Below the pieces are notes generated by a model. It worked only from the letters and a program-made list of their open reading frames with translations, did no database searches and was not told where the DNA came from. A stretch of 64,000 bases of DNA from Dicyema japonicum (Eukaryota > Animalia > Dicyemida). The stretch spans positions 364,748 to 428,747 of the forward strand of contig RDEW01000045.1 in NCBI GenBank assembly GCA_011109175.1. The letters are read 5' to 3'. The position numbers and the translations under genes were made by a program. Positions within the stretch are counted from its first letter, which is position 1, and each line of letters starts with the position of its first letter. Positions 1 through 64,000 of the stretch are shown here, one piece after another.

Positions 1-410
1 GATAATAGTCGACAAAATTTGAGAACTTTTTCCAGTCGACATTTTTGTTGTCGGTAAATAAATCAGGTTGCTTTACAATTGACACTCTTCCTTCAAGCGT
101 AATCATAACGGGATTATGGTCACTGCTGGTCTCGTATAGCACCGTCCATTTTGTTAATGTTTCGATGTTTGGTGAGTAAAGAGTGAGATCGGGGGACGAT
201 GTCCTGTCATTCGATCTGTAGGGAGTCCTTGTATTGAATGTAGGGTTGTTTAATATTATCAGGTCATCCAGATTCGATAACAATTAGTTTCCTCTGACAT
301 CGCATGGTTGGTTCTTGAACCATGTCGGATGCTTCGCATTTAGGTCTCCACAAAGTAACATATTTTTTGATTTGTCGATTTCTGACAGGGAGAACCTGTT
401 AAAACTGAAA
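1..410 (-). mobile_element. Ingi/Jockey-like non-LTR retrotransposon, AP-endonuclease fragment (second copy about 13638-14075)
   Basis: Translation contains GDLNAKHPTW, LIILNNP..TRTP..SSPDLTL and SSDHNPV, which are APE endonuclease motifs. Confidence 0.8.
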
Positions 411-414
411 ACTT

Positions 415-800
415 AAGAGTATTCATCTCTGTGGCTTGCAAAAGGAAACAATTCTCCAAAGTCGAAAGCCTTATGTTTAGTCCAGGACAGAAATTTCTTT
501 TTGGAGGACTGAACACGATTTGCAGTTTGTGTAAAAAAATAAAAAAAACCGTCGATTACGCTACAAGATGTGGAAAAATGTTGCATGGAATTTACGTCAC
601 AAGGCATAATGAAGTCGTACGGTGCCTTCACTTCCATTTCTTGCAAAAAATACGGTCTCAAAAACCACTCAGTGAAAAAATTGTGATGAATGAATCGGTA
701 CAGATAAGAGTTGATACATTTATTAAAACCGAAATTGAACACAACAAACCTGATTTATTTATCTACGACATAAAGAAAAATCTATTTTCTAATTGTGTTC
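415..800 (+). mobile_element. R4/Dong-like non-LTR retrotransposon, zinc knuckle plus restriction-like endonuclease fragment (second copy about 14090-14460)
   Basis: CSLC..TVDYATRC, RHNEVV and HNKPDLFIYD motifs (CCHC, RHN and PD motifs of REL elements). Confidence 0.8.
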
Positions 801-1234
801 AATTTTTTATAGATGTGTGATAAAAAGTAAAACAACGAATGAATACTTAAAATTTGGAGTAATACTTTACGAGCACAAAAATAACTTCCTATGTGTCTTA
901 TGTGTAAGAAGGTACAAATGAAAGAATAAAGCCAATGTCATCATCTGAGAAACTTGATGCAGAAGTTATTTAGTTTCTAGTCTGAAATATAATTATGAAA
1001 ATCGTCTTATGATTAATCTTGAAAAAAGCATATTATTATTTTACAAAATATCGCAATTGATAGTAAAATCAAGAAAACCTCATGCTATTAGAAAGTCCTT
1101 AATATAAATGTCAAAGAAATATTGATGATTGTGATTCTGATCTAATAAGTTAATCAATTTTTATCACAATAGTTCTGTCTCCTCCAGAATTGATGAAATG
1201 CAAAAAAAAAGAAATTAAATTTTATGAACTAAAA

Positions 1235-1685
1235 TTAATGAGAGAATTGAATCTGCTTTCCTTCTTCTATTCTTTCAAAACAGAAACTCAGTTTTGATAA
1301 CGGCGTACGTAAGAGTTGCATAAGATGTTCATCAGTTAATTGGTTGCGATATTTGGTTTTGATCCGTGTGAGTCTGCTGAACAGAGTTTCACAAACATAC
1401 GTTGATCCAAATACAGACGAATTTTTATACGCATTCGTAACCATTAAAATTCTACTTAAAAATTGTAATATTTGATTTTTCTTAAATATTGTGGTTAGGC
1501 GACTGCATTTCAATGAGCTCCATTTGAAATTCGTCTGGAACGGTTGTAGGATCTATAGGAGTGAAAAATAATTTAATCATTGGCAAGTTATCCTTGAAAT
1601 TATTAAAAATTCTATCAAATTCTTCAATTAGATCGCGAATAACGTGAGTATATTTCTTAAGTATATTTAACACGCTTTTAGACAT
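1235..1685 (-). mobile_element. hAT (Charlie/Buster, GTF2IRD2-like) transposase C-terminal fragment (second copy 14921-15371)
   Basis: FGSTYVCETLFSRLTRIKTKYRNQLTDEHL matches the hAT dimerisation domain. It is preceded by FQMELIEMQ in a shifted frame. Confidence 0.8.
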
Positions 1686-1714
1686 TAAAAATAATATTAA
1701 TCTTTATTTAACAA

Positions 1715-3725
1715 ACAATAAAAAAGTTAATATATTTATTAATCAACAACCTTCCTCGCCTGCCTGTTCGCCAGCCTACTCAGGCAGGTTCGATTCTGGT
1801 TGCTGAAACAACTCCGAGAGCGCATTGTCAAATTGAACCCTCTGCCCATATTGCATCTCAGGGCTCTGCCTCCTATACTCCAGTGTCAGCTCTCTAGGGT
1901 CCGCTTTAACACAGTGGACTGTAGATAGGCTGGAGCTTCCTATCTACCCCCAACTGCTTCAGATAACCCTTGTGGTACTTTGTTGCAATTCCTTCCCACG
2001 TCATACTATAGGAATAACGAGGACCTTGCAACCAAGCATCTGCCCCATTCGTTTGCAAGAAAGTCATACTTCCTTTTTTTCTCCACCTCCACAGTCTGCA
2101 AACGGTCTTGAGACGTGATGCCAACTCTATGATAAGGACTTGGCCAGACTCCTTATCGTGTACCACAATGTCCGGTTTATTGTGCTTGACTAGCACCGAG
2201 GTACGGATAACACTGTCTACCTTAATTTGGACCCTGGTGTTCTCTACTACAGATTGCACCTTATGAGTCCGCAACTTTCTGGTGTGGCGAATACCATACT
2301 TATTGCATAGTAGAAGATGAAGACTCCTTACTACCTCGTTATGCCTCCACACATAGTCGTGGCAGAGCATGGATCCACATCGAGTGGCTAAATGATCAAC
2401 CGACATGCTCCTTGACTTACAGTGGGGACATGTATTTGTTGATCGACCCCAAAAAATATTGCGGTCTTGCATATACGTGTACAACGCCTCCGATCGAGGT
2501 GAGTTGTCACCGTATTTTAGCCATATTGTCGACGACTTAAGGTCGACATGTGGTTGTCCAGTGCTCTGAAAGGACCTTATGAAGGCTTTTTAAGTTGATC
2601 TTTTCCATCAAATTATTATATTGTAATTCGATCAACGCCTTCACATTTACTAGCCCACCATCATCAACACATACTTAGCAGACAAAAAAGGTCTGATAGT
2701 GCCTAGGTGGGTTGCCCGTGTTTTCTCGGTCGTTATTATGGCGTGCTTCCTAGCAGACACACTTGACCCAGCTATCAGGGTGTCGTGCATTCGCATTAGG
2801 ATACGCTCACTTAGTTGGACTACTCCACACAGTCCACGGCCGAATTTATCACGGGGTAAATATAGTCTCTCCTTATTGGCTGCCAGCACATGGACATGGT
2901 TCTCTCTGAGTACTCCACGGATCATAACATCCATCTCATCATACTCTTTGGGCTCAAACTCTACAACACCTATGTAGTAGTTTAGCAGCGAGACAGCATA
3001 CTCATTTAATGCTAGGAACAAATTCCTTGCATTTAGAGACGTCTTACATAATAACGCTGCTCTTTTACGAATGCCTTCAGTAATTTGTCGCTTTGTCTCA
3101 GGCATTATAAGGGACTTTGGAGTTTCGGTAACACCCAGATACTTATATCCTTCGTGTTCCTCTAGGACTCTTACTAACTCGCTACATACTTGCGTGTTAG
3201 TCGCAGACTTTGAATAATTCAAATCTAGTCCTATACTCTCAAAGAATTCCCTGGCACAGACCCCCATGGAGTAGAGCTCCTCGGCTGTTCGAGCATACAT
3301 CTTCAGGTCATCGATAAAAAGAAGGTGATTTGTACTGAAACAAACCCCTTCACAATGAACTGGTATTTGCTCAAACCGGTCATTGAGGCGGCGACTCAAT
3401 GGCTCCAAACAGAGAACAAAGAGTAGCGGAGACATGCTATCTCGCTGAAGGATCCCCCTCTTGAGTTTTACCTCGCCTATCCGGTGTCTATTATAGTTCA
3501 GATGAATACTCCACCTATTCATCACAGCCACTACAAAGCTGATGAACCACACAGGCATACACAGACTGTGTAGCACTCGACAAGGTAAGAATGATCAACT
3601 GAATCACATCCACCCACTTAGACAAAAGTGAGTTTCCGTGAGACACAGAAAGGCATTTGTTGATCAAAGCCTTCTCTTTTGCCCCTGACAATTTCGCACA
3701 GTACCCAACTGATTTTGACAGTGAT
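1715..3725 (-). mobile_element. R4/Dong-like non-LTR retrotransposon, 5'-truncated (RT + CCHC + REL endonuclease)
   Basis: RGILQxDSMSPLLFVL, NHLLFIDDLKMY, YKYLG, RLYLPRxxFGRGL, CPHC..DHLATRC, RHNEVV and KPDIVV motifs; several frameshifts. Confidence 0.9.
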
Positions 3726-4325
3726 GGATCACTCTCACTGCTTACGACATATGACTGTCTGTTTAAAATGAATACGCTGGGCTTACCTATCCATAATATT
3801 TGTCTATGAGATTTGCTTAGGACACTAATTCGTTCATCCGTATATGTTTGAATTTTTTCGTTTGGCATATTTGTCTATAAAGCTTCCACACAAGAAAAAA
3901 ATTTTCAGAACCAACAATGTCACTCATTGATCATTAATATGATATGCTCTCACACAAAACAAGCTAAGATTCTAGAAGTAACATTCAACACGCTCAAAAC
4001 CATGTGTCAAACTGTAATCAGTCCTTCGCCACTAAAGAGTGGAGGTGCTCGTCTCAAAATTAAAAGGATCCGTAAATTGGTCAATATACACGTTGCACAC
4101 TCAATTCTCCGAGCCAACTATAACTTATTGATGCTTGGGGAACATAAATTTCAGTACAAACATGGAAAAGATCAACTCCGTTCAATCCAGTATGAACAAC
4201 CAATTTCGAATCACATGACTATTAGATTTTCTTTTCTCATTCCCTTAATTTCACTAGGATTGGAATATAATTATTGAGGAGTCTCTAGTGCAACAAACCT
4301 TAAAAAATCTCAGTCGTTTGAGGAT

Positions 4326-5208
4326 GGGTCATCAGTCACTGGACTGGCATCTCATGGAAGTGACCTTGACATCGAACTGCAGTGCTCAAGAACCTGCAAG
4401 TTGCCGGAAACAAAAGATAAATTAAACCTTGAGGTCTCGACCATCGACTCTGAGAGTATCCATGGAAAGAGACAGATTCTCAGCAGAGTGGCCAATTTGA
4501 TACAGAATTCAGGGTTTTCCCGTACGTTGGAGATCCTAAATGCCAGAGTACCCATTATCCGCTTCAATTCTGATCTCTGTGGGATTTGCTGTGACCTCAG
4601 TGTAGGAAATTGGTAGTCAGTTGGCTTACTTTAGTGTGAGGAAGATAAATTTGTCTTCCCTTTTGCAGTTCTACTCTGTGATTGTCCCTGGATTCCCCAT
4701 CCTCGTGTGTACCCTGAGGAATTGGGCTAAGTTTAAAAAAGTCGTTGTCCCGTCTCCCTCTTTTAGTTTGACCAACTTTGGATTGACTCAATTGATTTTG
4801 TTTTATTTGATGATGGCACGTGGTGTTCCCCGTTGTCGAAGGTGATGGATTCAAACGGTCCTCTGGTTATGTTACTTGTAGATAATTTCATTTCTCCTAA
4901 AGAGTTTGTTGACTTGAAATTAGGTTGGTGGGTCATTTGAGACCTTAGGTGACACTCTCATGGGGTTTTTTGACTTTTACGCCAATTTTAACTTTAACAA
5001 GAAAAAGCTTGACTTGGTGACGGGGAGGGATGTCGCCTTTATCAGTGGGTACTCCGTTTTCTTGCAGCACCCATTAGAGACGGTTGAAACGAACGTTACT
5101 AGGAACGTAAAGGAATATCAGCTGGCCTTTTTCAAAAAGGCTTGCAGAACGGCTTACACTGATCTTCATAATAAATCTGGATCTCTTAATTTATTGTTCG
5201 CTAAATGA
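4326..5208 (+). CDS. Non-canonical poly(A) polymerase / terminal uridylyltransferase (MTPAP/TUT1-like), 5'-truncated, with tiny introns
   Basis: GSSVTGLASHGSDLDI nucleotidyltransferase signature, ARVPIIRF..CDLSVGN, TLRNWAK, LTNFGLTQLILFYL, and a PAP-associated region (FFDFYANFNF..LQHPLE..NVTRNV). A 22-nt intron at 4613-4634 joins the frames. No recognisable N-terminus upstream of GSS. Confidence 0.82.
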
Positions 5209-5744
5209 ATATGTTTTGAACTGTGAATTGTTTTTGATTTGTTTGGGGTTGGTTAGTTCTAATGGGAGTGCCGCATGACTGGGGGTTTGAACACACTTGC
5301 CTTCTCCAGTACAAATTGAGATTTATATTCATGTACTTTAGTAACATTTGTAGAAAAGAAAGGACTCTGTCATGGGTCTGAACGTCATCCAAAATTTGTG
5401 GATAACAACACTTTAAGAAACAAAGTTTCAAAAGGCAAGGGAATATTTCAAATATTACTACACTTGGATATCAAGATCACTCATCAAGGTATGGTTACTA
5501 ATATTGGTGGCAAAAATGATGTTGTGTAATACTTCAATAGTGGTCGTAATACAATAGAGTGTTTTCAAAATTGAGAAGTGAGCTACATCAATCCGAGAAA
5601 TTTTAACATTATTGCGAGAATCTGTCACATTTAACATCTAGGCTAGAATTGATCACATTTATCCGCCATGTGACCACGTCGCTTCATATATTGTATATTT
5701 TGACAGTTATCGCTAACTTGTGTATTTTGCAAATGTTTGAGAAT

Positions 5745-6850
5745 CTTACAAATGTAAATAGACAATGGAAAAATATCGATTTGACGTCCTTATATTACAA
5801 GAATCCAAACTCAGAAGTGCGAACACAACTCCAAAATTTCCTGGATACTCAGTTATCCACAGAGATAGATGTGGAAACTTGGGGTAGGCTTACTACTATC
5901 ATACGAAACGGGATCCCTTTGAAGATATCACCAAATACGTCTACAACCGCCTCCATAACCATGAAAGTATCCAAATTCTGGCCACAAAAATCCAACTCCC
6001 AAGAAGTATTTTACTTTGATCAATTCACATCTACCTCCTTCATCATCAGTTACTTGCCCGAAACTTTCGTCAATCAGCTCACTAAGAAACGTTCTTCTTT
6101 GCGTTACCTAATTACAAAACACCCGCTCTGGCTGAGAAGTCAGACGTCAAACATGCGGGGAGACATGCTAATCGAAGACTTTGGAACCTTTTGCATCCTA
6201 AACGACCCTAACTTTCACACAAGAACCCTCTCAAGACAAAATGATTCACAATCTCAATAAATATGAATATTATTCCGGATGTCTGAAAGAGATCTTACAT
6301 CAAACCAATCTTGAAGTCTGGAAAATCCGAAAATGACCCTTTTTCCAACAGACCAACCTCGATCCTATGTTCACTTTCCCGAATACTCGAAAGATTAGTT
6401 CTTGAAAATATTAAAAAATAATCCTCCTCTCTCCTTTCCAACATGGATTCCGGGCTAAACACTCCACTGCAACATGCCTAACGTCCTGTGCCAGTTCATT
6501 GCGAAGGGATTCAATTCCTCTAAACCACACCAACGTACAGTCTTGGTCTCTGTTGATATAACAAAGGCTTTCGACACAGTCTCAAGAAACTCCTTACTGA
6601 GAAAATTTACGATATATGCATCCACCCAAACATAAAACTATAGATTACCAACTTCTTAAATGGGAGACGTGGACAAGTGATTTGCAACAACATAAAGTCA
6701 AAATCGCGTCTCATACCAAACGGAGTTCCTAAAGGATCCCCACTATCGCCAGCCTTTTTCAATCTCTACATAAACGACATGCCACAAACCTGTAATGAAA
6801 ACTGCCTAATTTTCTTCTATGCCGACGATATCATTCTTGCCTCCAAGGAC
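5745..6850 (+). mobile_element. Ingi/Jockey-like non-LTR retrotransposon, degenerate APE and RT fragments
   Basis: ILQES, HPLW and ILNDP (APE) followed by QHGFRAKHST, VDITKAFDTV, GVPKGSPLSP and YADD (RT); many frameshifts. Confidence 0.8.
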
Positions 6851-7010
6851 TAAAGCATTTAATCCAATAGAAAATATGTTTTCAAAAGTTAACAAAAGTA
6901 AAGGATCTAAAACCTACTAATGAGAAATTATTTTATTTGCAATTGAAGGGGATCTCCAAACAATTAGAAGTGTTTACTGTGAATTTTTTTTTCATGAAAT
7001 CAGTAAATCA

Positions 7011-7127
7011 ATTCATTATTTTTTTAAATTATTGTTTTGGTTCCTTTTTTTGAAAATTTCTCGGATATCAAATTTATTATTTTATTAAATTACGGTTTTG
7101 GTTATTTTTTTGAAAATTTCTCGGATT
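7011..7127. repeat. Imperfect tandem duplication, about 59-nt unit x2
   Basis: ttttggtt..ttttttgaaaatttctcggat occurs twice about 59 nt apart. Confidence 0.75.
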
Positions 7128-7971
7128 CCCATAGTGATGTGAAGGTGTTATCACTTGGACTTGAAAACTCTGTATATCAGTGACAAAATAGTTCCAAAAA
7201 CCAAGATAAAGTTTTCTCCAAATCGATGTCGGACTGTACCTCGATAATCATTTAAACTCTATTTTTGAAAAAAACACAGTTCATTTTTTTTAATATTTGA
7301 TTTTTGAAAAAAAAGAAAAAAGTCTTTTAGTTAAGAGACCAGGATCGCAAAGGCATTCCATCTGATTACCAGTCAAATGAAGAGAAATGCGTCCTTTTCT
7401 CTCTCACGTTCTTATATTAAGAATTGACCACATTTAGCAAATATTGTGTTTAGGAAACCAAACCATCCCAATAGTAATACCAATTCACCCTTTATGTTTG
7501 TTCTGGTTGGACTTGTATGACATTGGAAAACTCAGTTTCTTTGACAGTGTGAAGGTGTATGGGTTAATAATAATATTGAGATGGTAGCATATGTTAGCTG
7601 GGGTCACTAATGGATGTAACCTCTGTTCTGCTTCTTCATGTGCGGTTGGTGAGATATCCAATATCGTCGTATAAAATATTCTCTTTCTTGGAACTCGTCT
7701 GACACCAAATTTAAAAAGTAACAGTCAATCTTGTCGGAGAACAAGAGATTTAAGTAAACGCTGATACATGATGGAAAGGTTTCTTGTCCTTCTCTATTTC
7801 TTTGTTAGAATAGATTCATTGATCCAGTAAATAAAAGAGTGTAGCTTTTCCTAGAGTACGAAATCTTTACATAATGTTTTAAAACTCAGTTTTGGAATGA
7901 TCATCATTAAATCACAAAGAATCTTTAGATATGCCAGCTATTTAGGATAACTTGGATAACTGATAACTAGG

Positions 7972-8142
7972 GCAATTTAAGTGCTAAAATGCTATTTTTA
8001 TTTTTTATACTTTTTTAAATATACAATTGAATTTGGAATAATTATTTTTTAATTTTGTTAAAAAAAACATACATTATAAATGCTATAAGTGCTATTTTTA
8101 ATTTTAAATGCTAATTTTTGTTTAAATGCTAATTTAAATTGC
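7972..8142. mobile_element. Possible DNA-transposon end or MITE with short inverted ends and internal (A)ATGCTA repeats
   Basis: gcaatttaa at the left end and ttaaattgc at the right end; repeated aatgcta/agtgcta units inside. Confidence 0.35.
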
Positions 8143-8152
8143 AGTTAATAAT

Positions 8153-8455
8153 GTGTTTACGGATTCCGAAATTCGCGGAGCACTCCTTCGGCTGAATAAC
8201 AACAGAGCAGCTGGCTATGACAATATTTGTATGGAGTTGTTAAAATACGCACCAACCCAGCTAGCAGGAAAGATAACTTTCATATTCAACGAGATATTCA
8301 GGACTCATTGTTCAATTGACATCGTGATGGGAGTTCTACTTCCTTTACAAAAACCTGGCAAACCTGCAGGTCTAATTGAAAATTTCAAACCGATCGTGCT
8401 TTTGACCACTTTGCGAAAAACATTGTCGATATCAACATTGAATCGAATATTAAAT
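8153..8455 (+). mobile_element. RTE-like RT N-terminal fragment
   Basis: RAAGYDNICMELLKY..PLQKPGKP..NFKPIVLLTTLRK is homologous to the element at 19777-20340. Confidence 0.8.
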
Positions 8456-9488
8456 TCAGATTATCAGTGATAACATTCAATAGAAGAAGGTCACCGAACC
8501 ACTAAAAATAAGTATTATAATTGGTTTATAAGAAATTAACTTGTAAGTTCAAAATAACTCTGAAATATTTTTTAGAGATGAAATATCTTCAAGCATCAAA
8601 TAAGTGGGTTGTATAAGTTGTAATATATACTCGCAGAAATTGATATTACAGTAAACTTTCCAAAATTTTCCATTTTTAGTTCCAGCAATTATTTGCGGCA
8701 AATTTGGGAATTGGCAAATTTCAGAATTTAATCAATAATTAGTTGTTGGGAAACTTCTCGTCGATGAAAATAACTAAATAGGAATAGGATGTGACGATCT
8801 TTCCGAGCATTGTTAGGGACCACTAAGATCAAGAATTTAATATTTTCAAATCGGTTCAGACACCTGGAGCAGCTGCTTCGACTGCGGAGAACCTAAAAAT
8901 CAAGAAATATTTTTGCCTCGGGGATCGCTACTCCACAGAGCCATACTCACATGCGGCAGCGAAATACTCCACATCCGGTCTATGGTCTGTCAGCAAAGTT
9001 CGTCAAAATTATTAAATGTTCTTTGGATGAGCACGTAAAAAATTAGTTTCTGGAGGTCCATTGTGTGTTTGCTCAGTATGGGTCGTGAACTCATCAGATA
9101 CCCTCGAAATTTAAAAGAGCTCGTCACGATGCTCAACAGAGCCAATGAAGATTTTTACATTGCATAAAAGCTTGTTGATTTGATTTCGTTGCTGATAGTG
9201 AGAAGCATTGTCTGAGCTTTTCAATCCACGATAATTTCCAAAACTATTTTGTCTGAGAAGACTTCTTGCTATGGATCCTTTTTCGGTTTATAGAAATTAA
9301 CCTTAATGTCTAGTTGTCTCACAAAGGTCTTTAAACTCGTCATAGCACAATAATTTACGAATAGGGCGTATATGAGAGTGATTGTTAAAATCTCTTGACT
9401 TTTGACAACCGTGAGTGACTCTATCGGAATCCCCTTACTTTTCGAATGATAGGGCTGTGATTACTAGGTGGAGCATTGTCTCTGACTG

Positions 9489-9690
9489 AATCTTGGTGGC
9501 ATAGTGGTTAGGTGTCGGGCTAAAATGACTTTGGTTACGGGTTCGATTCTCGCTGCTGTTCACCTGGTGGAAGGTTCCACTCATCTACGATGCTAAAAGG
9601 GTTTGACGAGTGACGCCGTCATCAGTGGATACTCACTGCGGAACTGGATTGTCTAGAAAGGACCACACACATGAAAAAGAAAAAAAGAAG
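9489..9690 (+). mobile_element. tRNA-derived SINE-like element, copy 1
   Basis: A box TGGCATAGTGG and B box GGTTCGATTCT. The body is shared with 63712-63892, and the element ends in an A-rich tail. Confidence 0.7.
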
Positions 9691-9779
9691 TGAAGATCAT
9701 TCCTTGGTTCTACGATTAGTTAAAATTAACTGTTCTTTATAAAGTGTGTGTCCAGGCTATGCAGAGCTATAAATATTAT

Positions 9780-10330
9780 GGCTCTCGTGAAAAGGCTGTT
9801 ATTACTATTATTATGGCTGTGATCGGTGGAAAATTATAATTTAATTTCATGAAGATTGTTTCGCAAACGAGAAAGAACATAAGGATAAATCTGGAGATGT
9901 GCAGATGTAGTTGCTTCTTAATGAGTTTCTTGTTGACTTTTGGGTCATTCAAGAAAACAAGATTATCGACAGTACTTCAGATGAGTTTCCTGCCTTAGCA
10001 ATGGGGGAGAAGAGGTTTCTAGGATGGCCGTTTATGCAAATCATTTTTTTGAGTTTCGTTCTATTGGAAATGGATATGCAGAAAGGCCAGAATGCTGCAG
10101 GTTTTGGAAACTGGTTACAGATTATAACTGAGTATTTTCGCGATGAGCGGAACACGGAATAGAACAGACATGTTAAACACTCGGCCTGCACAAAGGATTG
10201 TTATCCAGTCGACAAAAGTCTCTTGGAGTTATTGTCAAGAGTTCCGGAATGATTTAATGATTTCTCATCATTTGAATGCTAATTTTCATGATTATCGATA
10301 CTTTTCATTTCTGATGTTGTGGAACTATTA
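9780..10330 (-). mobile_element. Ingi/Jockey-like APE endonuclease fragment (related small piece at about 12360-12455)
   Basis: Degenerate LVFLNDP..TSPDLSL..SDHSH motifs on the minus strand; the block cagtacttcagatgagtttcc is shared with 12433. Confidence 0.6.
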
Positions 10331-10479
10331 GAAATGACTCTGATTCTACACTCTGGGAAATACCTCTAGATAGGAAAAGAGGACCCTCAGGACAAAAGAG
10401 TGGAAATAATAATCTTTAAAAAATGATTACATAATAGAGCAGGATAATGTCAATAATAATAGAATATCGCCATCAGACA

Positions 10480-10930
10480 TTTGAGTTTCCTCAGACCACT
10501 TGCAATAACAATCTTCACCTGATGACAGAACTATAAAACTGGGTCAATTGTCACTCCAAAAATCCTCGATGGGCGTTTCAGAAGATTTAAATGAGTAAGC
10601 GGATCTTCCACAATACCAACATGCGTTATAAACAACACGTCACATAGATAGGGCGGTAAGATGTCGTCAAGTCTGCTGGTTTTTCCGCTTTTATGACAAG
10701 TACATTGAATTTTTCCACTTGTTCTGAATAGAGTTTGTATTGATTATCAAAAATGGCGTTTGAGAAGATAAAAGAAATATCATAGGAAACACTGTTATCC
10801 CAAATACATTTCTAATCATCTCTGACGATAATACTCTAAATCAAGAGGTGCATTTGGTCTGTCCTGTGGCAGGCAATGCGTATGAAACCTCGAGAAGTCC
10901 TTATGACTAACTCTGGCGTAGTAGGACATT
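10480..10930 (-). mobile_element. Degenerate non-LTR RT fragment
   Basis: KAEKPADLTTSYRPIYVTCCL on the minus strand (RT N-terminal YRPI motif). Confidence 0.55.
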
Positions 10931-11429
10931 AGGCTATTAACTTGTTTCAGTTTTATAAAATTGAAAATGCGTTACAAATATAGGCAGTGGACCTTCTTAG
11001 CACAGAAGACAATATCAATTCCAATGTTATTTTTATTCGTTCCTCTTTTATTATGGCCGTAAATTTTCCGTCAAGTTTTTTGAGAGAGTTCATATCCGTC
11101 ATGATTTGGCGGGTTTCGTAGTCAAAGGAGCCCGTATGGCAAAATGAGGCCATCCGACCATCAATCGAAATAAGAATGAAATTTATTTTTATTTTATTAT
11201 TTATAATTATCAGAATTTAAATATTAGATAATGTTTTATTAATTACCACGTTGTTTACGTGGTGTACGTGAGACCTATGATGACATGCCATGCTAATACT
11301 GATTATAATGAGTAGATACCTAATTCTGAGGTCTTATCCTACAATTTTACTAACATTCGTTTCCTCTATTTCTGATAATTTATTTCAAAAAGTGCTATTG
11401 ATCTTTATTTTTACATGTACTAAGGGTAG

Positions 11430-12270
11430 CTAAGACAAACAATGTTTTTGAGAAATCGTATACTCTTCTAACGGAGATTGCACAGAGATTCCTATTCGGT
11501 ATTAATCTCTATAAAAGTATAAGTTATCTTGTAGCACGTTGTGGAGAGGGACATACAATTGCGAAAATCTTATAGAGCCATGTTCTAAAAAGATCATCCG
11601 TACAGAAGTAAGATGGTTGTCACGTGGAAAGGTATTGGAACGTTTGTTCAAATTACGAAACGAATTTATTGTGTTTCTTAAGATACGAAATTTTCCAACG
11701 TATTTAAGTTATTTCTTATAAATTAGCCGCGTGGCGCCATGTGGTGTTGCGTGGTTAATTGATTGAAATTTCTGCTCGCTAGTCTGTTCCTCACATTAGA
11801 GTGGCGTCATGTGATCAACCTGTCTAGGTGACGCCTTACCTTTTATGCTGATTCCGGATGGACTCTGTTTCTGTAGAAATGAAAACTGGATACTGATAAA
11901 TAAATTTTCCAATTTACAAAAATTTGGAAAACAATCTTTGGTTATAAATAATTGCATATTTAGTTTTAAATTATGATAAACTATAAATTTACATTATCGC
12001 ACAAGGAAAATATCAAACTGTTTGTATTTTGAACGATAATGGTCTTAAAACTTAAAATCGAATTTTGGTGGTCATCCGTAAAATAACATTACATGCTTTG
12101 CTTTCTGCAAGAGTATCTTGATGAATCAAAATACGCATTGGACGATACAGTACTTCAGGCCAACAAAGATCATTTGGTAATTTTGGATGTTAACATTGCG
12201 AAATATTTTCCGGATAAATTTGATTACGATGGGAAAAAGTTAAAATCAATTGAATATGAACATCTTATGA
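11430..12270 (+). mobile_element. hAT (Buster/ZBED5/SCAND3-like) transposase remnant, interrupted near 11720-11900
   Basis: TEVRWLSRGKVLERLFKLRNE is the characteristic Buster-family motif. Confidence 0.75.
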
Positions 12271-12541
12271 TTTAACGTCAAATCAGATATATAGGAGATT
12301 TCAAGTATGGTTGAAACCTAGTATGGTTAACTGAGGATTAACCTGTATTATAAGGTTTATGCGGTGGAACATAATCCAGTAAGGGCACTGGTGATTCGTG
12401 TTCACTTTCATTAAGGAAAACTGGATCATCGTCAGTACTTCAGATGAGTTTCCCACTCTAAAAAATTTATTTTATAGAATTTTATTAATAACTCATTTAT
12501 GTAAATTAGCTCGTAAACGAATACTTTTTTTAAAAATGCAA

Positions 12542-12604
12542 TAATGCGATTCTTGAAACTGATAACTTTTTCACTAATGCGATTCTTGAAACTGATAACT
12601 TTTC
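12542..12604. repeat. Tandem duplication, 33-nt period x2
   Basis: taatgcgattcttgaaactgataactttt occurs at 12542 and 12575. Confidence 0.9.
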
Positions 12605-13344
12605 GCCCACATTTTAATATTCGCCTTAAATAAATTCGAATATCACCTCACAATCTTCAATATATTTCGCTACTTCTCAATAAATAATTAAATGAGTTGA
12701 ATATTCTTTTAACAGGATGTGAAGTAGAAAACCACAATTTTGAAACTGTTCTTTAATCATCAAATTCTGGCGAAACTGGGAAATTGTGGTATTCTGAATG
12801 TTAATTTTATATGATGTATTATTTTAGGTCTATTATTTCTTATCTTAATTCAGAATCACAGTTTAAAATTTTGGATTTTAACGGATCAATCATACACTGA
12901 AGGAATTTCAAAATTTTGCAAATCCTAATTTTATCCATAAAATTGTAATTATTCTTTTAGCATTTATTATTGTTACATGTCCTTGTAATATCAAAAATAC
13001 TTTCACGGATTAGCCGGGACAGTCCCAGATTTTATCCCAAATTTAAGTGTCCCGTACTATCATTTTTATTATTATTCGTAATGTGGGATTTGATAATCAA
13101 AATTTCTAGTAAAAATTTCCTGATAGATATTTTCTTGTTTTTATGTGAAATTTTTTTTTCAAGAAAACCCAGGATTTTATTTATCAAAATCAATAAATGT
13201 CCGGATTTCTATAATAATAAAGTGGTAAGCCTAGCGATAAGTAGTCTTACTCATTAAGTTAAAAAACTAAATAATTTTTTTTGTGATTCATTAATTTTTT
13301 TAATTAACACGTTTTATTTAACAATAAAATATTATTTATTAACT

Positions 13345-13620
13345 ATGGGGAAGAGCGGCTACTGAAATTACGGAGTAAGCGTTTCCGCGGACAACTGCAA
13401 TTCCAATTCGTTGCCTTAGCCAGACCGCTTCCCGCACGTCTTTCTTACGGTCTGGCAAATTCCCCCCGATTTCATTCAAGAACGAGGCTTATACTTCCCA
13501 CAGCACCAGACGTCTTGATTACTACCGGTACAAAACGAAAGCGGTTTCCAATTTCACCATATTTTTTAATCTAGATTTTCTCGGCCAGATCGGTTGCCGA
13601 TCTAGCAGACTGAGTATCAT
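13345..13620 (-). mobile_element. CRE-like retrotransposon 3' REL fragment
   Basis: Minus-strand RFRFVPVVIKTSGAVG..RIGIAVVRGNAYSV is homologous to the C-terminus of 53087-55048. Confidence 0.75.
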
Positions 13621-13663
13621 CGACTTCGAGAAACAATCTACAACAGTGCTGTCCTATACGAGC

Positions 13664-16600
13664 GATAATAGTCGACAAAATTTGAGAACTTTTTCCAGTC
13701 GACATTTTTGTTGTCGGTAAATAAATCAGGTTGCTTTACAATTGACACTCTTCCTTCAAGCGTAATCATAACGGGATTATGGTCACTGCTGGTCTCGTAT
13801 AGCACCGTCCATTTTGTTAATGTTTCGATGTTTGGTGAGTAAAGAGTGAGATCGGGGGACGATGTCCTGTCATTCGATCTGTAGGGAGTCCTTGTATTGA
13901 ATGTAGGGTTGTTTAATATTATCAGGTCATCCAGATTCGATAACAATTAGTTTCCTCTGACATCGCATGGTTGGTTCTTGAACCATGTCGGATGCTTCGC
14001 ATTTAGGTCTCCACAAAGTAACATATTTTTTGATTTGTCGATTTCTGACAGGGAGAACCTGTTAAAACTGAAAACTTAAGAGTATTCATCTCTGTGGCTT
14101 GCAAAAGGAAACAATTCTCCAAAGTCGAAAGCCTTATGTTTAGTCCAGGACAGAAATTTCTTTTTTGGAGGACTGAACACGATTTGCAGTTTGTGTAAAA
14201 AAATAAAAAAAACCGTCGATTACGCTACAAGATGTGGAAAAATGTTGCATGGAATTTACGTCACAAGGCATAATGAAGTCGTACGGTGCCTTCACTTCCA
14301 TTTCTTGCAAAAAAAGGTCTCAAAAACCACTCAGTGAAAAAATTGTGATGAATGAATCGGTACAGATAAGAGTTGATACATTTATTAAAACCGAAATAAA
14401 CATTGAACACAACAAACCTGATTTATTTATCTACGACATAAAGAAAAATCTATTTTCTAATTGTGTTCAATTTTTTATAGATGTGTGATAAAAAGTAAAA
14501 CAACGAATGAATACTTAAAATTTGGAGTAATACTTTACGAGCACAACAAATAACTTCCTATGTGTCTTATGTGTAAGAAGGTTGTTACAAATGAAAGAAT
14601 AAAGCCCACAAGAATGTCAATTCATCCTGAGAAACTTGATGCAGAAGTTATTTAGTTTCTAGTCTGAAATATAATTATGAAAATCGTCTTATGATTAATC
14701 TTGAAAAAAGCATATTATTATTTTACAAAATATCGCAATTGATAGTAAAATCAAGAAAACCTCATGCTATTAGAAAGTCCTTAATATAAATGTCAAAGAA
14801 ATATTGATGATTGTGATTCTGATCTAATAAGTTAATCAATTTTTATCACAATAGTTCTGTCTCCTCCAGAATTGATGAAATGCAAAAAAATTTAAGAAAA
14901 TTAAATTTTATGAACTAAAATTAATGAGAGAATTGAATCTGCTTTCCTTCTTCTATTCTTTCAAAACAGGAACTCAGTTTTGATAACGGCGTACGTAAGA
15001 GTTGCATAAGATGTTCATCAGTTAATTGGTTGCGATATTTGGTTTTGATCCGTGTGAGTCTGCTGAACAGAGTTTCACAAACATACGTTGATCCAAATAC
15101 AGACGAATTTTTATACGCATTCGTAACCATTAAAATTCTACTTAAAAATTGTAATATTTGATTTTTCTTAAATATTGTGGTTAGGCGACTGCATTTCAAT
15201 GAGCTCCATTTGAAATTCGTCTGGAACGGTTGTAGGATCTATAGGAGTGAAAAATAATTTAATCATTGGCAAGTTATCCTTGAAATTATTAAAAATTCTA
15301 TCAAATTCTTCAATTAGATCGCGAATAACGTGAGTATATTTCTTAAGTATATTTAACACGCTTTTAGACATTAAAAATAATATTAATCTTTATTTAACAA
15401 ACAATAAAAAAGTTAATATATTTATTAATCAACAACCTTCCTCGCCTGCCTGTTCGCCAGCCTACTCAGGCAGGTTCGATTCTGGTTGCTGAAACAACTC
15501 CGAGAGCGCATTGTCAAATTGAACCCTCTGCCCATATTGCATCTCAGGGCTCTGCCTCCTATACTCCAGTGTCAAGCTCTCTAGGGTCCGCTTTAACACA
15601 GTGGACTGTAGATAGGTCTGGAGCTTCCTATCTACCCCCAACTGCTTCAGATAACCCTTGTGGTACTTTGTTGCAATTCCTTCCCACGTCACTACTATAG
15701 GAATAACGAGGACCTTGCAACCAAGCATCTGCCCCATTTCGTTTGCAAGAAAGTCATACTTCCTTTTTTTCTCCACCTCCACAGTCTGCAAACGGTCTTG
15801 AGACGTGATGCCAACTTCTATGATAAGGACTTGGCCAGACTCTTTATCGTGTACCACAATATCCGGGCTTGACTTGGACCGAGGTACGGATAACACTGTC
15901 TACCTTAATTTGGACCCTGGTGTTCTCTACTACATATTACACCTTATGAGTCCGCAACTTTCTGGTGTGGCGAATACCATACTTATTGCATAGTAGAAGA
16001 TGAAGACTCCTTACTACCTCGTTATGCCTCCACACATAGTCGTGGCAGAGCATGGATCCACATCGAGTGGCTAAATGATCAACCGACATGTTCCTTGACT
16101 TACAGTGGGGACATGTATTTGTTGATCGACCCCAAAAAATATTGCGGTCTTGCATATACGTGTACAACGCCTCCGATCGAGGTGAGTTGTCACCGTATTT
16201 TAGCCATATTGTCGACGACTTAAGGTCGACATGTAGGTTGTCTAATGCTCTGAAAAGGACCTTATGAAGGCTTTTTAAGTTGATCTTTTCCATCAAATTA
16301 TTATATTGTAATTCGATCAACGCCTTCACATTTACTAGCCCACCTTCATCAATACCATACTTAGCAGACAAAAAAGGTCTGATAGTGCCTAGGTGGATTG
16401 CCCGTGTTTCTCGGTCGTTATTATAGCGTGCTTCCTAGCAGACACACTTGACCCAGCTATCAGGGTGTCGTGCATTCGCATTAGGATACGCTCACTTAGT
16501 TGGACTACTCCACACAGTCCACGGCCGAATTTATCACGGGGTAAATATAGTCTCTCCTTATTGGCTGCCAGCACATGGACATGGTTCTCTCTGAGTACTC

Positions 16601-18008
16601 CACGGATCATAACATCCATCTCATCATACTCCTTGGGCTCCACAACACCTATGTAATAGTTTAGCAGCGAGACAGCATACTCATTTAATGCTAGGAACAA
16701 ATTCCTTGCATTTAGAGACGTCTTACATAATAACGCTGCTCTTTTACGGATGCCTTCAGTAATTTGTCGCTTTGTCTCAGGCATTATAAGGGACTTTGGA
16801 GATTCGGTAACACCCAGATACTTATATCCTTCGTGTTCCTCTAGGACTCTTACTAACTCGTTACATACTTGCGTGTTAGTCGCAGACTTTAAATAATTCA
16901 AATCTAGTCCTATACTCTCAAAGAATTCCCTGGCACAGGCCCCCATGGAGTAGAGCTCCTCGGCTGTTCGAGCATACATCTTTAGGTCATCGATAAAAAG
17001 AAGGTGATTTGTACTGAAACAAACCCCTTCACAATGAACAGGTATTTGCTCTAACTGGTCATTGAGGCGGCGACTCAATGGCTCCAAACAGAGAACAAAG
17101 AGTAGCGGAGACATGCTATCTTCCTGAAGGATCCCCCTCTTGAGTTTTACCTCGCCTATCCGGTACCTATTATAGTTCAGATGAATACTCCACCTATTCA
17201 TCACAGCCACTACAAAGCTGATGAACCACACAGGCATACACAGACTGTGTAAGCACTCGACAAGGTAAGAATGATCAACTGAATCACATCCACCCACATA
17301 GACAAAAGTGAGTTTCCGTGAGACACAGAAAGGCATTTGTTGATCAAAGCCTTCTCTTTTGCCCCCTGACAATTTCGCACAGTACCCAACTGATTTTGAC
17401 AGTGATGGATCACTCTCACTGCTTACGACATATGACTGTCTGTTTAAAATGAATACGCTGGGCTTACCTATCCATAATATTTGTCTATGAGATTTGCTTA
17501 GGACACTAATTCGTTCATCCGTATATGTTTGAATTTTTTCGTTTGGCATATTTGTCTATAAAGCTTCCACACAAGAAAAAAATTTTCAGAACCAACAATG
17601 TCACTCATTGATCATTAATATGATATGCTCTCACACAAAACAAGCTAAGATTCTAGAAGTAACATTCAACACGCTCAAAACCATGTGTCAAACGTAATCA
17701 GTCCTTCGCCACTAAAGAGTGGAGGTGCTCGTCTCAAAATTAAAAGGATCCGTAAATTGGTCAATATACACGTTGCACACTCAATTCTCCGAGCCAACTA
17801 TAACTTATTGATGCTTGGGGAACATAAATTTCAGTACAAACATGGAAAAGATCAACTCCGTTCAATCCAGTATGAACAACCAATTTCGAATCACATGACT
17901 ATTAGATTTTCTTTTCTCATTCCCTTAATTTCACTAGGATTGGAATATAATTATTGAGGAGTCTCTAGTGCAACAAACCTTAGGAAATCTCAGTCGTTTG
18001 AGGATGGG
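13664..18008. repeat. Segmental duplication, copy B (matches 1-4328)
   Basis: Colinear near-identity with 1-4328; the match ends abruptly after gaggatggg. Confidence 0.97.
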
Positions 18009-19190
18009 AATCTTTCCATTTTCCCTCTCAAGAGTTCTTTATCATGGTAACAAAGAGTTTACTCTATAGAATTCGGTTGCTTCCATGGTAATAGATGATA
18101 ACGTCCGAAAATTCGAAAATTCCGCCAAGAAAGGAGCGGCGCTGTACGGGACATTCCACGCACTTCCTCTGCGTGGTTTAGCCTCCCACATACTACCCAT
18201 GTGGAAAGCATTTCCACGTCCCGCTGGGAACATACACTATGGACATTTTCGTGTAGGCGACGGTAAAACAATCTGCGATTAAACTCAAACAGATTATTTT
18301 CTCTCCTTCTCTTACACCGACTTTCATGTGTATAGAGTTTCCTCTTATACACCATTATTGCCCCCTCTAACTCCACCTTTGCCCTCCTCAACTCTTTGAG
18401 GTCCCATTTGGGAACACGGAGTTTACTAATTTGCCCCTTTACTATAGCCGGTGCTTTTCCTCTAACCCCTCTCGCCACACTACTTATGTGCCCCTCCAGT
18501 GCTTCCAGCTCAGTCTGTCTCCAAGCAATCTTGGCACAGATCTGCTCCCTCCATTTACTGGGTGGTCTGGGCTTGTCCGTCAATTCCTCATAAGTAATCT
18601 GTGCTGCATACAGCACTAGGGAGATGTCACCCAATGACCCTACTGGCTTAGCCTCCACCGCATAAGCCACAGCCTTATTGATGCAGGTTAACACTACACT
18701 GTTAACCTTACAATGAGGAATCTTGCAGGTAAATCTACGGTCCTCAAGTAGGACATCTGCCGCTGCAGCGAGATTCCGCGCAAAGACCTCATAAACATGC
18801 TTGAGCTGCAACGTATCACAGCTCTGGTGCTCGTGCTCTCTGTGACAGTTGTGGTCACCTGGTCCCCGCCCCTTAAGACCAGTACCCTCTTTGCCTACAG
18901 CCATCTTCTTGAGTTCACTCACAGATATAGCTGTACTGAATCTGCCAATGCAGTGCTCCGCCAAGTATGGCCATCCATTCCAGGGCATTCGAGATAGCCT
19001 GCTACGTACCTGGAGGACTACCTGCCTCGCCCATTCTTTTGGGTCATCTGCCACAACGCTCTCGGATATGGCAAGAATTAAATTCATACCATCAGCTAAC
19101 GCAAATGACCCTTCTCCTATGTTCCTTTCGACATTTTTGCCAACTCGAGAGAGTTTTAACGCCACCGAATCGAACGCACGTTGCATGTTT
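15400..19190 (-). mobile_element. R4/Dong-like non-LTR retrotransposon: N-terminal region (18010-19186) plus RT-REL (15460-17410), with about 600 nt of unrelated sequence replacing the RT N-terminus
   Basis: ORF 18059-19186 (LYAAQITY..SKWREQI..NNLFEFNRRLFYRRL) is homologous to 45791-46866. RT resumes at NQLGTVRNCQGAKE. The PNWKAPG..RPITC segment seen at 45099-45830 is absent. Confidence 0.88.
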
Positions 19191-19241
19191 TTTTTTAAAT
19201 AATATTAATGATTTATTAAAATTTATTTATTTAATTTTCTC

Positions 19242-19305
19242 GTGGCGTCATGTGGTTCACCTTTTGTGGTGGCGCTCAGTGTAATAATACACCAAAAAGA
19301 ACCAT
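19242..19305 (+). ncRNA. Candidate HDV-like self-cleaving ribozyme at a retroelement 5' end
   Basis: Pairings in HDV order: P1 GGCGUC/GGCGCU, P2 UGGUUC/GAACCA, P3 ACC/GGU, P4 GUGUA/UACAC, and J4/2 starting with C followed by As. Confidence 0.55.
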
Positions 19306-19499
19306 TTGCTCTTCCCCATCCAGACTCTTTATGCCTGGATGGTATACCTCTGTTGAGGCGTACCGGGATCACTTAATTAGTTGGATTACTCCTTCTTTCT
19401 TGGTGTTCCCTTTTCGGGGTTATTAAATTAAAATTTAATGCAAAAATATTCAATATAAAAACAATAGTTAAAATATGTAATATTTTTATAATTTAAGCG

Positions 19500-21351
19500 G
19501 GCCACACCAGAGAGGGAGAGTCTTAACGAAGATCAAACAAATACAAAGATTCCTTGCCAAAAATGAAGCTGAGGAGAAAATCTCAGACATATTAAAGTAC
19601 AAGAACGGACCAAGAATGTTCAAAGCAATCCGGCTTCTTAGCAGAGAAAACTGTCCAATTTCGTTAACTGTTTATGACAACCTTGGTCACGACGTTATCG
19701 GGACCATTAACAAAGCAAACGTTCTGGCATCCATTTTGACCTTATGTTCAACAAACAGGACGCGGCTGATTAAGCAATGAAATCTCGGAAGTCTTACAAG
19801 TACACTCTAACTAGCCCTATTACCATATCCGAAACTCAACAAGCTATTAAAAAATTAAATACCGGAAGATCTGCCGGACCAGACTTCATTACTGCAGAAC
19901 TTTTACAATACGGCCCGGAGGAGCTAATTGAAATGATTACTAACATTTTCAACCGGTCTCTCGAGGGTGCAGATGAACTGGAACTGGGAAAAGGGTGGCT
20001 AATTCCACTACAAAAACCGGGAAAAAGTAAAGGCCCCCCTCACAACTTCAGACCTATTATACTCCTAACCTCCATACGAAAAACATTATCCCTCATTGCT
20101 TTAAACCGAATAAAGGAGAGGGTGAACATATTTCTTTCGGACGGCCAAAGTGGATTCCGGACGGGCAGGTCCACGGCTGACGTGGTATGGGGGCACAGGT
20201 GGTATTGTGCCCTGTGCCAAAAATACAAAAAATCTATTGAGATACTTGGTATCGACATGTCCGTGCGTTCGACTCGGTGGACCGTGGAAAACTTATGGAA
20301 GTGTTGGAGAGTTTTCTACTGCCTGACGATGTCAAAATAATACACTTACTCATGCGGAACACTCAACTTGCCGTCAAAATTGGTGACTCTACCTCTAACT
20401 TTTTTTCGACCTCACGTGGAGTTCCACAGGGGGACTCACTATCCCCGGTCCTCTTTATTGTCTACCTTGAGGCCGCACTAAGAGAGTTCAGACCCCTGGT
20501 TGGCAACAATTATAACGAGATAATCTACGCGGACGACCTGGACTTTGTTTCTGAGGATATTCAAGTACTTCAACACATGCTTAACGTTCTTCCACACGTA
20601 TTCTCGAAATGGTTCTTAACCGTTAACACCGATAAAACAGAGTTCACAACACTTACACGCAATGATCGAAGATCGGACGAGTCTTGGAGAAAGCAAAAGA
20701 AGGTGGGTTCGCTTCTCGGGGACTCAGAAGATGTTTCTCGGAGGAAAATCCTCGCAATGTGTGCACTAAAGAAAGTATCGAATATGTGGGGTCATAAGAA
20801 GAGGATGGGATTAAACACCAAACTCAGAATATATAAGGCTTTTGTCATCCCCGTCCTGACCTACAATTCAGGCACTTGGGGAATCTCTAAACAAGAGATG
20901 GACCGTCTTGACGCTTTCCACAGGACACAATTGAAATCAGTAATCAAGATCAAGTGGCCTAAGAAGATCTCAAACAATGACCTCTACTCGAAGTGCAAAT
21001 CTGGTATACTATCCGAGGAGATCTTCAGATCAAGATGGAGTCTCTTTGGACATATCTTACGTCTAAATGCTCAAGTACCCGCGAATATCGCCATGGAAAA
21101 CTACCTAATGCATACGGGAGCCGGTTTCCGTGGAAGACCAAGAGTCACACTCCCAACTATTTTGAATGGAGACCTGTCGGCCGTGGGACTGAAGCTCACT
21201 TCCGCAGACGACCTAGATACCTTAAGGGAACTGGCACGAAGTAGAGGGTCCTGGAAAAGGCTGATAGAGAGGATGGCTAGAAATACGGCACAAGGGAGGC
21301 TTGATTAATTTTATGACTTCTCGGGAGTGCTTTAAATAATAATAATAATAA
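19500..21351 (+). mobile_element. RTE-clade non-LTR retrotransposon, RT region to 3' end with (TAA)n tail
   Basis: SAGPD..ELLQ, NFRPIILL, QSGFR, GVPQGDSLSP, YADD and WSLFGHILR..RGRPR motifs; one frameshift near 20270; taataataataataa tail at about 21337-21351. Confidence 0.92.
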
Positions 21352-21639
21352 ACACCTAGTAGTAGGGGGCCGCCCTTGTAACCACTTGTTAAGATCAACA
21401 AATTTTTTAATTCAGATTGATGAATAACATGTAATGATAGTATTGCATTATTATTATTAATTTACGTACATTATGTCAATCAAAGTGATGTAATTCATGA
21501 ATAATAACCACTGAGCTAGACGATGCCGATAAAAGCTTTCCCATTTTCGTTGTTTATTAGCGTCCTTCGGTAATCCAAACACCCAGTCGCGTCCAGACTT
21601 CCCGAGCCATGCATACCGATGGTTCAGCGTCCGATCCGT

Positions 21640-22250
21640 TAATGTAGCGTAGGATCTGGTGTGAGACCTCTGGAAGCATATGTTGAAGATAGAAAGGCCG
21701 GGAAGGCGAGTTCTAGTGGTGAGCGTATTCCGATTCCTCCGTAGCGAAGAGGTAGTTTGCATTGGATCCAGCGAGTTTTATCAAAGGGAATGTTGAGTAT
21801 TTCTTCAACGGCAAACCTCAGCTTATCGTCGATGGCTCTTAAAAAGTACATATCCGTTAAACATGGAGCTGTCCGTAGAAGCAAAAGCGGTTGTGGCGTG
21901 AAGTGGAAATTCCTGAGGAAGAACAAAGCCATGTGGGAGTCGAGGGTTTGCTAATTTAATTTGAATTGTTTGAGTATTTTTATCCTCCAGGAGAGCAGAC
22001 ATATTATTGCAGTGTAGGGAAGAGCCAATAAAAATTGCATTTTCAATTTAGGTAACGAGATGCGCAGAAATAGCGGCCACTGCACGGCAGAAGTCTTCCT
22101 CTCCGCAAGCAACGTTTATAATTTCACATTAATACGGGTTCGTTCGAACCCTAATGCCGCAAGTGCAGAGATAGCAGACTCGACTTCCGCCACCACAAGT
22201 TTCCAATTACCTCCGACGGTCGCGTCCAGATACCATAGATTCAATTGAGT
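21640..22250 (-). mobile_element. CRE-like RT fragment
   Basis: WYLDATVGG, ALFFLRN and LPLRYGGIGIRS motifs, homologous to 53087-55048. Confidence 0.78.
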
Positions 22251-22296
22251 TCATATCGTCGTTGCTGCATAGTCGATACTCAAGGCGAAGAGCAGT

Positions 22297-22560
22297 GATA
22301 TCTCCGTCATATAGTCGTTTCTGTCAAAATCCATTACCGGTTGTGTCTAATTACACTACTCTTGAATGAACTGCATTTATTTCACGTAAAAATAGTTATG
22401 TCCGCTTTTAGTTCGCTGACGTTCGTTCTGGCAGTGAAGTGCTTGCAGATCTCATCTTTTTCTTTTGCAGTTTGCTGCATCTTCTTTCTTCTCTTTTTTC
22501 TTTTCACTTAGCATCACAACGACCACAACGAGTAGAACAGTAACGTTGATATAAAACTGG
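22297..22560 (-). pseudogene. Diverged fragment paralogous to the 5' end of the TRP-channel gene
   Basis: 22297-22388 aligns with 27657-27757 (shared ccattaccggttgtgtctaattaca and actgcatttatttcacgta). Confidence 0.65.
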
Positions 22561-22659
22561 AGAAACCGGAGAATATCATTTTCAAAACTTGGAATTCTAT
22601 TCCGGATTCATTTTATTAATTAAAAAAAATGCCTATGGAATTTAATTATTATTACCCCC

Positions 22660-23230
22660 AGGATCACTGGGTCAAAGAGAAAGAAATAAAAGTTCTCATC
22701 TAACATAGTGATCCCAGACCAACAAAGGAGAGAACGAGTCCGGGGGTGGGGTCGAGCAAATCTTCTCATTGGACATGGCATCGGCTCAAAATGATTGTAG
22801 ATATTTCGATAGTGTATGGAATAGAGGGCAGCTTGGTAAACTAGCCTCCTTTAAGAGGTTCCGTTGTAATTCGATTAAGAAATTTTCAATGGGCTGGATT
22901 TTGTGTTCTGGTCTAATTAACTTTATTGCAGTCTCCTCGAGTGTGGATAGTTTCAATGAGGAGGATCGTGAAATCTGCATTGCCCATGAAGGATTTGCAT
23001 ACGTCATCGTGGGTCGGATAAATTGTTCATAAATCGTGGCAAGGTTACCAGTTTGGTCTCTAAGTGTTTTTGAGAGCACTTTTAAAATTCTAATTTTCTT
23101 CAGAGCAGAAGTTACTTTGTTTTCAACATGTCGGATAAAGGTGACTCCCTGACCAAAGGTGACTCCTAGAATTATCGGTGTTTTGTTATTAGGAATAGCC
23201 TGGTTCTTTATAAAGATTTTTGGTTCGAAA
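22660..23230 (-). mobile_element. Ingi/Jockey-like retrotransposon post-RT / 3' fragment (related pieces at about 23450-23940, 28440-28770 and 55100-55450)
   Basis: TPIILGVTF, IYEQFIRPTMTYANPSW and LEETAIKLI motifs typical of the region downstream of LINE RT. Confidence 0.7.
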
Positions 23231-23954
23231 AAGTTTTTCTCATATGAATTATTATTAAATTTAAGTTAAGGAACAATATTACAGACTCGAATCTAGAATC
23301 AAACCTCGAATTAAAATTGACTAGTTATGACCCAGACATCAGACAATTGTCGAAAGAAATGAGGAATTATATCTCTTATTAATTTCCTTACTAATCATTG
23401 GACTTTTGATTAGGATAACTGGTAAGCAAAAAAGGTGGCTCTTCAATTTTTCGTAATTTCCAAAAATGTCAATAAGTGGCCCTTCTCCAAAAGTATTTGC
23501 CGACCATTGGCCTAGACCATCCCTGCCACTTTCTATGCAAACCGCAAAACAGAAGAAAAATTATTATGACAACCAGTGAGTTGTCACGAATGCTATCATT
23601 CATCCCTTTCACCCCAAATGGCAGGAGTTGTCTGAAAAAGATACACGATTTTGTTTCTACGAGAAACATCAGAAGACTCGAAAATAATAAAATACTACAC
23701 TGGCCAATAGACCAATCAGAATCCTCTCTTCCGAGGGATATCTGAGTAGACCTGCCTCGTCTACGATGTGGGCATCACCCCTATTTACTACGCGTTGACA
23801 ACAAATCACCTATTTGAATGTCATGAATTAGCACTACGTTCGTCTACAATGCCGGGACTGACCGATCTATAAAAGCGACCAACATCTGCTGCGTCTAATT
23901 TAATAGCTGCTGGCCTCCAAACCATTGTAATAAAAAATATTAAATAAAATAATG

Positions 23955-26900
23955 TCATTCCTTAATTAATTTATTAGAAAGATGTTGTATAGCCGAGTTG
24001 AGGGAAGCGACATTAACCTTCATTTGTTTAATATCATTCCCAAGGTTGACAATCGTCTCATCCATTGAATTACTATTTGGCTGATTCCAATTGTTTAGGT
24101 TTGTTGACTTTATGTTTATATAAAATTTTCCATCTTCGTTTCTTAATTTTCGTTTTATTCTTTTTTTAAATAAATTCAAAAATTTGGACAAAAATAAAAC
24201 ATTTTCCATTTCAATCGCAAACTTTATTGCTCTCACCTACAGATAAGCAAATTCAGACCTTCCATCCAAGTCCTCGACTAAAGGCTGCGTAGGAATCGTT
24301 CATCATTGCGATGAGCATGTTTAGGAGAATTACTCCAGCAAAAATTATGAACGAAATGTAAGTTATCTTGACTAATACTCCCTTGTTGTTGCTCAACTGA
24401 TCTAATTCTGTCAATGAGAAAAAGTCCCCCATTCCAACCATCCACAAAAATGTCTGAAATATGGAATCAAACGAGTCCGGAGTTGAGACTGCGATTCCCA
24501 AGGATTCTCGAGTCAGAGCCCTGATTGTGAAAGAAAACCCAATGAGCACTGTAATAAACACAATGATGAATTTTGAAATATCGTGGACAATCATATGTTT
24601 CAACATCAAAGAGAAGTGGTGTATTGTCTGGAACCCCCGTGTAAAGTGAAGAGTATCCAACCAACCAAGAATCAATGTCAACGCCAAAAAATGAACTTGG
24701 AATTCGTTTTCTGTAAAATAAAGAGCAAACCAAATAAATGCAGTCGAGGACCACAAAATGGACGTGAAATAAGAAGAAACCAAGAATCCGACGAATCCAA
24801 TGGCTGCTGATGTTACAAGGCTTGAATATCTTCTTTTGAATATTTTTTTGGATGATCCTTCAGATTGTGTAATAACGAATGTGATGAATTTCATGACATT
24901 ATAAATCGAAATGAAAGAGGGCCACACAAGGAACACGGAAAACACTAATTTTGGGGGAGAAAACGAATTCGAACCAACAGGAAGGAGTTTGATCCCATAA
25001 TATCCGTAAAGGCTCATATGGAATACGTGGATCATCAACAGAAATATGTATAAAATCTGATAAGGACTCCAATAGTGCTTAGCCACTTGGTATATCGGCT
25101 GAATATTTAGGATTGTTGTGGCTACGTGCAAGTCATTCAGTCTTGTTATGTGGTATAGCAGGGATTTGCATTTCTTCGGTTTCTCGTCTTCCGGGTATGT
25201 TTTTGAACTTCCATGTTTCCGTATTGTGGTGTTGGGGGCTATGTTAGTAATATCATAGCTGATAAACTCGGAGTGGGTGAACTTGTTGACTCCTTCTAGA
25301 TTTAGGAACGCTTCTAGCATTCTCGAGGACCCCAAAGCCGCGGCATACACCAAGGGATTCATTTCATTTATATTCAAGGTCTCGTATATTAAAAACGACA
25401 GTGCTTCCTTCTTGTATACACTGTAAATTGGTAGAAACGAATCCGGTATTGACACGTGCTTGTATTGGCACCACCAATTCACAACGTTGGCCACAATTTG
25501 CTGGAACAAGAATGTAACATTCGATTCGCTCCCTTTATGAGACAAAAGTACCAATTCATGAAGGACTGTGTTTCCGCTCAAATCACGTGCTCCTAGATTA
25601 GCCCCGTTTCTTATCAGTTTGGTCATTTCCACGTGGTAGTTCTTCTCAGCAGCGATGTGAAGGAGGGATTTTCCTGTTTTATTTTGTAAATTCAAGTCAA
25701 GCTGAAAGTTGAAAGTATTAAGAATCTTATCGAATACGTTCAAATTTCCACATAAAAGAGCCACGTGGAGTTCGGTGTTCCCTGCCTTGTTTTGTTGGTT
25801 TATTTTGAGTAAATTGAAAAAGTTGAACAACTCTTCTCTTCCATTCTGTGCTATCAAGTGTAATATGGTATTTCCGTTGATGTCGGTCTCCTCTATGAGG
25901 GAGTAAGAGCTCATTTTGATTGACTGGTTCACCAGGGCCTCCAACAAACTGTAGCTCGTCTTCTTTGAAGAAAATGCGCAATGAAGGACGGTTTCTCCCT
26001 TTTTGTTTTTTATAGACAAATTTGCCTTCTTGAGGATCACCTCGGCTGCTTTGTTGGATCCAGAGACCAGTGCCAAATGAAGGGGAGTGTTCCCATCTGC
26101 ATTTTTGACGTCAATGTTATCAGAATCAATAAATTCCGACAAAATTTCTGCCTATCACTCAATCAATAAACTGCCTGATCAGCGAATGCAGCCACGTGGA
26201 TGAACGTATTTCCATGTGAGTCTCTTTCATTGAAATTCAACTTGCATTCAAATAGGAGTCTCAAATATTTAGTAGATCCTTTAGAAGAAGCCAAGTGAAT
26301 CGGGTAAGTTGCCCCAGAAAAGGTACCACTTATTCTTGCAGTTTGATGACCTTCTAATTGGAGGGCGTAGGATTTGAGAAGAATTAGAAGATATTTTTCG
26401 TTTTCTGATTCCATGGCGTAAGTCCAGGCGTCATATCCCCTTTTATTTCTGACTGAACTGTTGGCTCCAAGAGATATAAGACGGGTAAAGACGTTAATCT
26501 TTTCTTGCTGAATTGCTAGCAAAAGTGGAGTGTTTCCAAGTTCATCTTTGTCTTCAAGAAAGTTCCTGCACTCTAGGAGATACTCCAACAAATTTAGATG
26601 GCCAAAATATGCCGCCACATGGATTGGTTTCATTCCATATTTGATTTTCGTGTTCACATCAGCTCCGTTGTTGATCAGAATTTTCAAAATTTCTAAATTC
26701 CCAAGCGAAGTGGCCATCGTGATCGGAGTCTCCATTCCAAGTTTCCTCCGAGTTGACACTTTCGCTTTCCCTCTGTTGATTAAAAGTTTCACCATCTCCA
26801 CATACTGGTACCTCACAGCCCAATACAAAGCAGTCGATCCCTTATCATTTTCAACATCAACCAATGCTCTGTGCTTTATCAGAAACCTAAAGTCAACGGT

Positions 26901-27704
26901 AATCAAACTCGACAATGTTCAAGTGATTATTTCTCGAAGCAAACAGAATTGCAGTGTCACATTTATTGTTTGTAATGTTTAGGTTTACTTTGTGCTCATG
27001 TAAAAATCTCAAAAAGTCAAAATTTCCGAAAAAGCATGCCAAATGTATTGGCTTGAGACTTCGAGGGCGCTGTCCCTCAGATTCCATCAGCATTTCTTGG
27101 TCCATCAACTTTCCAACTTCAAAGCTGCTGAACTTTGAAATTAATAATCTGGCCATTTCGACGTCCCCCGAAATCGCAAACTGATGAAATGCGGTTCTCG
27201 ATGATTCCGCGTTTTCCAACTTACAGATGAGTCAATATCTTTACCAGGACAGTAAATTTTGCTTTAAGAAACTTCTTGTTACCCACATTAATCAAATATT
27301 GAGTCATTTCTCTCAAATCGTGTTTTACAGCCAAATGCAGCAAATTCTCATTGTTCGCGGATTTTATTTGATCCAAATTTCCTGAAGGGTTATTCTGTAG
27401 AAACTAGAATACTTTGATAAACTATGTGTCACCCTGTTGACGGTTTTTATTGAGTTTTCTTGATCACGTTTTCCGTAAAGTTCGAGTAATTCCGTGAAAA
27501 TTTGCTTAAATTGCGCGGAATCTGATTTTTCCGCAGTAAAACTTCTCCGAATGTCCTTAATAGATATTTCTTCGACTTCCTTTAGTAGATTAGAGTTTTG
27601 GTTCTTATTTGTACTCAAGAAAAATGGACCTGATTAATCTGTTTTTGGAGTTCCCTGATATCTCCGTCCACGTTGTAGTCGTTTCTGTGGAGGTCGAATT
27701 CCAT
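23955..27704 (-). CDS. TRPV-type transient receptor potential cation channel with about 18 ankyrin repeats, 7 exons
   Basis: Removing six GT-AG introns (27604-27629, 27382-27404, 27220-27244, 26887-26908, 26152-26171, 24237-24258) gives one open frame of 1204 codons. It contains ankyrin motifs, six hydrophobic segments, pore VGMGD, S6 LLNMLIAMMNDSY and a TRP-box-like GWKV. The start codon is uncertain. Confidence 0.9.
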
Positions 27705-29477
27705 TACCGGTTGTGTCTAATTACATTAATCCTGAATAACTGCATTTATTTCACGTATTTGTAACCATGGCAGGGAAAGTTCACAAATCAATTATTCTTA
27801 TATTTTTATTGATTATTACATCTGAATTTCTCACTGATAGTGCGGTAAAAAAATATTTATTTTTTGTCACTAAAATGTGACAGTCACTAACTCGACATTC
27901 TTTTTTTTAGATATTTTGTGCCATAATAGTACGTAACCACATCAATCAAAGGATACGTTAGGAACATCATTTTGGATGCCATGGGGTCTCTTGAGTTGGG
28001 TAGATTCTATGACGCCGAAATCATGACTTATGGTTTCGTTTATTATAATTTGAACCCCTATAATAAAGGAATTGTGTTATTTTCATTGATTTAAGCTTTG
28101 ATAGTTTAATTTGAATAACTTGGACATAATAAAATTAAAATTACTCTAACAGAGTGGCTGCTGCAGAGTACAGAATATTAAAAGCAATAGCAGGTTATGT
28201 TAGTATTACTCATAAATATAAATTTAAGTCAAAACATAATTTTACTGCAAAATGAAGAAAGTGCAAGGTACAATATCCATCATTTTACTATGAAGTAAGA
28301 CAAAGTCATAGTACATTAATAACACATATCTTTAACTTTTCTTATTAATTTGGGTGTTTCTTGTATTAACAGACCCTGGACTGAAAGAATACTCGATTAT
28401 TTGTCCACGGGTGCCATACATACTCTCGAAGACAATAAAATAGTGGAACACAGAATTCATCAGATTAGACTTCAGAGCTGCTGCTCCCGAAGATCGTCAG
28501 GGTGGGACTCGCACACCTAAGATGTGGACATCATCCATCTCTGCCTGGATAAAAATTCAGGATCTCTTTGCTTGGACCACCACGACTAGATGTTAAAGTA
28601 GGAGATCTATGAAAGCGATCTGTCTAAGCGGCACGATAGCTCTTACAAAATATAGTTAGTTAAGTAATTCCGGCTTCACTAACTTGTAAGAGACCAGCGG
28701 CTATTAACTAGGACTCAGCGAATGCCGGTCGATCCCATCTTCCAAAATACGAAGGGTAACTCTTGCTGTTATTATTTTTTAATTAACATTTTGTTATTTT
28801 TTAATGTACAAATAATTTTTTTATAACTTTTCAAAACAATAAGATCTTTCAAAGATGGCTTTTAACAATTCATTAAACTGAAAATTTTGGTAGGCGTTAT
28901 TGTATCCACTACTCAGGAAACTCCCATTCCCTTATTTGCATAAAAAGTGATCCCTTTTTTCCTATTCTAATGGAGGAGTTCCCATAATGGAGGAAATAGA
29001 TGGACGTGATGCTTGGGAGAGATAAATTTCACACTGACTGAGGTTATGTATATTCATAGTTATAAAAATTTTTTGGTAAAGACATTATAGCGATAAAAGA
29101 AGCTTCACTTGCGGTAATTTAATAATATTTATTTATCAGGTTAATCGGACGGCTTGTGGGAAAATCTAGAATGACGCGATGGCTTTTCCAGAACATTGGG
29201 CTCGCGATCATGAGAGGTAACTCCAATGTCTGCAGTGTCAATGGAGACCTGTCATAACAACTTTACTTTAAATTATCCGTAATAAATTGGATTTAATTTA
29301 TTTGTTTTCAAATATTTATTTAAAACAATTTAATTTAAAGTTTTGGAAAGTGCACATGTCAGAGTATTACCTAATGCCTCCCCGTATTATGTACTTAATT
29401 TGCAATAAATGTAGGTTGAGTTTGCGAGAACAGTCTTAAACAACAACTCATTCGTTATTTATAGAGACCAAGACTCT

Positions 29478-32400
29478 ATGATGAAAACCATAAAACTACT
29501 AATATCCCACCACAACCAAATTAGCGACAACGAACATTTTATTATCGCCACCGACGATAGTATATATTCATTTAATTTTCAGAAAATATTCAAAATAAAA
29601 TTAACAAAATACTATTTAATTATTATCCATACAATAAACAAAAATATTCTCTCAAAATAAACTACACCAAAATCACCGAATTATCCTACCCCCAGTCAAA
29701 TGCTTCCAGAATAATACTCCTTCAATATTCCTCAGATTTTATCTCTCTGTTGAAACCATTTGGGATTCCCATCACTATCTTCTGTCCCCTTTCAGAGGAC
29801 CCCGTTTTCCTTGATGATTTCAAAGTACTCTTTGACTGCCTGACTTTTCTCCACAGCCACGACTATTCTGTGAAATACTTATTGTTTCAGTCACAGGAGT
29901 GTGTTCCGAGTCATAATTATTTGGGTAGACCTTTTTGCTGATTCTCAGAACTGATCCAGGAGATGAAGGATACTGTTGAGTCTCTAGAAAATGCGTTCTC
30001 TGTGATTCGTCTGATATGTTCGCAAATACTATCCACTGCTTCTAATCTCGGGATATTCTCTGCTTATTTGGTCGCTAAAAACGTCTTAACGTCATACCAG
30101 AATGACTCAGTCAAGCAATCTCGTCCCCACAGTGAGGTTGAAACAACGTTTCTTAGTCTCTTGAGTTGCTTTACAATTCACTACCAAGAAATACGAGACA
30201 ACTTTAGAGTGAATTCCTCTCAAAATCTGTTAAATCTCACAACCAACAAGGTTTACTTAGTATTTATTAAGGTCACTGTTCTTGTTGACTATGTTAATGA
30301 TTCTCTGAAACAAAATCGTTCGTGGAGTGCTGTTATAATAACGTGGGCTGTCCATGATGCGTTTTCCCTATGTTGCATATTAGAAGAACTGTCATCCATT
30401 GATGAAAAATTTGCCAACTTTCGTCCAGTCATCTATCGTCACTCAGTTGAGATTTGAGGATATTATAGACTAAGGTGCCGATAAATTCAAAGAGATTCAA
30501 TTTGGTCTTTACTTCCTTTGATGATTACTGGAAAATGTCGGGTATGACTGATAACATCATATTCTTTGATTTTGACGAGGATTCTCTACCAAGATCTACG
30601 ATTGGAGTATTTATGTCTTTCAGTTTAGAACTGTAATATTCTGATTTTATGCTCACATTCCAATTTCACTCATTTGAAGCTCAGAATGGAAATATTTACT
30701 ACGATTGCAGCCATGTCAACTATACACGTTGATTCTCAGAATGAAGCGAAAAAGTGGGACTTTGAGGAACTGAAATTGGCGGAGATGGAAGATTCGAGAA
30801 AATTAGATCAGAGTGGTGATTCTCGGTTATGTCTGAGGAATTCAATTTACTATTTGAACCATTTCTATGATAATTATGATATCAAGGAAGATGGTGTTTT
30901 CTACGACACTTGCGTTAAACAGCAGGGATGTGAAGAATCACACAATTTGTGTTATTCCGTGGAAATATGCTTAAATTTGGGGATTTCATCGGATGAGACT
31001 ATCAAGGTCGTTGTTTACTGTAATCGAGTAGGGAGACGTGGCTGAGACTAAGAAACTGGCGGAAATGAATGCTGCCTTGAAGGCATGCGAACAATTGATT
31101 GAGTTTGGTACTCGCAATGTTTAGTTTAGGGATGATTGACTTTGACACGTTGTCTCCCGTCAATAGAGAGTTTCTTCTAGACCATTTGCCTTCAATACAT
31201 AACATTTCTCTTATAAATACTTACAGATCTGAGGTTCCCCCAACTAGTTACTTTGTTAGACATCGATCTGTTTGAGAAATGGGGATTTGGGAACTCAAAA
31301 ATCGTACTATTTGTACAAAATCAACGGACTTGGTGGAGAGCGACCCATGGGAATCCTTATTGTTGGCAAAATTCCGTTGGGTCTCCCGGAAATTGAATTG
31401 TACGACAAAACCGAAAAACTATTAATCAGTTTTACGGAAAAATCAGAAAATAACGTTTTCACGACTGATCAGCTAGATTTACTGAGATTCTTCCATTCAT
31501 ACATACTCACACAAGTGATCCACATCGACGACAGTTTACTTGAATTTGGGGAGACTGGGGAAACAGTAACTTCCTTATTTGTGGTCTTATCCGCCACTGG
31601 AAAAGAAATCGACTACGAATTCATGGAGGATGTGAAAAAGAGTTCAATCAGTGATATCCCCTTTACGTTGGAATCGTAAAATGTGTATTTACTGGTAGAT
31701 TTACGGACAGTAACCTCAACCAACTTGTTCTCTCAACTAACTATGGGAGAAAGCGGAGAAATTACTCAGTTTTAGGAATTTCTGAAAAAACTGGGGATTC
31801 TCTGACGGAGGACGGGGAATCTTTCACTGTGAGGTACCTGAAACGACATGGAATAGAATTACGGCATCCTCAACGAAGCCTCATAGATTGTGTCAAATTC
31901 GATGACAGAAAACTTTGTTTTTTAAGGCCTGAAAGTTGTGAATTCGTTATAACGTAGAAAATAGAGACGTTCATGTTTCCCACGTGGTTGCTGATCTTTG
32001 TTTTGTCCACCCACTTCCAAAGTCTATGTGGATACAGATTATGTATCTCCCTTCCATCTTCTTCCGTCTCTTGAACCTTTTGAAAACGAGTCAACTATAT
32101 TATTCGCTCAAAAGTCAGTTTGAGGAAGTACAAGGCACGGATTTCAAGTTTCCCTCAATTATTGACTTTAACGTTGCCCTCACACTCACCAAGTGTGAGG
32201 AGATGGTAAATCTCGAATGCTACGAATTCCTTGGTGACTCCATTCTAAATTATTTGGCCTCTTTGAAACTCTATAGTTTATTTCCTGCAGTGAGTGGTTC
32301 AACCCTTAAAGTTTTGCATCCCCATTATGTAAGAATATCCCTTACATTTAGACAAACAACTTTCTGTTGTGGAATTTTGGGAAGAAGCTGAATCTTCCAG

Positions 32401-33141
32401 CATATATTCAGTGTGTTAAGCTTGAAGTCGGTGGTTGGCTTCCTCCTTGCTATAAATTACGGGAGAATACGACCAAAATGAGATTAAGATACTATTTGGA
32501 CAGGGAGATCACCGACAAGTCAGTGGCTGATGTGGTGGAAGCAATCATCGGTGTTTTGTTTATTAAAGTTGTCCTTTTTTTACATTTCAGGGATCTGTTG
32601 AGGCTGGTACGTGGTTCTTCAACCTTATCGAAGTCAATAATATCTTTGAGACTCTGTACTTACCCACACATGAGCTTGTCTTGTCCTCTGAAAAAAATCA
32701 TTTTGATTGCTTCTACAGATTTAAGTGTGATTGGCTTGCTGAGTGTGTGTTTACTCATTCTTGTGTGCGTTATTCGATCCCTCGGTCAAGATTGAGCTTT
32801 GTTGGAGAATCTGTCATAAAGTGCCTTTTTTCTCTGCACTTGTTTGAAACTTATGAGAACATGACTCCTGGTTTGATTGGGTGAATATTTCAGAAAAGCT
32901 CACAAAGATGAGGGATTCGTTTGTCAGTAACGGATTCTACGTCAAATTTTGTGTCTTAAATGATTTTCAGAGATATTTGAAATGTTATAATTTGGATCAT
33001 TTGGAAGATGTTGACGGTGGTTTGGATTCAATGACTGATACTTTTTTGGCGTTTATAGGGGCTGTTTATTTTGATTGTGGAAGTGATCTGGAACTCGTTT
33101 GGGAGGTGGTATATGAAAATTATTACTTGAAAACTATGTAA
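29478..33141 (+). CDS. Dicer: Dicer-like endoribonuclease, divergent, multi-exon with tiny introns
   Basis: Ordered domains: helicase-C-like remnant (TNKV..LVDY), DUF283 (LAEMNAALKACEQL), platform (RPMGIL..LLRFFHSYIL..IDYEFME), PAZ/connector (LCFVHPLPKSMWIQIMYLPSIFFRL), RNase IIIa (ALT..ECYEFLGDS; DKSVADVVEAIIG) and RNase IIIb-like (YRFK..FTHS..LTKMRDSFVSN..GAVYFDCG). The start is approximate. Confidence 0.88.
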
Positions 33142-33217
33142 TCGATTGATTGTAATATTAATTATTATATTTTCCATTTCTATAAAATATTTATTCTGTA
33201 GGTTGTCCACATAATTG

Positions 33218-33503
33218 TTTTACACAAGGAAAACTACCACAAGGATTATCTGAAGCAGTAAGGGGTAGATAGGAAGCTCCAGGCTATCTACAGTCCACTG
33301 TATAAAAGCGGACCCTAGAGAGTCTGACACTGGAGTATAGGAGGCAGATCCCGGCGATGCCATATGGGCAGAGGGTTCAATTGGACAAGGTGCTCTCGGA
33401 GTTGTTTCAGCAACCAGAATCGAACCTGCCTCAGGAGGTTGACTAACAGGCAAGGAAGGTTGTTGATTATTAAATATTAACTTGTTATTGTTGGTTAAAT
33501 AAA
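33218..33503 (-). mobile_element. Short 3'-end copy of the R4/Dong-like family seen at 1715-1990, lying between the Dicer and HIPK 3' ends
   Basis: Diverged nucleotide match (in inverted orientation) to 1715-1980, e.g. gttgtttcagcaaccagaatcgaacctgcc and ggaaggttgttgatt. On the + strand it reads as the element's sense 3' end. Confidence 0.85.
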
Positions 33504-36415
33504 GCGGGTTATATTAGAGAAATTGGATTTGAACTCGCCATAGGTTAAATCCTCTAGTGCAGCCAGAGTAAGCTATGAAATAAAATTATACTAAGTCCAA
33601 GGGTTAACTCAAACTAACTGATTTCGTGATCCTGACGTGTTCCGGTAGACACCAGGCACAGTTGATTCAGAGGACAATGGCAAGGAAGCTGAGGTCGATA
33701 CCAGAACTCACCACCAGATCGAAATCCGTCATCTTTTGAGTTAGGTGAATCCGATGACGCTACTAAGGAAAGAGAAGTCTTCTATTAAGTGACCACACAG
33801 CACCAATCTGAATTGACTGAAGTATATAGGGTTGAAACGACGACGTCTAAAAAGATCGTTGGTTTGTGGGAACAATTTTAAATGTCTATCATTGATTTTA
33901 TTTACAAAATAGGATTTTTCAAAATCTTCTTCGATGCCAGGAACAGGCACTTCGTTGATACGGAAATCGCTAAGCGTCAATTTTGAATCACTTAACGGAA
34001 CTTTCCATAGCACCCCTTGGGCCAAAAGTCAATTCGTATTTGGAATCCTTTACAAAATATGAGACGAAACCTTCTCTCTAAGGAGATTAATCCAGGAAGA
34101 CGTTCACTCAATTAACGCCGCTCCTAAAGATATCCAGCCTTGAGGAGAATGCGTTTCCAATCTCTCGTATAGCACCTCTGATGGCAGGGCCGATCACATC
34201 CGAATTCTAAAACGGGGATGGAACAAAGCTTAAATAGTCCCCAAGCGATAAATTAAATTGTATCTATCACTGCAAGAATAACTGACAAATCGAGATTGAG
34301 ATTCATCAGAGTTTCTGGAAAACCGTCCGAAATAAATATGGAAACTAAACTTTTATTTGTAATACAGTAAATTTGTCTCAGATAGTGATACATGTTTGGG
34401 GAATCCTTAAATTTTTATCTCCGTACAAAGTAGTCTCGAATCACTTTATACAGATTTTACAAATTCATATGACCACATAAAGATGTCGAAGACAACTAAT
34501 TAAATAATCCCAGCTTTTAACAACTGGAAGACTCTCAAGTTTCCACCAGGGATCCCACTGATTTTTTGAGTTGTCTCCTTGAATTTCGACAGACGAACTT
34601 GATTGACAAATCCTTCCTAAAGACCGATTGGGATTTCTCGGATAGTCGGTCGTTCACATACGTGCTGATCAAGTCAATCCGCTTGCGATTAATTCCTGAA
34701 CCTCGAAGAAAATCAGGGCACACAAGAAGAGTTAATTAATCAAAAAGTTATGAAGATCTAGAAGTTTGATCTCCACTAGACCAATGTTCAATTTCTTCCG
34801 AGCAATTCTCGAGTGACTAAGTATTATTAACTAATTCAACCTCCGTACTGTCGACTTCAGAGTTAGTTGAGAAGGTATAGATGCTATCTTTAGTCTCACT
34901 TCCCTTTTGATAAGACTCAATGTAGCAACTCGGCATTAATCCAAAGGCCATATTCCGACTAAAATAAACAACAAATTTCACTAGTCGGAATCCTCAGGCA
35001 TATAATTCATGAAATTGAGGAATGAGTGACTCCGAGCTTGTTGAGGACCCATCCTATTAGACGGATCTACTTTAAGTAGTTCATCGAGGAATGAAAAGTA
35101 TAAAATCGAGTCTTTGACAAATCCAGAGTACTGGGATTCATGGATTTCCCAGGTGGGAAGATTATCAAAAATCATCGACAATTGCTTGTATAAATTAAAC
35201 TCTATTACCGGTTTAATGACTTTTATTTCTGTCAGTTTTGTGATTCCGTCTCTATAATACTCTTCTTCTGACTAGTGAATGTAGACACGTGCTACCTTCA
35301 TTAGCCACATTTGACCGTATAAAATAGACATATGCCACGAAAAAAACTTACCACAGTTATCTGCTTCAATGATCATATCGTCTGGGGGCATCTCTATATG
35401 TTTAGTGATGCAACAGAGCTGAGAATTTGAAAACGATTAACCTGTTGGTATTCGTCCTCTCCCGGAAAAAGAATGAACCCAGAAAAGAGCTCGGCAATAA
35501 TGCAACCGAGTGACCACATGTCAATTTTATCGTCGGGTTTGCACCCCATCAATACCTCAGGGGCTCTAAAATAGAAAACCTACGTGACCTGTAGACTAAG
35601 GTCTGTAAATTTATGAAATCCTTTATCTCGTCAATGAAGACGGCCGATCCAAAGTCAACCAACCTCACGATATAAGGGTATTTGTGGTGATCCACCAGCA
35701 TAATGTTGGAGGGCTTCAAGTCCGTATGAACAATGTCGTGTTGTTGAAGTTTCGATAACGCTTGCACCATCTAGACGTTAAGAAACTCTGACCTGATATG
35801 TAATCGATCGGATTGCGTGAATTGGGAGTTGCTTCTCTGTTTCCATGAATTCTTTTAAGGTAATAGAGAGAAGCTCAGTCACTAAACATCGGAATCCACG
35901 ATGGCTGCAATAGTCGATTATTTCGAAAATAAAGTGTTCTGCTCCCTTATTTTCTTTTAGAATCCACAGAATGTAGTCCTTAGATTAGATTCATGAGGTA
36001 CCTCGAAGTAATAAGCATTTTCGTTTTTCTTGTTGATTCGAATGAGTTTAAGAGCCACTGAAGTCCCAGTTCTAACTTGAGTCGCCTTATAGACTTTTGC
36101 GAATGCTCCCTGACCAATGTAACTATGTGCGGTGTATGATTCATCCATAGATGTGATAATCTGATTAATTTAAGCTAAAACTACATCGTTTTTGTATATT
36201 TGGCAATCACCTTCTGTTGGTTCCCCCAATAATATTTTGGAGGGGTTGGGACCTTTATTAGTAATTTTTGATTTCGAATTATCACCCATATATTGTGGAG
36301 TATGAATCGTCTAACGTGAACAACGCTGTTGATGACGGAAAATTCAATTAAATTCCAGATTTTACGGCTTAGGACCCACTCTTGTCGGACAGGAAGTAGA
36401 CAAATTGTAATTCAT
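33500..36415 (-). CDS. HIPK: HIPK-like (DYRK/CMGC) serine/threonine kinase with a long divergent C-terminal tail and many tiny introns
   Basis: IGQGAFAKV, VALK, HTDLKPSNIMLVD..PY.VRLVDFGSA, LQTLVYRAPE and IDMWSLGCIIAELFLG motifs. Introns at 36161-36184, 35979-36001, 35771-35792, 35566-35588, 35419-35441, 35272-35295, 34959-34981 and 34817-34840. Both ends are approximate. Confidence 0.85.
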
Positions 36416-37699
36416 GTGTAAGAGTGTAACCTGAATAAAATACTTTTATAGACTTAATTACGCAAGAAAAAATCATCATTGATTGTGATCAATCGATTTT
36501 ACTATTATTGGGGAATATTGTTGTAAAACTATAAAATTGGTCTTCAGTGAGGATCACCCCCTAGTATTGGAGAAGTTATGTTATTTCCCCCATTACGACA
36601 AAAGACCCTCAAGTCATTCTCAAGTAGGCACTCCCTGAGATAGGCATTTTAGATTATTCTTAAATTTGCTTATAAAATAGCATTTCATTAAATAAATATA
36701 TGAACGGGTTAAATCAGGAGGGATGCAAAATCAAGGCAGGTCCAAGGTACTTCGACTGCCCTCCCTTTGTCCTTAGTCACTTAATTGATAATAATTCATA
36801 TAATTAGGTAATGATTTAAGAATAAAACGGTACCCTCGAATTGTTAACAAATCTATTAATAGAATCCAATTTTCATACATTAATGGTAGATAATGCTGAT
36901 TTTATGAGTTATAGATTAATTAGAATAATCCCCATCGTAATTGAGACAACAGGAGGAATAAGCTGGAAATCGCTTCTTTTCTTAAAGAAACTAGGACGTC
37001 TAGCTACATTAAAAAGCGTGAGACTAGGTGGCTTCTCCATTTGATCTCTGTAGGGATCGGGAGAGGCAAATCAACGTCAATTATGTTGGGGGATTACTTT
37101 TGATTGATTTTTGTGTTGTTGATTATTTATCAAATAATGAAAGTTAAAGCTGTTGTTTATGTCCGATTGTGAAACGACAAAAATCGATAATTTCAATTTT
37201 GTTCTACTGAAAATAATTTAGTGCTTATTTTGATAAGGGTAGAACACTTACGAGGAGATTTCGAAAATAATTTTTCACAATTAAAACAATTATGAAAACT
37301 TATAATTTAGTCTTTGATTTTAGTGAATTGTTAGTGTTATTTATTGTAAGTGCTAATGATATACTTAAGGTGATTGTTAGGGGTAGACATAGGATGTATG
37401 CTAATGTTAGACTTATAAGATATGATATGGATATATTTGGTGATTTGTGGTATTGGATTTTTGGTTCGACACAGAGCTGTCTTTTGTACGTGGTAAACAG
37501 CGTGACAAAAAACATTGTTGCTGATGTGTTGAGCCTCCGCTTCGAGAGTCACAATTCCATCTTGTTATTGGAGGACTGAATCACTGAGATCCTGATTTGA
37601 CGGCTTTTGCTCGTCTCCCAATTAGGAAGTTATTATTATTATTAACAAGCCAAAAATCACCAGCTAGAACTAATTAAACCGAACAAAATAAAAAAGAGA

Positions 37700-38405
37700 A
37701 CAAAAAAAAGATGAAAGAAAGGCTTTAAAACAAAAATGTTACCACAACAGTGAAGTTCGGAAAAGGGAACGTAATGGTTTGGAGCGCATTCACATCGGAA
37801 TGTTTTTCGGAACTTATGTGGAAAAGGAATTATTAATGGGAACTTAAGCATCTTGGCAGATAATTTGTTGCCTTTTTTGGAGAAAACAGGAATACGGTCT
37901 CTAATTTTTCAGCGAGATAATGATGATCCAAAGCACACCTGCTAGGTGGCTAAAGATTTTTCAATGAACAGGGAATTGAGTTATTACAATGGCCCCCTCA
38001 AAGTCCCGATTTGAATCCAATCGAGCACGTGTGGGCCTCCATGAAACAAAAAATAAGGGGAACCGAATTAAAAAAAGAGTGACCTATTCGAAGAATTGAA
38101 AAAAATTTGGAACGATCTCACGATAGAATATGCGAAATCGCTTATTGGGTCAATGCAAAGTAGAATTTTAGAAGCAATAAATGCTCAAGGGGGTCATACT
38201 AAATTGTGAACTATTTTTTGTTCTCTTTTTTAATTTGTTTGAAAAAATTGGGTTTAAATACTTACCAAAATATTTGACGTTTGGATTTTTGTAAAAGGCA
38301 AAAGTTAAGCTTATAATTTAAAATTCAATTTTTTATTAAAAAAATTAATCTTTATTCAGAAAAAAATTGAGAAATTGGCTGTTCCGTTTTTTATTTGCAT
38401 CGCTG
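37700..38405 (+). mobile_element. Tc1-family transposase, 3' half with right terminal repeat
   Basis: TVKFGKGNVMVWSAF, FQRDNDDPKHT and WPPQSPDLNPIEHVW motifs; ends in ...gcatcgctg followed by TA (CAG-type TIR plus TA target). Confidence 0.88.
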
Positions 38406-38409
38406 TATG

Positions 38410-39602
38410 TGTGCTGAAAATCATGAGGGTGTCAAATGTTAGTCTCAGAATCTTGGCTTGTTTCTTATTTGGGATTAGTTCACCATTCAAAAATAGTTCA
38501 GCCGAATAGCTTGATAGCCTTCTATTCGAAGAAAAAAAGAGAGGTAAAGGACTTTTCTGACATTGAATTTCTTTTCAACCATTCATGGAGTCTTTCCAGA
38601 ATACTTTGTAACGGTGACAAGGGTAAACCATGTGGCACGCCGTTTGAAAGAAATTGAGACCGATTGGCAGGATTTTGTTACGACTTTTCTTCTTCTACCA
38701 GTGAGAAAGTTCCCGAGCCATTTTCTTTGAATTCTTTCCAATTCGCAAAGCTGTAGTTAGTTATTGTTGGGCATTGTCCTTTTATCCGTGACCTTGTTTT
38801 GACCTCCAAAAATATTGGGTTGTGGTCACTTCTGGTGTCATAATTCACTGACCAGTCAATAAGTGGGGCCAAGGACGGTGATGACAATGAGATGTCGATA
38901 GAAAAGGTTTATCATTAGGTCGAGTAGGTGTTCTTGTATGAGATGCAGGATCATTGAGTATACATAGGCTGTGGAGGTCCTCAATTATCATCTTCCCTCT
39001 TTTGTCGTAGGTTTGTCCTGTCAGCCACAGTGAGTGCTTCGCATTGAAGTCACCACAGATAATCACATCCTTTAGTGACGCGAGAGGAGTGAGTCTGGGA
39101 GCACTGGACGAGCAGGAACTTAGCGGTGGGAAATATGCGTTGACAATTATTATTGATAGTCTTGGGAATCGTACTTTGGTAACCAAAAGTTCGAGATTTC
39201 CATATCCTTAAGCTTAACTAAGTACTGTTAGTTAAGTCCTCAATTGGAATGCCGTTGCAGATAACTGTGAGAAGACCCCCACCAAGTTTGCCAATTCTGT
39301 CTTAGCGAATTACTGTGAATCCCGGAAATACCGGTGTTAAATTCTTTGGAGAAAGTGGATAGGTTGAAGATATAGGCTAATGAATTAGCAACAGATCAAT
39401 GTGATTTTCTTTCACAAATGTCCGAAGTTCGAGTATCTTGTTCTTGATTCCATTTATGTTTAGTTGGACTATTCTGGCTGGTTTACCTCAACGTCTCCGC
39501 AGCGGCGCAGGCCTTCCTTATTGGTTCACCCGTGAAGATAGGGGAAAGTGTGTTTCTTTTTTTCAAATGCCACCACGTCGTCGGCGAGCCACATGACATT
39601 GC
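38410..39602 (-). mobile_element. Ingi-like non-LTR retrotransposon 5' region: ribozyme-like leader, 2A-like motif and APE endonuclease
   Basis: CGDVEVN followed by RIVQLNINGIKNK, GGGLLTVI, NAYFPP, GDFNAKH and SDHNPI. The leader hairpin resembles the one at 19242-19305. Confidence 0.8.
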
Positions 39603-40559
39603 TAATTCTTTTTAGCAAGTTCGTAAGCAAAGATCAAGTTCTGGAAGATGGTCGTTTCAAATATCTTTTGTAAAGATGGTTGAATTTTATATATTTTTAT
39701 TAATTTATTTATTTAATTAGTTTTAAAAGCTGTTTTACAATATGGTAAACCTTTTACTACAATAGTACATTATTCAACGTGTATAGACTCGTTGTTGTGG
39801 TCTTTTTCTTTTTACTGTTTTATAGTCTTTTTTTATTGTATTGTAGTATATTTTCTTAAATATAATATGTATTATTGGTTCGTCAAATAGTGTTGAAGGA
39901 TGTTATCAAAATGTCTGATATATATATATTTTGGTGATCTATAAATATTGATTATTCTCCACTATTTGATTGTTCGATCTTTATTTCCCAATTTTTTCTA
40001 TGGCTATTTCGGAACTTTATTGTAATTTTGAAATTCAATTTGTTTCCCATGATTTTCCTTGGAATTTTTGATCGTCGGCTTCCCTCTTCCTTTAGGAATA
40101 ATTATTCCACTTGATAATGTTGTATACTTTTTATTTATTCAAACTTTCTTAAATTTGCCATTTATTGTAATTCTCTATTTTTCAATGATATATGCCACAA
40201 TTTTTGAAATTTATTTTTTTAATAATTAAAATATTGACCACCTTTTTTTCAAATTTTGAAACTTAAGATTATTTCTGCTCCTGAATTATTTAATAATGCC
40301 TCACTGTCTTAGTTTATGAATTTAGCAATTATCCAAAATCAATATCTATTAACACATTTATTTATTGCATTAGTTATGAATCCCAGGAACAACGCAGAAT
40401 TATATAAAACATCAATAATCTCTTCATATTCTAAACCTTCCTTGAATCAATGGCACATTAAGGTATATTTCTTCATTTTTAGGATGGCTATATGAAAATT
40501 CTTACTACGCGTTTTTTATCGAATATTTTGATTCCATTTGTAATTCAACATCATCAAAA

Positions 40560-41110
40560 GAAAGAAAATCCATTAAAGCGTTAAGATAATTCGACATAAA
40601 AAATTAATAACACCCATGTCTAACGATTGAATTAATGAGGTTGCATTTTTTGGAAGAAAAAAACAATTCAATGTTGAAAGATGGATATTACTGTGACAAC
40701 TTGCGTAATCAAGAAACAAAACAATTTTTCTCTTTTGCTTAATCATTTGTTCATTTGTATTGGTGAGCGAAGTAATAAATATTTCTGATGTCATCCTATA
40801 ATTTTTGGATGATGAATAGAAAACTCCATGTTTTCAGGGTCAAATTTTTTCATACAGTATGGAGATTTAATTTTCCCCACTGATAATGGTTCAATTTTTC
40901 CTCACTGATAATGGGTTCAATTTTTCTCCACGAACACTGACCTTTTCCTTGCTTCTTTTAATACCGAAGCAGTCTTCACTAGGAGTTGCAAATGATTTTG
41001 ACGGAATCCCCTTAATAAATAATCCAGTCTCGTCGCAATTAAAAATATTTTGAAGACCATATTCTTTTCGTATTCACCATAAAGTAGGACACGGCTCTGG
41101 TGCCTCAAAA
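40560..41110 (-). mobile_element. pogo/Tigger (DDE_1) transposase remnant
   Basis: RKIVLFLDYASCH..FLPKNATSLIQSLDMGVI motif. Confidence 0.8.
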
Positions 41111-41619
41111 TTTGGAGGTAAAAATAATTCTTTATTTTTTTCCTACATTCTTTGTTTTTTTAATATCTTTAGATAAAATCTTACGAAATTTGTATTATTT
41201 TGTTAGAGTTTGTGGCATAAATTAATGATTATTTTTTTCTAATTCATTCATTGAAAATATGATTGTTTTGAATGTTGCCTACTCATAATCATCATAAAAC
41301 ATTTTATTGGCTGTCTTTTCTTGAATCACGTTGTGGACAGTATTTTCGATGTGATTTTCTTCAATTGAATGTGTTTTTCTATTATATGTTCATTTATTTT
41401 TCGCCAACAATTTTCAATCACATCTGAAGAAATACTTGTATACGTAATTCCAATAATCGTTATCACATGATTTCAGTTTGATTTCAATTAGTTTTGGAAA
41501 AATAAGTTCTTCGGAAAAAAGAGTAAAAGATATTAAATTAATAAATCTTGACTTTAAATGCCTTTATTATTCCCATGTCTAATGGCTCTACAAGTGACGT
41601 TTCATTATTTAACCACTTC

Positions 41620-41950
41620 ACAAGAGCCATATTACTTATAGACCCGCAGTGTGGCGCATAAAAATTTATAATTGTCAGAAAGCTCTTCAAAGGAGGTAAG
41701 TCTTTTAGACGGGTTTGTATGACACAGATGCTGTCATTCACACTCCATACACGGTGGACTGCACTTGTCAACTTTGAGTGGATGGTAAATCCAAGTCCAT
41801 AATATTTAGAGTCGCTCAGTTGACATATTATTCGATATTCGCCATAGTTCTCATCAAGACTACAAGTAACTTTCGTCTCTTGTAGGCATCCAATAGATAC
41901 TTGGTATCTCACCAGGTCGTAGATAAGCCTCTAGCATTGAACGTAAGGGG
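41620..41950 (-). mobile_element. RTE-like APE endonuclease fragment fused to a Tigger fragment (41540-41615)
   Basis: GCLQETK..YYGLGF..INFYAPH, followed by TSLVEPLDMGIIKAFK. Confidence 0.7.
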
Positions 41951-42251
41951 CTTTAGACGAGATACATCCCTTTGTATCCTTTGAATCTTAGACATTTTTC
42001 TTAACTGCGATCCAATTAAGAAACGAGGCACGTCATCATTTTAACAAAAAAACTATTTTTTGGCAGAAATAATAGTTTAACATTCAAATAAGAAAAATTT
42101 TTTCACATGTTGCATTGTCTAGCTTCAACAATATTTTTCTATTTTGACAAATCATTTTTTCGTTCAGCTTGCACAGCAATATTAAAAATGTCTAAAGTAT
42201 ACAAGAATTTTTTGATGCTGCATACATCACTCCGTCTTCAATTTAGTATTA

Positions 42252-43345
42252 CAGTAGGACTCCGCCCCAATAGAAAAGTGTCCCAAATATATAGAGTATA
42301 CTAAATTATTACATTTTTAACCTCTCTATTCGTATTTTTAAATAATTATTTTTACAATACAATGTTTTGCTTCATATTGCAAAAAGGAATCAATTTATTT
42401 ATGAAAAATAATCAGTTATTTTGTTCACAATGGAATATTTGTTTCTTAGCATTTTTGAAATTTTAGTCCTAAATTCATAGTATTCTTTAAGCCCTTCAGG
42501 ACAAATGTTAAATAATGATGATTCAAGAATATTCATAATATTTATTGTATCTTTTAAATATAGCCCATCCATCTCATTATTTCCATTATACAAAGCCTCA
42601 TTGTCTTCTATTCCATTTATTTCAAGTTCTGTTAAATCTGAAATATGTTCATCAATTAATTCGGATTCTTTTTTTGAATTTGTTTCATGGACAAATGTTC
42701 TTTGCTCATTTATCTTTTTCCAACAATTCAATATTGTAGTTTTTGTTACACGAGTCCATGCTTCTCCCACAAATGCGAATACTTGTCTCATATTGATCTT
42801 CAACAGGGCATCATAGTATTTATTAGCATCGTCAAGACATATTATTTCATAAAGAAAATTCTTATAACATGATTTGAATGAGTTTATGATCCCCATATCT
42901 AAAGGTTGAAGAAGTGCTGTTGTGTTTTTAGGAAGTTTAAGAAATGATAAGTTTGAATATTCCTGACATTTGTGACAACGAGCATTATCCATAATAATCA
43001 AAATTTTCCTGTTTTTTTAACCATTTCGAAGTTTATTTTTTGTAGCCATGTATCAAAAATATGCATCGTCATCCATGCATTTTTTGAAGCTGTATATAAA
43101 CCTAAATTTAACCCAACACAATATACCCCATAATCTTCTGTATTTATATTTTTTAAGCATCTTGGGGATTTGAATTTCCCGATAACAAGGGGTTTTAATT
43201 TCTCGCCTTCACGGCTGCAGCATAAAAGAACTGAAACTCGTTCTTTACATTTCGTTTTACCAAAACAATCATCATTTGAAGAGACAAATGATCTACATGA
43301 ATCTTTTTTAATAAAAAGAGAAGTTTCGTCGCATTTAAAGTTTTA
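42252..43345 (-). mobile_element. pogo/Tigger transposon 3' half with terminal inverted repeat
   Basis: DETSLF, KERVSVLLC, AWMT, MDNARCH and LPKNTTALLQPLDMGII motifs; the element end is TA+CAGTAGGACTCCG at 42250-42264. Confidence 0.88.
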
Positions 43346-43364
43346 TTTTTTTAGTAATCGTTAA

Positions 43365-46300
43365 AACAAAACAAACAATAGTCATATCATCTAACTAATG
43401 TATCAACGACCAGGCCAGCACCCACCGGGACTCTCTTGGTAGTATCTCCGCTTCCCTTCCTATTTTTTGGATCATCCAACTCTTTATCAGTGTCGCGTCG
43501 CCTCTTTCCCAAATTGCATCCAGTAAGAGGATTCTTCATCATTTCCCAATTATTGTTAATCGCCATCGTTATTTGTTCAAATCCGTGTTTATATTCTACA
43601 AGCATGCTCTCTAAAGTCTTCTTCAGCGCAATCGTTTGGATGTACGCTCGGGTGATGGTCGTAATTCCAATGATGTCCATGTATGATTTGAAATACCTGG
43701 AGACAATTCCATCCCAGGTAAGAACAATTGGGAGTATCTTTACTTTGGCTTTGTAAATGAACTCTAGTTCACTCGCAAGAATGTCGTATTTATGTAGTTT
43801 TTCAACTTCGACAGCCTTGAGATTGTCCATTGATGTTACTCCAATTTCAATTAGCCATATTTGGTTCATTTTTTTATCGTACAAGAAAATGTTAGGCTTG
43901 TTATATTGGACTTTGGACTCCGTTGGAATGGTCTTATCAACTCGGATCTCGGCATGCTGATTTGTGATGATGCTTTGAATAGAATGTGACTTCAATTTTT
44001 TGGATTTTTTAAATCCAAATTTTCTAGATAAATGCATGTGAATGCATTTAACTATTTCATTGTGTCGTCTTGTATAGTCTGAGTTTAGCATTCTGTTACA
44101 CCTCGTAGCCAAATGATCGACAGTTTTTTTCGAGGAATTACAATGTGGACATTTTAGACCAAGATCCCGGAAAAAGATATTATCATCGCTTCAGACTTGG
44201 GAGAAATATTTCCATTTGTGATCCATGTAGACGATGATTTTATGTCAAATGTATCATTCTCAAGTGATTCAAATAATATTGAATGTAGGCTTTTCTTTTT
44301 GATGATAGACAGGAGAGAGTTAATCTGTGAACTCTTTAGATTCTCCACAATGTCTATGGTTGGGCCCATTTGGTATTTTACCCGCAGGAATTCTGTGATT
44401 GTGGCCATATGTGTTTTTCTTAGCTGTTCGGCCCACAGAATTCCAGCTTTTCTCAGAGAAATCTTTTTCCGCCTTTCAAGGCTTGTTTTAAACTCAAGTA
44501 GCATTTTTTCTGACTTAAAAGTAACTGATATCAGCCCTCTTCCCAGCGTACTCCTTGGTAAGTATAATCTTTCCTTGGAAGCCGGTTTCATATGAATACC
44601 CAAACGCATAAGTAATTTTCTGACTAATCTATCAAATTCCTCATATTCACCGGGTTCCATCTCGAGAAGACCAATATAATAATTAAAAAGGGATAGAGCA
44701 TGTTCATTTATGGCTTTAAACAAATTGACCGAATTCAATTTCGTTTTTGACAGTTTTTCAATACGATCTTGCACCTCCTCTTTGATATTTTTAAGTACAA
44801 CTTCTTTAACTACTTTGCTGGAATTGTCTTCTAACACCCCCAAATAGCGATAACTATCCACTCCATCCATTAGTTTAGCATCATTCGATAGTAAATAACT
44901 ATTTGTCAAAATTCTTTTCTAAGCCGGACAATTTAAAGTAAGCATTCACATCTTTCATCATGCATGCCAGTGTCCCTTCCTCTTTTGCCAAAAGTTTCAA
45001 ATCATCGATGAATAAGAAATGATTCGCAGAAAAAGTAAAAGAATTAGATTCAGCAATATTGATAGACATGCTCGGATATTTTGCAGACAACATTCTGCTT
45101 AGTGGATCCAAAACAAATAAAAATAATTGAGTATTCCACGTTCAATATTAATCGTTCCCAATATCTTTTTCCCCAATCTTAATGACACACGCCAGTTTGG
45201 AATTATTGATATTACAAACTTGGTTATCCATTCTGGTAGTCCCGAGCTTTCCAGGATTTTAATAAGATACTCGTGACTCACTGAATCAAACGCTTTTCTA
45301 ACATCAATCCATGCACAGAATAGTTTGTTTTCATGGGCTTTGTTAACACATCTGTTTAAAAGTGCCAATTCCTTTGCTCCTTGACAGTGTCGTTTTGTCC
45401 CAAGCTGATACTCAGTAATTAAATCATAAGTTTCAGCATATTGTGCAATTTTTTCGTTTACACATTTCGTAACCAGCTCGTATAAGCACGGCATACATGT
45501 AATCGGTCTAAGATCCTTAGGGTCAACAGAGTTCTTCTTCTTTGGGATTAGGTATGTAATCCCCATATAAAACCATCTTTTCGGTTGACTTTTCCCACTA
45601 ATGATATCTCTGATCTCTTTAAATAAATATTGATGAAGAGAATCCAACTTCTTGATAAAGAAGTTATATACGCAATCAACTCCGGGGGCTTTCCAATTTG
45701 GGAGGTACTCAATTAAATTTGATATAAAATTATCGTTTATATCAGATTCTTGCTGTTCAACTCCCGTTATTCTCTTGTTCATTCCAAAACTCAAATCATT
45801 TTTATCCTTTTTTCCCAAACCTCTGTCCAAAATTTAAAGCATTCGGATGTGTCAAAGCCATCAATGCACTCAATGTCAGAATCTGACTTAAGTTTTCTAT
45901 AGAATGACCTTCTGTTCAACTCAAAATTTCGATTATCAGTTCCATATTGTCGCCTCGAGTCTGCAATCGACAACTTTTTGTTTAAAATTCTAATTTGGTC
46001 ATTTATTGCGGTTGATATCGTTTCAAATTCACCCATTTTGCATTTTTGTAATTGTAGGAACACAGAATGTCGACTGCTTTTTTCTTTTCCTCGCCTGTAA
46101 TAGTAGACATAAAGAAATTTGATATTACTAGATTATTTTCAGCTAAAATTTCAATCTTCTTTTGTATTCTTTGCCTCCAGTTCGATTTGAAAGGTTCCTT
46201 CATTGTGATTTGTTGATATACACACTGAGCAGAGTATATCAAACATGAAATGTCTTCAATACTTGAAGGTATGTTATTCGATGTATATTCGATTAAAGAT

Positions 46301-46870
46301 TTATTTAGCATTTCAATTAAATTGTCATTTACAAACTGGAAAGGAATCTTCCTTGTTTGACGCCTTTCATCGATTTTCTTTGAACTATTTGCATCAATCT
46401 GACTCAATAATTCTTCAAAGGTTTTATTGTATAATGCCAAATCAGGTGCCTTATCCATTTTAATTCCAATTTTAGGTATTGTACTATTACTCTGATGACA
46501 GGAGACAAGTCTCTTCAACTCATAAACGGATTTCTTTTTTCCAAATTTAGAATTAAAATAATTGGCTATGAATGGCCACCCTCCTCTAGGTACTCGTTTG
46601 AGGCGGTCTTTGACACAAGTTAAAAGAGATGAGATCCATTCTCCGGGATTAGAAGAGTCAATAGAGTCGCAGATAGCATTCAGAGAACACAAAGTTGAGC
46701 TGGTCTGTTGAGGACCGTTACTGTAATTGACTTGGGCATTAAAATGGCCATGAACAGGCAAATCCACACTTTCTCGAACTCCATTTATTAAATATTCTGT
46801 GGACGCGTCCATGGGAATGACTTTTTCAGACTGGGAAAAACCAAACATCATTACACCACTAGACAATTCT
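43365..46870 (-). mobile_element. Near full-length R4/Dong-like non-LTR retrotransposon (second subfamily), frameshifted
   Basis: N-terminal region, PNWKAPGVD, RPITCM, QLGTKRHCQGAKE, WIDVRKAFDSV, HFLFIDDLKL, YRYLG, RHNEIV and KPNIFLYD..IEIGVT motifs, in order across ORFs 46866 to 43387. Confidence 0.92.
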
Positions 46871-47849
46871 CTTTTTTTATAAAGTTTTATTATAATAAAA
46901 GAATTTAAAAGAGATAATAACTCATTAATTATAGTTTTGATAAATATAATTAATTTTTATTCCGAAGTTACTTAGTATCTTAAAATCATAGGGATTGGAG
47001 GACCTTGGTAAAATGTTCCACTTACCCATAGGACCCCTTAAATCAATTTTTATAAGATTTGAAAAAGATGACTTTTTTACCTAAATATATCGAGGACCTT
47101 AGTAAAATATCTCGAGATGTTGATTGATGAACTTATCCAAAACCTGAGAAAATTAATTGGAGACCGTTTTGAATGGGGGAAATTTTGAAAGAGGCTATTT
47201 TGAATGGGACTTCTATTTCCTTAGAAATTTTAATCCTTAACTTAGACTAAGCTTACGAGCAATAATCACAAGAATGCAAAATTACACGATGCTTCAAAAT
47301 AAAATTTTATATAATTAATTTTAATATTAATAGCAAATATGTATATAAATTAAAAATCCAGTACCCCACTTAGAGGTTCCGATAATTTTTAAATTTGGAA
47401 AATACCGCATAAAAATTATGCCATTTTGATACTACCCTAATAATAAAGGTTTCCCAAGCCAGAGGTCTGTCCCAAATGGAGGTCATACTGTAGTAATATT
47501 GAAATACAATTTTAAATAACATTGACGTATCTTCCAAATTTGCCATTTGAGACTGAGGTAGATGACATCAACCGTTTAATACTTTGATTAAATCTATATT
47601 TTTTGTAGAATAAAATGCATTTTTTATCTTGCACTATGGACATCCTGCTTTTCCAATAACATGCCTGATATTTAGTTCTCAATTTCGTACGGCAACAGAC
47701 TCAGGTAACTCAATTTATCTCGTGGAATGGATTATTTTTATTAAAAGCACTTTCACAGAACCAATAACGTTATATTAACTTTTCACACGTATCAAAATCT
47801 GCTTCATTATGGGTCTCCATCGCCCTCTGCTTTGCGCATCTGTCCTTAG

Positions 47850-49150
47850 TTCTTCTGCAGATTTAAGTTTTCTTCCAGGACACATGACGAATGGAATAGT
47901 TTCACGGATAAGTTGAGTCAGGAGTTTGTTTCTTTATTATTGTCCTCAGATTCCTTTGTAGGTATTCCGAGTGTGACAGGTGCAAAGCATATAAGTTTTA
48001 GCCAGGATTCCCAACTGTCAGAGGATAGTGCGTGATCAATGGCATCTGAAAGACACGTTGCTGCGGCAATTCGTACTCCTTTAGGGATTTTTACTGGGAT
48101 CTTCATGGCTTTCCTGAGGTTCGAGATCTTTAAGAGAGTATGGTCTGTATGTGTCAGTGTAAAGTTTGACTGAGTTATTTTTTCCCACCTGGGGGCCTCC
48201 ATTCCAATACAAGAGGGGCACAGCCAACTCGACAGCGTCTCGGCGCAAGCTTTACTCATTTTTATGCAGCCCAAATGGGCGAATGATTCACATTGTGTGC
48301 AGTTAATCCCATATTTCCTGATGTTCGATTGTCCACATAAAAAAACATACCTGATTTGTCCGTACTGGATTTGTTCCTCGTACTTTGTCTTCTTTTCGTT
48401 CTTTATTTTCCATGAGATTTTTGTTGATCACACCACACCACTTAATAAACGTGTTGATGTTCCAATGCAATATTTTTATTCAAACAATGCAATATTTAAA
48501 ATCAATTAATTCAGACAATAATTAGGACGACAGAATGGCGAAGGCGATACCACTGAAAATCGCCATTTCGAGCCTCTGCCTCAACCAGAGTTCCTCCCGT
48601 GGCTCTCAATGTTGTGGAGAATGGCGTCCGTCTTCGTGCCTACAGTTCCAGTTGTCTATATTGGATGGATAAAAAGAGTCGATGTACGTGGCATCCCATA
48701 CCAATGGTTTTCTCAAATGGAGAACCTTTTTCTGTATCATCTCTCTAGGCCAACCTTTCAAACATCGAGGGGTATCCAGAAGACTACAGGAATCGCTTAA
48801 CTATTCTGTTGATCGCCTCATGTCCCGAAAATGATGTCCATAATAGTCGACGGTACCACCGCACTGACACTTGTGAGTCTAACGAATCTTCAGTCCAAGT
48901 CTAATGGAAATACCAGTGCGGACGGTATCGTCGTCAAGATAGGTCCCGACGGTTCCGATCGGAGGGTATTGATTCAAGTGCCACTCTATTCGCATCTTCT
49001 GGTGACTAGACATGCGCATCGGTGTTGGTTTGACTGGTTGAGAAGCCTCCCATATTTATCTTCGCAAATAGACCTGAAAAGCTCCCTCTGTTTAGGTATT
49101 TTGACTTTCAGTTGCTCCATATCTCTGACGATGCTGTTGGGAGTTGGAAA
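47850..49150 (-). mobile_element. CRE-like fragments: PHD-containing N-terminus (about 47850-48450) and RT/post-RT pieces (about 48530-49150)
   Basis: HLGCIKMS..WLCPSC..KIPKGVRIAAA and QRELFRSICEDKY..QHRCACL, homologous to 52275-55048. Confidence 0.78.
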
Positions 49151-49259
49151 ATGATCTTGATTGTTTAGCACATCTTCTCGAGAATCACAATATATATAAA
49201 CGTTACTCCCACATTTTTTTGCTATTTCTTTAATGGTTTGTTTTCTTACTTGCTTCAAG

Positions 49260-50500
49260 AAACTTGTTTGCCATTTTCTTGTCTGTGGTGAATAGGAATG
49301 AAAAGGATTTCTCATAGTTAATTGTCTTTCTGTTCTCGTTTAACCACACAAGTAAACGGTTCAGGTGATTTTGTATTCTCTCTGTGCCAGCCTGGAGTTC
49401 TTGATTTCGTGATGCTAAACAAAGCCGTCTATATAAGCCAAGAGAAGATTTTTCACTCATGGTATCTGAAAGTCAGCTAAGAATAAGTTGAAAAGTAGCG
49501 GAAATAGTAGTGAACCCCAAATTCTTTGAAGATGTTAACTGAGCATTATAGACTTGCTCAGTGTAGAAAATCCCTAGTTGTCTATATTTTTCAGAAATAC
49601 GACGGGGATTGTCGTCGTTCCACCTTTTTCGCGGGAGATCTCTCTTGATTTTCAAAAATAGGGTTATGGTCCCTTCTAATGTCATAAATAACGGACTAAT
49701 TTATTATTGTATAAGGGAGAAGAAAACAGATGTCTGGCGATGTTGGTTGGTCTGTGGTCCTATGAGGTGTTTTCGTGTTTTTGAAAAAGTCATTGATGAT
49801 TGTCAGTGAGTCGGTCTGTAAAAGCAGTTAATTTCTTCTTACATTGGCGGGTTGGTTTGACAATCAGGAAGATCAATTTTTCCTTGTGGTTCCGATTCCA
49901 ATGATCTCTGGCTTTGTCATTTCCCAGGAATTTATTTCAGGTGAATTATCTGTTATTTAAAGCCCTACCTGATAAATATGTGGGATCCTCCACAACATTT
50001 CCTAGTACGATCACATTTTACCCCTAATCCCATACACTTGAATTACTGATTCGATCTCTTAGCGTCGGCCAGAAACAAACGTCCATTATACTTTTGCACA
50101 AGAAATGGTTGATTTGGTTATAAATTGGCACTATATCTTTGCCGCTTCTTCTTCGACTAGTCCATGTGGTAATGTGTCTTGCTGGTTACATAAAATAAGT
50201 ATTTACCAAAACAGATCATCGGCAGAATTATGTTTCTGTTTTCTATGACATGCCTTCTGATCAACTTTTTACAATCCGTTCCTTTTTCCTACTTTCAAAT
50301 TTAAGTTTCCAGCAATGAAAATGGCATGGAATCCTGAATACTACTCAAGGTTGTTGACAGTGTTACGTAGAATAAATTTTCGTTTTCAGGGTATTTTGAG
50401 GAGATATTTTTTGCATGTGCATATCCACTAAGGCTTCCTTATTGATGTTTATTTCTGTATAGCTTTTTAACCAGTGAGGGAAATCACCACCTCAACCATA
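49260..50500 (-). mobile_element. Cluster of degenerate LINE fragments (Ingi-like RT/APE at about 49260-49810; RTE-like APE at about 50050-50500)
   Basis: IQNHLNRLLVWLNENR..NYEKS; TSPDICF; ARHITTWT..IYNQINHFLC. Confidence 0.6.
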
Positions 50501-50599
50501 GTTACTCCAAATTAGTAAACTGATAAATCGTTTTTGTCAGTATATTAATGTTTTTGAAAATTAAGGTTTATAAATAAAAGTTAAATCACTAGTTTAGTC

Positions 50600-51269
50600 A
50601 CTCAATGGTAATATCGTGGACAATGTATATTCAGAGTCACCATTAAATATTGGATAACCGATATTTCCGTCGTTTATCCCCATTATTGTAAGATACCTTA
50701 CATTTTCGTAGTTTGCCAGGGATAATAACTGCAAAACTTAGTCATTCGTCTCGATACAGGACAAAGATTCTACTAATGAAATAGCCTTTGTATCCACAAG
50801 CTTCTGAGATGTTTGCCATCGAACATTGGTGGAAGCATCTCCACCCCGGGAAGTTCTTTCCTGTTTTTACAAGGAGCTCTTTTGTCAAACTTTAATTTAT
50901 GCACGATACCAGATACATCTGACTGATCTCTGAAAGCGCTTTAGTATAATTGTTGCTTTTATGTTAGTGAAGGGTATCCTACACATAGAGAGATTGGTGG
51001 TAAATACATAACTTAAAGGTGAAGCTGATGATCCAAGTATGTGTAGCAGAGTATGATTAAAGCAGTAAACTCAATTTCTTCATGTCAATGTTGAATAACC
51101 TCTCGTTCTCTTTTAAATGTCCTCTCACAAGAAGTCGGATACGCAACCTTTCAGAATTAAGAGAGCATCGAATGCCTGAAATCGAACCCCGGGATAAATT
51201 GGAAGACTTAGAAAGGTAGGGAGTAATACTGCAACTGTAATTACTCGGATACTCAAAGAATACAACCAT
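50600..51269 (-). CDS. Probable small intron-containing host gene of unknown function directly downstream of RPL35A
   Basis: ATG at 51269, coding-like composition and candidate tiny GT-AG introns. Peptides include MVVFFEYPSNYSCSITP and LTKELLVKTGKNFPGWRCFHQCSMANISEACGYKGYF. Exon structure is unresolved. Confidence 0.4.
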
Positions 51270-51303
51270 TAAACAACTTAAATCATTTAAAATCAGAGTT
51301 AGA

Positions 51304-51711
51304 CTAAATATTGGAAGGATATAGCATCTAGGATAATAATAATTTGACAAACCACTCTGATTCTACTCCCAATAGCAGCTGGAGGCAAATTATGTCTGAA
51401 TCTGGCCCTGACAGCGCCAGAGTTGCCATGAGAGGCCACAACCTTCCCCAAATTGCACGTCGTCGAGAATCCTTCACTGGAAACTTATTCTTTCTACTAT
51501 CAACATTTTTACAAACTTTTTCGACTTGTATACATAGCAACACTTCTTTCCGAGGTAAAAGTCAGTCTCTTCCTTTCTTTCAACTCCATCTATTTTAAGG
51601 AGCGCAGTGTTCTCACGTTGATTGGTCCTTCCACGGCGAAATCCTGTAAAAACTGCTTTCACATACAATCTGACATAAGTTTATCATAAACCTTCCTACG
51701 TTCTTCTCCAT
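51304..51711 (-). CDS. RPL35A: 60S ribosomal protein L35a (eL33)
   Basis: [82 protein letters not shown]. Introns at 51670-51691, 51497-51516 and 51328-51352. One apparent 1-nt deletion near 51443. A possible upstream start at 51785. Confidence 0.95.
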
Positions 51712-52120
51712 TCTTTGTGAGGTTTGTTGCCCAACGACTTCTAAAGGCTTGTTGCCCTCCTGAGAGTAAAAAGCAACGCGGTCATGGCGACTGTTGTGTG
51801 ACCTTTTGTTTGTTTTATTTTGTTCTAATGAATGTTGAACTTCTAAAAATAATTAACAAAATTGCACCAACCTACATCCATAAAAACGTGACAGTTAATA
51901 ATTTTATTTAAAATATTAACTATATAATTATGTTATTAACAATTTTATTTTAATTAAATTCTAATGTTAAAAGAGATAATTAATTTTTTGATTTCACATT
52001 TGCCTCAACGGGTTATCTTCAATAATCTTTATGTCTTATTTCAATCGGTTAATTGCTTGTTAAAATGTAAAATGTCATAATATAAAACTTTAAAAAAAAG
52101 CACCATCGATTAAAATTATT

Positions 52121-55075
52121 GTGGTGTGTGGTGGTGTGGTGTAATTGAGAAAGAAGAAGTAACCAGAAGCGATATGCACAAGATCGACAAAAGAGAAGAG
52201 CTTTGTGAATTTTGCAATAAAATTAACAAAGAAAGCGGCTGATATGTTGTGTCGTTTGTTCGTCGTTTTTTCACATGTCATGTGTTGGAATGACCAAAAA
52301 AGCCCTTACCACCATTACCAACTGGTGTTGCCAGGCATGCCTCCTTCCTGGGACGAAAGCACCATCGACTCCACCTAATTCACCTGAACGAATACCAATA
52401 GATTACCAGAAAACCCTTGAATCAATTGCAAACCTGGCATCTACACGAAGGATCATGATCAAAATTCCAAAAGCAGCCCGTGTTCCTGCCGCCGACTGTT
52501 TACACGATTGTATTGAAAGGGCAATTTCTTCGACTGACCCAGTTGATTGGACACGATTATTCTACTTTGCACCATACACGCTATGTATGCCCTGTCAGAA
52601 GAGGAAAGATCAGGAATCGCTCACGTCTATTGTAAAGGAAAATATTTGCTTGTTTTCTTCTGGAAATTTGTTCAGTGACTCCCGAGAATATACCTTCAAG
52701 CCCTCAAACCACGAGAACCATGCCTCAGAAACACAAAGATTGAGAAGAGCGATACATCGCAAACTATCTGAAGGTGGAGTCCGGGCCGCCGTGAGGACTC
52801 TAGAAGAGCATAACCGTCTAATTGAGCCAACTGAACACTCCTACGATGCACTGGTTGAACGACATCCTGGTCCGCCAGTGGACGAGCAGATCCCTACTTG
52901 CTCTGGAGAATTACCTAGTCTGATTATTTCTGAGGGGGACGTGAAAGATGCGATCCTCTCATTCGCCCGAGCAGCAGTGGCGGACTCGACGGACTCCGTC
53001 CAGGACACCTAAAAGACTTAATTGATCAGAATACGGGGAACTCTGGTGTTCGGCTATTATCGGCTATAACGAGGTTAATCAACAGAATGCTTTCCGGAAG
53101 ATTACCAGAAGCAATCCGTCATATTATGTTTTCCGCCAAGTTAATTGCCTTTGATAAATGTGGAGGAGGAATTCGTCCTATTGCTGTTGGGTTTGTTTTT
53201 CGTCGACTGGCTTCTAAACTTGCTAGCAGAGCAATCCTTCCGATGCTTGTCAAACAACTGCGACCAACCCAAGTAGGGGTCGGTACTCCTGGTGGATGTG
53301 AGGCGGCGGTTCATGCCGTTCGGATGTTTACTGGAAACAGAACGAACATGCCTTGTGTGGTCCTCAAGATTGACATAAAAAACGCCTTCAATACCATACG
53401 GCGCGATGTAATTTTGGAAGATTGTCTTACCCATTACCCGTCTATATATAATTATGTTCATTGTTCGTATGGAAAACCGTCCAGTCTTGTACATGGGAAA
53501 TACTTCATTCCCTCGTCGTGTGGGGTTCAACAAGGAGACCCACTAGGACCGGCATTGTTCTGCCTCGGTGTCGACCGTGTCATGAGATGCCTTACTACTC
53601 CGCTGAACGTGTGGTATTTGGATGATTGCACCCTGGGAGGTCATCCTAACAATGTATATGACTGTCTACAGAGATTACAAACACAATTGGATACGCTTGG
53701 TTTAAAGCTAAACGCAGCCAAATGCGAAATTGTTAATTATGGATTCTCCCGATATGAATGGAATCGGATCCTATTAATGTTTCGGGGGATTATTCCTAAA
53801 ATATCGGAAATCGAGCCGGATCATTTGGAAATACTTGGATGCCCTCTGGCTGAAACTGGAATTAACGACACTCTGTTGGCTAAAGAACAGCAACTAAGAA
53901 AAACTTTTTTACGCCTTGGGATGCTGGATGCACATACCTCTCTTTTTCTCATGAAAAACGCTTTATCCACGCAGAAATTAAATTACGTCCTTCGAGGGGC
54001 TCCATGTTACCTGAAAATGCAACAACTCGGGGCGATTGACTCCCTATTCCGGTCTACGACCGAACGTATTACTAATGTCGAATTCGACGAACAAGGATGG
54101 GAACAAGCAACCTTGCCCGTTCGCTTTGGTGGACTCGGAATTCTCTCACCATCTGATTTGGCACACCCGGCATATCAATCCTCATTGGACTCCAATCAGA
54201 ATTTGATCATGATGATTCTCCAGCTCCCATCAGAGTCGTCAAAGATCGAAGATTTGGTACACCCTAAAGTCAAACAACTCGGGCAGAGAGACCTTTATGA
54301 GTCTGTTTGCGAGGATAAATACGAGAGGCTTTTGAAAATATCTAACCAACACCGACGAGCCTGTCTTTTAACTGCAAGATGCGAGTGGAGCGGGGCTTGG
54401 ATCAATGCCCTACCCATTGGAAACGTGGGAACTCACCTAGACGATGAAACGGTCCGCACCGGAGTCTCCATCAGACTTGGATTGAAAGTTTGTCAACCCC
54501 ATGAGTGCCGATGCGGCCGGAAGGTCGACTGCTATGGACATCATGCCCTTTCTTGTCGAAAAAGCGCAGGTCGATTCGCTAGACACAAGGCTATAAATGA
54601 AGTGGTGAAGCGCGCCCTCGAGTTGGCGGGATACCCATCCATTCTAGAGCCAACGGGCTTGAGTAGGGATGATGGGAAGCGACCCGATGGAATTACTGTC
54701 TTCCCCTTCTCTCGGGGCAAATGCTTAATTTGGGATGCTGCCTGTACTGACAGCTTTTCCCAGTCGAAACTTTTGAGTTCGGCAATGAAAGCGGGAGAGG
54801 CCGCCCGTTTATATGAAAACTCAAAAATAAAGAAATACAGCAGCCTCCTAAACCGTTTCCATGTACAGCCAGTGGTCGTCGAGACGAGCGGAGTCTTTGG
54901 CCCCAAGACGGTCTCTTTCCTTAGAGCACTTGGGTGTCTATTGACCAAAGCCTCGAGGGAGCGTCGGGAAACCGAGTGGCTTTTCCAAAGGATATCCTTG
55001 GCAGTAGTCAGAGGTAACAGCCACTCGATCATATCCGCTGGACTTTAGAACGATTTTATTGTTATAAATAAATTT
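52121..55075 (+). mobile_element. Near-intact CRE-clade non-LTR retrotransposon with N-terminal PHD finger, RT, CCHC and REL endonuclease
   Basis: CEFC..HMSC..WCCQAC (PHD), GGIRPIAVG, DIKNAFN, GVQQGDPLGP, WYLDD, LPVRFGGLG, CRCG..HALSC, RH, KRPDG and RISLAVVRGN motifs; only a few indels break the ORF. Confidence 0.92.
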
Positions 55076-56289
55076 ATATTTAGGTTGTCGGAGAAGAATT
55101 GAATTTGGCATGGACTTTTGTCACAATTCAAACTTTACCACGTAATTTTACCAGAACATAGAGAGCTTGACCACTATTTAAATTTATCAGACAACGATGA
55201 AAACTTAACTTTGTGATGGTGATCGTCTTAAAGTTTAAAGGATCCTCAAACCGGTCATTATCAACGTTATACACTCAATTCATCGAGCCAACTATAAGTT
55301 ATGGATGTGGAGCTTGGGAAACAAAACTTGCCTAAACAAATATGGATAAGGTTAACTACGCTGAATCAAATGTGACCAAAACAATCTCTCGAATCACAGG
55401 ACTACCAATAAGGGCGACCCCATTTGAGGTCCTTGTAATGAATTCCGGTGGTATATTCACTCAAAATGGAAAACCGCCAGAAGCACCCAAAGCAGTTATA
55501 GTACTCCCTAAGCAATTATTCTTATAAGTGCTTGATTTAATAATTTTAGCGCTACTAGGTTTTTTAAATGCTAGAAACAAATTGCTCCACTTATCATTTT
55601 AAATCACCCTGAGACTGGCGTTGCAAGGGGCAACAAAGGGCGACCTTGACATCGTCCCCCCTTTACGGAGGAAAGGACAAATATATTCTTAATTTAAAAT
55701 CAAATATATTCATAATTGTTGTTATCTCGACCCAACAGCACCTGAAATGGAGAAAGCCGCGTGGCGCCTTGTGGTGTGGCTAATTGGTTAAAAGTTTATA
55801 TTCCTTCTTTCTGATAGCTCCATTGGATCCACCTTACTACGAAGACACCCAATACCTGGCGGAATCCTAAAGGATCTAATTATTTATTCCACCGGGAGAT
55901 AATTTCGTATACTGGCGACGAGTTCTAAAATCGACTTCAGCTTTCTGGACAAGTCCTCTGAATCACTGTTCTGGGTGAAGGTTTTCCTGGAACGCGTCAG
56001 GACCAAGGAATTAGTTAGTTTAGTTTCACCCTTGGTCTCTGGAACAATTCTATTTTTATATTACTCCATGGAAGGAAATTTGACATTCCATGACCGACAA
56101 CCCACAACTTTGCAGATTCTTAATGCCAAATATCTTCAACGAGTGAAAAAAACAACTAAAAACTGGAGACTACATCTGCATGTTGAGAAGTACAGCCTAC
56201 AACCATTGATGATAAAAGAACATTGTAAAAAAGTTTCGCTTTTTTGTTCATATGGCAATACTAATATTAATATAGGAACTTTTTTTTGA

Positions 56290-56555
56290 TCATATTATCA
56301 TTATTATTAAAAGCACTCCCGAGAAAACATAAATTATTTAAGTTTCCCTTTGCCGTATTCCTAATCATCCTCTCCGTCAACCTCGACCATGATTTTCTGT
56401 TGCGCGCTAGTTCTCTTAGGTAGTCCAGATCGTCCGCCGAAGTTAGTCTCATACCAACCGCCGATAGGTCTTTGTTCAAGATAGTCGGAAGTTTGGTTCT
56501 CGGTCTTCCGCGAAATCCGGCTCCTGTGTTCGCCAAGTATTTGACCATTGCGAAA
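56290..56555 (-). mobile_element. RTE 3'-end fragment (family of 19500-21351)
   Basis: YLANTGAGFRGRPRTKLPTILNKDLSAVG..; the 3' UTR ttctcgggagtgcttt and the TAA-like tail are conserved. Confidence 0.9.
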
Positions 56556-58344
56556 TTTGTGGAACCTGATAATTTAGACGTCTTGATTGAAAATATCAAT
56601 CAATTAATGCATTTTTGATCATATGACAGTGCTAATATTAATTGTGGTTATCTGTAAATTAATTGGAAACAAAAATATATTAAATTAATTTTTTGAATTT
56701 AAAATCCAAATTAGAAACCTCCAGGAATCCTTCACATTGGGTCAATCATTGGGCAAGAAAAAAGATGTTTACACTCAAAACTGTAATGTTCAGCTTGGCT
56801 TTACTATCAATCTCATACATCGAAAGATGAGTTGACAATTAATAGCTAATAAAATGTGTTCAGTTCATATGGTCAAAGAAAAAAAAGAAGACTTAAGTCC
56901 ATTCAGAACTAACATGAAGGGAAGAAAACGTCCAGTCCTTGCAGTTGTGGGAACCTTACTGATGATCACCGGGAGCCATTTGAGACGATATCAATACGGC
57001 ATTCTAAAACAAGGGAAGTGAAAGAACAGATGGAATGAATATGACCAACTACTTTAATATTTTATGGAACCAATAAAATTTATTAGTCATAAATATTCAA
57101 AAATCTAAAATTAATGCATAAGTAATAAATTACAAGAGATATCAAATTTAATGAACTAAAGAATATAATTATTACTGATTAGTGGCTATATGGTCAAATG
57201 ATTGTTGTGGTGACGTACCTCCATTGCAAGAGTGTATTAATCTCATCAAGGATATGACTTTTCGTTACAGTTTCTATCCGTTTAAGTAATTGACTCACGA
57301 AGTTGCAACGAGAAAGCGTTGAATAAACTCTTCTTTGGTTTCGAATCTCAACAAGCACGATTTAAAAAAGTTTGCCATGAGGAAAAAATGGAATTATTAA
57401 TTCTCTAAAGTTTTAAATGATAATTTTTATTTGCATTGTTGACTGATATTCAATTACTTATTATTATTTTTAATTTGAACGGAAAGTGAAGAACAGTACA
57501 CAAACGGAACCCTAAATATTCACATGCTTATGGATATCGCGGGCTAACTATCTTTAATTAAATGTTAATATTTTAAAAGTCCATGCTTCACAAACGAATC
57601 TTTTATCTAAGGCGGCGAAACTATTGAAGAAGTCTTCTTTCAAGGAAATCTTGTCCAGAAGCTTTGAAGCTATGGTTAATACGAATTAGGAAATTTTCTG
57701 GCAGAAGATTTGTGCGCGTGAATATCGTAAATGATCCGGAACACAGTCTGAACAGAAGGGAAAGATGCGAAGACTGCTTAGGGAGGCAGGAATCTCCTGA
57801 ATTTTGTTCGTTTTGGTTAAGACGGTTGTATTCTTTTTCAATAAATTTAACTAATTTAAATTTAAGTAACCGGTTCGCAGAAGCTGTTTCTATAGGGTCT
57901 CATACCACAAACTGTCAAAGCCCTGCAAATATTAAAGTAACTGACATTACACTTAAATTTACGTGTCTTTGTTATCTCGGAATTAAGATTAAATAGGCAG
58001 TGACCGCAAAACTTTTCTGAACGGAAATCAAACAATTGCTTATTGATTCAACCTACTCCTATGTAAATAATTCGCTCCATAATTTTTAATATATTGGTCG
58101 ATAGCTCAGATGATTCTTATTTGGTTATCACGATTTAAAAACTAGTCTGTTGATTCAGTTTTAGGCTATGACTGAATAGTCAAAGGAGATCTTCGATAAG
58201 GTTCATAAGTCCTTTTAAACAATTTTATTATTATATGAAGTCTAAGTGCATTGTTTCTGCTTTCTCTTGAGGCAGAGTGTATCTCCTATATTGCCACTTC
58301 AAGAATTTGATTGTTCTTTCTTTTTTTAACAAAAAATTTTTTTA

Positions 58345-58775
58345 ACAATTAAACAAATGTCAATTGAGGAAGCATGCTGCGTAGATTGCGAACGAGTTCC
58401 CTCGGAGTATAGCTATTCCAATCTTTTGTCTTAGCCATAACCCTTCTCGTTGATCCCTTTTCTTTCTGGCAAGCAATCCTCCGAGTTTTCGCATTGGACC
58501 AACGGCTCCCGATGATTCGGTCGCAACAGAAGTAAATCGGTAGCGATCCCCGAGGCAAGAATATTTCTTGATTTTTAGGTTCTCCGCAGTCGAAGCAGCT
58601 GCTCCATGTGTCTGAACCGATTTAAAAATGTTCGTGCTTGAGAACGTGTCTATGCAAGTTGCGTCCCAGACCAAAAATCTTCCAGAAGTGAAGGGGAAAA
58701 GGGTCATCCCGTCAGGTCTCTTCCCATCTCCTCGATCAAGACCCACTGGTTCAAGCTGTGCTGAGAACCCTGTTC
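58345..58775 (-). mobile_element. CRE-like 3' REL fragment (short related pieces at about 8845-8930, 29140-29230 and 36930-37100)
   Basis: GDGKRPDGMTLFPF..VWDATC..IGIAILRGNS motifs. Confidence 0.88.
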
Positions 58776-59487
58776 TTTAAAACATAGTTCTTTTAAAACA
58801 TTTTTGATCTACGGTTATATCCAGGGGTCGACTATCTCATTAAAAACGAAAATCAATTTAGTTAAAGGCACATAATCCTTGGCCTATAAGTGTACGAGCT
58901 AGTCCTTCGATCGACTCAATGATCCAAAGGGTCACCAAGGATCTATGTGAGACTGGATGCCTTTGAGAACATATCTCGTTCTAGATAGCGTCAGAGGAAA
59001 CAGCTTGCCAATTCAAGTTCCCTAATTTAATTTCCTTAATTTTTAAAGAACGTTGTTAAATGAGGTAACTCTCCCACAGGAAGATAATAAAAGTTGTTTC
59101 AAACATTCTACAATCCCGTTGCTTTGTGTGGAATACGTGAAAGGTCAATATAATCCATTGTATGACTGATGGTTGATAGAATGATGAATTGTCTAATTAA
59201 TATTATTCCACATTAATACTATTTGATTTATACGGACGTTTTTAATTCTCTATAATATCCTTCAAATACAACCAATAGAAAATCGAAGGTGACTGCCTGT
59301 CTCAGCGTAGAAGCTCTGATGAGAATAAGTCTTTAGTGGTTTTAAGGACTCATACTTAAAGAAAATTAAAGACCATCTGCGTTCAGTTACTGTAACAAAA
59401 TATATTATTATATTTTGATAAATTTGGCGATAATGATTATCGTAGCGTAACTGTATTTAAATTTTTTTTGCGGTACTTTTGATAAGT

Positions 59488-62400
59488 ATGTCAGAGACCG
59501 CACTGCTTATTATTTTTGGAATCACAGATTCCACTGAAAGCACAAAAGAATCGCTTTTAAATTGTAACACTAATATTCAGCAACATAATTGACGTGCCCA
59601 AAATAAATTATTCTGACTCTGTGTATTCTGTATTTTATATTATTAATATTAATTAATTAAAATCGATAAAAATGTATGCCTTATTAATTTAATTGATTAT
59701 AATAATTAGCGCCAATTAATACAAATATTGATAGGTCTGCAAAGTGTTGGGAATAAAATAAGTCAATTCAGCCTCTCCAAGGAAATTGATTGTGTCCTAA
59801 ATACTTTCGAAAATTCCAAAAATGATAATTTCGGTATTATTAGCTAATTTCATCTTTCTAGAATCGAATACTGAAATTACAAAATCACACGTGTCTCCTT
59901 ATGCTGCGACATATTGCATCTTTAATGGGACAATTCAAACAATCCAAAACACAGTCGTTGCCTCGCTTATGAGTTATTCCAAAAAGTAGTCGTATAATCT
60001 AAAGAGAACTGTTTATATAATACTAATGGGGGACTACTTCTCTGATGGGGGTGAATTTGCACTCCAAGATGATCTCTTTAGCATTAGTAAATTCCACAGC
60101 ATCTTGAATTCCGTTGAAATGCGACTAGATGGGATTGATGAAACGTCTCCCTGAATGTTGTAATCTCAACTCCAAATCCAGAATGGACTCAGTCAAGGAT
60201 AGATTACAAATCCTCACGAATATTGGTTTTATAGTCATCTTATGCGTAGGTTGAAGTCCTTTCAAATCAAGTCTCTTCCTCGAATGAACATCCAACCTAT
60301 AAAAGATTTGTGGAAGACACGACTGAGATACTTTGTCTCCTAAATGCCAAAAATCAACATTATTTTTCTACAAAAAGCGAAAATATGGGAAATTTGTCCG
60401 TTGAGTCGCCAACATTGTTATTATAGTCCTTAATATCCCTTAGATATGCCCTCCCATGTGGGAACTCTCAAAATTTATTATTTTCTGTCCCTGGATTTAC
60501 AATGATGATAAACTGTGGTTTTGACAAGCAGATACCGTCCTGGAACCTTCTAAAACACTTTTCTGCTCTCGACAGTCTCATTATCTCGTCTTTTGAAAAA
60601 AAGAATTGCCGAGCTGCCGTTTCACTGGTCAAAACCTTGCAAAAACTCGGAAAACCCAGGCTGGCCCATGTATTTATGGATTACATAGAAGAAAATATGG
60701 ATTCTATTAGAAACTCGCAAGCTGTCAATGTTAATGAGGAGAAATATAAATTTACTGAAACTTTGCAAGAAATGAGAGTCCCTGTTGAATATATTCACAA
60801 TCTGGAGGGCCCATCAGTTCTTTACAAACGAGTGGGAATCGGTACGCTTAGTCTCTTCGGTCTGGGGAAGGCTAAGTCATCCGATAGGAATGTAATACGA
60901 CCTCTGACTAGGTCTACAGTCAAACCAATCTCAGTAAATCCCCCAAATACAGTTCCTTTAAAGGACAGCAGTCAGCGGTCCATTTTAATTCGTTGGATGC
61001 CTTATAATCCAGAATCAAAAGTAGTTTCCATTTTGGTGAGTCCAAATATGACTGAAAATGAAATTATTTCTCACCTCAGATCAATCAGCAACAAAAACGT
61101 CATTTATTGCTCTCCAATAGTTCAGCAAACCTCTGAAGTCCTTTCTCCTTCCACAAATAATCAAGCAAAGCCTACACCAACTAAATTCAGTAATAGACTG
61201 AAACGATCAGTCACTTTTACGGAACCTCCCGGTTTCAAATTATTGACGAAAAAGTCTTCTACAATTGTCAAGGGGGGTGCAAGGGAGACAAAAGTAGTAT
61301 TACAAAGGGGACAATCTGCTGAGGCCAAAAACCTTAGTAAAACACTTCGGACAAGTGAAAATGAGATTAAGACAACGAGAGACAATCTCAGGAAAGAAAA
61401 TAAGGAATCTACAATGAAAATGTTTCAGAATGGCAGTGGTTATCATAAAACTGAGACTTCCGCAAAAAAACCAGCGAATAACATTTCTAAACCTCCAATG
61501 AGAAGATCTCAAACTCCACATAAAGGATACGCACCTCCAAATAAAAAATGTAAAAACTCAGAATCCATTGATATCCCACCAGTAAACAAGTGTGTTACTC
61601 AGAATACTATCGTACAGAATTCGAGAAAGTCCAATAATTCCGAGAATGGTACAAATGGCTCAATTAGCCCCAATAAATCAGCTCACATGGTTAACATAGA
61701 ATCAGGAATAAAGACTATATTTAACCAAAGTGTAGAAATTCGCACATTTGGTTTTGATGCAGATAATGAGCACGTGATACTTACAGAACCTGAATTGGAG
61801 TATAAAGAAGAGGCCTTTGGAGAAATTCAAAATTATAATTCTGATGAGGTCCTGAAAGATAGTACGGAAGTTGATAAAGAAAATGTACTCAATCAAATAA
61901 TTACATGCGGGGGTTTACATTCTACGGAACCGAACCTGAAATTCAAGAATCCCCCGTTGTGCTAGATTTCAAGCAGGACGATTTAGAACTTTTGTTCGTT
62001 CCAGAGAATACTGAAACCAAAGTTCAAAACAAGTGGGAAGAGGTAACTTCCGATAATGAGACATCCATCGAACAATTTAATCCAATAGATGAAGAAATTG
62101 AAGCATTTCCACAAATTAAAGATAATCAGAAAAACCTTGGGGAGATGAAAGAAAAGGACTGCTGCACTTATCAAATGGAAAATGTAAAAGTCCTGGAAGA
62201 GACAGTGCAAGAAGTCAAAATAGACGAATCACCGCTGGGGGGAGTCGACTTCCAAGAAAAGTTTCTTTCTGATGACAGTTTGTGTGATATACCTGAAAAT
62301 CAACCAAGTTTAAAAAATGAAGAAATAAATGAGATTATTGAGGACTTTGATGACTCTGCAAATATACTTGACATTTCTACTATAGAAACCACAAACAAAC

Positions 62401-63446
62401 AAAACTCACAGCTTGAAGACCCAAATTTTCAATGTTTTAACAAAAATGACAATTTTGAAAAGGTCATTAATGACTCAAATGTGAAAGCTTCTCGCAAGGA
62501 AATCTCAGACATGGAAACTTCTAATGTAGAAGCCTCTTACTTGGAAAGATATATTAAAGAGGACTCAAATTCAAATGGAGACGACCTAAACACAGAAAAT
62601 AATCTGGAAAATATTATGTTGGAGGATCCAATCATGGAAAGATTAATAACAGAGACCTTGAGTATAAAAAGATCGGAAGATTCTGATGTAGAAGTATACA
62701 AGTCGAAAATTTCTAATTCTTTTGATCCAAGTAAAGAAGATTCTTGCACAGAGGACTCAAATATGGAAACCTCTGATATGATAAACTCCAATTTGGATGA
62801 CCAAAGAATAGAAAGTTTGCACGTGGAAAAGCCAAAAGTTGAAAATTCAAATATGAATGAAGAAATGCCTGTAGATTCAATAAAATGCCAAATCACTTCA
62901 GGAATGATCAATCTTGAATCTTTATTAGAAGTGGTTGAAAATGATGATATTGTTGAATTAAAGCAACCAATGGGAATTCTGTTGAAGAAACCGAAATTAG
63001 ACGCTAAAGCAGATATCACTAATATAAAACCAAGTTCAATAATTAGCCAGACAGTCAAAAAAACTACAAAAACTGACGATTTGTGTTACTACCTCACAGT
63101 CGTGCAAATCCCTGTGGATAAGAGTAATGACGGTCGGAATTTGGTTTCAAGAAGATTTTTTAATGTTGTAAGGGCGAATTATTATATATTCTCTTCTGCC
63201 GATGGAGACGACGTGAAGATCCTGGATAGTCTGTTGGCTGCTCGGAGATCTTGGGGAGAGGAGGTCAAAAACATGGAGGTAACTATCGTTCCAACCTACG
63301 ATACTAAAGTCCTCTATGATTGGATGCTTACTAACCAAGATGCTCTAAATTCTCTCAAAGTGAAGGTTGACCCTGCTTGCAAGAGATGCAAGATTATAAT
63401 AAACGAGAACCAAGAAGCATGTTATGCTGGAAAGATTGTTATTTAG
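59488..63446 (+). CDS. MAP1: Microtubule-associated protein 1 (MAP1A/B/S, futsch-like) polyprotein
   Basis: N-terminal LFSVPGFTMMINCG..WNLLKHFSALDSLII and VLYKRVGIGTLSL, a basic then acidic low-complexity middle, and a C-terminal light-chain domain (FFNVVRANYYIFS..LDSLLAARRSWG..VTIVPTYDT..W). Several tiny 5' introns; a -1 frame break near 61910. The start is inferred. Confidence 0.88.
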
Positions 63447-63711
63447 TGGATTAATATTTATTTAGATTCAGTTTCTTTAATCATTTACTTATTATTTACT
63501 AATATAGTTTACAAGAATTATGTGGAATCCTTTCCAAACTTGGAAATGTCGCCCCTCCTATCTATTTAGTGTTAAAGATCCCTTCAATTTAGATTTTTGA
63601 TTTTTTATGATTGTTCTATTTTGTCATTTCTAATAAATATCAAAGTCTATATTCTTAACAAACACAACTCTCGTGGATTTCCCATTGTCTATTCTTTAGT
63701 TATGTGCTCTT

Positions 63712-63892
63712 TACCGGGTGACGCAGTGTTAAAAGTCGGAAAAAAGTCTGATAGCCCCTAGTTCGAATTTAGCTGCTGTACATTCCGGCTGAAGTTTCTA
63801 CGTATACGATGCTTTCGTTTGACGCGTGACTCCGTCATTATTGAAAATCTCACTGGAGAAAAGGACTCACATCAAACAAAAATAAAAAAAAA
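63712..63892 (+). mobile_element. tRNA-derived SINE-like element, copy 2
   Basis: A-box-like TGACGCAGTG and B-box-like AGTTCGAATT. The body tacgatgct..gtttgacgcgtgactccgtcat..ctcactg..aaggac is shared with 9489-9690, and the element ends in an A-rich tail. Confidence 0.65.
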
Positions 63893-64000
63893 GTTAATAT
63901 AATTCTTTGGTTCTCCCCCATCGATTAGTTATGATAACTTCTTTACTTAAATAATGTGTTTGTCCTGTCTGGGAGGAACTATGGTTAATATGGATATATT

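Follow-up and report, generated by a model that had tools for sequence, protein, structure and literature searches.

Each active site of a Dicer cuts one strand, and the locus described here raises the question of whether Dicyema japonicum, a tiny octopus parasite, may make its small RNAs by means of a Dicer that cuts one strand only. The gene lies in a window of 64,000 nucleotides (the whole stretch of DNA that was analyzed, C319:364748-428747; positions without a scaffold name are those of the window), and an earlier note, made from the letters alone, had proposed that its RNase IIIa domain is intact, while catalytic residues of its RNase IIIb domain are replaced. RNase IIIa cuts the 3p arm and RNase IIIb cuts the 5p arm (PMC6695490, PMC7827160). 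In human Dicer, the metal-binding residues of RNase IIIb are E1705, D1709, D1810, and E1813, and hotspot mutants at these positions, and also at G1809, show a selective failure in 5p-strand processing (PMC6695490). We asked what the dicyemid gene has at these positions, whether it is an intact gene, and whether it is the only Dicer of the animal.

Gene structure and reading frame

Using three-frame translation and exon-chaining along the shortest stop-free path, we obtained a gene model on the forward strand that, as far as modeled, extends from 29949 to 33141 and ends with a TAA stop codon at 33139-33141. It consists of 11 exons (29949-30445, 30469-30606, 30629-31006, 31032-31102, 31125-31233, 31260-31675, 31699-31934, 31958-32328, 32352-32567, 32591-32870, and 32894-33141), the last two of which contain the stretch 32785-33080 highlighted in the earlier note, and these are separated by ten GT..AG introns of 22 to 26 nt each. 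The first in-frame ATG is found at 29963, giving about 981 codons. Upstream, a possible further exon lacking an ATG was seen at 29750-29924, and coding-like ORFs were absent at 27.6 to 29.7 kb. As controls, the reverse complement was put through the identical procedure, as were 60 equally long stretches drawn at random from the window, and none of these 61 stretches could be read free of stop codons with such introns. These results indicated that the open frame of the Dicer gene did not arise by chance and that the gene is structurally intact.

The D. japonicum assembly (67.5 Mb in 377 scaffolds, 36.7% GC) has a mean intron size of 38 bp (PMC6736024), and reports of ultra-short introns in animals are limited to myxobolid myxozoans and D. 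japonicum (PMC13644364). Placing the introns revised two details of the first description: the RNase IIIa intron, taken to be about 60 nt, measures 23 nt (32329-32351), and the "PG.LT" motif quoted for RNase IIIb is interrupted by the intron at 32871-32893, the spliced reading being P-E-K-L-T. The description of RNase IIIb as conserved in its fold residues and in frame held true.

Domain architecture

All domain searches were run exon by exon, and the scores below are those of exon pieces. The N-terminal region of about 335 amino acids (29949-31006, forward strand, as are all domains of this gene) contains no recognizable DExD/H helicase, and no Pfam or PDB sequence match was obtained for it. 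A language-model feature search returned RNA_helicase_helical and Helicase_C for this region (score of 0.91), a weak lead only, and the region may be a degenerate helicase remnant. It is followed by a putative C-terminal part of the Dicer dimerization domain (DUF283; 31032-31102). The PF03368 score of this piece, 20 bits, lies below the cut-off of 23.7, and this locus was the sole match in the genome scan. The Dicer platform domain (31260-31675) scored above the cut-off for PF20931 (34.7 versus 26.5 bits) and was likewise the sole match genome-wide. The PAZ domain (31699-31934) is divergent, with a 44-amino-acid piece matching PF02170 at an E value of 0.011 and 16 bits, which is below the cut-off.

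The connector helix and RNase IIIa are encoded by two exons (31958-32567, with the 23-nt intron mentioned above), and the connector motif aligns with residues 1033 to 1095 of human Dicer. RNase IIIb is also encoded by two exons (32591-33141), separated by an intron of the same length. PF00636 matched the four exon pieces in the order IIIa-IIIa-IIIb-IIIb, giving two tandem domains in one polypeptide, and each piece aligned with the corresponding domain of Dicer chains in the PDB. Only 31 residues separate the last RNase IIIb motif from the end of the protein, leaving no double-stranded RNA-binding domain (dsRBD) at the C terminus, and a genome scan with dsrm gave no match at the Dicer locus.

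The order of the putative DUF283, platform, PAZ, connector, IIIa, and IIIb is that of the animal Dicer-1/DICER1 enzymes (human, 5zak; fly Dcr-1, 8dfv), and the connector plus IIIa exon is closer to fly Dcr-1 and human Dicer (E values of about 1e-10) than to fly Dcr-2 (6e-5). Compared with these enzymes, however, the dicyemid protein is about half as long, has a short linker between IIIa and IIIb, and lacks two parts that Dicers usually have, a recognizable helicase (missing also from Giardia Dicer) and the C-terminal dsRBD of the animal enzymes.

RNase IIIa and RNase IIIb sites

The peptides ECYEFLGDS (32215-32241) and DKSVADVVEA (32514-32543), both on the forward strand, carry the RNase IIIa site. 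Alignment to human and fly Dicer placed GAA at 32224-32226 (E1316 position), GAC at 32236-32238 (D1320), GAT at 32529-32531 (D1561), and GAA at 32538-32540 (E1564), such that all four metal-binding acids are kept, as in animal Dicer-1, and RNase IIIa is intact as first described. The IIIa exons matched fly Dcr-1 and human Dicer with E values of 3.5e-11 and 1.9e-10, and further matches to the two had values of 2e-3 and 1e-2. In a manual alignment, and as a loose observation, a Lys takes the place of human S1344 in the dicyemid protein; S1344 is a IIIa residue adjoining the IIIb site (PMC6695490).

A different picture was obtained for RNase IIIb, whose peptides read SRLSFVGES (32786-32812) and DSMTDTFLAF (33025-33054) on the forward strand. 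Using phmmer against PDB chains, the first IIIb exon aligned to residues 1671 to 1731 of human Dicer (5zak) and the second to residues 1806 to 1835, pairing human RLEFLGD with RLSFVGE and human GDIFES with TDTFLA. The E values were 3.6e-11 for plant DCL3, 7e-3 for human Dicer, and 5e-6 and 8e-6 for the mouse and human IIIb domains, respectively. In this alignment, the E1705 position is occupied by Ser (AGC, 32795-32797), the D1709 position by Glu (GAA, 32807-32809), the G1809 position by Thr (ACT, 33034-33036), and the E1813 position by Leu (TTG, 33046-33048), while the Asp at the D1810 position is kept (GAT, 33037-33039). Thus, three of the four metal ligands are changed, and they are changed at the exact positions of the human hotspots, in agreement with the substitutions (E to S, D to E, and E to L, with one D kept) and with the human residues named in the earlier note. 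When RNase III of E. coli is mutagenized, change is tolerated least at the counterparts of D1709 and E1813.

The E, D, and E changes require at least five nucleotide substitutions over three codons with no indel, and a sequencing slip is therefore unlikely to account for them. With PF00636, the two IIIb pieces scored 19.2 and 23.7 bits (sum of 42.9) and the two IIIa pieces 16.0 and 18.0 bits (sum of 34.0); IIIb thus scores no lower than IIIa, which fits a domain retained as the structural partner of IIIa. The residues at the ligand positions strongly suggest that RNase IIIb is catalytically dead, although one metal might still be bound by the Glu at the D1709 position together with the kept D1810.

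RNase III genes in the assembly

Scanning the whole assembly (67,542,437 bases in 377 pieces) with PF00636 and PF14622 revealed two RNase III loci only, the Dicer gene of the window and a locus at C57:1056.7-1057.7 kb. The latter belongs to a gene on the reverse strand (C57:1056.2-1059.3 kb; L007) with many introns of 21 to 27 nt, whose best match among structures is Drosha (E value of 5e-7). It reads NERLEFLGDA..ADTVEALIGA in the first RNase III domain and NQRLEFLGDS..ADLFEAFVAS in the second, followed by a dsRBD, and all eight acids are kept. When the IIIa and IIIb exons of Dicer were themselves searched against the genome, they matched only themselves. The assembly thus has no Dicer other than the window gene, and the listing of paralogs that the earlier note had called for yielded one Dicer and one Drosha. 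The alternative of a normal Dicer accompanied by a decaying or degenerate paralog is ruled out for this assembly, which contains no second Dicer.

In the search for orthologs, a word search with the first IIIb exon gave no match, and a phmmer search of 1.84 billion proteins returned only one low-complexity false match. A 628-amino-acid ORF from the same window, used as a control, was likewise without a near-identical match; these collections therefore contain no dicyemid proteins, and the lack of matches is uninformative as to expression or relatives.

Could the unusual picture stem from the assembly itself, either because the codons are misreported or because it lacks another Dicer whose IIIb is intact? 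Such a Dicer could have been left unassembled in this 2019 draft, which has a gap rate of 4.1% and in which BUSCO and CEGMA recover only about 76 to 77% of conserved genes (PMC6736024), but an assembly error would not typically produce five or more separate substitutions in three codons while leaving them free of indels, and neither four independent genome scans nor two self-searches found a paralog, so we regard this explanation as distinctly unlikely.

Predicted mechanism

Since the IIIb fold is kept and its metal binding appears lost, the enzyme would cut only the strand reached by IIIa. We propose a working minimal Dicer in which IIIb serves as a structural partner only and the 3' arm is cut alone, giving 3p-only products, a reading of the sequence that we hold to be evenly poised between right and wrong. 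In such an enzyme, composed of a degenerate N terminus, a putative DUF283, platform, PAZ, IIIa, and IIIb, without recognizable helicase and dsRBD domains, RNase IIIb with its kept fold would serve as the pairing partner of IIIa and help to hold the RNA duplex, but would not bind the catalytic metals. The platform and PAZ would measure from the duplex end, and only the strand reached by IIIa would be cut. In a hairpin made by Drosha, this strand would be the 3' arm; in a duplex, it would be the strand with its 3' end in PAZ. Small RNAs would then be 3p-only, paired to an uncut piece of 5p arm plus loop or lying in a nicked duplex, and they would be passed to the conserved Argonaute, probably with a TRBP/R2D2-like partner.

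The anatomy, the changed residues, the single copy, the unbroken frame, and the partner genes are read from the sequence itself; beyond this, we infer that IIIb would be inactive and IIIa active, that the gene would be expressed, and that the outcome would be 3p-only, the last because of the known behavior of the human DICER1 IIIb hotspot mutants (PMC6695490). More tentatively, and with the balance somewhat against it, all Dicer-dependent small RNAs of dicyemids may come from the 3' arm via a one-cut enzyme, with 5p families such as let-7 having been lost.

Dicer divergence, PIWI-domain loci, and microRNAs

Dicer is far more divergent than Drosha or Argonaute in D. japonicum; the RNase III profile scores of Drosha (62 and 41 bits) are far above those of Dicer. 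The two enzymes thus differ greatly in evolutionary rate within one genome. Relaxed constraint would also fit the high divergence of Dicer, and the gene could then be a relic, or alternatively a non-catalytic scaffold for binding or loading, with the small RNAs being made independently of Dicer by PIWI pathways or by Drosha, Argonaute, and trimming. The loss of recognizable helicase and dsRBD domains is consistent with this possibility, and about six Piwi-domain loci are present in the genome.

The absence of let-7 points in the same direction. Allowing up to three mismatches, no match to the let-7 22-mer was found in the genome, and Rfam scans of the genome for let-7 and mir-1 gave no match among about 60 scored of thousands of candidates, a share too small to be informative. 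A lack of let-7 would be weakly consistent with a 5p defect, and it would equally fit a general loss of microRNAs in a reduced parasite.

Against a relic or scaffold stand three features of the gene. The frame of about 981 codons is intact together with its ten tiny introns, a state never seen in the controls; IIIa keeps all four acids despite the high divergence; and drift lasting until five or more substitutions had been fixed in three codons should presumably have brought stop codons or frameshifts as well. We thus consider it unlikely that Dicer is decaying or non-catalytic, and we retain the working one-cut enzyme as the preferred reading.

Argonaute and candidate dsRBD partners

A working gene need not leave one strand uncut, as the second cut could come from a partner nuclease, from Argonaute slicing, or from weak non-canonical activity of IIIb relying on the Glu and the kept Asp. 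Among the Piwi-domain loci, the one on C190 is an AGO-clade gene (match to human AGO1 at an E value of 1e-47 over the last 97 residues) whose slicer site shows D, D, and H, as would suit Argonaute slicing. A tandem-dsRBD gene at C257:646.7-647.1 kb (L012) had R2D2 and TARBP2 as its best matches, and it is present in at least three closely similar copies, two further ones being at C72:~5.2 kb (L013) and C224:~107 kb (L018); a TRBP/R2D2-like partner of this kind would suit a partner-assisted cut. Two acidic ligands are also left in IIIb. However, the Leu at the E1813 position and the Ser at the E1705 position are unable to bind metal, and single changes there in human DICER1 already impair 5p-arm processing (PMC6695490). 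Furthermore, no RNase III domain beyond those of Dicer and Drosha was found in the assembly, and a candidate partner nuclease was not found. Cutting of both strands is, on this evidence, rather unlikely, and cutting by IIIa alone is the reading followed below.

The C224 copy of the TRBP/R2D2-like gene has a frame break in its second dsRBD, and two copies have transposon-like ORFs beside them; a mobile element may have spread the gene. The dsRBD matches in the genome comprised Drosha, these copies, and an ADAR-like gene, and DGCR8/Pasha was not found among them. The ADAR-like gene (C223:1194.4-1194.9 kb, reverse strand; L015) has two dsRBDs followed by a deaminase-like region, and A-to-I editing of double-stranded RNA may exist in the reduced dicyemid genome.

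Comparison with known enzymes

Loss of the human IIIb site is, to our knowledge, known only as a somatic tumor mutation. The tumor hotspot mutants (E1705, D1709, G1809, D1810, and E1813) are affected at the same positions as the dicyemid Dicer, in which four of these five positions are changed relative to the human enzyme. In the mutants, IIIa cutting is kept and 5p-arm cutting is lost (PMC6695490), and they serve here as the working model of how the dicyemid enzyme would behave. The two cases differ in that a tumor mutant carries one somatic change in a diseased cell, whereas the dicyemid changes are several, fixed in the germline, and present in the only Dicer of the animal found in the assembly.

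Giardia Dicer (2ffl) retains both catalytic sites. The likeness of the dicyemid protein to it is the absence of recognizable helicase and dsRBD domains (PMC7827160). The Giardia protein is a protist enzyme, whereas the dicyemid one is a reduced animal Dicer.

In trypanosomes, RNase III pairs with one active and one degenerate domain cut one duplex strand only. In the editosome, KREN1-3 pair with partners bearing a degenerate RNase III domain, such as KREPB4 (PMC5648035), and this is the nearest precedent in principle for an active domain working beside a degenerate one. The arrangement differs in that each domain belongs to its own protein, within a complex for mitochondrial editing that is unrelated to Dicer or small RNAs. 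Full-text word searches of the literature, which may miss some papers, found none on dicyemid Dicer or dicyemid microRNAs and no natural Dicer with a dead IIIb.

If the proposed reading is true, D. japonicum would have evolved, throughout the organism, a counterpart to the hotspot state of human DICER1 syndrome, animal life and development would be possible with 3p-only dicing, and a ready-made strand-specific nicking enzyme for double-stranded RNA would be at hand for study. If the changes are fixed, they would provide a natural experiment on the capacity of 3p-only small RNAs and on how a microRNA repertoire adapts, and would show how far a small-RNA pathway shrinks in an extreme parasite. 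If the gene is instead drifting to loss, the decay of Dicer beside a conserved Drosha and Argonaute would also be unusual.

Neighborhood of the Dicer gene

About 90 bp past the Dicer stop codon begins a dispersed repeat of about 280 bp (33231-33504), further copies of which lie in the window at 1702-1981 and 15388-15669, the copies being 82 to 90% identical. The repeat, which looks like a SINE-like element, also occurs near the Drosha locus (L008:3343-3551) and beside a TRBP-like copy (L018:2035-2294). Upstream, head to head with Dicer, a large ankyrin-repeat gene on the reverse strand (24253-27618) encodes a multi-pass membrane region at the C terminus and resembles a TRP-type channel; its best database matches are only 25 to 35% identical. 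Downstream of Dicer, protein kinase exons with the motifs HTDLKPSNIML and DFGSA were found on the reverse strand at 34981-36148.
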